From: Alloascoidea hylecoeti
Lineage: Eukaryota
DNA length: 64,000 bases
Assembly (NCBI GenBank): GCA_001600815.1
Contig: BCKZ01000011.1
Location: 351,622-415,621 of the forward strand
Direction: 5' to 3'
Of the stretch, positions 1-64,000 are shown in pieces (position 1 is the first letter of the stretch; each line of letters opens with the position of its first letter). Both the position numbers and the translations under genes were made by a program. The notes beneath the pieces were generated by a model. The model made no database searches. It worked only from the letters and a program-made list of their open reading frames with translations, and was not told the origin of the DNA.

Positions 1-1020
1 TAAACCATCATCATGATTTGGTGTATGATTTTTATCAAATATATCCATAAATGCAAATGGACCAAAATCAATACTAAGACCTAATATTGATACATTATCT
101 GTATTTAAAACTCCATTCATAAATCCATATACTTGCCACATAGCTGTTGTTTTTGCATTTCTTATAACAATTTCTCGATATAATCTTTGATATTTTGTTT
201 GGGTTCCAATGGCAGGAACAAGGTTATCTTCACCTCCAAATAATTCTTCAATACAATAATCAGATAATTTTCTTATCCCTGTTCTATCACCCCTCCATCT
301 ATATAAATCAAACGTTCCAATTCTTATCCAAGATGGTGCCATTCTAGAGACTATAGCACATGATTCAATCCGTTCTCTTCTTGCAAAAGTCTTCGGTAAT
401 GATGTTAAAGCAATTGCTCTAGTTGATGGAATACCTAAAGCATTCAAATGTTCGGATATAAGGAATTCCCGAATACTTGATCTCAAAACGGCTTTACCAT
501 CTGCAAATCTTGAATAAGGTGTTAAACCAGCACCTTTAATTTGAACTTCATATCTTTTACTAGAAATAGGATTTAAAGCTTCAAATAAACTAATAACTCT
601 TCCATCTCCTAATTGTCCAGCAAAATTACCAAATTGCCATCCAGCATAACATTGACTCCAAGGGTAAAGACCATTTGATTCATCCTCAATAATAACTTGT
701 CCACTTAAAACATCTTTGAAATAATCTGTATCAATCTCACTCAATTGTAATCCTAAATCTTCAACTGCTCTTTCACTAGCAACTAAAAACTCACGATCTT
801 TATACTCTGTTGGTTTTACCCATGTAAAAGATCCTCCCAATAATTGACGAGGTGTGTGTGTGAGGTTCTCCACATTTTCTTTAGCAGCAGCAATAGTTGG
901 AATTCTGACATCCGGAGGCATAAATTTCGTAAATGAAGAACTTTTTGGAATCTTAGATAAAGTAGTTAATGTTGAAATTTGCCGTACTGTCAATTTTTGA
1001 GACTTCAGTAAATTCATCAT
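1..1020 (-). CDS. FMP40: Selenoprotein O / YdiU family protein AMPylase (mitochondrial), 3' end runs off the window
   Basis: Manual minus-strand translation from ATG 1020 gives YAGWQFGNFAGQLGDGR, KGAGLTPYSRFADGKAVLRSSIRE and DFGPF motifs; absent from the ORF track because no stop lies in the window. Confidence 0.93.
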   Translation of the reverse strand, partial: MMNLLKSQKLTVRQISTLTTLSKIPKSSSFTKFMPPDVRIPTIAAAKENVENLTHTPRQLLGGSFTWVKPTEYKDREFLVASERAVEDLGLQLSEIDTDYFKDVLSGQVIIEDESNGLYPWSQCYAGWQFGNFAGQLGDGRVISLFEALNPISSKRYEVQIKGAGLTPYSRFADGKAVLRSSIREFLISEHLNALGIPSTRAIALTSLPKTFARRERIESCAIVSRMAPSWIRIGTFDLYRWRGDRTGIRKLSDYCIEELFGGEDNLVPAIGTQTKYQRLYREIVIRNAKTTAMWQVYGFMNGVLNTDNVSILGLSIDFGPFAFMDIFDKNHTPNHDDGL

Positions 1021-1194
1021 GAATAGTTTCAAAATAAGTTAATTAGAGATTACAAATATTTATACAGGCTGGAGTTGATCACGTGGGTATGTGTTTTGTT
1101 CAATATGCTTTTCTTTTGTGTTCTTCTTCTTCTTTCTTTTTATTTAATTGAAAACCCAATTAATATTTTATACTCAACTACAATATTTATAATC

Positions 1195-3246
1195 ATGTCC
1201 GATAATTCTGTGTTTTTAGCTGATAAAGACGCACCAGTTTGTTATCTTGATGTGAAAACCCATTTTAATGCCTTATCCCTTAAACAGAAATTCTATGCGC
1301 ATCATTTTTCAAGAGCTTCTCATTGGGGAACAAGAGTAATCTTAAGACAAGTTAGTTTTGAAAGTGAATCAATTTATGATATAATTATTTTAATTCATAA
1401 ATCAATTGAAGGAAATTATTCAAAATTAGATGATTTAATCGATAAAAAAGAAACTAAATTATATTTAGAATACGCGGCACAATTTTTATCAAATTTAGGA
1501 AACTTTAAATCGTTTGGTGATGTTAAATTTATTCCTGGAATTTCAATTGAAAATTTTGAAAAAATTGCTTCTATTGATGAAAAATCCAAGGAATTGTTTA
1601 ATAATGTTAAAGAGGCAATTTATTCAATTGAACCTGCTGCTTCTACTTTATTAGGTTATTCTGAATTAGGACACGTTACAAGTTATTATAAAGGATCAAT
1701 TACTAAAGATGAAATTGAAAAGATACATAAGGAATCTGTATCTCGTGGTATTTTACCTGAAAATACTAGGATTTTTAAAACTGAAGATGGCAAGTTTGAT
1801 TTATTGATTGCATCTGGAGATAAAACAAGTGATGCGTATCCAGATTCATCTTTTGAAGTTGAAACTGTTGGAACTGTTAATGTTGTCTATGGAGATTCTT
1901 ATAAAGAATTTACTCATATTGCTAATGAGCTTGAAAGTGCTATAAAGTATGCGGGAAATCCAATTCAAGTGAGAATGATAAGTGAATATGTCAAATCTTT
2001 TAAGACTGGTTCAATGGAAGCTCATAAAGAATCCCAACGTCAATGGGTAAAAGATATTGGTCCAGCAGTAGAAACAAATATTGGTTTTATTGAAACTTAT
2101 CGTGATCCTGCAGGAATTAGAGGTGAATGGGAAGGTTTAGTTGCAATGGTTAACAAAGAAAGAACTGAAAAGTTTGGTGAATTAGTTTCTAGCGCCAAAG
2201 ATTATATTTCTTTATTGCCATGGTCCAAACCTTTTGAAAAAGATGTTTTCACTCCTCCAGATTTTACATCTTTGGAAGTATTAACTTTTGCTGGATCTGG
2301 TATTCCAGCAGGTATTAATATTCCAAATTATGATGATGTTAGGTTAAATGTTGGTTTTAAAAATGTTTCATTAGGTAATGTTTTAGCTGCTAAACCACCA
2401 AATCAAAAGATTTCTTTTATTTCAGAAGATACTATTGAATTATATCGTAAATTACAAGGTCCTGCTTTTGAAGTTCAAGTTGGTATTCATGAATTACTTG
2501 GACATGGTACCGGTAAACTTCTTAGTGAATTAAAAGATGGTTCTTTTAACTTTGATATTAAAAATCCACCTATTAGTGATGTTACAGGAAAGCCAATTAC
2601 AACATATTATAAGAAAGGTCAAACATGGGGATCATTATTTGGTGCAATCGCTGGATCTTATGAAGAATGTCGTGCTGAATGTGTTGCTATGTATCTAGTT
2701 ACAAACTATGAATTGTTAAGTATTTTTGGTCATAAAACAAAAGAAGAAGCAGATAATATTATTAAAATTTCTTATTTACAAATGGCAAGAGCTGGTCTTG
2801 TTGGTTTAGAAAATTGGGATCCAAAATCTAATAAATGGGGTCAACCACATATGCAAGCAAGATTTTCAATTTTTAAACAATTTTTAAATGCAGGAGAAGA
2901 TTTTATTAAATTATCTTATACAAAGGATGATTATTCAGATTTAGTTATTAAAATCGATGAATCAAAAATTCAAACAGTTGGTAAAAAAGCTGTAGGTGAT
3001 TATTTACAAAAACTTCATATTTTTAAAACTAGTGGTGATTTTGAAAATGGTAAGAAATTATATGCTGAAACTACAGCAGTTACACCTGAATTAGCAAAGT
3101 TCAGAGATATAGTGATTAAGTCTAAATTGCCAAGAAGTCAATATGTTCAAGCAAATACCATCATTGAAGGAAGTACAATCTCCCTCCAGGAATACCAACC
3201 TTCAGCCATTGGGTTGATACAGAGTTTTGTTGACAGAAATGTTTAA
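1195..3246 (+). CDS. DPP3: Dipeptidyl peptidase III (peptidase M49)
   Basis: HELLGH zinc motif, EECRAE, ETNIGFIETYRDP; first ATG at 1195 (the track starts at an upstream TTG). Confidence 0.95.
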   Translation: MSDNSVFLADKDAPVCYLDVKTHFNALSLKQKFYAHHFSRASHWGTRVILRQVSFESESIYDIIILIHKSIEGNYSKLDDLIDKKETKLYLEYAAQFLSNLGNFKSFGDVKFIPGISIENFEKIASIDEKSKELFNNVKEAIYSIEPAASTLLGYSELGHVTSYYKGSITKDEIEKIHKESVSRGILPENTRIFKTEDGKFDLLIASGDKTSDAYPDSSFEVETVGTVNVVYGDSYKEFTHIANELESAIKYAGNPIQVRMISEYVKSFKTGSMEAHKESQRQWVKDIGPAVETNIGFIETYRDPAGIRGEWEGLVAMVNKERTEKFGELVSSAKDYISLLPWSKPFEKDVFTPPDFTSLEVLTFAGSGIPAGINIPNYDDVRLNVGFKNVSLGNVLAAKPPNQKISFISEDTIELYRKLQGPAFEVQVGIHELLGHGTGKLLSELKDGSFNFDIKNPPISDVTGKPITTYYKKGQTWGSLFGAIAGSYEECRAECVAMYLVTNYELLSIFGHKTKEEADNIIKISYLQMARAGLVGLENWDPKSNKWGQPHMQARFSIFKQFLNAGEDFIKLSYTKDDYSDLVIKIDESKIQTVGKKAVGDYLQKLHIFKTSGDFENGKKLYAETTAVTPELAKFRDIVIKSKLPRSQYVQANTIIEGSTISLQEYQPSAIGLIQSFVDRNV

Positions 3247-3856
3247 TTTTAAAAAAAGAAGTGTATATATTAAGCTATAGATTTGAATAGATATGCCTAA
3301 ATACTTTGTATGGAAGAAAAATAAAGCTAAGAATGTTGGAAGGATAGATAAACACATAATCAATAACTTATTCAAAAATGAAGAAATCTCTAGAAAGTCT
3401 CAATATCAATTGTATTACATGTATTTATAACTATAAAGGATGCCTCATTCATTTCCCAAAACTCTCATTATTCCATATGCATACTATGATACGTAATAAT
3501 TGATCAATAATATTGTTTTTATGTTTATACTTTTTCTATTATATGAAAAGTTCTTGAAATATTAACTGGAAATTCATTTTTGTCAATTACAACCTCTATA
3601 AATATACAGTATGCAGCTATAGCGCTTATAATAAAACATTTCTTCTTTTACCTTTGTTTTCCAATTGATCAAATATATTCCTACGAATTTCACTCTTATC
3701 AAGTCGCTATAAATTTAGCATAGTACTTCAGTTATTAAGTACAGTGAAGCTGTTATAACTGATATCTCATTGTTACTAATTTGTTTGATATCAATATCAT
3801 AAGCATCGAATTATTAACACAAAAAGGTCAACCGGAAGAAATAAAAAAATTACAAG

Positions 3857-4603
3857 ATGACACGAAAATCTCGAAATATAATTGAAGAAAAAGAAGAAGA
3901 AGAGGATGAAGATTTACAACCACTTGATGATTATCGTGATAATAGGTCGCAATCGAATATTCTGAATACGAACGCTTACTTGGGTCCATTTGCATTTGTT
4001 AGGCCAATATTACTCCAGTATCCTGTACTAGTCGAATTAACAAAATATTCAGAGCAATTGGACATTCTAACTTCAGAGGTATCAAAACTACAATATCTCG
4101 TTAAATTCAAATTTAAAGCTCTAGTTGAATCCCACATTAATATTTCAACACACTTAAAATTTCAATTGCAAGACGAAACCCAAACTCAGCTGGAGAGTTC
4201 AAAAAGGGAAGAAAGGGAATTACTTTTACCGAATATTGGGCAAGTGGTTACACCTTTTAGTTCTGAAGAAGAAACTGAAGAAGAAAATGAACAACTTACT
4301 CCCGTCAATACTGGAAAAGGAAAAGGTAAAGAAACAATAAGTAATCCAGCTTCACATGTCATAAACTTTAACACAATGAAGAAATCGGCTCCTGCTACAT
4401 GGTACGGTGTAACTCCTGATATGAATGACAAAATGTTCAAAGGAAGAATGACATCAAGCAAACAGTTAGCTTATAATTGTTGGTGGGAGAGGAATAATGG
4501 ATGTCAATATTGTGGTGCTAAATTTGGAACATTGATTTTGTGTAACGAACACAAAATGGTCTGCAGATCCGTGCTCACACACCTTTGGAAACCACAGTTT
4601 TAA
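3857..4603 (+). CDS. Orphan 248-aa protein with acidic N-terminus and C-terminal C2HC-type zinc finger
   Basis: Open ATG-to-stop frame; C-x2-C-x12-H-x3-C pattern (CQYCGAKFGTLILCNEHKMVC). Confidence 0.55.
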   Translation: MTRKSRNIIEEKEEEEDEDLQPLDDYRDNRSQSNILNTNAYLGPFAFVRPILLQYPVLVELTKYSEQLDILTSEVSKLQYLVKFKFKALVESHINISTHLKFQLQDETQTQLESSKREERELLLPNIGQVVTPFSSEEETEEENEQLTPVNTGKGKGKETISNPASHVINFNTMKKSAPATWYGVTPDMNDKMFKGRMTSSKQLAYNCWWERNNGCQYCGAKFGTLILCNEHKMVCRSVLTHLWKPQF

Positions 4604-5701
4604 ATTTATTTATATCACCGAACATTCTATAAGTGAATAAGCTAATAATCTTAACTAAATAAAAATATAATTAGTATTATATCATTATTATATCTACTTA
4701 TAAAATCAGTAAAATATGATTGTATTGCTTATATGGTNTATTAGTTCATATAATTATTGCTAAGAAAATTTAAAATAAAAAGGCGCCAAATTCATTGACA
4801 AATTAATATCTTAGAAATCACTATCATTATTACTTACTTCAATGGCTGTTAATAAAATAGCGAATAATGTAGAAATTTTGTCTTTAATTTGATTGTAATT
4901 GGAAATGCTAAAATTAACAGAAATAGTTAAGTCTTAAGTTATGCCTACAGATGTTACATATTTTCAGCCACAATATTGACAATTCTTTTTATAACAATAA
5001 TTAATAGATCTANNNNNNNNNNNNNNNNNNNNNNNNNNNNNNNNNNNNNNNNNNNNNNNNNNNNNNNNNNNNNNNNNNNNNNNNNNNNNNNNNNNNNNNN
5101 NNNNNNNNNNNNAATGACAAAATGTTCAAAGGAAGAATGACATCAAGCAAACAGTTAGCTTATAATTGTTGGTGGGAGAGGAATAATGGATGTCAATATT
5201 GTGGTGCTAAATTTGGAACATTGATTTTGTGTAACGAACACAAAATGGTCTGCAGATCCGTGCTCACACACCTTTGGAAACCACAGTTTTAAATTTATTT
5301 ATATCACCGAACATTCTATAAGTGAATAAGCTAATAATCTTAACTAAATAAAAATATAATTAGTATTATATCATTATTATATCTACTTATAAAATCAGTA
5401 AAATATGATTGTATTGCTTATATGGTCTATTAGTTCATATAATTATTGCTAAGAAAATTTAAAATAAAAAGGCGCCAAATTCATTGACAAATTAATATCT
5501 TAGAAATCACTATCATTATTACTTACTTCAATGGCTGTTAATAAAATAGCGAATAATGTAGAAATTTTGTCTTTAATTTGATTGTAATTGGAAATGCTAA
5601 AATTAACAGAAATAGTTAAGTCTTAAGTTATGCCTACAGATGTTACATATTTTCAGCCACAATATTGACAATTCTTTTTATAACAATAATTAATAGATCT
5701 A
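4424..5701. repeat. Direct duplication 4424-5012 = 5113-5701 across a 100-N scaffold gap (probable contig-end overlap)
   Basis: Identical 589-bp sequence directly on both sides of the N-run 5013-5112. Confidence 0.85.
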
Positions 5702-5818
5702 ATATTATATCTATATATCGGATCAGTAAATACGATTATATGATTCCAAATACTGTAGAAATTTGTCCCTAATTTGATTGTACGGATGATGAAGCAACTC
5801 TGCTTTTTTTAAGAATTT

Positions 5819-7110
5819 TGTTAAAGTTCAAAGTGCCTGTTCTCCCAGTTGCGCCAAAAAGCCAATCGACTCTTTAGTGAACTGTTCTAAGAGTGTAATA
5901 TATATCCAACACACCCCCCAACCTTAGGCAGGTCACTTTACTAATAATCGCCATATCTGCTCAGCACTAGTACTAGGAACTTCCATATTTATGTCTTCTT
6001 CTCTCTCTTTACTCCAAATCTTAACCTCTAATGACTTGATAAATTTACAATTAAAGATAAATCTTCTACTAGGAATGTAACCTATACAATTCTTAAGAGT
6101 TTTGATCGTCCAGTTTACACCTTCACATGCATACAATGTTGAACCCTCATTTGCTTGAAGTATTAAAGATGTATTTCTTGACCAATTAATTACCTTCAAT
6201 TTGCTTTCCTTAGACAGAGAGATAAATCCAAAAGCTATCAACATATTCTTCAAACTTCTGAATCTCTCAAGTTCTGATTTTCTCGGAACAGTGTTTGTTT
6301 TGTCCCATCGTGAAGTGAGATCATTAAGACTTAATTTAATGAAATTTATACAATCTGCATAATTTGAGTAAGTATAAAGATCAGGTCCAATCCTCTTAGC
6401 ATCTATAGATATATCTCCTTCAGAAAATACTTCTGCCTTAATTTCAAAGTTTAACTCTTCAGGTCCTGGCATTTCATCCATAACAAGAGGTTTGATCTCT
6501 GCAATGTTATTAACAAATTCTTCACTATTTGCTGTCATATTTCCTTTCTGTTTTTTTTTACTCAAATTATGCAGATTGTATAAATTTCATTAAATTAAGT
6601 CTTAATGATCTCACTTCACGATGGGACAAAACAAACACTGTTCCGAGAAAATCAGAACTTGAGAGATTCAGAAGTTTGAAGAATATGTTGATAGCTTTTG
6701 GATTTATCTCTCTGTCTAAGGAAAGCAAATTGAAGGTAATTAATTGGTCAAGAAATACATCTTTAATACTTCAAGCAAATGAGGGTTCAACATTGTATGC
6801 ATGTGAAGGTGTAAACTGGACGATCAAAACTCTTAAGAATTGTATAGGTTACATTCCTAGTAGAAGATTTATCTTTAATTGTAAATTTATCAAGTCATTA
6901 GAGGTTAAGATTTGGAGTAAAGAGAGAGAAGAAGACATAAATATGGAAGTTCCTAGTACTAGTGCTGAGCAGATATGGCGATTATTAGTAAAGTGACCTG
7001 CCTAAGGTTGGGGGGTGTGTTGGATATATATTACACTCTTAGAACAGTTCACTAAAGAGTCGATTGGCTTTTTGGCGCAACTGGGAGAACAGGCACTTTG
7101 AACTTTAACA
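5819..7110. repeat. Long inverted repeat: arms 5819-6371 and 6558-7110 (553 bp each), 186-bp loop
   Basis: Arms are reverse complements; both translate to the same peptide (YSNYADC...IWRLLVK) and share the 3' flank. Confidence 0.93.
5933..6538 (-). CDS. Orphan 201-aa intronless protein, possibly of viral origin; its 3' portion is duplicated in inverted orientation
   Basis: ATG at 6538 (MTANSEEF...), stop at 5933; no recognisable fungal domain. Confidence 0.55.
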   Translation of the reverse strand: MTANSEEFVNNIAEIKPLVMDEMPGPEELNFEIKAEVFSEGDISIDAKRIGPDLYTYSNYADCINFIKLSLNDLTSRWDKTNTVPRKSELERFRSLKNMLIAFGFISLSKESKLKVINWSRNTSLILQANEGSTLYACEGVNWTIKTLKNCIGYIPSRRFIFNCKFIKSLEVKIWSKEREEDINMEVPSTSAEQIWRLLVK

Positions 7111-8769
7111 TGGTAGCGCCGCTACCATGTTGAATAGAATTAGATGAAGATTCTTGTTCGCTCATTGTTAATTGATGTCCTCAGATTGTATAAACACGTT
7201 GTTCTTAAACTCTTGGAAATTAAATATTAATATACTTATTATATTATATTTTTACGATACTTTNTAAAATTGTGGGAATTCCTCCATATTTATTATGGAA
7301 TCCCCGAAAACTATTTAGTCTATAAATTTGTTCCACCATGTTCTTGCATATAATCAACAAATTTATTAACTAGTTCTCTATTAAAAAAAAACTGGATCTA
7401 GATAAAAGAAAAATAAATATTCTTTTAAAATGTTTCGCTGTGAAATTATTAACAATATAACAATAGTAATAATAATAATGATAATGATATTGTTTTTTTA
7501 ATTATATAAGTTATATTAATAATGATAATAATCTGTTAAAAAATGATAAATAAAAAGAAATTAATGATATTCTATTACACTATCAATCTTATATTTGTAA
7601 TGGTATCCTCAAAATAATAAAAATGATTATAAACAAAATTATTATGAAATGAAATCTTTATTAAATTTATTGAATAATTTAATACCTAATATCGATTATT
7701 TCATATTTTTAACTAATAATTCTTCATCAAATTTAAAATTACTATACAATACTAACTATCATTATGAATTTATTAGATTTTCTCCTTAATAATATATTAA
7801 TAAATCAATCAATAAATTTAAAAAAATTATTGTTAAAACAATTAATTCATTGGTTATTTACAATTATTGGGTCTGAAATTAATTTTGATTCTTTTCGATA
7901 ATAATATACTTGGAAACAGATGTAATTTACTCTGGCCTTTTATTTCCCTGACGAAATCTACATATCTTATAAGTTAAATGAGTTCTATATGTGTAGCAAC
8001 AACGGTTAATATTAACTTTCTATCACTACCATAATTAGTAATTAAAATTAATTTTGTCATCACATATAGATAGATGGAGCTCCTACATTTAAGGTAAATA
8101 TAAATATGCATATTAATATACAAAAGAAATAAGTATATAACTTTAATTACCATTGAAATAAGTATATAAGGATGTAAAGAAATAAAATTTTAATAAAAAC
8201 ATATATCAGGCTTAGAATATTAATATAATTAATAGCATTGTTTAGTGTGTAAAATTTTTTATTTTATTAAATTCTCTGACAATAATGGCGGGTTGCAAAT
8301 TTCAACCTCCATAAATATCAGGATGTAATTGCGCAAGAAGAAAAGGATGAGGAATTACAGTTACTTGATGATGAAGATGGTAATTCGCCGCCATCGCCTA
8401 AAATGGGAGATTCGGAAGCGGATTCAATGGATTCTTTTGTAGAAAATGTTTTAGATCTGTTGGTTTTGTTCGGGCGCATACTTTGTTTTTGGAGGCATAA
8501 TCAAGAAACTTTATTATAAAGAATGTGTGTTTTCTTTTCCTTCCACTATTTAAAGTGAGAATTATAGAGTATATAAGAAAAATTGGGTAATAATATTAAT
8601 CGCTCCATATATATGTAAATGTCGATCAATAACTAGAATAATTTAATATTCTAATACTCCTTCTAACAAGATCTCAGTATTACACTACGTGTGAAAGAGA
8701 GGAGACAAAAGAATATAAACGAACCTGTTGACATTAACCTAAAAAGTAATAATAATTTTTATTATACTA

Positions 8770-9468
8770 AAGGGGTAGATCTGATAGAGGATAATTCGTT
8801 TGACAAATCTACGGCTATAACCCAACAAAGAAAACATGACGGAAAGAAATGACCAATTCGAGTTAAGAAGAGAGAAAAATCGCCAACAATATCAAAAAAA
8901 AAAGAGATTGAATAGATATGAAAAGAAAAATAAAAAGGATGAAAATCGAATTCCAATTAAATCTTCAAGTCTGTTTGGCATTTCCACCCCAAAGATTTGT
9001 CAAGACGATAAACAAATCACAACCATAATTTCTTTCTCAATTTAAAACTAATTTGATTCCTCCTTAATTTCTCACGACCACGACCACGACCACGACCATA
9101 ACCATCATTTCCTTCTCAACCTGATATTAATCTGGCTCCTCCCTCACATCCATTTGATTTTTTACAACAAGCACCACAATCACCATTTCCTTTGGAACAT
9201 AATAGTAATTTGATTCCTCCTTCACACCCACTTCCTATTTCACCACACCCACTGCGACCATTTCCTTCTTAATTTCTTCGTACAACCCCACTAATTGAAT
9301 ATACAGGAGGTCTTTTTTCCATATAACCATTCAACCGTGGCAAACCAAGTTCTATACCAACTTGATGATCCACATCAATTGCCTGCAGCTGTGAATAATG
9401 AGCTTGTTAGATTGAAGGTTCAAGATCTAGAGCCGCCACCATCATCATCTAAGACGGATGGGGAATAG
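8770..9468 (+). pseudogene. Decayed coding sequence (basic/charged segment followed by Pro-rich repeats)
   Basis: Coding-like fragments LRREKNRQQYQKKKRL, PSFPSQPDINLAPPSHP, NQVLYQLDDPHQLP interrupted by stops/frameshifts; repeated AATTTGATTCCTCCTT. Confidence 0.3.
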
Positions 9469-9774
9469 GCCAAAACAAAATTAAGTATACCTGAATTGAA
9501 AGCGGCTATTTAATTAATATATCATATTTTTGAAGTTATATAGTTTATAAGTAAAAGAGAAAGAATATTCGAAGAATATAATACAAGCAATGCATATGCG
9601 TAAATTATTGCATACAGCAAAAGGACCCAGCTGCATATTTATTTCTAGCTTATCTTTTCATTGGTCATGGTACAAATACCCGTGGAATCACAACCCCATA
9701 TAAAAATAGATTATATAAATAGCTCTATCAAATATATCAATTTTATTAAAAATATACCTATATAATTATAATTA

Positions 9775-10455
9775 ATGGCAGCGTATACAGAAGCAGTTAT
9801 CAAAACAGCCAAAATCGAGGACGATGCTCATTTATTCGAACCAATTTATACCTTTAAAGATGATTATATAAAACAAGATATAACAAAGTTGAGATTTATT
9901 CAATCCTCTCCATATCCAGAGAAGGAACACAAATTGGATCTTGATAATCTCAGTGAAACACTAAAACTGGTAGCAATTGCACTTCAGGAGTTTTACCCAA
10001 TAACTAAAAAGTATATGTTTGAGGATTATGAAAGTTCATTTCCCTTCGAGAAGATTATGAAGAATTTAAGACTCTTGAGTACAAGCATTGACAAAGAATT
10101 TGAAGGTGTAGAACTCTATATTGTTGTATTTCGCTCCTCACTTAAACCAGAAATTAAAATATCACCCGATAATAGACAAAGACTAGCAGATATTGATAAA
10201 TTGTCACACAAAGAAGCAAATATATCTGGTGGACTACTGAAATATTGGTTTGGTACTCCTGAAGATTTGGAAGGAAGAAATTTAGCCACTTGTATTTGGA
10301 GAAGTAAAGAGGATGCGAAAATAGGTGGTGGTGGAGAATTTCATAGAAAAGCTATGAAAACTGTCGTTGGTTGGTACAAATTTTGGAAGATTGAGGAGAT
10401 TAGTTTTACTATATCAAAGGGTGCCAAAGACTACACATTGAAAAAATTGAATTAA
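9775..10455 (+). CDS. UPF0643-family fungal protein
   Basis: SHKEANISGGLLKYWFG and GRNLATCIWRS..DAKIGGGG..HRKAM motifs. Confidence 0.8.
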   Translation: MAAYTEAVIKTAKIEDDAHLFEPIYTFKDDYIKQDITKLRFIQSSPYPEKEHKLDLDNLSETLKLVAIALQEFYPITKKYMFEDYESSFPFEKIMKNLRLLSTSIDKEFEGVELYIVVFRSSLKPEIKISPDNRQRLADIDKLSHKEANISGGLLKYWFGTPEDLEGRNLATCIWRSKEDAKIGGGGEFHRKAMKTVVGWYKFWKIEEISFTISKGAKDYTLKKLN

Positions 10456-10612
10456 TTCTTGTAAATATCTGCCATTTATTCTTATACATATTTTACGATT
10501 CTTTAACTTTATTTTTGTGGCAGGGTAACCTGAGATATACGTTTTATTTACGTGGCGCATCGACAGATAAATGATAAAATCTAAATTTCAACCTTGAATT
10601 ATTGAAACATTG

Positions 10613-11941
10613 ATGATAGCACCAAACTTCATTTTATTTGTATCATTATTATCCCACATTGTTCACGGATTTCCATCGGCACATTTGGATGATAATGATT
10701 TAATTTGTCCCGATGGTGATTATTCTAATTTATCATTATGTTATCCTAGAATATTAGTGCCAAGTAATGAATGGCAGGTTGTCAAAGAAGGACAAGAAAT
10801 TCCAGCTGGGCTGCATATAAGAATGGATTTTGAGACTGGATTAAAAGAAGTAAAGCTATTAGAAGATGAAGCGGATGAAGATAATAATTCGTTAGTTATT
10901 ACTGAAGATGAACAAGTTAAAGATCTTATTGGTGGAGAAATTATTGATAGATCAGAAGAATATCAATTATACCATTTAAATGGGGATAACAAAGTAGTTG
11001 AACCGAAAACGGAGAGACAATTTTTTGACTTTGGTATTAAACTATTATCATTTGTTTCAAAAGATACAAAGTTATCCATTGATTCATCAAATAATCTCTT
11101 TATTAATGATTTAATTAAAGCTTTGATCAATTTAGATGATCTATCCCATGATTTAGATTATGGTTTTCAATTATCAAATCCTGAATACCTTGAAAGATTA
11201 TTACAAATAATTGAAAATGAATCATCAAATAATGTTAAATCAACTATAAAAATTAAAGAATTATCTTTAAGAATAATTGGTGCAAGTTTAAGAAATAATC
11301 CAAAAGCTTTAAAAATTTCTTCAGTTTTAAAACCTGTTAAAAGAATCATTGATTTAATAAAAACCGAAGAAAATGAAATTTTAAAATCAAGGCTTATTTA
11401 TGCTCTATCATCTGCTATTCAAGGACCAAATGGTATTAATGAATATATTGATGGAAATGGTAGTAAAACGATGGTAGTTTTCTTTAATTTATCAAATGAA
11501 ATAAATAAAATTAAATGTTTTCATTTTATTTATGATTTATATGAATTATTATACCAAGAAAAGTTAACTTCTGATGATGGTGCTTTAATTAATAATAAAA
11601 AATCAAAATCATTACAGGATAATTGGGAGGAGTCAGAGGCTAATGTTTGGTCAATAATACTGCAGGATTATCTCGTTTCCAATACAATTACACATGTTGA
11701 AGATAAGCGAGAGATTTTAGAATTTTTAACGGTTTTAAAAAAGAGATATGATATAATAATCGGCAAAAGATTTAAAGAATGGTTAAGTGATGAAACTGAA
11801 AAGCGTTCACAAAAAGTTATCAAACGAGATATTGAAATTGACGAAAGTGAGGCAGGGTTTAATGAAAAACTACTCGAGGCCAGACATTTGGTATTTGGTA
11901 ACAGAAATGCAATGAGAAAGGCATTAGCTGATGAACTTTAA
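10613..11941 (+). CDS. SIL1: ER nucleotide exchange factor for Kar2/BiP
   Basis: Signal peptide, CYPR..VP.NEWQ.V.EGQEIPAGLHIRMDFETG.KE.KL motif, C-terminal FGN..AMRKALADEL retention signal. Confidence 0.92.
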   Translation: MIAPNFILFVSLLSHIVHGFPSAHLDDNDLICPDGDYSNLSLCYPRILVPSNEWQVVKEGQEIPAGLHIRMDFETGLKEVKLLEDEADEDNNSLVITEDEQVKDLIGGEIIDRSEEYQLYHLNGDNKVVEPKTERQFFDFGIKLLSFVSKDTKLSIDSSNNLFINDLIKALINLDDLSHDLDYGFQLSNPEYLERLLQIIENESSNNVKSTIKIKELSLRIIGASLRNNPKALKISSVLKPVKRIIDLIKTEENEILKSRLIYALSSAIQGPNGINEYIDGNGSKTMVVFFNLSNEINKIKCFHFIYDLYELLYQEKLTSDDGALINNKKSKSLQDNWEESEANVWSIILQDYLVSNTITHVEDKREILEFLTVLKKRYDIIIGKRFKEWLSDETEKRSQKVIKRDIEIDESEAGFNEKLLEARHLVFGNRNAMRKALADEL

Positions 11942-12251
11942 AAATAAAATTTTGAATATAAAATTACACTTGGTATTTAACACGTTGCGATCTTTGATAT
12001 TAGATTTACGTTGATATTTTGATATCGTTTGGCGACATTCTGACTTAGAGCTTGAGGATCCATTTTAAAAGGAAACTTAATTACACACAAGCTTATATGA
12101 ACACACACACTATATAGATATCTAGCCTATAAGTATTAGTTATACCTATAAGATCTTATATATGATAAGGTTTTAATAGATTGATTTATTATAAGTTATA
12201 TAATATATTTAATTGTATAACTATATCGATTGAATTCCTTATTTCAATTCT

Positions 12252-12737
12252 TCACAAATTTTCAATAGGAATTTTTCTCTTTGGAGCAGAAGATTCCGGA
12301 GTTTTTGGAAGAGTTAATTCTAAAACGCCGTTGTTATATTTTGCTTTAATTTTTTCCTCGTCAATCTTAATGTTCCTTGAAAGTTGTACTGTTCTCTTAA
12401 AATGTCCAGCGCTCCTCTCCTTAATGTATAATTCCTTTTTCTTCTCTTCATTCGATGTTTGTGTTTCTCCGCTAATTGTTACTTGGTTTGTTTTTGGATC
12501 AAAATCAATGCTAATATCCTTTTGATCTGTGCCTGGAATAGAGGCATGTACCTCTATTTGCTTTTCTTCATCATAAACATCAATAGCAGGTGCAAATAGT
12601 GAAGATTTGTTAGGGAGAATGGTAACTGACTTTGCATCCCTAGGAACTCCATGCTGTTCCAAATGTTTGTTTAAAGAGTCAACTTGATCTGTAACGGTAT
12701 CAAGAAAGTCCCAGAATGGCGAGTAGATAAGTGACAT
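12252..12737 (-). CDS. Small heat-shock protein (HSP20/alpha-crystallin)
   Basis: PAIDVYD, ERSAGHFKRTVQL, AKYNNGVLELTLPK and C-terminal IPI motif. Confidence 0.95.
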   Translation of the reverse strand: MSLIYSPFWDFLDTVTDQVDSLNKHLEQHGVPRDAKSVTILPNKSSLFAPAIDVYDEEKQIEVHASIPGTDQKDISIDFDPKTNQVTISGETQTSNEEKKKELYIKERSAGHFKRTVQLSRNIKIDEEKIKAKYNNGVLELTLPKTPESSAPKRKIPIENL

Positions 12738-12981
12738 TTCTTTTAAATTTGTAATTAGTAGTTGGGTACGTACGCTGAAACGATTTGCAATTAACTTTTG
12801 CTTGATGATAAATATCGACTACAATCTTGCTATAGGGGAGAAGTCTCATTTAAATACTTTTTGAAACTATATTAATCTGTTTTAACCTGATTTAAGTTAA
12901 TTGGGTGAAAAATGAAAATATGTAACATAGAACTTTCTAGGCGAAAATTGTCCTCTCTACTGGAACATCAAAATTTTCTCT

Positions 12982-12996
12982 AGAACCTTCAAGAAA
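12982..12996. promoter_or_regulatory. Heat shock element (three inverted nGAAn units)
   Basis: aGAAc-cTTCa-aGAAa about 250 bp upstream of the sHSP ATG; a second GAAnnTTC at 12930-12937. Confidence 0.75.
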
Positions 12997-14450
12997 AATA
13001 ATACTATTAATATAACTTATTATTATAAAATAACAATATATTTACTATATAGCTATTGACAAGTCAGTATCTGATTGGTTATTGTTCTATAAAATTGATG
13101 AGGGAGAATTTTCAAATCTTTAATAAAACAGCAGCAAGTTATAGGCGCTTGGTCCAGAATTCTGTCTGCAGATTAAATGTTCGACCATTACTAATCAGTC
13201 AAATTGCACCAGCTCCAGTTTTTGATGAAGTATAAGAGACACACACTTTAAGGGAATGACTCAAATTATGGGTTATTAGCAAAAGGAAGAAGATCAGAAA
13301 ATAAATAAAATAAGTAGTAAGTTTTAAGAAAGTTAACAAAGTGAAAGGTTTTATTAAAAAACCACAATGAGAACAATATAAAAGAAGGTTAAAATTAAAA
13401 TTAAATCTCGGAACGACACAATCGGTAACTTTCGAACCGAAGAAATCAATTTGATAACACATATCTTTCTTGGGTACACCATATTGGGTATTAAACTTAA
13501 CTTAGCTATATCTTAAATATAAAGCTGCCTATTAATTGCAGTTGTTGTATTGATCATCAGGTGAATCGTCGGTAATTAGTCTATATAGTCCTATGAACAA
13601 GTTAGTTTCACAAATGTTCTCTTTTTAAAATGTAAAAATGGTACTGAAAAATCGAAATTTATAAAATCAGAAATATTATTTTTTCAAATCACTTTTAAAT
13701 CAGGTAATGTAGATAAGGTTATAATGTTTTTCATCATTTGTTTATATCGAAAAATTCAAAATACAATTTGTACCAATAAAAACTGTGTACTTACATTGTA
13801 TTTGCTAATATGAATGAGTGAAGTTTTTGTTTTTGCCAGTTGTTTATATAGTGGTAAATATTGGAACTGTGAATATTCAATACTGCCCTCATTGTAGGGT
13901 TAATACCAAATTTGTGATGATCAGAGATAAATACCAACATTAGTACTGCTTATCTTGAAGAGAAAGTCATAGATTGATTAAAGCTAACTGTGCAGTTGTT
14001 GCTCATTATCTGTGGAATTTTTTTTTTCAAACTAGTATATGTCTCCTTTTGGGTATAACTAATAACTATTAGAACCCGAGTCCGGAACTTGATAATAAAC
14101 AGGATATACGTTAGCGTATTTTCCCGAACCATAGCATAGCAATAATAATACAATATTTATTCTCGTTCAATTTTTGTTCCTGGACTTAAACTTATATCAA
14201 ATATATATTATCCATTGCTGACGCTATATCAGGTCTGAACCGGGACATTCTTTCACATACGAAGTGTATCGAAGATAAGAAGGAAAACTAGAGAAATAAT
14301 AGAATCAAAAATTTTCATCATCACAAAAGCTTTACTTTAGAGCTGTTAAACATTATTCGAAATATCTGCCCTGTCAAGGATGAGCTCTTTCAATATACCT
14401 AATTATTATAATCATAAAACATTCACTTGAAGACTCGACACATCTGATCA

Positions 14451-14532
14451 AATTATTATGGCCCACTGGAATATCTCCACATCGATGTCACCGACAAGTT
14501 ATGCGGAGACAATCTTGAAAATGAACATAACT
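14451..14532 (+). mobile_element. Possible Ty1/copia integrase remnant
   Basis: Short frame reads GPLEYLHIDV, resembling the start of the copia integrase core (PLE.lHsD); surrounding frame is broken. Confidence 0.25.
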
Positions 14533-15320
14533 AAGGGTATCAGTTCAGTTTATAATGGAACTAATTGGCTGATAAGCTACATTTCTTTCTACATTCCCCC
14601 GATATGCGTATGTTTTATGACAGGTTCAATTCGGACCATTCGGTTATTCAATTTATTTCACTAACGTTATAAATATGCTTAGATTCTACTTGCTTATATT
14701 ATTGCTTCCCCAGTAATTTTATTTTTGTTATATGATATCACGATATATCTTATTAGAAATCTCTTTTTATTCATAGTTAAACAAATCCGCTCAATTAAAT
14801 CTTTCACTACACCAAAACTAAAGAAGAAACAGAGTTAATTTCTTCTTTTTTTAATATTATACTGCTCCCCATTGTCTATTTTTATTCTGTGAATTTTTTT
14901 GATTTTTTTGATTCTCTTGATTTTTTTATCATTTTCGAAGAAATGTGATATCGATGGTTTTTTAATTTTGTGTTTTATTATTTTATCGGAACATAATTAT
15001 AATAATGACTACTAATGTTTTTTTCTCTCTTATATATTAACGTTACATATTCTTAATTCTGAATATTAGAAACAACAATCATTCTCTTAGTCTTTGTATT
15101 TTGTATTTGTTCAGCGAATATTTACCGCAAAACTTCCCATACAAGTAGTGATATCAGCCCTAATAATCACTTATGTTTGTACTGAAAGCTTTCCACCAGC
15201 ATAATTAATGATATATTACGCTTGTCGGTATTTAGGTGCCCCAATAATACTCTATAGATAATACTGATTCTCATTTGGTAAATAAATAAATTTCTCTAAC
15301 CTATAGATTGAGATGCAAAG

Positions 15321-15455
15321 ATACACTTGATTTAGTCCGTTCTGAATATTAATTATTGGCCACTACCATATCTAATTTTGGGCCGCGTTTGGTACCTGAA
15401 GTTGTTCCATATTCCCACATATTAACGGGTCGGTGAACAGTGCGGCCTATAATTA
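15321..15455 (+). repeat. Diverged dispersed repeat, inverted copy at 31566-31700
   Basis: Manual alignment of the reverse complement shows collinear blocks (GGCCGCA, ATATG.A.CAACTT..GGT.CCAAA, ATAATTA.TATTC, GG.CTAAAT.AAGT.T). Confidence 0.55.
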
Positions 15456-17186
15456 GCTCAGGAGATGACTAATATTTAGTAGTCAGAAAAGCCGCAATTA
15501 AGTGAACTAATTGTGTAAGAAATCAAGTGAATAAAACTAAACTAAACTAATTTTAAAATCCGTGCTTCCAAGATCAAACTTTTGTTGGAGAATAGCAGTT
15601 ATTGTAATGGGGTCTTCGTGATATTTCCTATCTCACGTTGTTAGTGCAAGAATTGTTGAAAGACAAGGGTGAAGGAAATTAGCTGGAGATTTAGTAGTTC
15701 AGGACATTCAAGCTAATTATAAGTGAATGCTGGATATTGATATCATGGATTGCTCCGCAACTGTATTATGTGGGTTCTTCCCGAAAGTATATTGTGCGGT
15801 ACAATTTGGGATTGGTTTGGCTAATACGACACCGGGTAGGCTTTCCAAATGTATCTTTTCTATATTTTTGTAGGTAGTACATGTATAGTGAAGAGTATGT
15901 TTTTGGTGTCAATTGTATCCACGACTTTGTTGGGTTTCATTTGTTGACAAAATTGGTCGCTGAGAGAAGCATTGTACCTTTATCTTGCCGTTATTATTCA
16001 AATTGAATTTGCATTTTTTCCATGTGGTTTGGGCCTTTCAGGATGGTTTAAACGCTAGAGGTTGCATTGATGGGGGAATGCTTAAGTTGTGGGTCATTAT
16101 TCCTTTTAGGTTTTCTAGGTTTCTCTTGATTAACTGTTATTATCAGATAAATCAGTCCAAGGTGCAGCCGACAGGGATTTTAAAACAACGTCGAGAGTTG
16201 CAGCTATAGAAAAACAACCAGTTAGAATTCTACTGTCACACCCCTATCAATTTTGAACTATTTGTCACATCAAGTCCAACTTTATAATATTTTACTGCTA
16301 TTGGAATTGTATGAGTCGTTGTTAAAATTATGCCATAAAATTCTTTTTCAATTAACAACTAATATTGCAACTATATTATTCGATTTCTATTCTCAGACTT
16401 AAAGCTACAGTAAGTGTTATATACAATTGCAACCATACTATTCTTGCAGCATGTAAGTTTATAAACGAGACAAATTGCGAGATCCAATTATAAAGAAGCT
16501 AATTATAATTTATAACTGATAATAATTCTTTTTCTTTTTCTTTTTTCTATCCCTTAAAGATGCGGAAAGTTATAATTGCCCTATAGGATTTTAATTTATT
16601 TTTGAGCTTCGGAACCAGGCTTCAGGGTTGAAAGGGTACACATACAACTAGTGCCCGGGCCCTAGCACTATAAAATCTAGACATTATGTGTAGCCTATAT
16701 ACTGATGTGTTTCGTAATTCTTTGTATACTAATATGACCGTTACCCCGTAATATTGAAATGTCCTAACTTCTAAGACCCCCAACCACGGCCGAGGTAAAT
16801 TTTTATCTTGACCAATTAAAGAGCTGATGTCAAGCAATTATATTCCATTTATCGTTAGTACCTCATATAATCAAATGGGGAAGTTGCATATGTAAAAACA
16901 CAAACTTACGATTTATACCGCATATGTGTAAACCATGAACCATGGTGGCTGATAAAACCATTTAGAGCTACAAATATAACTCTAAAAGTGTATGCATAGA
17001 GTAATATTGATTTTTATGAAACCATGGTAAATATTATAAAAGTGTTTAGGACTACTAATACAGTTTTAAGAGTATAAGCTTATAGTATATAATAATAATT
17101 TGTCTTATGAGTATGAATTGAGCTGTGTCTTCAAAAGTAGAAACCAGAGAACACATTTTCAAGAAATGTAGCTATATAATCAAAAA

Positions 17187-17227
17187 AAAGAAAGAAGAAA
17201 GAAAGAAGAAAGAAAGAAGAAAGAAAG
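17187..17227 (+). repeat. Purine minisatellite (AAAGAAAGAAG)n
   Basis: About 3.7 copies of an 11-bp unit. Confidence 0.8.
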
Positions 17228-17601
17228 ATATCTGAAAACTTCACGGTAAAAATTAAATGATCTGCGTTACAACAAAAACTCCAAGAGAAATCATAAACAA
17301 CATCGGTGAAGCAATTGGAAATATGAGGCACAAAGGAAGATTTGGAACAATGGCATTAAGTATAACAACAAAGCAATTTAACTGATCGACCTAGAAGATG
17401 GAATAGATTAGACAAACCCCAAAAAATCAGATTTAGTAGTCCATCTTAAATAGTTATACTTATAATATATAGCTGCGTATGGAGCAAGAAAAAGAATTGA
17501 TCTATTAAAATTTTAGTTGTATAATAGTTTTTTTGTATATGGTATATCCATGTATGTAGATGGGTTATACCCAAATTGTCACTTTATAACTTTGAAGTTA
17601 A

Positions 17602-17640
17602 TTTTTTCAATTGATAATCAGATTTATCTGATTGAAAAAA
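17602..17640. promoter_or_regulatory. Iron-responsive GATA repressor site (ATCWGATAA) in the FTR1 promoter
   Basis: TTATCTGAT at 17624-17632 (reverse complement ATCAGATAA) with an adjacent GATAA, inside an imperfect palindrome; second ATCAGATAA at 16142-16150. Confidence 0.6.
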
Positions 17641-17881
17641 GTTATCCACTTGATTCATTTTTTTCGTTTTCATTATACAATATATCCTAAACTATAAACC
17701 ATGCAAGACATACCAGTATTATGACATAATAACATTGCTTTTGAAATTATTATGCATAAACTATAAGTTATATATTAACTTTATCGCATCATTTTTTTTT
17801 TTTCTTCTCTTCTATATATTTTGATCTTTTCTACTTTTAATTTGATTATAGGAAATTTTTTATTAATTATAAAATACTAAA

Positions 17882-19072
17882 ATGGTTAACGTTTTTTCTC
17901 CAACAATCTTTTTCATCGTTTTTCGTGAAGCATTAGAGGCTGGTATTGTTATAGCAGTCCTTCTAGCATTTTTAAAGAAAGGCATTGGTAGTTCAGCAGA
18001 GGACCCAAAAATTTATAAGAACTTAAAAATACAGGTATGGCTAGGGGCTGGATTAGGACTACTTATTTGTGGTATTATCGGTGGAACTTTTATTGGTCTG
18101 TTTTACAAGTTTGGAAAGGATTTATGGAGTAAATCAGAAGATTTATGGGAGGGTATATTTTGTCTTATTGCAACGATCTTAATCAGTTTTATGGGTTTAA
18201 CAATGTTGAGAATTAATAAAATGAAAGAGAAATGGAGAGTAAAATTAGCAAAGTCGTTATTAGACAATGAGGAATCAAAAGGTAAGAAGAAAGGGTTTGG
18301 ACAATTTACAACAAAATATGCAATGTTTATTCTACCTTTTGTAACGACTTTAAGAGAAGGAATGGAATGTGTTGTGTTTGTTGGTGGTGTTGGTTTAGAC
18401 ACACCTGCTAGTGCTTTCCCAATTCCTGTTATTTGTGGACTTATTGCTGGAATTGCTATTGGATGGCTTTTATATTATGGTGGATCAAATTCTTCAATGA
18501 AATTATTTTTAATTTTTTCAACAGCTGTCTTATATTTAATCTCAGCAGGATTATTATCAAGGGGAGTATGGTTCTTTGAAAATTATGTTTACAGTCAAAA
18601 AACTGGGGGTGATGCCGCAGAAACGGGCTCTGGTAATGGTTCTTATGATCTTTCAAATTCTGTCTGGCATGTTAATTGTTGTAATCCATTGATTGATAAT
18701 GGCTGGGATGTTTTTAACGCTTTACTTGGATGGCAAAATAGTGCAACATATGGTTCTGTCATAAGTTATAATTTATATTGGTTGGTACTAATTCTTATTA
18801 TCGGTGCAATGACATATCAAGAAAAGAAAGGTCATCTTCCTTTCCTAAAGAATTCTAATTTCAAAGGCATCAATTTGAAACCATGGAAGAAGAGAGATAA
18901 TATGACAGACAAAGATAAGAGAGAATTATTACGAAGAATAGAAGGAGGTCGCAATAAGAGTGGACTCAGCGCATCCAACTCAAATTCAGAAACAGAGGGC
19001 CATGAACTTAGGAAAATTCCGTCGTCACGGGTGTGTGCCATAGAAGCTGATACTCCACACGTATCACAATAA
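17882..19072 (+). CDS. FTR1: High-affinity iron permease
   Basis: Two RExxE motifs (FREALE, LREGME), multiple TM segments, WHVNCCNP and GWQNSATYGS. Confidence 0.95.
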   Translation: MVNVFSPTIFFIVFREALEAGIVIAVLLAFLKKGIGSSAEDPKIYKNLKIQVWLGAGLGLLICGIIGGTFIGLFYKFGKDLWSKSEDLWEGIFCLIATILISFMGLTMLRINKMKEKWRVKLAKSLLDNEESKGKKKGFGQFTTKYAMFILPFVTTLREGMECVVFVGGVGLDTPASAFPIPVICGLIAGIAIGWLLYYGGSNSSMKLFLIFSTAVLYLISAGLLSRGVWFFENYVYSQKTGGDAAETGSGNGSYDLSNSVWHVNCCNPLIDNGWDVFNALLGWQNSATYGSVISYNLYWLVLILIIGAMTYQEKKGHLPFLKNSNFKGINLKPWKKRDNMTDKDKRELLRRIEGGRNKSGLSASNSNSETEGHELRKIPSSRVCAIEADTPHVSQ

Positions 19073-19405
19073 GCGTCTAGCTAAGTATAATAACGTTAAT
19101 TTTCAAATTTAGTGGTTACAAATAATTATCTTTAATATTAATGAATTGAATGTTTTTCTTCTCTCTCGTTATTATACGTTATAGCCTCCTTCGTAAAATT
19201 AATCAATGCTATTGCTTTTAAATTTTAAATTTACTTTTAAATATAGGTTGCGTGAGTCAAAGCTTTGGACCAAATATTACCTTTTTTAATATTACAGTAA
19301 TTAATTAATCTAAATGTATCCTTCTTTTAATAAAGATTAAATTGAAGTTAAGGTTCAACAACATGAAAGCAAATATTTTCCTTAGGGATGCAAACAAATT
19401 GCAAG

Positions 19406-19663
19406 TACAATATCTTGATTGCTTATATATTGAATAGAATACACATTAAATATAAATTAAGCTCTACTCTTATTATTATTTATTATCCATAAAAGACCTT
19501 ATATTTTGAAAAAAAATTTATCGTTGTTGTTGCTACTGCTGTTTTTAACTATATTCTTGAATATATCACCTAATTAAGATAATTTTTTCATTATATATAA
19601 GCCTAGAGTTTTTAGTTATAATATTATCTATCTAATACATGTATAAGCAATCAAGATATTGTA
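19406..19663. repeat. MITE-like element: 22-bp perfect inverted repeats around an AT-rich core
   Basis: TACAATATCTTGATTGCTTATA at 19406-19427 and its reverse complement at 19642-19663. Confidence 0.55.
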
Positions 19664-21033
19664 ATTTTGTTTGGCAGTTGCAATTAGAATGATACAGCAC
19701 TGCAGGTTCCACTTTAAGTAATCTCCCAGTTTCAATTATATACGAGATTTATTCTTAAGGAGTGCTTATATTTGAGTTAGATAACTCCCAAGCTTCAATT
19801 GCACAATTAGGATCAAAAGTTGGAGCCAATGAAAGTCCGATCAAAATGATCCCCTCATCGGGGATCAGTCCAGATCCAAAACTAATGAAGCATAATTCAT
19901 ATTAATATTCATATATTTTATTACATTCTCATATATCATATAACTGATATATTTATCATTTTTGCATTAATTTTAATATTTTTTCTATAGTTCATTCATA
20001 TAATAAAAATTGTATATTATGCTTTCAATCATGTTTGTTCACCATGTTGCAACTCTAAATTAGGATTTTGTAATTGACACTCCATAATATCCACCTTGAG
20101 CAGACGGTGCAAAAACATATATACTTCTCGTATCCATAATTACTAGAAGGTTGGCATTCGATTAAAAAAAATAATTATGATTTGTTTGATTCATTTGATT
20201 AATTTCGGCGTTACGACCATATTGCATATTAGTATGCATATGCTAATCTACAAACATGAAAACGTTTGAGCTGATATATTACATTTTTCCATAGTTCATG
20301 GATTGATATTTGTTAATGTATCAAACACAATGTTGAAAAAATACTCTTATATGGCTGTAAAATCGTAAGTCATATAACTGTAAAACCTGGTTCGATCCCG
20401 ACTGCTGATGCTTTGAGTATCCTACGTATATTCGAGTCTGTGCTGTAGATTACGCATCTACTTTATATAGCATATTATATTGTCTTTTCAATAAAACATC
20501 TAGATTTTATAAGCTGTATTATGCAAACATTATTGTGTTACCTTGTGTTACAATATTTACGTCTCGTCCTCAGTGTGTCACAACAGTTCAGTATTCCTTT
20601 GAAGCTAACTATAATACAATTTATTCTAAAAGATATATCAAAAATACACTGTTAACCTAGAAAAAGGGCTGACTCAACCACAAAAAAGGAACTGGAAGAG
20701 AAAAAAGGAAAAAGAAGCTACCAGTAGCTACCAGAGACCCCAACCTGGCACGAGCAGCAACAAATGTTACAAGCACAGACACAATACAAACACAAAAAAT
20801 AACCGGGAATTAGAATCCGAAGGAATAGACTTCTTGCCGAAACATACATTTATATGCCATCTAATTGACTAATACTGGCGTGCTCATTCTTTTAGTATGA
20901 TTCTTCCAGCATATGCATTGCTTGTGAGATCTTCAAGACGTTTAAGAAGATTGTTACAGCCAGGTAAAACCAAAAGAGACGAAGATATTTTGGATACCAC
21001 CCCAAAGGAAATGGTGACAGTATAGCCAGCTGC

Positions 21034-21176
21034 TAAATACCCTACAAAGCCTTACTATTCTTAAAATAGTGCACAATGTCCCGTAAATTCTAGAGAATAT
21101 ATTCACGTCACTCATATAAAATGACATTTTAAGTTTAACATTTAGTGTTGGCGCTCTTAAACCTATAAACGGCTGT
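21034..21176 (+). repeat. Fragment of a second repeat family nested in the Tc1 element; homologous to 63810-63945
   Basis: Shared TAAATAC.CTACAA.GCCTTA...TTCTTAAA.TAGT.CA.AATGT.CCGTA and AAATGACATTT...ATTTAGTGTTGGCG..CTTAA...TATAAACGG. Confidence 0.75.
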
Positions 21177-21683
21177 CTCTCGAATCTCCACCATGAATGA
21201 TATTAATTAATAATGGTATCCGGATCCCCGAGGTCCCAACATTTTGAAAAAAACTCAAATGATGGATTTCTCTTCACTTATACATCATGGGAGGGCTCAT
21301 AATCTTAATCCCAGCCTGGTGATGACTTTTCTTGAGGGGATGCCCTATGCATTCAGGTCCAGTGAGAAATGCACTCCTTCTCACAAATTCTTCTGGAAGT
21401 CTTATGTAGGAACGTGAAGAACCCCATTTTTTTTTGAGGATGACCAACCAGTCTATAAGTAAAGCATCACCTACTTTCCAAACTTCGGTCCATACCATAA
21501 GTCTCATACTCAGACTTCCTAATACTATAAATGTTTTAGTGTTTTGAAGTTCAAAGGCTTGGCCTAACTTTTGATGAGCATATGCTATACTTTCTCGGTT
21601 CTGGATCTTGTAACGACCAAACATTAGTTCTTAAATACAAAACCATCCCTAACAGCCTAAAATCACTCCAATATATATTTATA

Positions 21684-22106
21684 TCAAATCTTTTCGCTCC
21701 TTTGATTCTTTCTATTCAGAAAAAACCTTTCACGTGTTCCATATCCATGTTTTTTCAGAAGGTTATTTAGGGTAGGCTTTGATATTTTAATGTTGAACTT
21801 TAAGGTCAATTCATCAAACGTATCCGAAGGGTTAGCTTTTACAACACTCAAAATTTGATCCACTGCCCTTTCAGACAGTTTAAAAGGCTTTCTAATTCGA
21901 GGAGGTGTTATACCAGAAGAGTTATCGACATATTTCTTAACAGTGAACCGCACAGTTGAAGGTGCAACATTAAGTCTTCTACCTATTTCGGAAAATGAGA
22001 CACCATGTTTATGCAGATTACAGATCTCTATCCGCTGAGCTGGTTGCAACTGCCTTTTAGAATTATTGTTATCTGAAGTCTCCCTTAATGGAATTTTAGA
22101 TGTCAT
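21684..22106 (-). CDS. Tc1-like transposase N-terminal helix-turn-helix fragment (140 aa)
   Basis: GVSFSEIGRRLNVAPSTVRFTVKKY...RKPFKLSER...ISKPTLNNLLKKHGY. Confidence 0.7.
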   Translation of the reverse strand: MTSKIPLRETSDNNNSKRQLQPAQRIEICNLHKHGVSFSEIGRRLNVAPSTVRFTVKKYVDNSSGITPPRIRKPFKLSERAVDQILSVVKANPSDTFDELTLKFNIKISKPTLNNLLKKHGYGTRERFFLNRKNQRSEKI

Positions 22107-22522
22107 TTTATGGTGTATTAAAAAGAAGGGTTCTGTAAAAGATTAGCCACTTTAATCTTTACCCGGCTGTACAATTGTACAAATCAAATATGTTGAAACA
22201 ATAAGAAATATATTTTATTGACATAATAAAAAAACATAATAGTTGCTATAAAAAAAATAAAACAACCATAAATGTGGTAGATAGTGCCATTTAAGGCATA
22301 TAATATAATTAACTAGAAGCTTATAATTCTGATTATAATATAATGCTACTTTAATTACACAATATTCGTAAGTTATTGAACAAACTACAGATAAAGGTCA
22401 CAATATATTAGTACAAGATTAGTAAATAATGTAGAATACATATAAATATATCAATAAAAATGTTAAGAATGTAAAAAAGAAATGTTATTCTGATTTATGA
22501 TCATCAATATCAATATTAATGA

Positions 22523-25500
22523 TTAAATTATACTATTTAATGTATTTTTCTTTTCAAATAGCATTTTTGCAACCAATGAAGCATTATTTTCTTCAGCTTT
22601 TGTATCTAAATCTCCTCCACTAACACTTTGATCAAGAGCTAATTTATTATTTGCTAATGATAAAATATTTTCTTCTATTGTATTTTTTGTAACAAATCTT
22701 ATAACATTAACTTCTCTTGTTTGACCAACACGATGAGCTCTATCTTCGGCCTGCTTATCATCATGTGGATTAAAACTTTGATCGAATATTATAACAACGT
22801 TAGCACAAGCTAAATTAATACCAAACCCACCTGCTTTTGTGGATAATAAAAACACTGAAATAGAATGATCTTCATAAAATTGATCAATCATATCTTGTCT
22901 TGTTTGAACTTCAGTTGAACCATCTAATCTTAAAAATGATATGTTCATTGTTGATAAAACTTGTTCTAGAATATCTAAAACTTGTGTAAATTGTGAAAAG
23001 ATTAAAATCTTACCATTTTTTTCTATCATATTCGGTAGTAAACTTTTTAATTTTAATACTTTTCCAGATTCCATCCATTCTTCATTTTGTAAAGAATATT
23101 TTGAAATACTTTTAAATTTTAAACATAATAAATGAAGTTCATAATCACTCATAACTTCCATATCTTCAAAAATAAATTGTCTATTTGCTTCTACATATGC
23201 ATCTTCTCTCATGATATCCTTCGACATATCTTTTAAAATCTCAGTAGTATAATGAGTTCGAAATAATAGAGGATGTAGGGAAGCTTTTCGTAATTGCATC
23301 AAAACATTATTTGAAGTTTTATCACCTTTAATAAAAGCAATACCATCTTTTCTCTTTTGCATTGCTTCTCTACCTTGTTGTAATTCATGATCATAAATTG
23401 ATTGTTGTAAAGGTAGCATATCGCAAAATTCAATGATTTTTGTCTTTTTAGGTAAATGTTTTAAAACTTGATCTTTCTTTCTACGTAATATAAAAGGAGA
23501 CATCATTGTTTTAGCACTATTAATTCTTTGTTGTGATAATAGAGGATTATAATTTTTATTATCATCAGTTGTTTTGGCTTTTTGTTTAAAGATTCCTCTT
23601 AAATCATCTTTTTTATCTTTGAAAATATTTGGTAATATAAAAGATAATAAAGAAATCAATTCTTTTAAATTATTTTGTAATGGTGTACCAGTTAATAATA
23701 ATCTAAAGGTTGCCTTTAATTTCATTAATTTTATATATCTTTCAGATTCACTGTTTTTTAACATATGTCCTTCATCATAAATACAACAGTTAAATTTTAT
23801 ACTTTTAAGAAATCCAGTATCGTATTTACCACCAGTTGCTAAATTATAGGTTGTTACTAGAACATCGAAGTCAGAATTGTTTGTTAGATTTACACGTAAA
23901 TCTGATCTTTCATTCTGATTACCATAATATGGTTCAACAATTAAAGATGGGCAAAATTTTTGGAATTCTCTCAACCAATTTTCTAAGGTTGAAGAAGGTA
24001 CCACAATTAAATGTGGTCCATTAATCCCTTCCTCTTTAAGATGGGCAAGGAAAGAAATAACTTGACATGTTTTACCTAACCCCATTTCATCAGCTAGGAT
24101 ACAAGATAATCTCTTTCTGTACAATAATGATAACCAATTAATACCTACTTGTTGATAATCTTTGAGTGTAAGATCATTACTAAGTAAAGATGGCTTTTCA
24201 GTAAAATAACCACCTTTATGTTTTCTTATAGCAACCACCTTTAAATCATCATCTTCTTCTTCATTTTCATCTTCAGTGGGTGGAACACTTTCATGTAAAT
24301 CAACATTAACAGCTTCAATTTCACCTTTCGATCCCCTAACATTAATCCCCCATTTTTTCATAACATTTGAAATATCATCACCTAATTCTTTACATCGTTG
24401 AATTAAAGAATCAACAGCTTCATAACCTTTTAATGTAATAATACAGGAATCAACAACTTTCCCACCAGCTAATTTTCGATTTTTTGATTTTTTCTTCGTT
24501 AAATCTTCAGGAGTTTCAACCATTCTTGCTCTATCTAAAGATCGAAATGGTCTTTCAGAAACCATTTTTTTAGCAATTTCTGGTGTACATGATGCGATAT
24601 CTGCTAAATCTCGTTCTGAAGAAGTATTAATAAATTTTAATACTCTAAGGTTAAATAACCGTTCTTCTTCGGTATCACCTTCAAAGTCAGATATTTCACT
24701 AGAGTCGTTGTCATCATGGTCAATCGCTTCTGGCTCTTCTTCGTCATCACTGATACGAAAATATTTTTTACTTGGAGTATTATTATTTGGACTATTTTGG
24801 TTTGCAATTGTAAGTTTATTGATTGTTAAATGTGACGTCGGTGATGAAGAGATTGAAACTACCGATGGAGGTGATGAACCAGAACTTGCACTCCCTCTAA
24901 CCAATCTTCTTCGTGGCTTTTCTTGGGGTTGTGGTGGTGAATTATTTGTATTTGTGTTTGTATTTGTGTTTGTACGAGTTCCAAATTTTTGAGCGATTGA
25001 AAGTTTTGATTTTGAAGTGTTTACTTTTGAACTTGTAACTGTATTATTCTTATTATTTCGAGATTCAAGGTATGATTTTGCATCCTCGAAATTAATTTTG
25101 ATTCTTAAAGCTGAAACGATTAAATTATCAGAAATATTTGGAAATAAATGCTTTAATTTTTTAACATTTGTTGATAATTGATCACTCATTAAACTTGAAT
25201 TATTTGAATTTGTACCATTATCATGAGAATATTGAGTTTTTGGTCGCTTATTTTCATGATTGTCATTTGAAAGATTAAACCCAAATTTATCTCTTAATGA
25301 AGCTGAAATTCCTTCAAATGATCTTTTTTTCATAGCGGTTTCCGATTCATTTATATTTGTTATTGGTTTTCTAACACTTGGTCGTTTTAATAATTTCGTA
25401 ACAGGAGACTCCATAGATTCATTATCATCATCAGAATCATCACTACTATCATCCAAAAAATTTATATCGATTTTTTTATCCTTTTGATCGCGTCCATCAT

Positions 25501-25615
25501 TATTAATGTCATTACCACGTGAAGCCATTTGTAAACCTGAAAATGAATAAGTTATTGGAGATGATGCAAGAACTTGTATAGTTGGGTTATTACTTGATGT
25601 TTGGGTTGGCTCCAT
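22523..25615 (-). CDS. FUN30: SWI2/SNF2 chromatin remodeller (Fun30/Fft/SMARCAD1)
   Basis: LADEMGLGKT, DEGH box, QAEDRAHRVGQ, CUE-like N-terminal segment; ATG at 25615. Confidence 0.93.
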   Translation of the reverse strand: MEPTQTSSNNPTIQVLASSPITYSFSGLQMASRGNDINNDGRDQKDKKIDINFLDDSSDDSDDDNESMESPVTKLLKRPSVRKPITNINESETAMKKRSFEGISASLRDKFGFNLSNDNHENKRPKTQYSHDNGTNSNNSSLMSDQLSTNVKKLKHLFPNISDNLIVSALRIKINFEDAKSYLESRNNKNNTVTSSKVNTSKSKLSIAQKFGTRTNTNTNTNTNNSPPQPQEKPRRRLVRGSASSGSSPPSVVSISSSPTSHLTINKLTIANQNSPNNNTPSKKYFRISDDEEEPEAIDHDDNDSSEISDFEGDTEEERLFNLRVLKFINTSSERDLADIASCTPEIAKKMVSERPFRSLDRARMVETPEDLTKKKSKNRKLAGGKVVDSCIITLKGYEAVDSLIQRCKELGDDISNVMKKWGINVRGSKGEIEAVNVDLHESVPPTEDENEEEDDDLKVVAIRKHKGGYFTEKPSLLSNDLTLKDYQQVGINWLSLLYRKRLSCILADEMGLGKTCQVISFLAHLKEEGINGPHLIVVPSSTLENWLREFQKFCPSLIVEPYYGNQNERSDLRVNLTNNSDFDVLVTTYNLATGGKYDTGFLKSIKFNCCIYDEGHMLKNSESERYIKLMKLKATFRLLLTGTPLQNNLKELISLLSFILPNIFKDKKDDLRGIFKQKAKTTDDNKNYNPLLSQQRINSAKTMMSPFILRRKKDQVLKHLPKKTKIIEFCDMLPLQQSIYDHELQQGREAMQKRKDGIAFIKGDKTSNNVLMQLRKASLHPLLFRTHYTTEILKDMSKDIMREDAYVEANRQFIFEDMEVMSDYELHLLCLKFKSISKYSLQNEEWMESGKVLKLKSLLPNMIEKNGKILIFSQFTQVLDILEQVLSTMNISFLRLDGSTEVQTRQDMIDQFYEDHSISVFLLSTKAGGFGINLACANVVIIFDQSFNPHDDKQAEDRAHRVGQTREVNVIRFVTKNTIEENILSLANNKLALDQSVSGGDLDTKAEENNASLVAKMLFEKKNTLNSII

Positions 25616-25903
25616 CAACGATTTAAAATAATTGGGAGTGGCTTACAAACAAAAGTTTTTTAAATGGAATGAAATATATATTTTTCGAAATATATCTAAA
25701 ATATCCCGAAAAAAGTTATTTATCGAACGAAGATTTGGAGGTGAAAAATTGAAAAATCGAAGATGAGGAAAAGGATGGAAAACATCCGAACACACCACCC
25801 GAAGGTTCTCGCAATTTTTGTCTATTTCCCCATAAATGAAATCTTTTTGACCCCCTCAACTTTTCATCTTTTCAAACTCTCCGATTCTTCAATTACAATT
25901 CCA

Positions 25904-26722
25904 ATGTTTGGTGCCATTTGTTCAGGTTGGCCTGGTACGTAGGGGCAAAGTAGATGCTTTTAAAAGGAGTTTCACTAATGTTCTCATTATTATAGTCCAA
26001 CCTGCTATACCACAAGCAGACCCAACTAAATATGTGCTTCAATTTGATTATGGAGCCCATATAAATCATATTGTTGTCTTTTTAATGCCTGATGGTAAGA
26101 TAATTACTTAGCTTATATTTTTATACCTGTTAATTAACTGTATATGATGACATTAGCTATACTAGATCCTCAATATGCTGCTACAGTTTATTTCCAATTA
26201 CCAGGTCAAGATTTTCAATTATTAGGAGCGTAGGTAGATATTTATTTATTAACATCTTATGTATTTATATCTAACATTGAATCCAGCATATCTGCTTCTA
26301 AACCATCAGCGATTTTCAAAATTAATAATAATAAATCAAATCAAACAAATTCAATCGGTCAAATTGACGATATGGAAATGTCCGATGCAAACCCTATAGT
26401 GTCATCAGGCATAATAAATGTTGGTATATCAATTGAACCAGTTCAGCAAGTTGAACAAGCATTGACTCAATTAAAAGCTCAAAGAGAGATTCAACAGCAA
26501 CAACAACAAAATAATCCACCTATATCTGCTGGTGCTTTAGCATCAAAAGATATAAATTCAACTGCAATTCTAGCAAATAAAATTGTTCAACATGCCTACA
26601 ATTTTCTAAGTGGATTTGTTGATAATCAAGGAAAAGTCAGTATGAAAACTTTTGATGAGTGGTGGAATAAGTTTAAAAGGAAATTACAAATGGATCCAAG
26701 ATTTCTTGATTCTTTAGATTAA
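25904..26722 (+). CDS. OPI10: Hikeshi/OPI10 homolog, 4 exons (25904-25934, 25996-26094, 26157-26229, 26287-26722), 212 aa
   Basis: Spliced product MFGAICSGWPV..HIVVFL..AATVYFQLP..FQLLGAISASKPSAIFK..FDEWWNKFKRKL..DPRFL; three GT-AG introns of 57-62 bp keep the frame. Confidence 0.9.
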
Positions 26723-27495
26723 CATTTTTTTAAACTTTTCAATGTTGACAACATTATTATTACAGTTATTTCCGTCTGATCAATATAGATGTTTGTTTAT
26801 ATCATTTATGATTCTAGCTATGAATCGACATTACAATTTATTACCTATAGCAGTATTACAGCACATTATACATTAAGATTGATTTTATTCTTGTTCTCAT
26901 GAGCTTGTTCTTTGTTGTATTCTAACAGGTGGATTAATAAAAAGAGTATTAATTTTTTTCCTAGTATAATTCGAATAACTTTATTATTGGATATTATTGT
27001 ACCTCCTACTGTGTAACATATTCTGACTAACTAATGCCTACACTAGAAGATGTGAAGGAGGATAGAGCCTCTGAATTAAATTATCTTCCTTGTAAATATC
27101 TACCTTTTCCCCATGATTATTTTTGCTCTTGAGGATGGGAGCGGTTCAGATTGGAACGTACTTAGAGATCGCCCGTTTGAAATTCTGTGTGTCTAAAACC
27201 ATGTTTATGCTAGTGATCCTGACATTTTACAAGAACAGCTTCGGACTAAGATATTGATATTCTATTAGTATAGAGTAGATAAAATGCTTTCTATTGTCTT
27301 TATGTTTATTTTTAATTAACAAAGTTTCATATTAGAGAATAAATCAATTTCTAATTTCTGTTGACGCTTTAGAAGTTTTAATTATGTTGTATTATCAACG
27401 GGTTAACCGAAAAGAGATTATAATTAAGAATAAATATAATAATTATAAAGAAGATATTCTCAGCGGCCATATTCATAATAGAATTTCAATAATAA

Positions 27496-28715
27496 CTAAC
27501 TAAAAATATCACTTTTTGAAACACCTTCTCTTTTCCCAATTCCAATTAAAAATATATCATTACGTCGTACTTGCGTATCATGTTTACTTTCTAATAAAAG
27601 TTTTTCAATATAAACATTTTTAAATAATTTTTGTAATCTTTCTTTTAAATATTTAGTTTCTGAACCATCAAAAATCCTACAAATAAATTTTCCAGTTTTT
27701 GGTATTAAAAGATCAACAGCTAAAAGTAAAGCAGAATCGCAAGCATCCTAATAAAATAGAAAAAGAAAATTAAAAAAAATAGAATTTTGTTAGACCTTCC
27801 GTAAGAACAATGTAAATAGACGTGGGGAATAAAAACTTACAATAGAATGAGCATGGTCCCGAATTGCCATTCCTGGTATTATGGCCATATTAAGATAAGG
27901 ATCATTAATTGTATTCAAATAATAGCCATTTGTCTGTGGCCAATATTCTGATAAATCGGAAAGAATTATATCAACTGGATATTTGGTTTCCCATTTCTCT
28001 AATAAGGGGGAATTGCCACATGCATTACCATCACTTTCTCCATTGTTATCTTTAGTAATAGTATTGGTATTTTGAACAGGACTGAAAATCTTTTCAGTTT
28101 CTATATAACTGTTTTCTTGAATTTCAATATGATTATTATTAATTAAAGGAACATTTATTGTTTTTGGGAAATAAGGAGTTTTAAAAAAATCTTTAATTTG
28201 TTGATGTGTTTTCTGAGAAAAAATGTTTCCTTGAATAGTTGAAGCACCTGGTGGTGGTGGACATGGCAAAAGATCAACACCTAAAATCCGACCATTTGGG
28301 AATACTTTATCAACTGCTAATCGTGTCCATGCTCCAGGGGCGTAACCCTATTTCTCGAATAATTGGTCAGAATTTGAATATTAATATAATTTTAGGTAGA
28401 TGGATCACTTTAACTTACGAGATCTAAAACCCACATTCCTTTTTGAATTAATTGATATTTATCATCGAGAAGAAATAGTTTCAAGGCAGATCGAGATTCT
28501 AGTCCATGGACTGCATTCTCTCTATCAAGTTCAGCCGATTCTTTTTCGGAGGACTTCGACAGGCTACTTGATTTTCTTCTCCTTTTAGAAGAAAGAAATC
28601 TGCATTGAACAGTTCTTATCGGGGATGTTAGTATACATTGCTTGAGCCCATTAATGCTAACATCTGAGCTGATACTTCGGAGAAATTGTCCGGGGAAGAT
28701 CAATAATGGAAGCAT
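27496..28715 (-). CDS. MRM2: Mitochondrial rRNA 2'-O-methyltransferase (FtsJ/RlmE family), exons 28715-28419, 28347-27841, 27747-27496
   Basis: SRSALKL, VLDLGYAPGAW, GVDLLPC.PP.G, VDIILSD; two GTAAGT..TAG phase-0 introns. Confidence 0.88.
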
Positions 28716-29294
28716 ATTGTATGTTGCAGGTTTTATATAATGATAATGATGTTGGAATTGACTAATTCAGCGTGTGCATTATGACCAAAATGATTAGTCC
28801 CTCCACAAAAAGAATTTGAAGGTTTTGTACTGTGCAACTTTGTGTCCGCACCAATCGCAACCTTCGAAAAATTAATAAACAAAACTTTTTAAATTAATTT
28901 GTTATTGCTAATTAAATTTAAAAGATATTCATACTTTTTCCGTTCTGTTACTTTCTTTTTCCCATACGCGTTATATTTTAAACACTTTTGGGTCAGGCAA
29001 CAGTCTTTTTCACATTCACATTTACGTTCAAATTTAAGTCGTCTGTTATTCTTATAAACTTCAATCGGAACTTCTTACAAATTCTCTTCATAAATATAAA
29101 GATCGACTTTAGTTGTTTGTTTAAGCTAAAACTTATAATATCGCCATAAAAGAAGCACAACGCAGAAAATATATACAATAGTGTCATTCAAATTCTTCTT
29201 GTTTATAATTATAAAACTATTCGGGTTTCTCAGACAGTTATATTTTTGTCTCATTATTTAATCTCTGCTCTCCCTTCTACAACATAAATCTCCA

Positions 29295-30404
29295 ATGAAC
29301 CAAATTTTTGCCACCGATAAAACTGTGTCGATAAGCGATATTTCTTCAGATTTAGCTCTTGAGATTCTTTCAGACTCTTTACTCGATTTATTAGACTTTG
29401 GAGCGTTAGCTCTTTCTTCTAATAAGACAGACCTTATGCATATACATAAAGTCCGAATAGAAAAATCTGCTATATCAAAAGATTCTTCAAAAGATTATTC
29501 GCCGGACTGTTTAAGCATATCTAGTCCTATAGATAACTTTAGTGGTCAAGATGGTTTGTCAAGAACACAATCTCATTCATCGTCAATATTATCTCCGGCC
29601 CCTTCCCCCCCGCCTTCTAGCGGTGAAAAGCATCAATGTTCCGATGATGAATATCCCGAACATAAAAAACAACAAAAACAAAGTACAAGAGATCAGCATT
29701 CAAATTCTCCAATTTACAATTATCAAAATATAAATTTAATTTATGATAATATTAATCAAATTAATAATAATGAAATTTCAATTTTCAAACATCGAAAACT
29801 TAATGATAAAATATATCCTTCTTTATTTGAATCTTTTAAAATATCTGAATACGTTACTGGATCAAAAAATAATAGTAATCATTTACTTTTCAAATCAACG
29901 ATAACAGAATCTGAATTTCAACTTTTATTATTAACTCGAAGGTTTTGGCTTAAATCATTACCATCATTATCAGTTCGACAATATCTTGAAAGAATTCATA
30001 AATTCTGTAAACTTTCAACATCAATGTATTTGGCAACATCATATTTCATTTATAAAATATGTATTGATTTACAGCTAATGCCATTAAACGAAAATAATGT
30101 TTATAGATTAATAAGTGCATGTTTAAGGGTATCTGGTAAACTTCTTGAAGATTTAAATCATAAACCAACATTTTTTTCTGATATTTGTGGATTATCAAGG
30201 AAAGATTTATCTAGAATTGAATTAGGATGTTTATACCTATGTAATTTTGATATGTTTATAAGTGAACAAATTTTACAAGATCATTTAAATACAATATTAA
30301 AAACTCATAAGAGGTTAAAAAATTTGAAACAAAATAACAATAATTCAAATAATGATAATGATACTAATGATTTAATATCGACTTCTCCACCTATGACACC
30401 TTAA
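29295..30404 (+). CDS. Pho80/Pcl-family cyclin
   Basis: F..KSLPSLSVRQYLERIHKFC..S and NVYRLISACLRVSGKLLED cyclin-box motifs. Confidence 0.85.
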   Translation: MNQIFATDKTVSISDISSDLALEILSDSLLDLLDFGALALSSNKTDLMHIHKVRIEKSAISKDSSKDYSPDCLSISSPIDNFSGQDGLSRTQSHSSSILSPAPSPPPSSGEKHQCSDDEYPEHKKQQKQSTRDQHSNSPIYNYQNINLIYDNINQINNNEISIFKHRKLNDKIYPSLFESFKISEYVTGSKNNSNHLLFKSTITESEFQLLLLTRRFWLKSLPSLSVRQYLERIHKFCKLSTSMYLATSYFIYKICIDLQLMPLNENNVYRLISACLRVSGKLLEDLNHKPTFFSDICGLSRKDLSRIELGCLYLCNFDMFISEQILQDHLNTILKTHKRLKNLKQNNNNSNNDNDTNDLISTSPPMTP

Positions 30405-31565
30405 TATTTTATGGTTATGTCATGTCCTACAAAATACAAAATTATTCGATCTCATGATTAATTAAAAAATTTTTTAAATTTTTTAATAATATTTTTGAAT
30501 GCTAAAAGAAACATCAAAACATGCACAAGTTTTAAAATTAACAAAACCTTGATTTTGAAGTCAATTAAATGTTGCAATTTGCTGCTTCCTATTGTATGTT
30601 ATATGATATTCAATTTTTATACAGAAATGATCGGATTATGATTTTGATGCCGCAATAGCCGATTAATATTTCATTTAAAAAAAAAAAACTACTTTTAAAA
30701 TTTCACTTTTTTTTTTCATGACATGATGACATATGGGGGGTTTGGCTATTTTCTTCCCTGGGCCCCTTGTTTTTCCTGACTTTTATTGATTCTGTATAAT
30801 AATAAACAAATATAAACGATGATTTCTTACTCGTATAAAGCGCATTTATAGAAACTTTTCATGGCTTCGGGGAAATGTTTTTAAGAATATTAGACCAAAA
30901 TCACTACCGAAACTTGATTTCGGAAACCCAAAACTTTGGCAATCATAGGCCTAGTTTCGTTTTGGTTTCGGATATTGCCATGATTATGTAATAATATGCT
31001 AGCAGAGGTAACTTTTTTCATAACTATGTAAAAACTAAATGATCATGTGATGGATGGCGTACAAATATTCGCAAATTTAGAGTTCGGCTCAGATTTAAGT
31101 TTCGGCCTCCGAATATCACTAGACTGAAACTGAACGCATATAAAAAATGAAACCATTCATAGTAATATTCCCGCCAGTCACGCCCACAACGTTAATAGAA
31201 TTATAATTGGTAGTATTTTTGATACCTTCTTTTGTGCTGATTGGGTCATAATAATATTAATAATATTGAATTGCTGATATCTTATATTGCATTATATTTT
31301 ATGTCAATAACTCCTTTCTACAATGAAATGAAATTTCAATCACACAAAATTCAACTCTGGATCCCTTTAAACTTATTCGTAATCAGTAAGTATTGATCAC
31401 AATTAGGTATCGTACGTCTTAACATTGATCAACCTCAAATTGTTCATCTTTTCGTATTTTGTAATATCATGATCAATAAAAAGATTCAATATTAATGCTA
31501 GTTAATCAACAATTGTTATCCAGTAATTTGCATGCTGCTCACGGATTATCAGCCGTCCTTATAAT

Positions 31566-31700
31566 TAATTTTCGGCCGCATTATTATCAGTATGTCCCAC
31601 TGATACAGGGATATGAAGCAACTTTGGGTTCCAAATCCGGGCGAAATTTAGTAATGGGGAAGGTTGATAATTAGTATTCTCCATGGCCTAAATTAAGTAT
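31566..31700 (-). repeat. Second copy of the dispersed repeat at 15321-15455
   Basis: Manual alignment, see 15321-15455. Confidence 0.55.
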
Positions 31701-32661
31701 AATCATTGTAGAGTCTCTATTACCGAAATCAAGATGTTACAGTATAATGAAAAAACATCTTTCGTCTTTATGAAATTGAATATTGGCTTATTCATGTGGC
31801 ACAAATTGGCGAGGTTTAACTTTTTATCAAGCTTAAGATATAAGTTATATCGCTAGATTATGGATATAGCCTATTGCAACTACATAATTATTAGGCTTAT
31901 AGGAGCTCATAGCAACATTAACATCGATATAAAAAATTATGGAAATCTAAATTTAAATCTAAAATCAATTGCAATAGTTTTTCTAGTTTTAGATAACAGT
32001 GTGTATATGGCGGTAGCCGTATAACTAAGCCTAATTACCATACCTCTGAAGCTGGGGAAGACTACAATCGATATCCATGGAAATTTACACATTTTAACAA
32101 CTGGGAATTAAAACTTGAGCTATATATATAATAATAGATATATAAAACAAATAGTAATTATAAAAGTCAACAGAGAACCATTTTTGAAAACAACTGAAAC
32201 AAGAAAAACAAGTAAAATAAATATAAAACAAAATATGATGTTAAAGTCAATTGCAAATTTAAAGTCCTTCTAATCTTAATTCTGAGGTTTTTTTTTTTTT
32301 CAACAAGATGTGAGTAGTAAAGTTTTGTCTTCGATAAAAATGAAAATGATATAATAGTGCGAAACCAACCGTACTGTCATGGTAGCTAGCCATAGATAAT
32401 ATAATAATGATGATAACTTTTAATTAAGTTTCTATAATTGTAATATATCAGAGATAATAATGACAAGAATCTTTGAAATTGTCCAATTTTTTGATAGGCT
32501 GAGCACAATTGATCATGAGATAGGGATAAAATTGTAATTATAAGCATATGTTTATCATGATTATGATCTAGAATGATACTTTTTTGAAAAACTTCTCTTA
32601 TCAGCTTATAATTAAACAACTTATAATTATAAATATATTTAGATTTAGATTTTGTTATAAA

Positions 32662-34755
32662 TTAATAATGCTCAGCTGATTGGTAAGCATGTGTTTTTAA
32701 TTTATTTCTTGATAATTTTCTTACAATTTTTGCACCAAGTGATTCATTAGCATTAAGATCTTCTCTTGAAGCAGATGCTTCAAAACTTTCATCAGGTGTT
32801 TCAAATTCTTTTGGGTTATACATTTCTTCTTCCCAATTATTTTGATGTTGTGTAGCTGCCAAACCTAATTGAAATAATTCATTATTATTATCATTATTTT
32901 TTGCAATATTTGCAGCATTATTTGGTTGAAATGATGTTCGATCATCTAATGGTTTTGCAATTTTTGAATCTGGATTTTTTGAAAAAATTGCCATTGAACA
33001 AAAAACAATTGTTATAATCAATAAAATAAATGAAAATGCTGCATTTAATATAAAAAATACCCATCCCATAATTGATGAAACTGCTGGTGATTGATTAAAA
33101 ATTTGACTAAAAAACATAAAGAAAAATGCATTTAATGTCATTACAACAGAAATTGCAATATTAATACCATTAACAACTTTGTTTAAATATGGCATTAATA
33201 CACATAATGCAATTAGATATGCCAATTCAACAATGAAAATAAGTATACTTTGTGCTCCACCATGAGATTGAATAAATGCAATAAAACAAGCTTTAATAAA
33301 AACATGAAACAACGTTATTGAACCAAAATAAAACCTATTTGCATTGAATTGTGTATACATGAATCCATATTTATCCAAAACTTTTTCTTTTGAATATAAA
33401 ATATAAGCAGGATTTTTATATTCATTAATTGATTTCATTGCTGCTATATTTGTTTTATAGCAACACCATGCTAAAATACCAACAGCATGAATTAAAAATA
33501 AAACTGCTAAAACAATCACAGCAGCAGAATCTCTTTCAACAAATTGCCAAAGTGATAAAATTGTCATTTGTGAAAATCCAATTAAAGTATATCTTAATAC
33601 TGCTCCTTTTAAAACCCCTCTCCAGTTATTACTAAATTCTAAAAATCGATGTTCATTAATCCATTTTGCTTTTACAGCAAGTATACAAAATCCTTTGAAA
33701 ACAAGAACAATTAAGGCTAAGACTAGACCACAGAGAACGAAAAATGTAAAACCGGTTGCACAAACACTTGTTTGTTCAATTCCGGCAATGAAAGCAACTC
33801 TTTTGATACCCCTTAAAACTAAAAGATATCTAGTATTTGAAAGAAATATATCACTTGATCTTGATTCTAATGCTCTTGTCCATAAACTTTGGGCTAATCG
33901 TTTACCATATCCTTTGAATGTTTCAACATTTCTTTGAACTAATTTATTAATAGTTGTACTTGTTAAGTATTGTGTTGGAGTTCCCCCTGTAGCCTGAACA
34001 TACCATCTAAAAATCTTTTGCATAAATTCTACTCTAATTAGACCCATTGACCAGGCTAAATTTTGTGACCAAGCAGAAGCAATTGGAGGAACTCTTTCAA
34101 CAGCTTCCATAGAAATAATAACAACAGATTGGAAATATAGAAATAATGAGACAGCAAGAGCAGCAATATGAGCAGCACTTGTTGAATTACCAAAAGTTGA
34201 CATGACAGCAGATGTTAATAAGCCAATACCTGCAACTACGGCAGTTGCCCATTTTGCACCGGTATGGGCCACAGTCCTACCATTAGTGAAATCCGTTTGA
34301 ATACATGCTAATAATGTTTCATTGTGTTTTGAATGAATGAGAATTCTAACAGTTGCATCGATATCTGGTACAACGTAGGCAATACCAGGAATTTGTTTGG
34401 TAACATCATGAGATAGAGTGTATTGGGAATTCACTTCAACATCACCGGGGTATAACGGACAAAATTGTCTGAAGTTTAGACTCGGATCACATAGATCAAG
34501 AGTCCTTTTAATGATAGAAAAACCATAGGCATAAACGGTGATATCAGCAACAATATAATCATTAATTTCAGAGGTTGCAACGATATCATATTTGACAAGA
34601 TTTTCATCCGGGTCAAATTCAACATTTAAGAACTGAGCTTCAAACTGGGAGCCTTCCATACAAGAAACCAGAGAGCTTGCACTGAGACTTCTTTTGGATA
34701 GTACTCCAGACACCAGCAAGAAAAGCGGAACAATTTGAAGTATTCTATGAAACAT
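32662..34755 (-). CDS. FLC/PKD2-like (TRP-like) ER membrane transporter
   Basis: Signal peptide, ML-like N-terminal domain, VPPIASAWSQNLAWSMGLI, LRGIKRVAF.AGIE, many TM helices. Confidence 0.92.
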   Translation of the reverse strand: MFHRILQIVPLFLLVSGVLSKRSLSASSLVSCMEGSQFEAQFLNVEFDPDENLVKYDIVATSEINDYIVADITVYAYGFSIIKRTLDLCDPSLNFRQFCPLYPGDVEVNSQYTLSHDVTKQIPGIAYVVPDIDATVRILIHSKHNETLLACIQTDFTNGRTVAHTGAKWATAVVAGIGLLTSAVMSTFGNSTSAAHIAALAVSLFLYFQSVVIISMEAVERVPPIASAWSQNLAWSMGLIRVEFMQKIFRWYVQATGGTPTQYLTSTTINKLVQRNVETFKGYGKRLAQSLWTRALESRSSDIFLSNTRYLLVLRGIKRVAFIAGIEQTSVCATGFTFFVLCGLVLALIVLVFKGFCILAVKAKWINEHRFLEFSNNWRGVLKGAVLRYTLIGFSQMTILSLWQFVERDSAAVIVLAVLFLIHAVGILAWCCYKTNIAAMKSINEYKNPAYILYSKEKVLDKYGFMYTQFNANRFYFGSITLFHVFIKACFIAFIQSHGGAQSILIFIVELAYLIALCVLMPYLNKVVNGINIAISVVMTLNAFFFMFFSQIFNQSPAVSSIMGWVFFILNAAFSFILLIITIVFCSMAIFSKNPDSKIAKPLDDRTSFQPNNAANIAKNNDNNNELFQLGLAATQHQNNWEEEMYNPKEFETPDESFEASASREDLNANESLGAKIVRKLSRNKLKTHAYQSAEHY

Positions 34756-35302
34756 GATCCTTCCAAATAAGTGAGTTGTGAACGAGTGGGAGGTTTAGAA
34801 GATGAAAAAAGGATTTGGAAGAAGATTATTAATTAACGAAAAATCAATTCGGCGGAGAAAATCAAAAAAAAAGTCCCAAAATAGGCTGCTTTAGCTTTGA
34901 AGGACTGGGTCTCGCAAATGTACGAGCGCATGCCTGCATACTTCGCGCAAACGGCCTTTTAACACGGATAAGATCCCGGACACTTTGAAAATATTTCTAT
35001 ACCATTTTTGAACGTATCTGATATTTAATAGTATTCAATGACTTTTACTCTTCAGGGTGGCTACAAGATATTTAGACATTTAGACATTTTTTTCGGTTCA
35101 TTTACAATAATTCTATATAAATAGAAATGAAGTAAACTCATACATGGCTGAGTATGGCCAGCAAAACACGATTAAACTTAAGGTTCAATCACAAACGAAC
35201 AAAAGTATATAGCAGCTAATTATAAAATAAGCGTGTTGAAGTTCAAACTCAACTGCTCGCTAAAATTAGATAGCATCAAAGGAGTTGGCACGTGATGACT
35301 CA

Positions 35303-38300
35303 ATGCACCCGATAACCCTCTTTTTTGGTTCCGGCATCCCAGTTTTCTGGCGAATAATGGGAGATCAGTTAAACGACGGAGCCTTAGTAGAAAATGATAT
35401 TCTTAAATTTTGGGGGCTTAAAATAAATACTGTATATAAGTTTTTGCTGGCCGATAAAAATGGTGGCGTTATGATCAAACCAGTGAAAAGATATATACGA
35501 CCCTTTTTTCCTGCTAATGTTCCTGAATCTGAATTAGATTCAAAACTACAGGAATTATTTATCACCTTAAACGAGTACGGAGTTACTGTTGATGGAAAGC
35601 CAGGCCCTCAACATGATGGTGTATATAGAATTGGTGGTGGTTTACCAACAAAAAGTGTCGATGGCTTGCCGGTTCAAAATTGTTTCAAATGTTCATATTG
35701 TGGAGGGATATTCGAAAAGTATTTGAATATTCATGCTTCAATTGCCCATCCTAACGTATCAACTGATTCCATGAATGCTATTCCTATATTGGCGCAAAGG
35801 ATGTCCAAACATAAACATAAGCCATACTTTGAAGTGTTTCTTGAAACGGAAAAGAGTAACACGCCCGCTATGGCAATACCTCAATCCCAAATACCATCAA
35901 TAACAAGTGATTCAAATCCTGACCCTCCCTCTAAATCCAAAATCAAAATTAAAAGTTATACAGACGTTGTTCCTGAATTAGATTTATTTATTTCTACTTG
36001 TAACCCAAGTTCTTATTTGAATGCCTGTCTCTCTACTTCAGATTTTGAAATTTATACATTTGATAAAAGTTCAAATAGAGGCAATAATCTTTTCCTCTTA
36101 GGAAAGGAATATATTCAGAAAATGCATAGTATCCTCGATTCCAATCCTAGTATTGCCGATGTCTTTGATGGTATATCCCATGTTTCTTTAAAATCACAGA
36201 GTGATATTAGAAGCTGGGTTCAAATATTATGGGTTGTGATCCAATCATATTCTCCTTTACAAGAATCAACTATAAATATTAAACCACTAATTGGTTGGAA
36301 GTTAGAAAATGCAATCATTGTATTATTACGTGTTCTTGATGGTCCCGAAATTAAAAAGCCTGAAGATTCATATTTAATTATTTTTCATGAATTTGTTAGA
36401 GCATTGATAGAAACGAAAATATCATCTTTAACCTTTAAAATTTTCAAAGATGGTGATAAATCTAAAGAATTACCTGATAATTTACGTGATCCATTTGTTT
36501 TTGCATTAACTTTTGTTTATATAAAAGAACAAGGATCAAGGGCTCTTTTTGGTCCTCTTGAAATATTCTATTTTGCATCTTATATCTATGAATATAATAG
36601 GGTACTTGAAACATCAGATCAAGAAATAGCCAATGAATCATTAATTTCAAATCTTGAACTTTGGTTAACAACTGAAACACAAACACCTTTTTCTTTTAGT
36701 ATGCAAATGAGAGCGGTAACACAGCATAAAGATCGTATTGAAAAGACCTTCGAAAGATGTGAATTTATAAATTCGAATGAAGTCATAAAATATAAAGATT
36801 CAAAATTATCTTTAGATGAAGCAAAAGGATTAATTGATGATTTAATTTTTACATGGCATGAATTATTAAAAAACAGACTTGCTAAAGATATTAAAGTCCC
36901 ATTACCTGAAGAAGCAATTAAAGAATTTTCTAATTATCGAGATGTTATTGATTGTAATGATGATGGCTATTCTTTCATTGATGATCCTGCTAATAATTTT
37001 AAAGCTTCTTTTGATACAACTGATTTAGAAAAATTTGCTTTGGATTCACAATCAAAATGGCTTGATATTTGTACTACAATGCATAAAACATTATTCACTT
37101 TGATATCTCTTATTTCTTATCCTTCAATAAATAGATTAAGAGAATGTGCATTGATGACTTATCGAAATGCTAAAAATGATATTCGAAATTTATATTTAAC
37201 TCCTCAAGGTTTATATTATGTTTTAAATATTGATGAAGCATCAGAAGCCGAGAAACCTTCAAATAAGATTTTAAATAAACATGGAATTTCAACAAATCGT
37301 ATCATTCCTCCTTTAATTGCTAGAATGATTATCTATACATTAGCTTATATTCGACCCATTGAGTTTAAACTTCTTGAACAATCGAAAACTTCTACATTCT
37401 CACAATATTTATTTTTCAACAAAGGTGGGAAAGGTGGGAAAGTAAAAGATAGAACCTGTTATTCCTATCGATCTGATATTTTAAGTGATTCGAAATATCT
37501 AAGTACATGTGCTGTTGGTGATTTAACACCTTTATTAGATTATTACTTAAATTGTACTGTTTCAAATTCTGTCTATGTTGCTTCTTTATTTGATTCATTA
37601 TCTTATAATCGTCGTGATGCAAGTGCAATGCTGATAATTACAAATTTTTTAAAATATGATTGGGAGAAATTACTGAGAGAATCGAGTAAAGTAACATGGT
37701 TTACATCTTTACCAGGAGTTGATCCAAATATGATGTTTTTATTTGAAACTGTTTCATTGAATACATTAAATGTTTTGAATATTCCTTTAAGTGTAAAGGA
37801 TATTAATATTAGTGTGAATATGAATATGAATAAAAAAGACGATACTGTCAAAGATACAAAATCAAATATAAAAAATACACCCAAAAGGTCAAAAAGATTA
37901 GTGACTCTATCGAGCGAAGAAGAAGAGACATCGGAAAATGAATTTTCAACAAATGAAGATAAAGATGGCGATAACTATCGTGAGTCCTCTGTAGAGAATG
38001 ATGCTAATTCTGATGAAGATGATAATGAAAGCGACGAACCATTATCAAAATTTGTTGTCACAGATGAAGACACACACAAAGAAACTACTCCAAATAAATT
38101 TAAAAAAATGAAACGTTTACAAAAAGCAAACAGTAAAATCGCTACTGCTGAAAAACGTGGTCTGGGAAGATTAACACAGAACAACTCTGTTGCAGAATCA
38201 GTACCTGGGGAAACTACTCAACCCCCTCTTAAACGACTCAAGCGTGATTCAATCCCATCTCTTCCAAAAATGCCAGTATTAAATCCTTCTAACAATAGCA

Positions 38301-38907
38301 ACAGCAATGTTAACAATAATAACAAAGCCTATAAACTTAAACAATCGCAACCGGCAATGTCATTACCAAGGAAGCCAGTAATGAAATCAAGAATATTCAC
38401 ACAAACAAAACCAGCTCTCATACAAAAAAAATCATCCCTTCAAAAACCCCCACAACCACTTACTTTTTCTGATTCTGATAAAGAATCAAATCTATCACCA
38501 GTTACTTCTCCTCCATCTTCTCCAATTCCTATTCCCAAAATGAATATAGTACCACAGCATGAATTTGAAAGATCTGCAGATGAAGTCTTTGATCACCAAA
38601 GGCAGTTATTGAATGATATTTCAAATACTAGATTGGCATATATAAGCTTCTATAATAGACAAAAGATTAGGGATGCTGAACGTGAGGTTATAAAGGAAGA
38701 TATTACAAAACGGATAAATAAAATGAGTTCAAGGTATGTTTTTAAATTGATATTTTCATAAATTAAATATGTTTACTAACTTACTATTTGTATTTTTTTT
38801 TTTACAGGTTGGATGAAATGATACTGAAAAAACGATTGATGAGGGAAAAATTCCAAGTTGTTCAAGATTCTGTTAATAAATATTTAAGATATAATAAATT
38901 TAAGTAG
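35303..38907 (+). CDS. Large protein related to the N-terminal region of fungal telomere-linked helicase/DUF3505 proteins; no helicase domain; 3' intron 38734-38807; 5' end uncertain
   Basis: DGLPV..CFKCSYC..HASIAH zinc finger, QR....YFEV, D....GYSFIDDPAN, R.RE...MTYRN....RNLY, R.IP..IARMIIY.LAYIRP; intron GTATGT..TACTAAC..TACAG restores a C-terminal exon. Confidence 0.7.
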
Positions 38908-39485
38908 GTTATAATTAACATAAAATAAGGCCTGGAATCTAAGGACTACTTTTGGGAATCTTCGCATTCTCATGTCATCCAACTAAATCCTACTCTGCTA
39001 CGTACTTTATCTTATAAGTGAAAGGATTTACGTTTTTATCAAAGAATTAGTTAACAAATTTATGATAAAATAAATTGTGTTTCTATCTTTAATGATCGTT
39101 ATCATACCATTAGTTCTATATGAATTAATATTCATTTGAATCATCAGGAAAAAAGATGAGGCAACCAAGACCACCCACTTACGAAAATTGTTTCAATCAA
39201 TCCTTGTATTGCAGAAGATACAGGGAAATAATTGAAATAAAATCAATTTTAAGGCCAAAAATGACATACATGTATAAGTAGATCATCTTTAGGAAGGCAT
39301 TAACTGATTATCCACTTAACGATCTATAAATTCACATAGGCTTATATACATTTAAATATAAATAAAATAATGAAGATAATAAGGAAAGAAAAAAACATTC
39401 CAATTGTTGGTCTATATAATGTTAATATTTAAGTTTTGCTTTATGCATATAAAGAACTCTTTAAAAGTGGAAATCATACATAATA

Positions 39486-39786
39486 TGTTATAATATACTT
39501 TATTTATACCGTATGACGTATCTACAATAAACATTGTATTATTATATTTCATTGAATCATCTAGCTGTTGAATATTATTGACATTCTATTAAAATCAGCT
39601 ATTGCTATTGACCTGATGGTTGAGGGTACGGTTGAGGGATCGGATGAAATCTCGGCTGAAACCTTGGTTGAGGATTTTGATTCTCTTTTTCCTATCGATA
39701 TCGAAGGATATTTTGATTCCGGACCTTTCATAGTTATTACAAACCGGTTAAGATTTGTCGCACTTGTGGTGTCTTAATTTATAACA
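39486..39786. mobile_element. Possible solo LTR (301 bp)
   Basis: Termini TGTTATAA...TTATAACA; no clean target-site duplication. Confidence 0.35.
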
Positions 39787-40150
39787 ATAAAAGCTGCCTT
39801 ATACAGATGAGTGCATGGATATTTTTGCAGGACTATTTCCTCATATCGTATTATGTAGAGTTGCATACTATTTTTTTTTATCTGGAGACCGAAATTTTGC
39901 GCGTTGTTCATTATAGAACTATTTAATTAAATAATGAAGCCTGAAATAAGGCTTACTTAGAAACGAGGTTAAATATATTTCAGGAGACCTTAAATTTTAA
40001 ATATTTAGAAATAGAATAAAAGTATAAGAATAGTTAGAAACTTTGATTATCATATGCATTGCCCCAGTTTCATTTCTGTATCTCAAACCTCTCTACATTT
40101 TAATCAACCCTCCACACTCTCCATTCTTTTTACACCATCCATCTACAACA

Positions 40151-40843
40151 ATGAGCAACGAAACCTACCCTATTGACCAGAAAATCCCATTCTTGGAAGA
40201 TATTGAAAGCCAAGCAGTGGATAACTCTGATGCTGAAACATTAACTGAAACTCTAGTCAACAAAGATGATGACGAGTTACTCCCCACACCAAACGAAAAG
40301 CCTGGCATTTTAAAACGTGTTATTTTGTGTTGCATCTGTATTTCACTTGTTTTCAGTACATTGTCATCTATAAGTAGTTTAGTTGAATATATCTATAGAG
40401 ATGATTTGAATGAAATTGTTGTTTTGGAAACCCCTCCTACCACGGAAACGCCACCAACTATGATTACATTTATTACTTATGATAAGGATATGAATTCAGA
40501 AAAAATTACAATCACTATTGATGTAGATTCATCACCATTATTTAATGAAGCTAATCATAATTTACGTCCTATTACTCCTTCGTTCGATGCTGATGATGTT
40601 AAATTATTGGAAGAACTAATGAATAGTGAAATTGAAAAGATTAATAGTGCTGAAATTGAAATGACTAATAATAATGATATTGATGAGGTTGATACTGTTA
40701 AATGGGAAAATGATGAGACTTCTAGCTGGGAGACTTCTAGCTGGGAGAATGATGGTGTTGAAGAAATTGATACTTCTAATTGGGAAAATGATGATGGAGA
40801 TTTTATTTTTGAATTCCCAATTGAAACTGAAACTGAAAATTAA
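40151..40843 (+). CDS. Uncharacterised single-pass membrane protein with acidic repetitive C-terminus
   Basis: ATG at 40151; one hydrophobic segment (VILCCICISLVFSTL); WEND/ETSSW repeats. Confidence 0.65.
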   Translation: MSNETYPIDQKIPFLEDIESQAVDNSDAETLTETLVNKDDDELLPTPNEKPGILKRVILCCICISLVFSTLSSISSLVEYIYRDDLNEIVVLETPPTTETPPTMITFITYDKDMNSEKITITIDVDSSPLFNEANHNLRPITPSFDADDVKLLEELMNSEIEKINSAEIEMTNNNDIDEVDTVKWENDETSSWETSSWENDGVEEIDTSNWENDDGDFIFEFPIETETEN

Positions 40844-41419
40844 ACTGGTTTAAGAACATTTTTTATAATATATATATTTTGGAAATAATATGTTGGTTTA
40901 AGTATGGGGATCTAGGGACGTATCGAGAGAATAAATATATTAATATAATTTAGGATTGGTATAATACCCCATTTTATTTGAATTTTGTTTAATTTAGTTA
41001 TGCTATACAGTCTATCGCAGAAATCCTATAAAAGAAGTATGAGTATTATCAAATAATCAAGACTATTAAATGTCATTAATTGCAAAGGTAACTACGATTT
41101 GTAATTAGTTGTTGTGTAATAATAAGCTGAAGTAGAGATGTTATAATTATAAAGTTGAATATAAAGCCTTTGTCAATTGCAACTCTTTTATTAGCAACAT
41201 ATACTGATTTAATGGGATGCAGAGAGTATAGGTTAAGCGTATAGGTACACATACAACCGCAATGGTGTTTATGTATTTTTATATTGGGGGTTTAAATAAA
41301 TACTTACCATACAATCAACTAGACAGGACAACATTAATTTTAATCTTCTGAGATATTGATGGAGCTCGAGCTCAAGATATTCCAAAGCATGACCTCTATT
41401 GTAGTTACGCTTAGTTGTT

Positions 41420-41860
41420 ATCCATTGAATTAGAGCTATATTCATGTGTCATATTGTGAATTCGATGATAATTTTATGTCAGAAAAAGCATTTATGGATT
41501 GTTATATACAAGGATTAAAAAATAACATCAAACTACAAGTTCAGGTATTTGGCCCCGTTTCCCTCAATGACGCATATGTGAAAGCCATTGATATTGATAG
41601 CCATTTGAATACTTTCGGAACACAAATAACAAAAGAGAGAGATGAATCAAACAAGTAACAAAGAGATATGACCCACATCTCGTACCAGACTTCATATCAA
41701 CGATGAAATGATAAATAAACCCCAAAATTAAATCATGAAGGTGATACTATTATGTAAGTGAATGTAACCGATAATGAGAGGGAAAAGTTATTTAGAGAAA
41801 GACGTTATTTTAACTGTTGACAAACTGGTCATATTGGACTCTATTGCAAGAAATTGAAAG
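41420..41860 (+). mobile_element. Ty3/gypsy gag remnant
   Basis: YIQGLKNNIKLQV...PVSLNDAYVKAIDID capsid motif and a degenerate zinc knuckle EREKLFRERRYFNC*QTGHIGLYC at about 41776-41850. Confidence 0.75.
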
Positions 41861-42705
41861 AACCAATATTATCACATCCTCCTATCTCAGAATATATGGA
41901 GCGATCCTGAATTTAGCATTTTTGGTGGCTTCGTGTATTTGGGTAGTACCTCATTATATATCATAATTAGCTATTCAATAGATATAATATACTTATTGAA
42001 ATTGTCAGGTAGTATTTCGACAAATACTCTAATTTAGCCATCTATCTATTTACTTTCAATACTCATTACTATATAATATATCTTATCTAATCTACTAAAT
42101 CTAGTACCACTCTTTATATATTCTAATCTGGCAACCTATTAAAGACCATTTAAATATTCAACTCTGATGTATTATATTAAATAATACAACAGAAAATTCA
42201 CGTTAAAAAATCATACCTAGAGTGGTCCCAAGTGTTACCTTACAGATATACAAAAGAATATATAGGCGCTTTTTTTGATTATAAATGTGGTACAAAGTAC
42301 TACAATCTAAACAAATAATTATCAATACATATGACTAAATTAAAATAACAATATGTGAAGATATGTACCCATCTATTTCTTTCGAAATCAATTAGTACAT
42401 TCTGTATATGATTTATTGACCATAATAAACCTTTTTTTCTTCGTGTTTATTCAATTTAAACTCGTCTTTGGAAAAGAAAATGTTAGCCTATAAATAGCAA
42501 TAATAATAACAATACCTAGCTACTGAAGTTAATATTAAATAAAATTTTCCTTTGAACTTGATTTGGCTTGCGATTGGTTCAAATAAAATTAATCATCAGT
42601 TTAAACCTCAAGAATTGAATAATCAATTGCAGTTGTTACCTTTATTCATGTTATTGGTACTTTTAAAGATTTCTTACTTTCTTTTTTAATAGTAATTATA
42701 ATCAA

Positions 42706-44775
42706 TTACAACTTCATTTTTTTCAAACCTTGACCATTTGTATAATATTCATCCTCGTCAGCGTCATCCCCTCGGATTTCTTCAATAACATCATCTTCTA
42801 TTGCTCTTTTTGTATGATTATTTGAACTATTATTATTTCCATTCTTATCTTCCGTTGTATCCATATAAATATTACTCTCACCATTAATATCATTATTGTT
42901 CATAGGATTTGTAGTAGAAATGTTATTATTATTTAAACCACCTTCAATATTTGGTGTTAAATATTCATCAAATAATTTTTGTTCATCACTAGCTACAGGT
43001 ACCGTTATATTACTTGATATTTGATTTTGAGGGTCAGATTGTACATCATCATTATATATATCTGCATTTGATAAAAGTGGACCTAAATCTGCTAGCCAAT
43101 TACTAACTTGTTGTATTGATTTACCTTGCATATCAATATTTTTTGATAAATTTTCTAAAAATTGATCATTTTCAGATAGTTTATCTATTCGTTCCTGTGG
43201 TATAGATGGTGAAAATGGAGCTAAGGCCAAGCTATTGTTATTATTATTTGAGTTTGAATTTGGGATACCCAATGGTGGTGAATTTAAATTTTGCAATGGA
43301 GTTGATTTTGCTTTTGAATTGTTTTTTGGATTGGGTGTAGTTGGTATGGATTGTATATTAGGATATGATGAATGTAACTGTGGTTGAGTTCTTAACGCAT
43401 TATTATTATTATGATTTGTTGGTGAAGGTGTGTCGATATTGTTATGATGTAGTTCAGGAAATAAAGATCGCGGAGAATCAGTTAACTGATCAACATAAGA
43501 AGGAAATGAAGGTTCATATAAAAATCCATCATGTGACAAATCAGTTGGTGAGTTGATAACTGCCGATGCATCTGGTATAGTAGTCATTGGAATTGAAGAA
43601 GTTGAATTAATATGTGGGATATGTGAACTAGAACCAGGAGTAATACTATAATGTCTACCATTGTGATTTATATTACTAGTTCCAGGAGTTGCAGTAACGC
43701 TTGAGATTTCTGAAGGTGGTATTGAATTTATTTCAAGTATTGGACTAGTGTTAGAATAATCATCGTTACCACCATGTGTTAATAATAATTGTTGGGCACT
43801 TTGTCCACCACCTCTTGGATTTGCTATATCATTCATATTAAACTTTGATAATCCACGAGAATCACTAGAATCAACTTCCAAAATCTTAGATTGATTACCG
43901 TATAAAGAAGCTAAAAATCTTAATATTCTATCCAAAGTTTCTGAATGACTTTTATGTTTTTCACGAGATAAATAATATTCTTTCCATAGCATATCATTGT
44001 CTTTTCTAACACTTCTTAAATCTTCAGAGATTGCAACCTGATTTTTTCTAATTGTTTCTAATTCATTTAAAATTATTTGAAAATCCATTTCTTCTTCTTC
44101 AAAATTTTCATTATTTCCATAAGTTATCCCACCATCAAATTCATTTTTAGAATTTGATTTATTACGAACAATATTATCAAGTAAGTCTTCTCTTCCACGA
44201 ATAAAATTTGGGGATTCAAATTGCCAAACCTCTTCATTAGAATGCATTGCTCCAGCAGTTACGTCCTGTACTTTATGCCAACCGTACATATTTAGTTGTC
44301 TAACAAATGAAGAGAAATTTTGATGTTTAAAGAACTTTGGTAAAATTATCTTTTCAAACTGATCTTTATTCACTACTTGAAATGATTTACCATCGTCCAT
44401 CCATTGAATATAATCACGATACTCTTCAGTATTAACCATATTCCAAAGTTTTGTTAAAAACGCAGGTCTTGCTTTGGGACCGGTTAGTGCTTTTCTTTTA
44501 GAAGGATGCTGAAGTTGTTGCTTACGGCTCTGAAATTTCTTCACCAAAGCTGTTGTAGCATTTAATTGCGGTAAATCTGTATTCGAATCAGCAATAGAAG
44601 ATGTTGAGTTCCAGTCTATATCATTCATAGTAGGATGGGATAAAGGTGCAAGGATGCCCTTCGGAACAGTTGATAATTGCAAATTATTATTGTTATTGGT
44701 GGTGTTGATGGTGTTAGCACTAGGATTGATGCCTTGGTTAATGCCATTGTGATCTTCACCGTTATCAAGTACCAT
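42706..44775 (-). CDS. HSF1: Heat shock transcription factor
   Basis: PAFLTKLWNMV...FKHQNFSSFVRQLNMYGWHKVQDV HSF DNA-binding domain followed by the trimerisation coiled coil. Confidence 0.96.
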   Translation of the reverse strand: MVLDNGEDHNGINQGINPSANTINTTNNNNNLQLSTVPKGILAPLSHPTMNDIDWNSTSSIADSNTDLPQLNATTALVKKFQSRKQQLQHPSKRKALTGPKARPAFLTKLWNMVNTEEYRDYIQWMDDGKSFQVVNKDQFEKIILPKFFKHQNFSSFVRQLNMYGWHKVQDVTAGAMHSNEEVWQFESPNFIRGREDLLDNIVRNKSNSKNEFDGGITYGNNENFEEEEMDFQIILNELETIRKNQVAISEDLRSVRKDNDMLWKEYYLSREKHKSHSETLDRILRFLASLYGNQSKILEVDSSDSRGLSKFNMNDIANPRGGGQSAQQLLLTHGGNDDYSNTSPILEINSIPPSEISSVTATPGTSNINHNGRHYSITPGSSSHIPHINSTSSIPMTTIPDASAVINSPTDLSHDGFLYEPSFPSYVDQLTDSPRSLFPELHHNNIDTPSPTNHNNNNALRTQPQLHSSYPNIQSIPTTPNPKNNSKAKSTPLQNLNSPPLGIPNSNSNNNNNSLALAPFSPSIPQERIDKLSENDQFLENLSKNIDMQGKSIQQVSNWLADLGPLLSNADIYNDDVQSDPQNQISSNITVPVASDEQKLFDEYLTPNIEGGLNNNNISTTNPMNNNDINGESNIYMDTTEDKNGNNNSSNNHTKRAIEDDVIEEIRGDDADEDEYYTNGQGLKKMKL

Positions 44776-45094
44776 AATGATCTTAAGCGGTGTTCTTCAA
44801 CTTTCTTGTATAATATGAGAAGTAGTAAAATACAAAAGAAAGTTTGTATTTCTTATAATAAGCAGTAAACCTAACTTGAAAGTGATTGTTAAAAAAGAGT
44901 AGTTTTTATATTGATATAGTATAGCCAGGATGATATCAATAATCTTTTATATTAAAAGATTCGAAGGCTAGTTTGTTTTGTTCTTTTTTAAAAATATAAT
45001 GTTGGACGTGTGGGTGTTCGGTGATGACAACAAATAAAACCATATTTTAAGATTTATCTCTCTTCTTCTCCCTCCCTCCATATCCGTTAATAAG

Positions 45095-45814
45095 ATGAAT
45101 AATACTCTATCGCCTATTGTGAAAGAATTGAGGGAAAAGAAAATAATCGAGACTTTGTCATACCTTCTCAAACAGGGCGCTGTGAAAGAAAATATCCCCG
45201 TTCAACCAGACGGCTTTGCTCCGCTCTCAGCTATTGTGAATCATAGAAGAATAAATGAATCAGAGTATACCCTCGAAGAAATTATACAACACATCAAAGC
45301 CGATAAAAGAGAGCACTTCACGTTAAGAAATTTGAAAAATGATTTGAAAATACCCTCATCTGCTGTACCCCTCCAAGTCATGCAAGAAAACATTGATGAT
45401 TGGGTGATAAGGACAAACCTCAGTCAATCTTTCAATCCTATTGATACTGCTTTACAACTAAAACCTTTATATTCATTCTTAGATTTCTCTTCTCCAACAG
45501 TCATTTATGGAACTTCTATTGAGAACTTATCCTTAATCACGAAATTTGGTGGTATACCAGGAGAGAACGGAGATTATATTTATTTGACACCCTGTTCATT
45601 ATCAGAATATAATGCAATTACTAAGACGCAAAATTGTAATGTTTTTTTATATATAAATATTGTGAGAGCATTATTTGAAGGTTTAAAATTTTATTTATTC
45701 AAAGAAAATACTATAATAACAAAGGGTGAAAGTGGTCTTCTTAAATCTACTTTTATTGATAAAATTGTAGATAAAGATGGTACTGGTATTCACGTCAATT
45801 TTCTAAGGTCATAA
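45095..45814 (+). CDS. Tpt1/KptA (tRNA 2'-phosphotransferase)-like protein with substituted catalytic residues
   Basis: Collinear with yeast Tpt1 as recalled (LSYLL..AVKE, DG..PL, W.IR, .GT, .I.L.P, ..YINI..AL..G.KFY). Confidence 0.8.
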   Translation: MNNTLSPIVKELREKKIIETLSYLLKQGAVKENIPVQPDGFAPLSAIVNHRRINESEYTLEEIIQHIKADKREHFTLRNLKNDLKIPSSAVPLQVMQENIDDWVIRTNLSQSFNPIDTALQLKPLYSFLDFSSPTVIYGTSIENLSLITKFGGIPGENGDYIYLTPCSLSEYNAITKTQNCNVFLYINIVRALFEGLKFYLFKENTIITKGESGLLKSTFIDKIVDKDGTGIHVNFLRS

Positions 45815-46288
45815 TTATCGGCTGCTGTTGCTGTTGTATGTTTAAAAAATCATTATTTATCACTTAATTATATACTTTAATTTTTAAAAAAAGAAGAGAT
45901 TAAATATTATATGGAGATTACATATTACTTTTCATTATTACATAAATTTGTCATTGATATTATGATGGAAGAAATTAAACGCTGTGATACATTCAAGGGA
46001 CTAACGTAAGAAAGATCAAATGAAAGCTCATCTGGTATTGTAATCATTGGACTATTGTTGGAAGATTTATCATTAAGACCGTGTGCAATAATATAATTGT
46101 TCACAAAACTTTGTGTTTGTAATAACTCATTAGGGAGATTTTTTAACCTTACAAATAATTTCCGATTAAAATATCTGAATAATTTAGTCTTCTAACTAGA
46201 AATTATTAAATTTAAGAAATCATCCCAAGAATTTAGCAGAAACAGTAGAAGCGGTGTGGATAATCATGAAACTTCGAAGACAGAAGCT

Positions 46289-46360
46289 TCCGATATAGTG
46301 TAACGGCTAGCACGGTCCGCTTTCACCGGGCAGTTCGGGGTTCGATTCCCCGTATCGGAG
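46289..46360 (+). tRNA. tRNA-Glu (anticodon TTC)
   Basis: TCCGATA/TATCGGA acceptor stem, GTCCG-CTTTCAC-CGGGC anticodon arm, GGTTCGATTCC T-loop, downstream T-run terminator. Confidence 0.97.
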
Positions 46361-47425
46361 TCTATTATTTTTTTGAATATTGTTTCTGTCATCTGGTATG
46401 CAGTGAATATCTCAGCTTTCAATTTCACTATTATACTTGATAAGTTGATATGAGAAAGAGGAGGAGCAAGAAATGCGATAAACATTTTCAAATTGAGCAA
46501 AGCCGTTTTTTTTTTTGAATTACTCCGGATTCGGATTCGGCGAAAGTAACTAATTCTGCTCAGCGAATCTGTTACTAGAGGTTGGATTTGATATGATTAG
46601 TGATTTGATTTCTTTTCTAAAACTGAGTAGAGTGAGTCTGTAATCGGTTGGGAGTTATTAAAAATGGATCCGACTCCGGGTTTAGGAGACCCAGGAGGAT
46701 AGTCCACAGTGGATCGAGTGCAAAAATCAAAATGAACATAATTATAAACAATCCCCACGGTCCTGTATACCGCCAAATATCAAATGCAATTGCAACCCTA
46801 CTTCAAGGCCTGGGGATAAGTATTTTTAAATCACATCATTTCAGAAGGAGAAGGCACATATACTGAACTATCGGAGATGTAAATGAGGTTGTGTCAGGGT
46901 ATCCGATCAGTTTGAAATCTCACTAACGTTGACAGGGTATACCATAGATTCACAGAGGTAAGGTAGACAATTGCAAACAACATTTAATATATAAAAGCTT
47001 ATACATCAAAAATAGCAACAATAATTGTCGAACCAGGGGCAGTTGATATTATAGTTTTGAGCAACTTTACGTTATACAACCTATTCAAATATATTCAGGT
47101 ACAGAGCATTGCAGTAATCCAAAACTTCCTGAGAGAACCGAGTAGATAATTGACGGATGTTAGTAAATTGATCCTTTACCAAAGAGATAATATGATACGA
47201 TCGATATTAATACGTAATTAAATATCAAATATTTTTATATAATAATATATTAGCTATAGGCATTATAAGCTTACACGGGTATATAATTTATTGGAGTATA
47301 TATTTGTATGCCATAGTAAAATATGTACCAAAGCTCATATCCTATTGCAGATACTCACTGGCTATCTACCAATTGGACCAATTCCGTTAACATAGGTGAC
47401 AGAAATTGCTGTAGCCGCATGATTA

Positions 47426-47806
47426 TTAATTTCTTCCAACTTTGAAAACTAGTACTTTCCGTGCTATTTTAGTGAAACTAGTTTTCATGTTCAATCTAAA
47501 GTGCTTCACATTTTTAATATTTTTTAACTGTAAAATATCTTTCAACTGTAAAATATCTCTCAACTGTAAAATATCTGTTTCAATGAAATCTATTCTACAA
47601 AGAGGACAGTTTTTGTTTAATTGTGCCCATGATTTAATACACGAATCGTGATAAAGATGAAGACAGGGCTTAATTCCCGAAACAAATGATTTAGTTGCAG
47701 CCATTTTCATAACATCTTGATTTAAATTCAATGAGTCCAAGCAAATGGAACATTCATCATCATTTTCAATACATTCATTATTAGTTTTATGTTCGAATAC
47801 CTTCAT
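47426..47806 (-). CDS. Small RING-H2 finger protein (126 aa)
   Basis: CSIC...PCLHLYHDSCIKSW....NCPLCR; 18-bp tandem repeat (DILQL[R/K] x3) at 47526-47576. Confidence 0.75.
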   Translation of the reverse strand: MKVFEHKTNNECIENDDECSICLDSLNLNQDVMKMAATKSFVSGIKPCLHLYHDSCIKSWAQLNKNCPLCRIDFIETDILQLRDILQLKDILQLKNIKNVKHFRLNMKTSFTKIARKVLVFKVGRN

Positions 47807-48463
47807 TTTAAATTTATAATTTCAGAAAGAAAAAAGGGTAATGTAGAAAAGATGGAGAAGAAAAACAACCGAAGATTTAAGTACCAGAATTAAACCTTAG
47901 ATAGCAAGAAATTTTATGTGAATGACAGAAAGAATATGATACATAATTAAAAATGGCCAATTATGTTAAGTTGAAGAAAATACATGTTTGGACTCTGCAT
48001 AATGTTGTTTCTCTTTTAGGTCTTATTCATATGCACAATGAAAAAATTGGGACATTATTCCATATAATTATATCCAAAATTCTAATTCTTAAATAATTCA
48101 TCATTATTTGTTATTTTAATGCATATCGATATAGTCTATATCCTAATACACTATAAGTTAAATCATGGCGTTTTTACTTCATTTAAATTATATATTAACT
48201 CAAACCAGTATAAATATTACAATCTACTTATATTAAATATAATTCCAACACTTTATTTACTTTTCTTTATAAAACTCATTTAATTAATCTGAAATATCGA
48301 GACGTAAGACACCCTTTTTCATAATTTTAAAATGTAGTTATAATTACATTAGAGCTAGATAATTAATAATCAAAATAAAGAATAAAAAAAACCATGCTTA
48401 GGTTATATGAGAGACTATACATATAAGCTTATAATATATATCATATTCGAATTCATTCAATCT

Positions 48464-49435
48464 TTAGACTTTCTTTGAAACTTTAGCATTTTGAGCAGCC
48501 TTAAACTCTTCCCTCAACTCCAAAGCTTTTAATTTGTATACTTCCTTTTCTGATTCACTTAATGCTTTCCAATCTTCAGCAATACTTTTTATAAAAACTG
48601 ATGCCCTAACACCTTCTGATCCTTCTGATTTTTCCTTAATATAAAGACCAAAAGATGATGTAGGTTTAGGATGTTCAAAATAAGTACCAGTTTTTTTTTC
48701 ATAATCAAGTTTTTCTTTTAAATATTTTTCTTTTTCTTTTGCAGAATTTTTTTGATAAGATTCTTTTTCAAAATTTGATATATTTAACCATGATTTAGAT
48801 ATTTTTGAAAGTAAATCTTTAGTTGGTAATGATGGATTTTCATTTTTAAAAGTTTGATAAACATCTTTAATATATAAATTACTTGCAGAAAGTGGTCTTT
48901 TAGGTGGATTTATAACATATTTTGATTCATAAGCAATCAATTCCTCTTTATAGTTTTTAATGGCTTCATTAAATTTCAATTGGTATGGTTTCTTTTCAGA
49001 ATCAGATAAGGTTTTCCATTCTTGTGCTAAGATTGCAATGTTCTTTGAACCTTTCAAACCACCATTTTCATTCAATTTTTTCTTTAAATAAATTACATAT
49101 GAATTAGTTGGTCGTTTTGGTTTATCGGGAATCTCATCAACACCTAGAATATTTCTTAATGCTTCGTGATTCTTTTGTTCCCTAGCCAATACTTTTTTAT
49201 ACGATTCACGAAGTTCTTGAGATGCTTCCAACCAAGATTTTCTTGCATCCTTCTTATCAAAGGTATAAGTTTTGTCCTTATGTGTGGCAAAATAATCCTT
49301 TACGAAACATTGATAGGCTGTTGTTGGTTTAATGCTTTCAAATGTTTGAACGCGACATAGCGTAGTGGCAGTGGTAAATCTAGCAATATTATTAGGATTA
49401 GCCCGAATTGTAGGCAATAATAAATTTATCATCAT
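48464..49435 (-). CDS. Abf2/TFAM-like mitochondrial HMG-box protein with four boxes, paralog A
   Basis: Basic, acid-free N-terminus; four P(K)RP.S.Y/F...W..LS..EK..Y type repeats. Confidence 0.85.
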   Translation of the reverse strand: MMINLLLPTIRANPNNIARFTTATTLCRVQTFESIKPTTAYQCFVKDYFATHKDKTYTFDKKDARKSWLEASQELRESYKKVLAREQKNHEALRNILGVDEIPDKPKRPTNSYVIYLKKKLNENGGLKGSKNIAILAQEWKTLSDSEKKPYQLKFNEAIKNYKEELIAYESKYVINPPKRPLSASNLYIKDVYQTFKNENPSLPTKDLLSKISKSWLNISNFEKESYQKNSAKEKEKYLKEKLDYEKKTGTYFEHPKPTSSFGLYIKEKSEGSEGVRASVFIKSIAEDWKALSESEKEVYKLKALELREEFKAAQNAKVSKKV

Positions 49436-49657
49436 TTATTCTTATCAATTGATGAACCACAAAATCTAATTGAGCAGAAGTCTGATTAAATAAACGCGTT
49501 TTTGATTTTGGAATCTTCAATTGAACTGAATTAAAGGAGTTTAAAACATAAATAATAGCGGCCCGATATATACGTTCAAATGACTATATTTACGCTCCAA
49601 ATGATAAAAAAAAACGTTTTATTTCTCTTCTATATAATTATTATGTAATTACCTTTT

Positions 49658-50635
49658 CTATGTTTCTTGGGCAGCTTTGAGATCTTTATATTCATCCCAC
49701 AATTTAACAGATTTTTCTTTATACACTGCTTTTTTAGCTGGACTTAATTCTTTCCAATCCTTAGCAATACTTCTTAAAGAATCTTGACGACTTTTACCTT
49801 CTAATTTTCCTGAATTTTCTTTAAAATAGAGACCAAAAGATGATGGAGGTCTAGAAAGTTCAGAGTAAGTACCTGTCTTTTTCTGATATTCTAGTTTTTC
49901 TTTCAAATACTTTTCAGTTTGTTTTTGAGCTTGTTTTTGATATGTTCCCTTTTCACGTTCTGAAAGATTTGCCCATGATTTAGAAATCTTGGTGAACAAT
50001 TCTGCACCTGATAATGATGGATTATCATCTTTGAAAGTTTGATAAGCATCCTTGATATATAAAGCATTTGCAGAAGGAGGAGGTTTAGGGATATTTATCA
50101 CATATTTGGAATTATATTCTGCCAATTCCTCTTTATAATTTTTTACAGCTTTCTCATATTTGGTTTTATATGGTTTCTTTCCTGAATTCGACAACTTTTT
50201 CCAAGCTTCAGCCAATGATACAATCTTTTGAGGACCTTTGACATCGGTTTCTTCAATTGATTTTTCTTTCACAAAAATAGCAAATGGACCACCTGGACTT
50301 TTTGGTTTAGCAGGAATCTCATTAACCCCCAATATATTTTTTAAAGCTTCGTGATTCCTTTTCTCTTTAGCCAATACTTTTTTATACGATTCACGAATCT
50401 CCTGAGATGCTTCAAACCATGATTTTCTTGCGTCTTTCTTATCGAAGCTAAGATTCTTATCCTTATGTGTGGCAAAATAATCCTTTACGAAACATTGATA
50501 GGCAGTTGTAGGCTTCGTGTTTTCAAAGGTTTGGAGACGAAACAATATATTACCAGTGGTGAATGAACGAGACCCAACATGAGTACTTGTTCTCATAGGT
50601 TTAACCAAAACAGCAGATTTTGATAAATTGAGCAT
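49658..50635 (-). CDS. Abf2/TFAM-like mitochondrial HMG-box protein with four boxes, paralog B
   Basis: Presequence-like N-terminus (MLNLSKSAVLVKPMR...RSF); collinear with paralog A. Confidence 0.85.
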   Translation of the reverse strand: MLNLSKSAVLVKPMRTSTHVGSRSFTTGNILFRLQTFENTKPTTAYQCFVKDYFATHKDKNLSFDKKDARKSWFEASQEIRESYKKVLAKEKRNHEALKNILGVNEIPAKPKSPGGPFAIFVKEKSIEETDVKGPQKIVSLAEAWKKLSNSGKKPYKTKYEKAVKNYKEELAEYNSKYVINIPKPPPSANALYIKDAYQTFKDDNPSLSGAELFTKISKSWANLSEREKGTYQKQAQKQTEKYLKEKLEYQKKTGTYSELSRPPSSFGLYFKENSGKLEGKSRQDSLRSIAKDWKELSPAKKAVYKEKSVKLWDEYKDLKAAQET

Positions 50636-51659
50636 TGTTTATTTTAAAAATCTTTTTGTGTCGAAATGGGTCAAGTGTGTAATTCGTTGGTTACTATCGA
50701 TTCCGACATATACGCGTCTATGATGAAATGTACGCATGGAAGGATCTGATAATCCGGGTAACATCCAAGTTATATATTATACGAGCATTTCTTAGTTTCT
50801 TTGATAGCGATCCTCGGATTCTGTTGCGAAATCCAACCATCTGATTACTGATCAGCGGTCGCATTATGGCCGGTAGAGTCGTTCTAGAATTTAAGTTGCT
50901 TTTTATAATTGAATTGACTCTTTCTTATTTATATAATTAGGTGTGTAAGTTGCGTACCCTGATGGTCAAATCCATTATTAATAATAGAAACTTTGGAAAG
51001 ACTTGAAATCAGGTTTTAGTTGGAAACCTTTGCGGTTATATGATACGAAAATGGACTTTTGATATAGTTGATTGGTATAAAACATATTTTCACTTCTTGA
51101 TTGTGCTCTATCATAGCCGGAGTTAAGACATGATTGTGTGCTATAATGTGCGGAGTTAAGCTGTGATCAACAAGGTCCGCTGAATTCCCGAAGAGAGACC
51201 TTACGATTATCGGTATAGTCGCGATTGTTTATTCATAAATAATAACTGCGAAAACGAAAATACCGTAATGGTATAATGCAACCGAAAAACACGTTATAAT
51301 TATACTCACAAATACATAAGTTAACAGCAACCAACAAAGCACTGCTAACGTTATAAATAAGAAGTTAATGGCTTATAGTACTTCTTGACAGCTGTATTAT
51401 TCTCAAAAAGTAATTGTATGATGCTTCGTACTGGTATCAATGATAAATAAGTCAATATAAGATCTTAGAAGAAATCAGAATATATTCGATATAACATTAA
51501 TTAAACTTAAAATTATAATTATATAAAACCCCAACAGTCTTTAAATTCTATTTAACTTGGCTGATATTCTAAATCTACAAAAATACTTTTCAAATTCCCA
51601 CACCATATAAATATAAAAATACATACCATATACTATATATTCAACTTAAGTTTTTAACC

Positions 51660-52451
51660 ATGTATAATGGGAATCCGCCTAAATATGAGCTACAAAAATG
51701 TGATTGTGTTGGAAACATGAATGTCTGCTTTCCCCATGGTAGCAGTACGAATCATTTGGACGTAAACATTTTGAATTCAATGAAATTATCCAAAATTCAC
51801 GATCGCGAGTCAACTAATCGTAATACACAAGAAAACCAGCCATTAAAACATACAGAACCAAACAAGAGCAGTACAATAAATCCTGATATTACTAGTGCCG
51901 AGCAAAACCCGAAGGAAGCAGGGACAAACTTAAGCTTAAGCTTCTGCAGTAGTCCGTCACAATCATTAACATTTACAATGGACGAGGCGGCGTCATCCTC
52001 CCAACCCTCGCCGAATACCCAAACTAGTATACCTTCTACTAACAATACTAGTGTTCAAGAGCATATGTATTCTTGTTGCCATACTCCTCTCTCTTCTCCA
52101 AAATGTGGGAATATATGCCCTGATCTGTTACAACTGTTAATGGCGCATAATCAAAATCACCATACTATTAGAGGGCCACATCACCATCACTTAATTACAC
52201 GACGGAGGATTAAAGGAAAAAATACAATATCTTTAATACCGATGACTGAAGAACAGATTCAAAAATACACTAAACATAATAATATTAATCCTTGCAACTG
52301 TCAAAGTCATGATCATAAAAAAAATGTAAAAACACAAAATCAAGATCAAGAAGAAGAAAAAAATCTTTCCGTTAATTCAACATCTAGATCTATATCAAAT
52401 AATGAAAACATTACATGTACAAAAATTACAACTAATAATAACAATAATAAC

Positions 52452-52483
<32 letters not shown>

Positions 52484-53393
52484 GGATGATTTCCATCTTA
52501 AAGAACAAGAAATTTTAAAAAATAATTCACAAATTTCAAATGCAATTATATATGCAAATATATTCCCAAGATTTCATCTGGGTTCGATTTTATATTCTAG
52601 TTATAAGTCATTATCATCATCATCATCATCTAATAAAAATAATGAATCAAATCTAAATCCCATAATATCAAAAATCAAAAGTTTAAATCTATTAAATAAA
52701 TTAAATGGATTATTACAAATTAGAATAGAAAGAAAATATTTAACAGTATTAAATAACAACAATAATAATAATGAAAATGATAATTTAATATGGGGAACTA
52801 ATGTTTATAGTATTTATAGTGATATTATATTAGTTTTACAACATGCTGGATATTTATTTAAAGATAATAAAGGTAAAACAATAATTTCGAATATAAATTC
52901 AAATATAAATTCAAATTCAAATTCAAATTCATATAATATCAGTAACTCAAATTCAATTTTAAATCAAAAAAATTTACCAAAAGTTCAAATTGATGGCTTA
53001 AAATTTAAAGAAAATGGTGATTTAGTTGTAACGATTCAAATATTACCAAAATTAGAATCATATTTTGGTAGCTTTCAAAATAATTTAAAATCAAATTCTT
53101 TATCAATTAATTCAAATTATAATAATGTTTCATTCTGTATTTATAAATTATCATTCATACCCTTTGGTAAAGCTTTAGAAATTGGTCATGAAGCAAGAAA
53201 AAGAAGATTAAATGAAACTAATGAAATATTAGTTGAAGAAAATAATAGTCTTAATGATAGTAAGAACAATGATGAAAGTACTACAGCTATCCACAATAAA
53301 AATAATAATGAAAATACTGCGAAAAAATACAGGATTAAAACAAAGGATGAGAAGAAAATTGTACAAAATGTATTAAAGGATACGATAAGTTGA
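51660..53393 (+). CDS. Divergent Rxt3-domain protein
   Basis: FPRFHLGSILY, IWGTNVYSIYSDIILVLQHAG, DLVVTIQILPKLESYFGSFQNNLKS. Confidence 0.75.
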
Positions 53394-53685
53394 ATAAATA
53401 TTGTGATTAACTAATTTTATTGATAGCTACCAATGTATATAATTCCTTCTTTTTTATACTAATTATGAATTCGAAAGAGATTCGATTAGAATAGAATACT
53501 CTTTTTCATTTTTGAAGATGAGGTTTCAACTTACTTGAAATTGCTACATATTAATGTTACGCATATCAGTGCCAATTAGTGTACTTTTTGTATAAAACTA
53601 TATAAAGCTATACTTATCATAATCATGATCATTAAAATTATATATAATTTATAATTTTTTGAGTATTTATTTACATCGATATAAT

Positions 53686-55875
53686 TCATTGACTAACAAC
53701 AAATTTTGGAGTTGTATTGTTATTATTATTATTATTTTCACTACCACCATGACCATCAAAATAATCACAATAACTATGATCTTTATCATTTATTTCACAT
53801 TCTTTTCTCATTTCAGCTAATTCATTTAATCTTTTTTTTTTATTAATATGACCCATACCTTCAATAATACTTGAATTTTTTAAAACAAATTTTAATCTTA
53901 AAATTTTAAAACTTACTCCATCATGTTTAATTAACCAATTTCTTGAATTTAAATTATTTCTAAAACATCCAATATAATTTTTTAATGTTGGTAAGATTTG
54001 AATTGTTACTATACAATCACCTGTATATTTATATTGTTTACCAATTATTTCAATTTCATTATCATTTTCATTGTCATTGCTATTTTCGTTATGTTTAATT
54101 TGTGTTGATTTATTTGTATCATTTTTCACTATTGATTTATTCTTTATTTTAATGCTAATTTTATTATTTTCTTTTGAATTTTCCTTTTCATTTCCTAATT
54201 CTTTACCTTTACCCTTTAAATTTATTTTTTCATTACTCTTATTAGCATCATTATCATTATTTAAAATTCCAGTATGAATTAAAGCACAAACTAAATCACT
54301 ATCATCAGTATAAATATCAGTGCCCCAAATCTCTCTATTTTTAACTTTATCATTATTCCTATTTAAATATTTCCTTTCAATATGAATTGATAAAGTCGAA
54401 TTAATAAACTGATTTAAATCTGAAGGTAATAAAGGAATTTCTTTTAATATTGTAAATAATAAATTTTCATCTTTATTTTTATCTTTATTATTATTAATAT
54501 TGATATTTTGATATATTTTATAATTTGAATTTGATGGTAATAATTTTATATATTCATGTGGTTTATATCTAATTGATCCTAAATGATACCTTGGAAATTT
54601 TGAAGCAATTAATAATGCTGAATTATTATTTACAATTATTTCATGTTTATGATGTTTTTTCTTTGGTTTAATAATTTGTTGTTCTTCAATTGATGATTCA
54701 TTTATTATTTGTTGATCAGAATTTATAGATTTATTAAATTTATTAATATATCCTGAAGTAGATTGAGTATTTTGATCAGTTAAAGTTGATGTTATATTAC
54801 GTTTCTTCAAATGTGGTGATGTCTGTTGTTGGGTTTGGGTTTGCTGGGTTGGTAAAATTACTGATTGTTGTTGTTGTTGTTGTTGATATTGATGGTAAGC
54901 TTGATTTTGATTTTGATTTTGATTTTGATTTTGATTTTGATTTTGATTTTGATTTTGGTTTTGATTTTGGTTTTGGTTTTGGTTTTGAGTATCTTGTGGA
55001 TCTTTTATCGTAATAGATGATCTGAAAGCGTTTGGAATTGATTGACTTTGTTGATGCCTGTCGATCATATCATCAAAGGGCATTGATGGTAAATGATGAG
55101 CATTTCTATTTCTGTCAATATTTCGATTTCGTTTTTCAGTTTCAATTTCATTATTAGTAATAGCGGTACTCACCGTAAGAGGGGATGAAGACGATGATAA
55201 AATAATCGGAGGTTGTAACGAAGTTTTATGGTGGTGATGGTGTTGATGTCCCATGTGAGGCGTATTGTTTGGAATTGAGTTACTATGATGATGTGAGATC
55301 CCTGTAGAAGAAGAATTTCTTTCCCGATGAGGTTTTTCACGATGAAGTTGTTCAGAACCAGAACCACCAGAATTAACTCTTTTGGGTCCTATCTGCTGTG
55401 CCAGAATTGGTGAAGATGAATTTGGAGATCCAGAGTTGATGGTATTCTGTATGAACCCTAGACTCGGCAAATGAATCCCGACACCGCTAGAAGCTGAGGA
55501 TGGTTGTGAAGTCCCGCTGTAGTTTCCATAGTTTGTGTTTGTTGGTCTGGAATATATCAGATTTGGTGAATAGCTGCTTTGACTCGAAGGATTTGTAGCA
55601 GGGACAGGAACAGGAACAGGAACAGGGGGCGAGGAAATCGTTGTAATCAAGCCATTAATCGGACTTACACCATTTGAGGAAATATGATTATTCTGAATTT
55701 GGTTTTGATTTTTATTCTGGCTTTGATTTGAGCCGATTGAAGATATTGAAGATATGGAGGAAATGGGTGGAAGCCGTATCGATTGTTTATGACCTTGTTG
55801 TACCTGTGTCCTATTTGTTGAAGAAGCGGAAAAGGAGGAAATATGAGGAAGATTTATTCCATTTTGATCGGACAT
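53686..55875 (-). CDS. RXT3: Rpd3L histone deacetylase complex subunit
   Basis: Canonical IWGTDIYTDDSDLVCALIHTG, ILPTL.NY.G.FRN..NSRNW...HDGVSF; QN hexamer repeat at about 54901-54987. Confidence 0.88.
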   Translation of the reverse strand: MSDQNGINLPHISSFSASSTNRTQVQQGHKQSIRLPPISSISSISSIGSNQSQNKNQNQIQNNHISSNGVSPINGLITTISSPPVPVPVPVPATNPSSQSSYSPNLIYSRPTNTNYGNYSGTSQPSSASSGVGIHLPSLGFIQNTINSGSPNSSSPILAQQIGPKRVNSGGSGSEQLHREKPHRERNSSSTGISHHHSNSIPNNTPHMGHQHHHHHKTSLQPPIILSSSSSPLTVSTAITNNEIETEKRNRNIDRNRNAHHLPSMPFDDMIDRHQQSQSIPNAFRSSITIKDPQDTQNQNQNQNQNQNQNQNQNQNQNQNQNQNQAYHQYQQQQQQQSVILPTQQTQTQQQTSPHLKKRNITSTLTDQNTQSTSGYINKFNKSINSDQQIINESSIEEQQIIKPKKKHHKHEIIVNNNSALLIASKFPRYHLGSIRYKPHEYIKLLPSNSNYKIYQNININNNKDKNKDENLLFTILKEIPLLPSDLNQFINSTLSIHIERKYLNRNNDKVKNREIWGTDIYTDDSDLVCALIHTGILNNDNDANKSNEKINLKGKGKELGNEKENSKENNKISIKIKNKSIVKNDTNKSTQIKHNENSNDNENDNEIEIIGKQYKYTGDCIVTIQILPTLKNYIGCFRNNLNSRNWLIKHDGVSFKILRLKFVLKNSSIIEGMGHINKKKRLNELAEMRKECEINDKDHSYCDYFDGHGGSENNNNNNNTTPKFVVSQ

Positions 55876-56456
55876 TTTTAATTAACTTGATGATTAAATT
55901 TTTATTTGAAATAAAAGAAGTTTCTCCAGTTATTTTTAAGTGTTTTAGTTTTTTCAGTTGATTTTATTCTTTTTTTATTTTTATGATATATTTTCACTTC
56001 AAAATTGAAGGTTTAAATTTGTCTGCATAACTGCAACCACAAACTGTGTTTGTTAAATAATTATAACTTATCCTTGTAGTATTTATTTTCAACTTCCTTC
56101 TAATTAAAATCGTTATAATCATTTAATATTATTTTTTCATTGGAAAACATTTTTTCATCTCCCTAAAATGTCACTAATAAATTTTATATTTAGCCGTGAA
56201 CTTTAACCTTGATTCGGTCAAATACAGTTTACCATACATCGCCGATTATTCATCAAAAAGTGACACAGTATTTGGTTTAAAAAGTAGCCGAAATTAAGTG
56301 TAATGAGTATGCAATAACATAAAAACTAACAAATAATATATTTATAAGAAGTATCAAAACTTATATAATAAACCAACAAAACAAAACAAAAATGAATATG
56401 TACAAATATATTTATATAATAGTTATAATTAGAGCGTTCTTTATTTTTTTCTCCTT

Positions 56457-59456
56457 CTATTTCTCGTTATTTTCTTCTTCTTTCTCCTTATCTTCCTTTG
56501 CGTCTTCCTTTGCATCTTCCACTTTTTTCTTATAATCAATATTTTCCCTAAATGTAATCTTTCCATTGTTAACATTCGGTATATTCAATGGACTTGAAAT
56601 GCTAACAGGAATAAAAATCTTTGGCATTGAAACTCTTGAAAATCTACTTCTTAATCTTTGTGCAATAACAAACATATCTAAATGACTTGTTAATGAGAAT
56701 TTCGGAATACATGATATATAATGTCTTGCATCCAATTGAATATCTAATGGATCTTGTGTATGACAACCGGGTGAAAAACTTAATCTAATTGAATGATTTT
56801 TAACTTCTGTAACGGGATCTGTTGATTCATATAATTCAAAAACAATTTGTGATAAATAATCTAATTCTGGTAGTGCATTTCTTGCAATTTTTGTTGGAAT
56901 TCTTGATTCATAAATAACATTTAATAAAGTATAAATATGTGATTCTTTTGTAAAATACATTATTGTTGATGCTGTTTCACGTTCTTTCATATATTGAATA
57001 TCTTGTAAAATTTGTTTTGCTAATGGTAATGAAGTTAATAAACCAATATCTAGTTTTTCTGCATCTTCAATACCATATTCTTGTGGACAAACAAAATCAA
57101 ATAAAACTTTTGCTAATCGATATAATTCTCTTAATTTTCTTAAATTTGGACTATCAAATGGTGAATTTGAATTAACTTGTCCTGTAACAGGATGATGTTT
57201 TAATCTTGATGAATTATTTAAAACCCATCCAAGTGATCCAGCACTTGATTCTGTTGTACCTGAAGAACTTAAATTATTTTTAACCATTTCTGATATTCTA
57301 AAATTATTAACTGCTAATAAATTAATTGGATAATAATTCATTAAACCATCTGAACATCTACGATCTAATTCAATTTCTTCTTCACCAAATAATGTTTTAT
57401 CAGTTTCAAATATACCTGCTAAAAATCGTCTGTTATGTAAAGCATCATGTTTCATTGTATCATATAATTCTGAAATTTTTGATGGATCAAATTTTTCTAA
57501 ACATGAAAATTCTTTAAATAATTTATCCCATCTTTCTTTAAATAAACTTGAATCTTCATCACAACACCATTTTGGTTGTAAATTTTCAACATCTTTTACT
57601 TTAAAATTATGTTCAACAACTTTTTGTAAAAAAATCATAATTTCAACAACTCTTTTAATAACAAAATATGGTTCTGGCATTTTTGGTGGCCAAGCAAATT
57701 GTGATGGTGCTTCAGTACCTTCTCTTAACAATGGTTTTAATTTTTTTTTAACTTTATCCATTAAATCTTTTGCAGCATTTGAATCATCTAATAAATCTTT
57801 TCTAATATGTAAAAAATCATCTGGTACTTCGGATTTATCTAAAAATCCTGCTGCCCATAATTTTGCACTTGCAACAACTCTTCTTTCACTTGATGTGAAA
57901 ACTTTAACATCATCTAAACCTGCTTTATTTAATAATAATAAATCTTGTCTCATTTGTGTACCTAAATCGGTTGCTTGATACATTGCTGAATGAGTTGGTT
58001 CACCGCCCCATTTTATAATTAATTGAACTTTTTCAACTTCTTTTTTCATTGTGTCAGAATTAATTTTTAAAACTGGTTTTAATTGAACTTTTGTACCAGG
58101 AAAATTCATTTTTTTTTCTAATGCTGAACGTAATTGTAATAATTTTTCATCATCTTCAATTTTTTTTAATTGAGCTAATTTAACAGTTGATAATATAACT
58201 TTTAAATCATTTTTATTCCTAATTATAACTTCTTCTAAATGACCATTTAATAAATTTATAAACAAAGAACTTTTGAATGAAAATTTAAATTTTTGTTTTG
58301 GTGTTCTATCCGCATGTCTAACAATATTAACTTGACCTTTAAAAATCCATTTTTGTAATTTTTCTTCTTTTTTAATAATTGGTTTTTTAATAAATGTTGA
58401 TTCAAATTTATTATGTATTTCTCTTTTTAATTTTTCAGTTTTAAATAAGTTTGATAAAATATTTGCACAATTATCATAATAATCTTGATTATCTTTGACA
58501 AATGAAAATCCATTAACATCAATAACATACGATTTACTATTAACTCTTAATAAATCAAATCCACATATAGTTTGACTAAAAGCCTTTGAAACATTTTGAG
58601 CAATTTGTTTTTCTTTATCTGTTAATAAAGTAACATATCTAACTTCTTTACCATGAGTATTTCTTCTAACAATACCATCAACCACAGGTGATTTTCGTGT
58701 TTCTGCATGACAAAAATTTGGGCCAACAGTATATGCTTTAACATCTTCAAAATTATCAGTATTCATAAATTTTTCATAAATATAAGAACCATTAGTTCTT
58801 GGCATTGATATAGTTGGATCAAATTCAGAACTTTTATTACCAACTTTCCGAAATAATCTTCTGCCACCACCACCATTTTCAGTATGATAATAAATATAAA
58901 CATTATGATCTTCACCATCAACAGGTTTTTCAACAAAAGGTTTTTTTAAAATTTGTCCTTCAACACATAAAGTATCATTATCTAACATTTCCCATTTTGG
59001 TTCATTAATTTTTTCAACTTTAACACCATGTTCTAATAATTTTGTTTTCATTACTTCATCACATCTTGGACCACCATCACGAGAAATTTCAAGGCGATGA
59101 GGAGTTGGTACATTATTAGCTTCCAATAAATTTAAAACTAATCTTCTATCCCATAAGATCTTTTGCATAACTAAATCATTAATAATAAAAGGTTTTCTTA
59201 AATTAACATAAGAAATTGCTTTTTCTAATGGGAAACCTCTTGAAAAAAAAGATATTAAAAAATCACAAGTTGGCCAATTTTCAATAGATTCATCAAGTAT
59301 AACTTTATCACCAAATATAATTGTTTCAAAATCACCATTCTGAATTAATCTACCAAGTATATGTCTCATTGGTTTACTACGAACTTTTGCATCCATAGCA
59401 CATACGCCAATTTTACCAATTTTTGGAGTTTGTCTTTGTTCATTTTCAGTAGTCAT
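56457..59456 (-). CDS. VIP1: Inositol hexakisphosphate / diphosphoinositol-pentakisphosphate kinase
   Basis: GVCAMDAKVRSKP, ATP-grasp kinase (DVKAY, HAETRKSP, DVNGFSFVK) and RHADRTPKQK histidine-phosphatase domain. Confidence 0.97.
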   Translation of the reverse strand: MTTENEQRQTPKIGKIGVCAMDAKVRSKPMRHILGRLIQNGDFETIIFGDKVILDESIENWPTCDFLISFFSRGFPLEKAISYVNLRKPFIINDLVMQKILWDRRLVLNLLEANNVPTPHRLEISRDGGPRCDEVMKTKLLEHGVKVEKINEPKWEMLDNDTLCVEGQILKKPFVEKPVDGEDHNVYIYYHTENGGGGRRLFRKVGNKSSEFDPTISMPRTNGSYIYEKFMNTDNFEDVKAYTVGPNFCHAETRKSPVVDGIVRRNTHGKEVRYVTLLTDKEKQIAQNVSKAFSQTICGFDLLRVNSKSYVIDVNGFSFVKDNQDYYDNCANILSNLFKTEKLKREIHNKFESTFIKKPIIKKEEKLQKWIFKGQVNIVRHADRTPKQKFKFSFKSSLFINLLNGHLEEVIIRNKNDLKVILSTVKLAQLKKIEDDEKLLQLRSALEKKMNFPGTKVQLKPVLKINSDTMKKEVEKVQLIIKWGGEPTHSAMYQATDLGTQMRQDLLLLNKAGLDDVKVFTSSERRVVASAKLWAAGFLDKSEVPDDFLHIRKDLLDDSNAAKDLMDKVKKKLKPLLREGTEAPSQFAWPPKMPEPYFVIKRVVEIMIFLQKVVEHNFKVKDVENLQPKWCCDEDSSLFKERWDKLFKEFSCLEKFDPSKISELYDTMKHDALHNRRFLAGIFETDKTLFGEEEIELDRRCSDGLMNYYPINLLAVNNFRISEMVKNNLSSSGTTESSAGSLGWVLNNSSRLKHHPVTGQVNSNSPFDSPNLRKLRELYRLAKVLFDFVCPQEYGIEDAEKLDIGLLTSLPLAKQILQDIQYMKERETASTIMYFTKESHIYTLLNVIYESRIPTKIARNALPELDYLSQIVFELYESTDPVTEVKNHSIRLSFSPGCHTQDPLDIQLDARHYISCIPKFSLTSHLDMFVIAQRLRSRFSRVSMPKIFIPVSISSPLNIPNVNNGKITFRENIDYKKKVEDAKEDAKEDKEKEEENNEK

Positions 59457-59893
59457 ATTATATAAATGAAATAAAATGAAAAAAAAAAGTAGCTATAATA
59501 ATAATAATAAATATAATAAAATAAAATATAATAGATATCAAATAAAATTAAGTTTTCTTAATTATAATAAAAATTTGAAAGTTTTAACGATCAAAATTTA
59601 TAGTCAATAATAATCTTCTCTTTAATATTTTATAGTTGAACCGTTGATATTTATAAATATTGTTGTTGTTGTCGATTAATTAACAAACGAGCGATTTAAT
59701 ATTAATTCCTTAACGGTGGGTGGACATAAAGAATTTTTATTTTAGGTTGAAATAAAACGGCTAAAATATAAAGCAATTGACTGGTACAGGTAGGGTAACC
59801 ATAACATGGGTTAAAAGAAAAATAATCCATACAATGAAAATCAAATTTTAAAAATTAGTATATTAAATTTCTATAGTACAATTATTTACATAA

Positions 59894-60736
59894 TCAAGGA
59901 TAGCCATAATGTTCCCACCCTTGTCTAATAACATCAATAGCAGCTTTCAAGTTAATATTTTTAGTTAGTTTTTTGTTTTTATTAATAAGTTGATTATAGA
60001 TTATGAAATACCGATCACGTGGTATGTGGTTCAGACTTGTTTCAGCTATTCTTTGTTGAATTCTTATACATTCTGATATTAAAAATTCATTATTATTATT
60101 ATTGTTGTTAATTCTATTGATTTTAATGCTATTGATGTTATTATTTTCTGGGGTTGAAGTTAATTTTAATGAAGTGATGGATCGTAAACTTAATATGTTT
60201 TTAAATTTTCTATAAGATGATGAGGCTGTTTGTGGTTGAACTAAAGTCGAACCACTATCACTACCAGTACCACTAGCAACGTCTCTAGATGCTATTTCAA
60301 TATCATTATTTTTATTATCATCACATCGAATAGTTGTCCATAATTTACGACGTTTATTCCATATATCAAGTCCTCCATATTCAGAATTCTGTAAATCAAC
60401 GTTTTCAGTTTGTGCATCAATAAGGTAAAAGATTTGATCTATCTGTGTTGTATCATTAGGTGTTAGTAATTTACTACCACCATCACTTTCAGATTTCCTC
60501 GAGTCGAGATCCTGAAAGTCTATATCTTCGATATTATCAAGTTGTTTAGTGAATACGGGTTTAGATGCTGATATCGACTCATCACCGGAAGATGAACCAA
60601 AGAATTCACGACGGATCTGACGGGCGGTGACTTGAGATCTAGGATTTGTTTGGAATTTCGAAACTAGAATAGTTTTTTGATTCTTTAATTTATTCCATAG
60701 CTTTCTTTTAAAACTAGTATCTTCTCCAGGTATCAT
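59894..60736 (-). CDS. Gag1-like clamp (DUF4050) domain protein
   Basis: GLDIWNKRRKLWT and IYNQLI...KKL...INL.....VIRQGW; start may be 60736 or 60820. Confidence 0.7.
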   Translation of the reverse strand: MIPGEDTSFKRKLWNKLKNQKTILVSKFQTNPRSQVTARQIRREFFGSSSGDESISASKPVFTKQLDNIEDIDFQDLDSRKSESDGGSKLLTPNDTTQIDQIFYLIDAQTENVDLQNSEYGGLDIWNKRRKLWTTIRCDDNKNNDIEIASRDVASGTGSDSGSTLVQPQTASSSYRKFKNILSLRSITSLKLTSTPENNNINSIKINRINNNNNNNEFLISECIRIQQRIAETSLNHIPRDRYFIIYNQLINKNKKLTKNINLKAAIDVIRQGWEHYGYP

Positions 60737-62311
60737 ATGGGAAGGAGTGTTTAAATATATATTTGATGTTTTTTTTTTTTTTCGTTGATGAAGTTTAGAT
60801 TTAAAATGAAGAAAAGTCATACTCTATAAAGTTACGAATATAAAAGAAACTTTAATTTAAAACACAGCTGGATCGAAGTACATTCCATTAAATTTATTTA
60901 TTTTACCAAAACAAATCTGAATTTATTTATTTCAGAGTTGAAATCAGGAAAAGTTGGTAACCCAGTTGGTAACCCAGTAGATCTGCTGTATTGCTTATTT
61001 CAATACCCCAGTTAGTACGGCTGATTGGCGTATGCTCGTAAATCTATAAATAATAAGAGAAAAGAGAAATGTTATCAAACCTTCACAATTACTATTGAAA
61101 AGTTAATAGTTAGTTTAATCGATTCTTTTGTTTGGCAAAAGTGACTAACTTTAATCCCTCGACCCCTTTTCAAATCTGATCAATGATGATACAAATTTAA
61201 TTGAGATCCCATAATTTTAGCGGTCACGGATGGTTTTCAGCAATGGTGGGTAATTATAATAATAATAATATTCCAATTCCAAATTCCAATTAATAAGCGT
61301 ACGTAATTAGTTAGTAGCCATTTCAACCTCTTACTTGAGAGATTAGGGTCAGTTGAATAACAACCGCTGGCGCACTAACAGCCATTCGTTCCAATAGTAA
61401 TCTGCTGACCTGTGAAAATATATAAACAAAATGCCACCAGATCATCCTACGTCTCCTCTACTATGGTCAATAAATAAATCGATTGAATTAAAGAATGTTC
61501 TGGTTATGTGTGCTTGAGCGGTTTGCTATTCAACTCAGGTAGTCTCATAAATCGTGGGCTGGAGAACACCGCAGTTTGTAGACACTGTACACAACTGGAT
61601 GCATCGTGCAATCAATCTAAATTTACGGCCGAATATTGGAACATTACACAAAAGTAATTGGTATGATTTCACGTAAGAAATCGTAGCGTTACTTAAGACT
61701 TGGTTTGTGCTGAAAAAAGGGCAGACTCAATCTTATTCTTAGTTAACGTTATAATTATAGCCACACAAAAAGGATCCCATAAATTATAAATGAATGAACC
61801 GAAGTTTATTTAAGCGCTCAAGCTAGATATAGCAATACATCTACTAATATGGTATAAAACTGATGATATAATTCACGGATTTAGAAACTATTATAAGATA
61901 CTTGTCAATTTCAACTGCAACTTCAACCCAGCAACTTTGGGGATCTTGATTAAACCAAATTTTCGTTATTAAAGGCAATGTGATGAAACAATTATAGGTA
62001 TACGCCAAAAGGCCACACGACCTCTTATCGACTTAGAGTTGTACAATGAACGTTAACTTGTTTCAATGCTATCTCAAAATTTTATTAAAAGGCAAATACA
62101 ATTACCCTAGTTATAAGAAAACAGTTATCAAATAAAAGACAATTAATGAAAAAACCTTCCTATGATTATTCCAACGAATTAAATTCATATAAATCAATTT
62201 TATAAATCATATAGTATGTGTGTGAAATAGCCTATTACAATGAACCCAAATGCTTAACATAAGCTCAAAAGAATTCGAATACTTTATAGATGTATTTTAT
62301 ATGTTGATTAG

Positions 62312-63614
62312 TTATAATTGATCACTCGATGATGCATTCTTCATTGAAAGAAAAGTGTTCCAAAAAACGCTCACTAAAAAAACAGTCAAAATATTAGTAT
62401 AAATAAGCATTATCAAACAAATAAAATTTAAACTCGGAATGATTACCAGGATTATATTATATGTAGATCACTTACCAGAAGAGGAAAAGGGAATTTGAAA
62501 TCTTCTAGGAATTAATAGAAAATTGATAAATTGAACCCCGGGCCAAACTGAATAATTTGCAATAAGTGTTTGTAAATAAATCTTCCGTATCTTTACTTTA
62601 AAAGCTTCTTTATCATTTCCTTCTAAAATAAAATTTGAATATGCAAAAAATCCATATAATGCTAAAATAGATTATTAAGTGTTAGAAATTAGATGTATAA
62701 TAAGATTTCCTTTCTTTTTCTGGGATATGATGTTGAAATACTTACATATAGGTGAGAAACAAATTTGATCTGTCAATACTCTTTCAATAGTAGATAATAG
62801 TTTATTTTCAGCATCATCATATGCACCATGTAAGATAGCATACCATGGAACTTGTAAAAATGCTTGAAATAATCCCCATACCATAAATCCCGCCAGTCTT
62901 GAGAACTTGAAACTCGACTTTGTCTCAACTTTATTACTATTATTATCAGTCCTTTCTAAACCGGAATCCACTAAACTCAAAGAACTGCTATTTCTTGATC
63001 TAATTTCATTATCTCCTTCTTCATGATCATTATAATCTAAACTTCCACTCTCAAGTGCAATTAATATATCATTTTCATCATCTAACCCCACACTATCACC
63101 TTCATTATATTGTAGACTTTCAGTATTATCATTTAGTCGATTCCTTTTACTTATCATATCTATTGTTTGTGCTAAAGTATCAGATAATCCATAAAGTATT
63201 AAATTTGTAGTTATTGAAGATATTAATTTATTGCTTTCATAAATATTTTCAAATCGATATGATAATCTTATAACTAATAATGAGAATAAAATAATTAAAA
63301 AAATGTTTAAAAATGGGACATATAATATTGTTTTATATGACGATGAAATGATATATTTGTAAAAAATCCCTAGTATTTCATCAAATTTACCTATATCATT
63401 CCAAAATTTAGTTAATATAATATATAATAATGTAGGCTTATCAAGTTTATGCAAGCAATCAATATAACATACTTCTTATGAAAGGTTGACGATGTGGCAA
63501 ATTAAATTTGGTTGAACTCCGATTAGTGTATCTTTCTGATGAGTCTATATTTGAGCCTTCCTCAGACGAATAAATATGATCTTCTGGGTTTAAACTAACA
63601 GAGGACATTTTCAT
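62312..63614 (-). CDS. Mpv17/PMP22-family membrane protein, exons 63614-63473, 63390-62746, 62661-62476, 62373-62312 (344 aa)
   Basis: LSDTLAQ, F.RLAGFMVWG, RVLTDQ..FSP, NYSVWPGVQFINF..IP..FQIPFSS.V.VFWNTFLS; three GT-AG introns keep the frame. Confidence 0.88.
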
Positions 63615-63809
63615 TGTTAACTGGGAAGTAAAAGAAGAAAGAAAAGATTAATATTATGTGAATGTAAGGATGTTTGATCTTCTTGTGCAGATTTTTTGAA
63701 ACACCGTCCATCTGAAGTCAGGGTAACTTTATGGGAAATTGGTAAGATAAGAATTCACGTGAATAACTTTTTCTGACACCTCCAAAAATCGATTTTTATA
63801 AACAGCCAT

Positions 63810-63945
63810 TAAATACTCTACAAGGCCTTAAACAGTTCTTAAAGTAGTACATAATGTTCCGTAGACTCTACAGATTCTATTAGAATATTTAAAATGACAT
63901 TTAAAACCTAGTATTTAGTGTTGGCGACCTTAACATTATAAACGG
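63810..63945 (+). repeat. Second copy of the repeat nested at 21034-21176
   Basis: Manual alignment, see 21034-21176. Confidence 0.75.
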
Positions 63946-64000
63946 GTACCACAGGGTCAACTTTGGAGAAGGAGCTCCACCCACTCTATACAATGAAGCA

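Follow-up and report, generated by a model that had tools for sequence, protein, structure and literature searches.

Ty1 duplicates 5 bp of its target site on insertion. TRIM elements have LTRs of about 100–250 bp, a primer-binding site and a polypurine tract, contain no genes, and measure less than 1 kb in total. In Naumovozyma castellii, Drinnenberg and colleagues are said to have described in 2009 palindromic loci that give long hairpin transcripts and transposon-directed siRNAs. In the published structure of Ty1, the tRNAiMet primer-binding site sits inside GAG. Self-priming has been described for retroviruses: the growing minus-strand DNA bends back at its 3′ end, which then serves as primer for synthesis along the same strand. 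The Nmy locus of Drosophila simulans has inverted repeats of 345–380 bp and arose by retrotransposition from the driver that it suppresses. RNAi against transposons is kept by some budding yeasts and missing in many, according to a review.

Our analysis concerned a 553-bp fold-back in a window of 64 kb (the whole stretch of DNA that was analysed). The fold-back is real DNA and its inner junctions are not an assembly error. We propose, with moderate confidence, that it is the core of one aberrant LTR-retrotransposon insertion (5819–7359), in which a minus-strand cDNA snapped back, copied itself, primed further synthesis on a second element, and entered the genome in a single step.

Geometry of the fold-back and contig support for its junctions

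The two arms are perfect reverse complements, with 553 of 553 positions paired and no mismatch. The first unpaired position is 6372/6557, and the flanks beyond 5819 and 7110 are unpaired. Chance is excluded as an explanation, since the second-longest inverted repeat in the window is only 62 nt long with 73% identity. The first-pass annotation had described the arms as exact reverse complements, placed the 5′ end of a 201-aa ORF in the 186-bp loop, and pointed to a gap and stray Ns close by. All three statements held: base-by-base pairing confirmed the first, ORF codons 1–55 fall in the loop, and the Ns of the window occur only at 4738, 5013–5112, and 7264, all within 2.5 kb of the locus. The 589 bp ahead of the 100-N gap recur exactly behind it, which is an unmerged contig overlap. 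The positions 5818/5819 and 7110/7111 fall in high-copy repeats.

Table 1. Features of the fold-back locus, in window coordinates.
Feature	Position	Strand	Description
Target-site duplication, left copy (AATTT)	5814–5818		Identical to 7360–7364; its flank has no public-contig cover and comes from the assembly alone
Left palindrome arm	5819–6371		553 bp; 456-nt contig = 5916–6371 in X2 and X3
LTR1, outer end of left arm (3′ LTR of the ORF-bearing unit)	5819–5911	-	93 nt; TGTTGG...TTTAACA in forward sense
Polypurine tract beside LTR1 start	5912–5925	-	Mirrors 7004–7017
Intact 201-aa ORF	5933–6538	-	Codons 1–55 in the loop, codon 56 across the arm boundary
Loop	6372–6557		186 nt: 19-nt leader and ORF codons 1–55 (minus strand)
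Right palindrome arm	6558–7110		ORF codons 57–201, polypurine tract and LTR1, in plus-strand sense; 456-nt contig 6558–7013 in X1
LTR1, outer end of right arm	7018–7110	+	Lies between the polypurine tract (left) and a primer-binding site (right)
Short ORF with Ty1 Gag-start layout	7052–7165	-	Begins in LTR2, continues across the primer-binding site (MSEQESSSNSIQHGSGAT...) and ends inside the inverted LTR1
Two initiator-tRNA primer-binding sites, head to head	7111–7127		17-nt perfect palindrome; plus strand begins TGGTAGCGCC
LTR2, Ty1-like	7128–7359	-	232 nt; TGTTGA...TCAACA; primer-binding site follows in minus-strand sense
Target-site duplication, right copy (AATTT)	7360–7364		Identical to 5814–5818

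Support by public reads was assessed on de Bruijn contigs (k=31) from four public runs, which were compared with the window. A contig of 246 nt (6342–6587), made up of the loop and 30 nt of each arm, was found in three of the four runs (X1, X2, and X3) with no letter differing from the window. An unbranched arm contig of 456 nt was also found in each of these runs, which belong to three studies, one of them on an environmental metagenome. The loop contig has 30 arm letters at each junction, one below the 31 letters by which we define bridging. This is expected because k=31 unitigs end exactly so at a palindrome, and the graph topology can be traversed only as arm, loop, and arm, which indicates that the palindrome is real. 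In X5, 6557/6558 is crossed with 12 letters. The depths of arm and loop were 111.5 and 67.2 in X1 and 15.9 and 6.7 in X2. Those in X3 were 11.5 and 10.4, a ratio that is not 2 and counts against the palindrome-core model.

The first-pass annotation had allowed that raw reads might not support the junctions, and here the outcome was divided. The junction 6557/6558, together with 6371/6372, is present in contigs of three studies, but 7110/7111 is only thinly seen, in one 60-nt X1 contig (depth 12.5, with two other letters) and in an X5 contig. On the left, the flank 5702–5818 has no cover in X1 and X2, and the contig that matches 5113–5701 continues in three of the four runs for 1,347–1,957 nt into sequence unlike 5702–7263. 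No conclusion is drawn from coverage holes as such. Because of the uncovered flank and the diverging contig, the left junction and the left AATTT are taken from the assembly alone. The assembly join at 5701/5702 is not followed by the contigs of the public runs.

An artefact of assembly or amplification, with the fold-back absent from the organism, would fit the clustering of Ns within 2.5 kb, the 589-bp repeat across the gap, and the join at 5701/5702. However, X1, X2, and X3 each yielded the arm contig without branches and the loop contig flanked by 30 nt of inverted arm sequence on either side. Since an artefact of one assembly cannot recur in independent k-mer graphs, this explanation is largely refuted for the inner junctions and, for the fold-back as a whole, is hardly credible. 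A suspicious perfect palindrome next to assembly gaps can thus be real, and k-mer graph topology in independent runs suffices as proof.

Anatomy of the insertion unit and its reading frame

The polypurine tract AAGGTTGGGGGGTG (7004–7017) stands directly 5′ of the right-arm LTR1, and its exact complement is found at the corresponding place in the left arm. LTR1 reached, in X1, X2, and X3, a summed contig depth 569 to 723 times that of adjacent single-copy sequence; that of LTR2 (7128–7263) was roughly 90- to 105-fold single copy. Contigs have loose ends exactly at the repeat edges, namely at 5818, 5911, 7018, 7110/7111, and 7128. The termini of both LTRs are TG...CA, and the two agree in 10 of the first 12 and five of the last six nt. 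That LTR1 is a shortened LTR2 was considered and rejected, as a global alignment found likeness only at the termini and a self-blast found no match.

Right after LTR1, the TGTAGCGCC-type 10-mer TGGTAGCGCC (7111–7120) is identical to nt 335–344 of Ty1-H3, which are its tRNAiMet primer-binding site, and the inverted copy behind LTR2 matches at 8 nt. The match of this primer-binding site to initiator tRNA presumably extends to 13 nt. Sequence shared with other copies reaches 7116 for LTR2 and 7110 or 7115 for LTR1. A tRNA scan found no tRNA-Met gene in the window, the sole tRNA gene being tRNA-Glu at 46288–46362, and an Rfam search of 5113–8000 gave nothing beyond two chance hits, whose 20 bits fall short of the gathering score of 43. 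A metagenome scan with a 20-nt pattern of the LTR1 end and primer site gave eight loci, all with the same unrelated flanks. They were rejected as chance matches, since blastn found none of LTR1, LTR2, or the ORF region in them at E <= 0.01.

One X5 contig (328 nt), from a related organism, shows a short element of roughly 400 nt, in which LTR1 and the primer-binding site are separated by about 200 nt from a polypurine tract and a further LTR1. It has 5843–5963 in common with the window. Since LTR1 and the primer-binding site occur together natively in this element, the copy of the primer-binding site is by itself no proof of copying from a tRNA primer.

The composite unit comprises 1,541 bp between two AATTT copies. 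Its order on the minus strand is LTR2, primer-binding site, an inverted block of LTR1, polypurine tract and ORF 3′ part, then the 19-nt leader with the full ORF, the polypurine tract, and LTR1. The probability of any 5-mer match is 0.002 at the local base composition, and within 7128–7900 the CAACA terminus occurs only at 7359. Other pairings of LTR ends showed no duplication, and LTR2, either LTR1 copy, and the palindrome, each taken alone, are without one. Of the features of LTR retrotransposons, we found TG...CA termini with short terminal inverted repeats, a primer-binding site, a polypurine tract, and a target-site duplication. Like LTRs in direct orientation are absent from the unit: it has LTR2 (232 nt) at one end and LTR1 (93 nt) at the other, and the two LTR1 copies are inverted. 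Capacity for gag or pol is also absent from it, as the 201-aa ORF has no Pfam family and the Gag-like start is only 37 codons long. No full-length gag-pol element was seen. The unit is therefore at best a non-autonomous or aberrant retrotransposon copy. Its derivation from a selfish element, as the first-pass annotation had suspected, is supported by the LTR-retrotransposon parts and by the ORF tied to them.

The 201-aa ORF is a member of a conserved, lineage-restricted family of three, together with P0001 and P0002, which are encoded on contigs of 3,854 and 3,912 nt. The name orphan, which had been given to this ORF, fits in that no Pfam hits exist, but not in that the two homologues show 85% and 43% identity to it. 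The three members have 64 invariant columns in common and the family looks protein-coding, which speaks against the earlier inference that the locus may not be a protein-coding gene. Searches with Pfam returned no family for the ORF, P0001, or P0002, and the ESM Atlas gave no usable match for the ORF. Its AlphaFold2 model, built on the 3-row alignment, had a mean pLDDT of 42.4, too low for structural matches to carry meaning. A protein-pattern scan of metagenomes matched 133 stretches, none of which was confirmed as a relative.

Homology between the ORF and P0001 stops at residue 193 (codon 5960–5962), and the last eight codons of the ORF would, by inference, lie in sequence common to other LTR1 elements. 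At the other side of the unit, 12 of the first 13 residues of the Gag-like ORF, which starts at 7165, are the same at the start of P0002. P0002 thus begins with an LTR2-coded peptide, and by this comparison the 201-aa ORF is linked to these retroelements. An intron joining the LTR2 start codon to the ORF, suggested by the form of P0002, was rejected, as no canonical splice signals were seen after 7127. In a search for longer or fused forms, none of 306 candidates scored at E <= 10, so that the Gag-like start was not linked to a gag-pol protein. A parental copy of the ORF is not visible in the contigs, in which the loop has about the depth of the flank and the loop contig is unbranched; this counts against the proposed origin. 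Because the ORF copy has only 19 nt of upstream sequence of its own, its normal expression is doubtful.

Origin of the palindrome

The first-pass annotation had inferred that the locus may be a silencing memory. Its anatomy, in which the arms stop exactly at LTR termini and which includes a primer-binding site, polypurine tract, and 5-bp target-site duplication, points instead to an aberrant product of retrotransposition. The proposed snap-back would begin in a virus-like particle, where a minus-strand cDNA primed by initiator tRNA would copy LTR1, the polypurine tract, and the ORF-bearing RNA and would stop at the 5′ end of the RNA template, near 6557–6559. The 3′ end of this cDNA would then snap back on a 2-nt TT/AA match and copy its own strand through LTR1. 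Such self-copying would run into the still-attached tRNA primer and leave a right arm that ends in a copy of the primer-binding site. The new 3′ end, with 8 nt complementary to the near-palindromic primer-binding site of an LTR2 plus-strand DNA, could prime there, and its extension would copy LTR2 to the U3 end. The resulting duplex, with one legitimate U3 end and one legitimate U5 end, could be inserted by integrase with a 5-bp duplication.

We know of no instance in which canonical reverse transcription yields two different LTRs. As the two LTRs of the unit differ, the snap-back model requires three template switches. The boundaries of the locus are natural template-change points of reverse transcriptase, namely the 5′ end of the RNA template, the tRNA primer, and the primer-binding site.

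Repeat-flanked palindromes do arise in yeast through fold-back repair, and a rearrangement at the DNA level could have started from two or more LTR elements inserted close together, followed by inverted duplication through fold-back repair (with a break just upstream of the ORF) or through a template switch in replication. The identity of the arms would then be recent or maintained by arm-to-arm gene conversion. The inner junctions lie in ordinary sequence with a mere 2-nt TT/AA match, which suits any polymerase, and as LTR1 with its primer-binding site is native in the X5 element, the right arm could stem from a tandem element. However, each arm ends precisely where an LTR ends, as a random breakpoint would not, the duplication of the target site belongs to the composite only, and the head-to-head junction of primer sites would need an extra, unrelated event. 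We consider a DNA-level rearrangement rather unlikely. Our proposal of an aberrant reverse-transcription product offers a concrete one-step mechanism for long hairpin loci derived from retroelements.

Hairpin potential and comparison with known systems

The predicted fold of the transcript has a minimum free energy of −1037 kcal/mol and about 553 bp of dsRNA, in agreement with the first-pass annotation, which had expected about 550 bp. A transcript driven by LTR2 would hold both arms and fold into the full 553 bp, and in the predicted dsRNA, 93 nt would come from an LTR family of very high abundance. A silencing function of the locus is hypothetical. A domain of Argonaute or Dicer was found in none of the 20 window ORFs of at least 200 aa, a result for the window only, which says little.

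The locus could have been kept as a hairpin-RNA gene, the idea put forward in the first-pass annotation. In that case, siRNAs from an LTR2-driven transcript would silence the numerous LTR1 elements as well as copies of the ORF. Such a role would be compatible with a snap-back origin. It would suit the identical arms with their potential for 553 bp of perfect dsRNA, the position of the hairpin downstream of an LTR with a Gag-type start (presumably a promoter), the 93 nt in each arm of a repeat with hundreds-fold summed depth, and the recovery of the structure from three studies including an environmental sample. Precedents are Nmy in D. simulans and the RNAi against transposons that some budding yeasts have kept. 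Perfect arms, however, are equally expected from a recent accident, and RNAi is absent from many budding yeasts. We consider such retention quite improbable. It is likewise a long shot that one snap-back accident made, in a single integration, a ready hairpin-RNA gene, in which an LTR promoter is joined to 553 bp of perfect dsRNA carrying an element-linked ORF together with the LTR of the retroelement family that is most abundant in the genome.

Should this yeast have RNAi, the locus would be a silencer of transposons that a transposon had made, and self-priming of reverse transcriptase could then be a general one-step route to hairpin silencing memories of selfish elements. Small RNAs from the locus, if they exist, would connect errors of reverse transcription with the emergence of hairpin-RNA genes. 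Without them, the locus would be a clear natural case in which a snap-back cDNA was integrated, and would mark, in a budding yeast, a possibly TRIM-like family of elements with short LTRs.

The unit resembles Ty1 in its TG...CA LTR termini, in the same 10-nt primer-binding site directly after the LTR, and in a Gag-type ORF that, like Ty1 GAG, begins in the LTR and reads through the primer-binding site, a likeness of termini, primer-binding site and layout. The polypurine tract ahead of the 3′ LTR and the 5-bp target-site duplication are as in Ty1/copia elements. Unlike Ty1, the unit has LTRs from different families (232 and 93 nt) and no gag-pol, and its interior consists of an inverted copy of itself and an unrelated 201-aa ORF. 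LTR1, of only 93 nt, and the X5 contig element of about 400 nt, with no room for genes, resemble TRIM elements, but the window copy bears a 201-aa ORF and the TRIM likeness is that of one contig from a related organism.

In its predicted hairpin potential the locus is similar to the palindromic siRNA loci of N. castellii. The difference from Nmy is that Nmy followed a non-LTR, target-primed route and that its second repeat is regarded as a later duplication; genetic evidence supports its siRNA function, whereas our evidence for the fold-back locus is its sequence. In a limited literature search, no integrated natural snap-back cDNA was found by title or abstract. The snap-back products of retroviruses would represent the same step as that proposed here for the arms. 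The known cases are dead-end strong-stop DNA products studied mostly in vitro, whereas the product here would be 1.3 kb long, joined to a second LTR, integrated, and inherited.

Geometry of the palindrome and support for its junctions

Inverted-repeat analysis of the window confirmed the fold-back described in the first-pass annotation, which had reported arms without mismatch. All of the 553 positions pair (553/553), pairing stops at the first mismatch (6372/6557), and the flanks beyond 5819 and 7110 are unpaired. The runner-up among inverted repeats of the 64-kb window measures 62 nt with 73%, which excludes a chance origin of the 553-bp repeat. The palindrome is real, and its loop holds the 5′ end of the 201-aa ORF, as had been claimed, with the first 55 codons placed there.

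Features of the fold-back locus and homologues of its ORF
Feature	Position	Strand	Length	Remarks
Left arm	5819-6371		553 bp	perfect reverse complement of 6558-7110
Loop			186 nt	
Right arm	6558-7110		553 bp	perfect reverse complement of 5819-6371
201-aa ORF	5933-6538	minus	201 aa	
Polypurine tract	7004-7017			right arm, immediately before LTR1
LTR1 (outer end of each arm)			93 nt	TGTTGG...TTTAACA
LTR2 (Ty1-like)	7128-7359	minus	232 nt	minus-strand sense TGTTGA...TCAACA
P0001 (ORF homologue)			191 aa	85% identity to the ORF
P0002 (ORF homologue)			180 aa	43% identity to the ORF

Four public sequencing runs (X1, X2, X3, and X5) were compared with the locus over 5113-7263, all as k=31 contigs and not as raw reads. 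X1 and X2 come from one organism in two studies, and X3 and X5 are wood-decay metagenomes; X1 is possibly the source of the window's assembly and hence not independent. In three of the four runs (X1, X2, and X3), a 246-nt contig equals 6342-6587 with zero differences, covering the loop and exactly 30 nt of each arm, and a 456-nt contig equals 5916-6371 or, equivalently, 6558-7013. The bridging rule was 31 letters, so the loop contig is one short at each junction, and 30-nt overhangs are what a k=31 unitig must give at a palindrome. At either end the loop contig runs into the same arm contig, unbranched over 456 nt, so that the only walk through the graph is arm, loop, arm. In X5, 6557/6558 is crossed by only 12 letters. 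The arm and loop depths were 111.5 and 67.2 in X1, 15.9 and 6.7 in X2, and 11.5 and 10.4 in X3; the ratios of X1 and X2 are near the expected doubling but that of X3 is not. We conclude that the inner junctions are genuine, being found in three studies, of which X1 is perhaps not independent. The fold-back is thus borne out by contigs of X1, X2, and X3 at the inner junctions, but not at 5818/5819 and 7110/7111, which fall inside high-copy repeats. Among the pieces shown, 7110/7111 is crossed only by a 60-nt low-depth X1 contig and one X5 contig.

The first-pass annotation had rightly warned of a gap and stray Ns nearby, and the situation is worse than it noted, with Ns in the window solely at 4738, 5013-5112, and 7264. 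Of the sequence ahead of the 100-N gap, the last 589 bp (4424-5012) recur exactly behind it (5113-5701), the sole exception being N at 4738 versus C at 5427, a site which X1 and X2 read as T. The repeat across the gap (5013-5112) looks like an unmerged contig overlap, and the N/C/T discrepancy is perhaps a heterozygous site. This repetition gives rise to a 56-aa ORF at 5122-5292, a partial duplicate of the gene at 3857-4603. In three of the four runs (X1, X2, and X3), contigs matching 5113-5701 are 2,112-2,722 nt long and extend 1,347-1,957 nt past 5701 with sequence unlike 5702-7263, and 5702-5760 has zero cover in X1 and X2. The join at 5701/5702 is therefore doubtful and may be wrong, which also puts in doubt where the locus lies with respect to the upstream gene. 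The stretch 5703-5782 contains three short segments (families D5, D6, and D8) with 78-88% identity to parts of the upstream intergenic sequence 4686-4897, in the same order, and looks like a diverged, shortened copy of it.

Retroelement parts and the probable composite insertion

Summed contig depth, which marks repeat abundance and is not a copy number, rose from about 79, 8.4, and 10.9 (X1, X2, and X3) to 53,577, 6,047, and 6,202 over 5833-5904. The rise was similar over 7057-7128, and the values over 7129-7200 were 7,465 (X1), 870 (X2), and 996 (X3). This marks two abundant repeats at the locus, whose borders lie, from loose contig ends, at 5818, 5911, 7018, 7110/7111, and 7128. The two LTRs are alike at 10 of their first 12 and 5 of their last 6 nt, and alignment and self-comparison found no likeness away from these termini.

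On the right arm, LTR1 is followed immediately by TGGTAGCGCC. A Ty1-H3 primer that the Methods of PMC7055915 locate at nt 335 begins with this 10-mer, and a passage of PMC5454406 describes mutation of Ty1-H3 nt 335-344 to block tRNAiMet annealing with the GAG protein kept. Since TGGTAGCGCC equals these tRNAiMet annealing positions, it is the Ty1 primer-binding site. A minus-strand ATG at 7165, inside LTR2, opens a frame that gives MSEQESSSNSIQHGSGAT and runs on through the primer-binding site, the same layout as that of Ty1 GAG in the relevant passage of PMC5454406. The sequence at 7111-7127 is a 17-nt perfect palindrome, two primer-binding sites head to head; according to loose ends, other copies of LTR2 share common sequence to 7116, and those of LTR1 to 7110 or 7115.

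A 328-nt X5 contig, matching 5843-5963 and 7062-7122, starts within LTR1, continues with 52 nt in common with the window (to 5963) and 149 nt of other sequence, and then has the primer-binding site and LTR1 once more. Judged by its sequence, it is a short element bounded on both sides by LTR1. This element, from a related organism, measures about 400 nt, with terminal LTR1s, a primer-binding site, an interior of about 200 nt, and a polypurine tract, and resembles a budding-yeast miniature LTR element of the TRIM type.

AATTT occurs directly before 5819 and directly after 7359. The latter is the sole CAACA terminus between 7128 and 7900, which leaves no freedom in the choice of boundary, and, given the base composition, a match of any 5-mer has a probability of 0.002. 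No such duplication was seen in the window sequence around LTR2 alone, either LTR1 copy alone, or the palindrome alone. Because AATTT flanks the composite and none of its parts alone, 5819-7359 (1,541 bp) looks like one integrated piece, with LTR2 as its U3 end and LTR1 as its U5 end, the left AATTT lying in flank unconfirmed by reads.

The ORF and its family

The ORF has no Pfam family and no usable ESM Atlas neighbour, and its structure model is poor (pLDDT 42.4). Two matches, P0001 and P0002, were found among 1.84 billion representative proteins, all read. Word-indexed searches matched 1 of 91 and 2 of 1,804 candidates, and none of 306 candidates was a longer form. As 64 columns are invariant across the three proteins, Cys, Trp, and Pro positions included, the family looks protein-coding. 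Each homologue is encoded on an NCBI contig of about 3.9 kb. The N-terminus of P0002, MSEQESTSNSIQH, is identical at 12 of 13 residues to the LTR2-coded Gag-like peptide, while its remainder is only 43% identical to the ORF; this second family member therefore appears to carry a fusion with an LTR of that kind. Homology to P0001 stops at residue 193 (codon 5960-5962), where the sequence in common with X5 begins (5963), and the last 8 codons of the ORF probably come from generic LTR1-element sequence. We infer that these LTR elements either carry the family along or capture it repeatedly.

Elsewhere in the window, adjoining minus-strand ORFs of 323 and 325 aa (48464-49435 and 49658-50635), each with an HMG-box domain, are apparently a tandem gene pair. 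Adjacent convergent ORFs at 51660-53393 (plus) and 53686-55875 (minus) each carry an Rxt3 domain. At 9010-9272 (families D2-D4), a unit of about 78 nt recurs directly in three to four diverged copies with 71-77% identity, possibly a minus-strand coding repeat.

Origin of the locus and the hairpin-RNA reading

The most likely origin is aberrant reverse transcription; the boundaries all coincide with usual template-change points of reverse transcriptase, and the evidence favours an aberrant retrotransposon cDNA that became integrated. A tRNA-primed minus-strand cDNA would run antisense through LTR1, the polypurine tract, and the ORF (the plus strand from 5819 on), and would halt in a T run 19-21 nt upstream of the ORF ATG, which fits run-off at the RNA 5′ end. 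Snap-back through a 2-nt TT/AA match (6558-6559 with 6370-6371) and self-copying would give the right arm and, on continuing into the attached tRNA, a copy of the primer site. The last 8 nt of this copy pair without mismatch with the primer site, itself nearly palindromic, of LTR2 plus-strand DNA; synthesis primed at that site and carried on to the U3 end would yield the inverted LTR2 and provide integrase with two proper ends. The initiator tRNA match after LTR1 presumably extends to 13 nt, and a tRNA scan found no tRNA-Met gene in the 64-kb window.

Against this snap-back model, three template switches are required, no parental ORF copy is visible, and the order of LTR1 then primer site is native in the X5 element too. 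We speculate that the parental copy was lost through LTR-LTR recombination, which is impossible for the inverted copy. A rival, though less likely, origin is that nested elements were rearranged at the DNA level.

The first-pass annotation had also held that a transcript would fold into about 550 bp of dsRNA. This agrees with prediction, in which a minus-strand transcript from LTR2 spans both arms and folds to one 553-bp stem (MFE -1037 kcal/mol). Potential targets would be many, because the predicted stem contains LTR1 sequence. None of the 20 window ORFs of at least 200 aa has a Dicer or Argonaute domain. The silencing mechanism suggested earlier, a heritable memory against a virus or selfish gene, is a candidate reading, and on our analysis a maintained silencing function would be improbable.

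According to part of PMC7763443, some budding yeasts use a non-canonical Dicer and Argonaute against transposons, while others lack RNAi, having lost it. The closest documented parallel to the hairpin is Nmy of Drosophila simulans, which, in the portion of PMC2062475 concerned, has inverted repeats that are nearly perfect and 345-380 bp long and originated by retrotransposition from the distorter that it suppresses.
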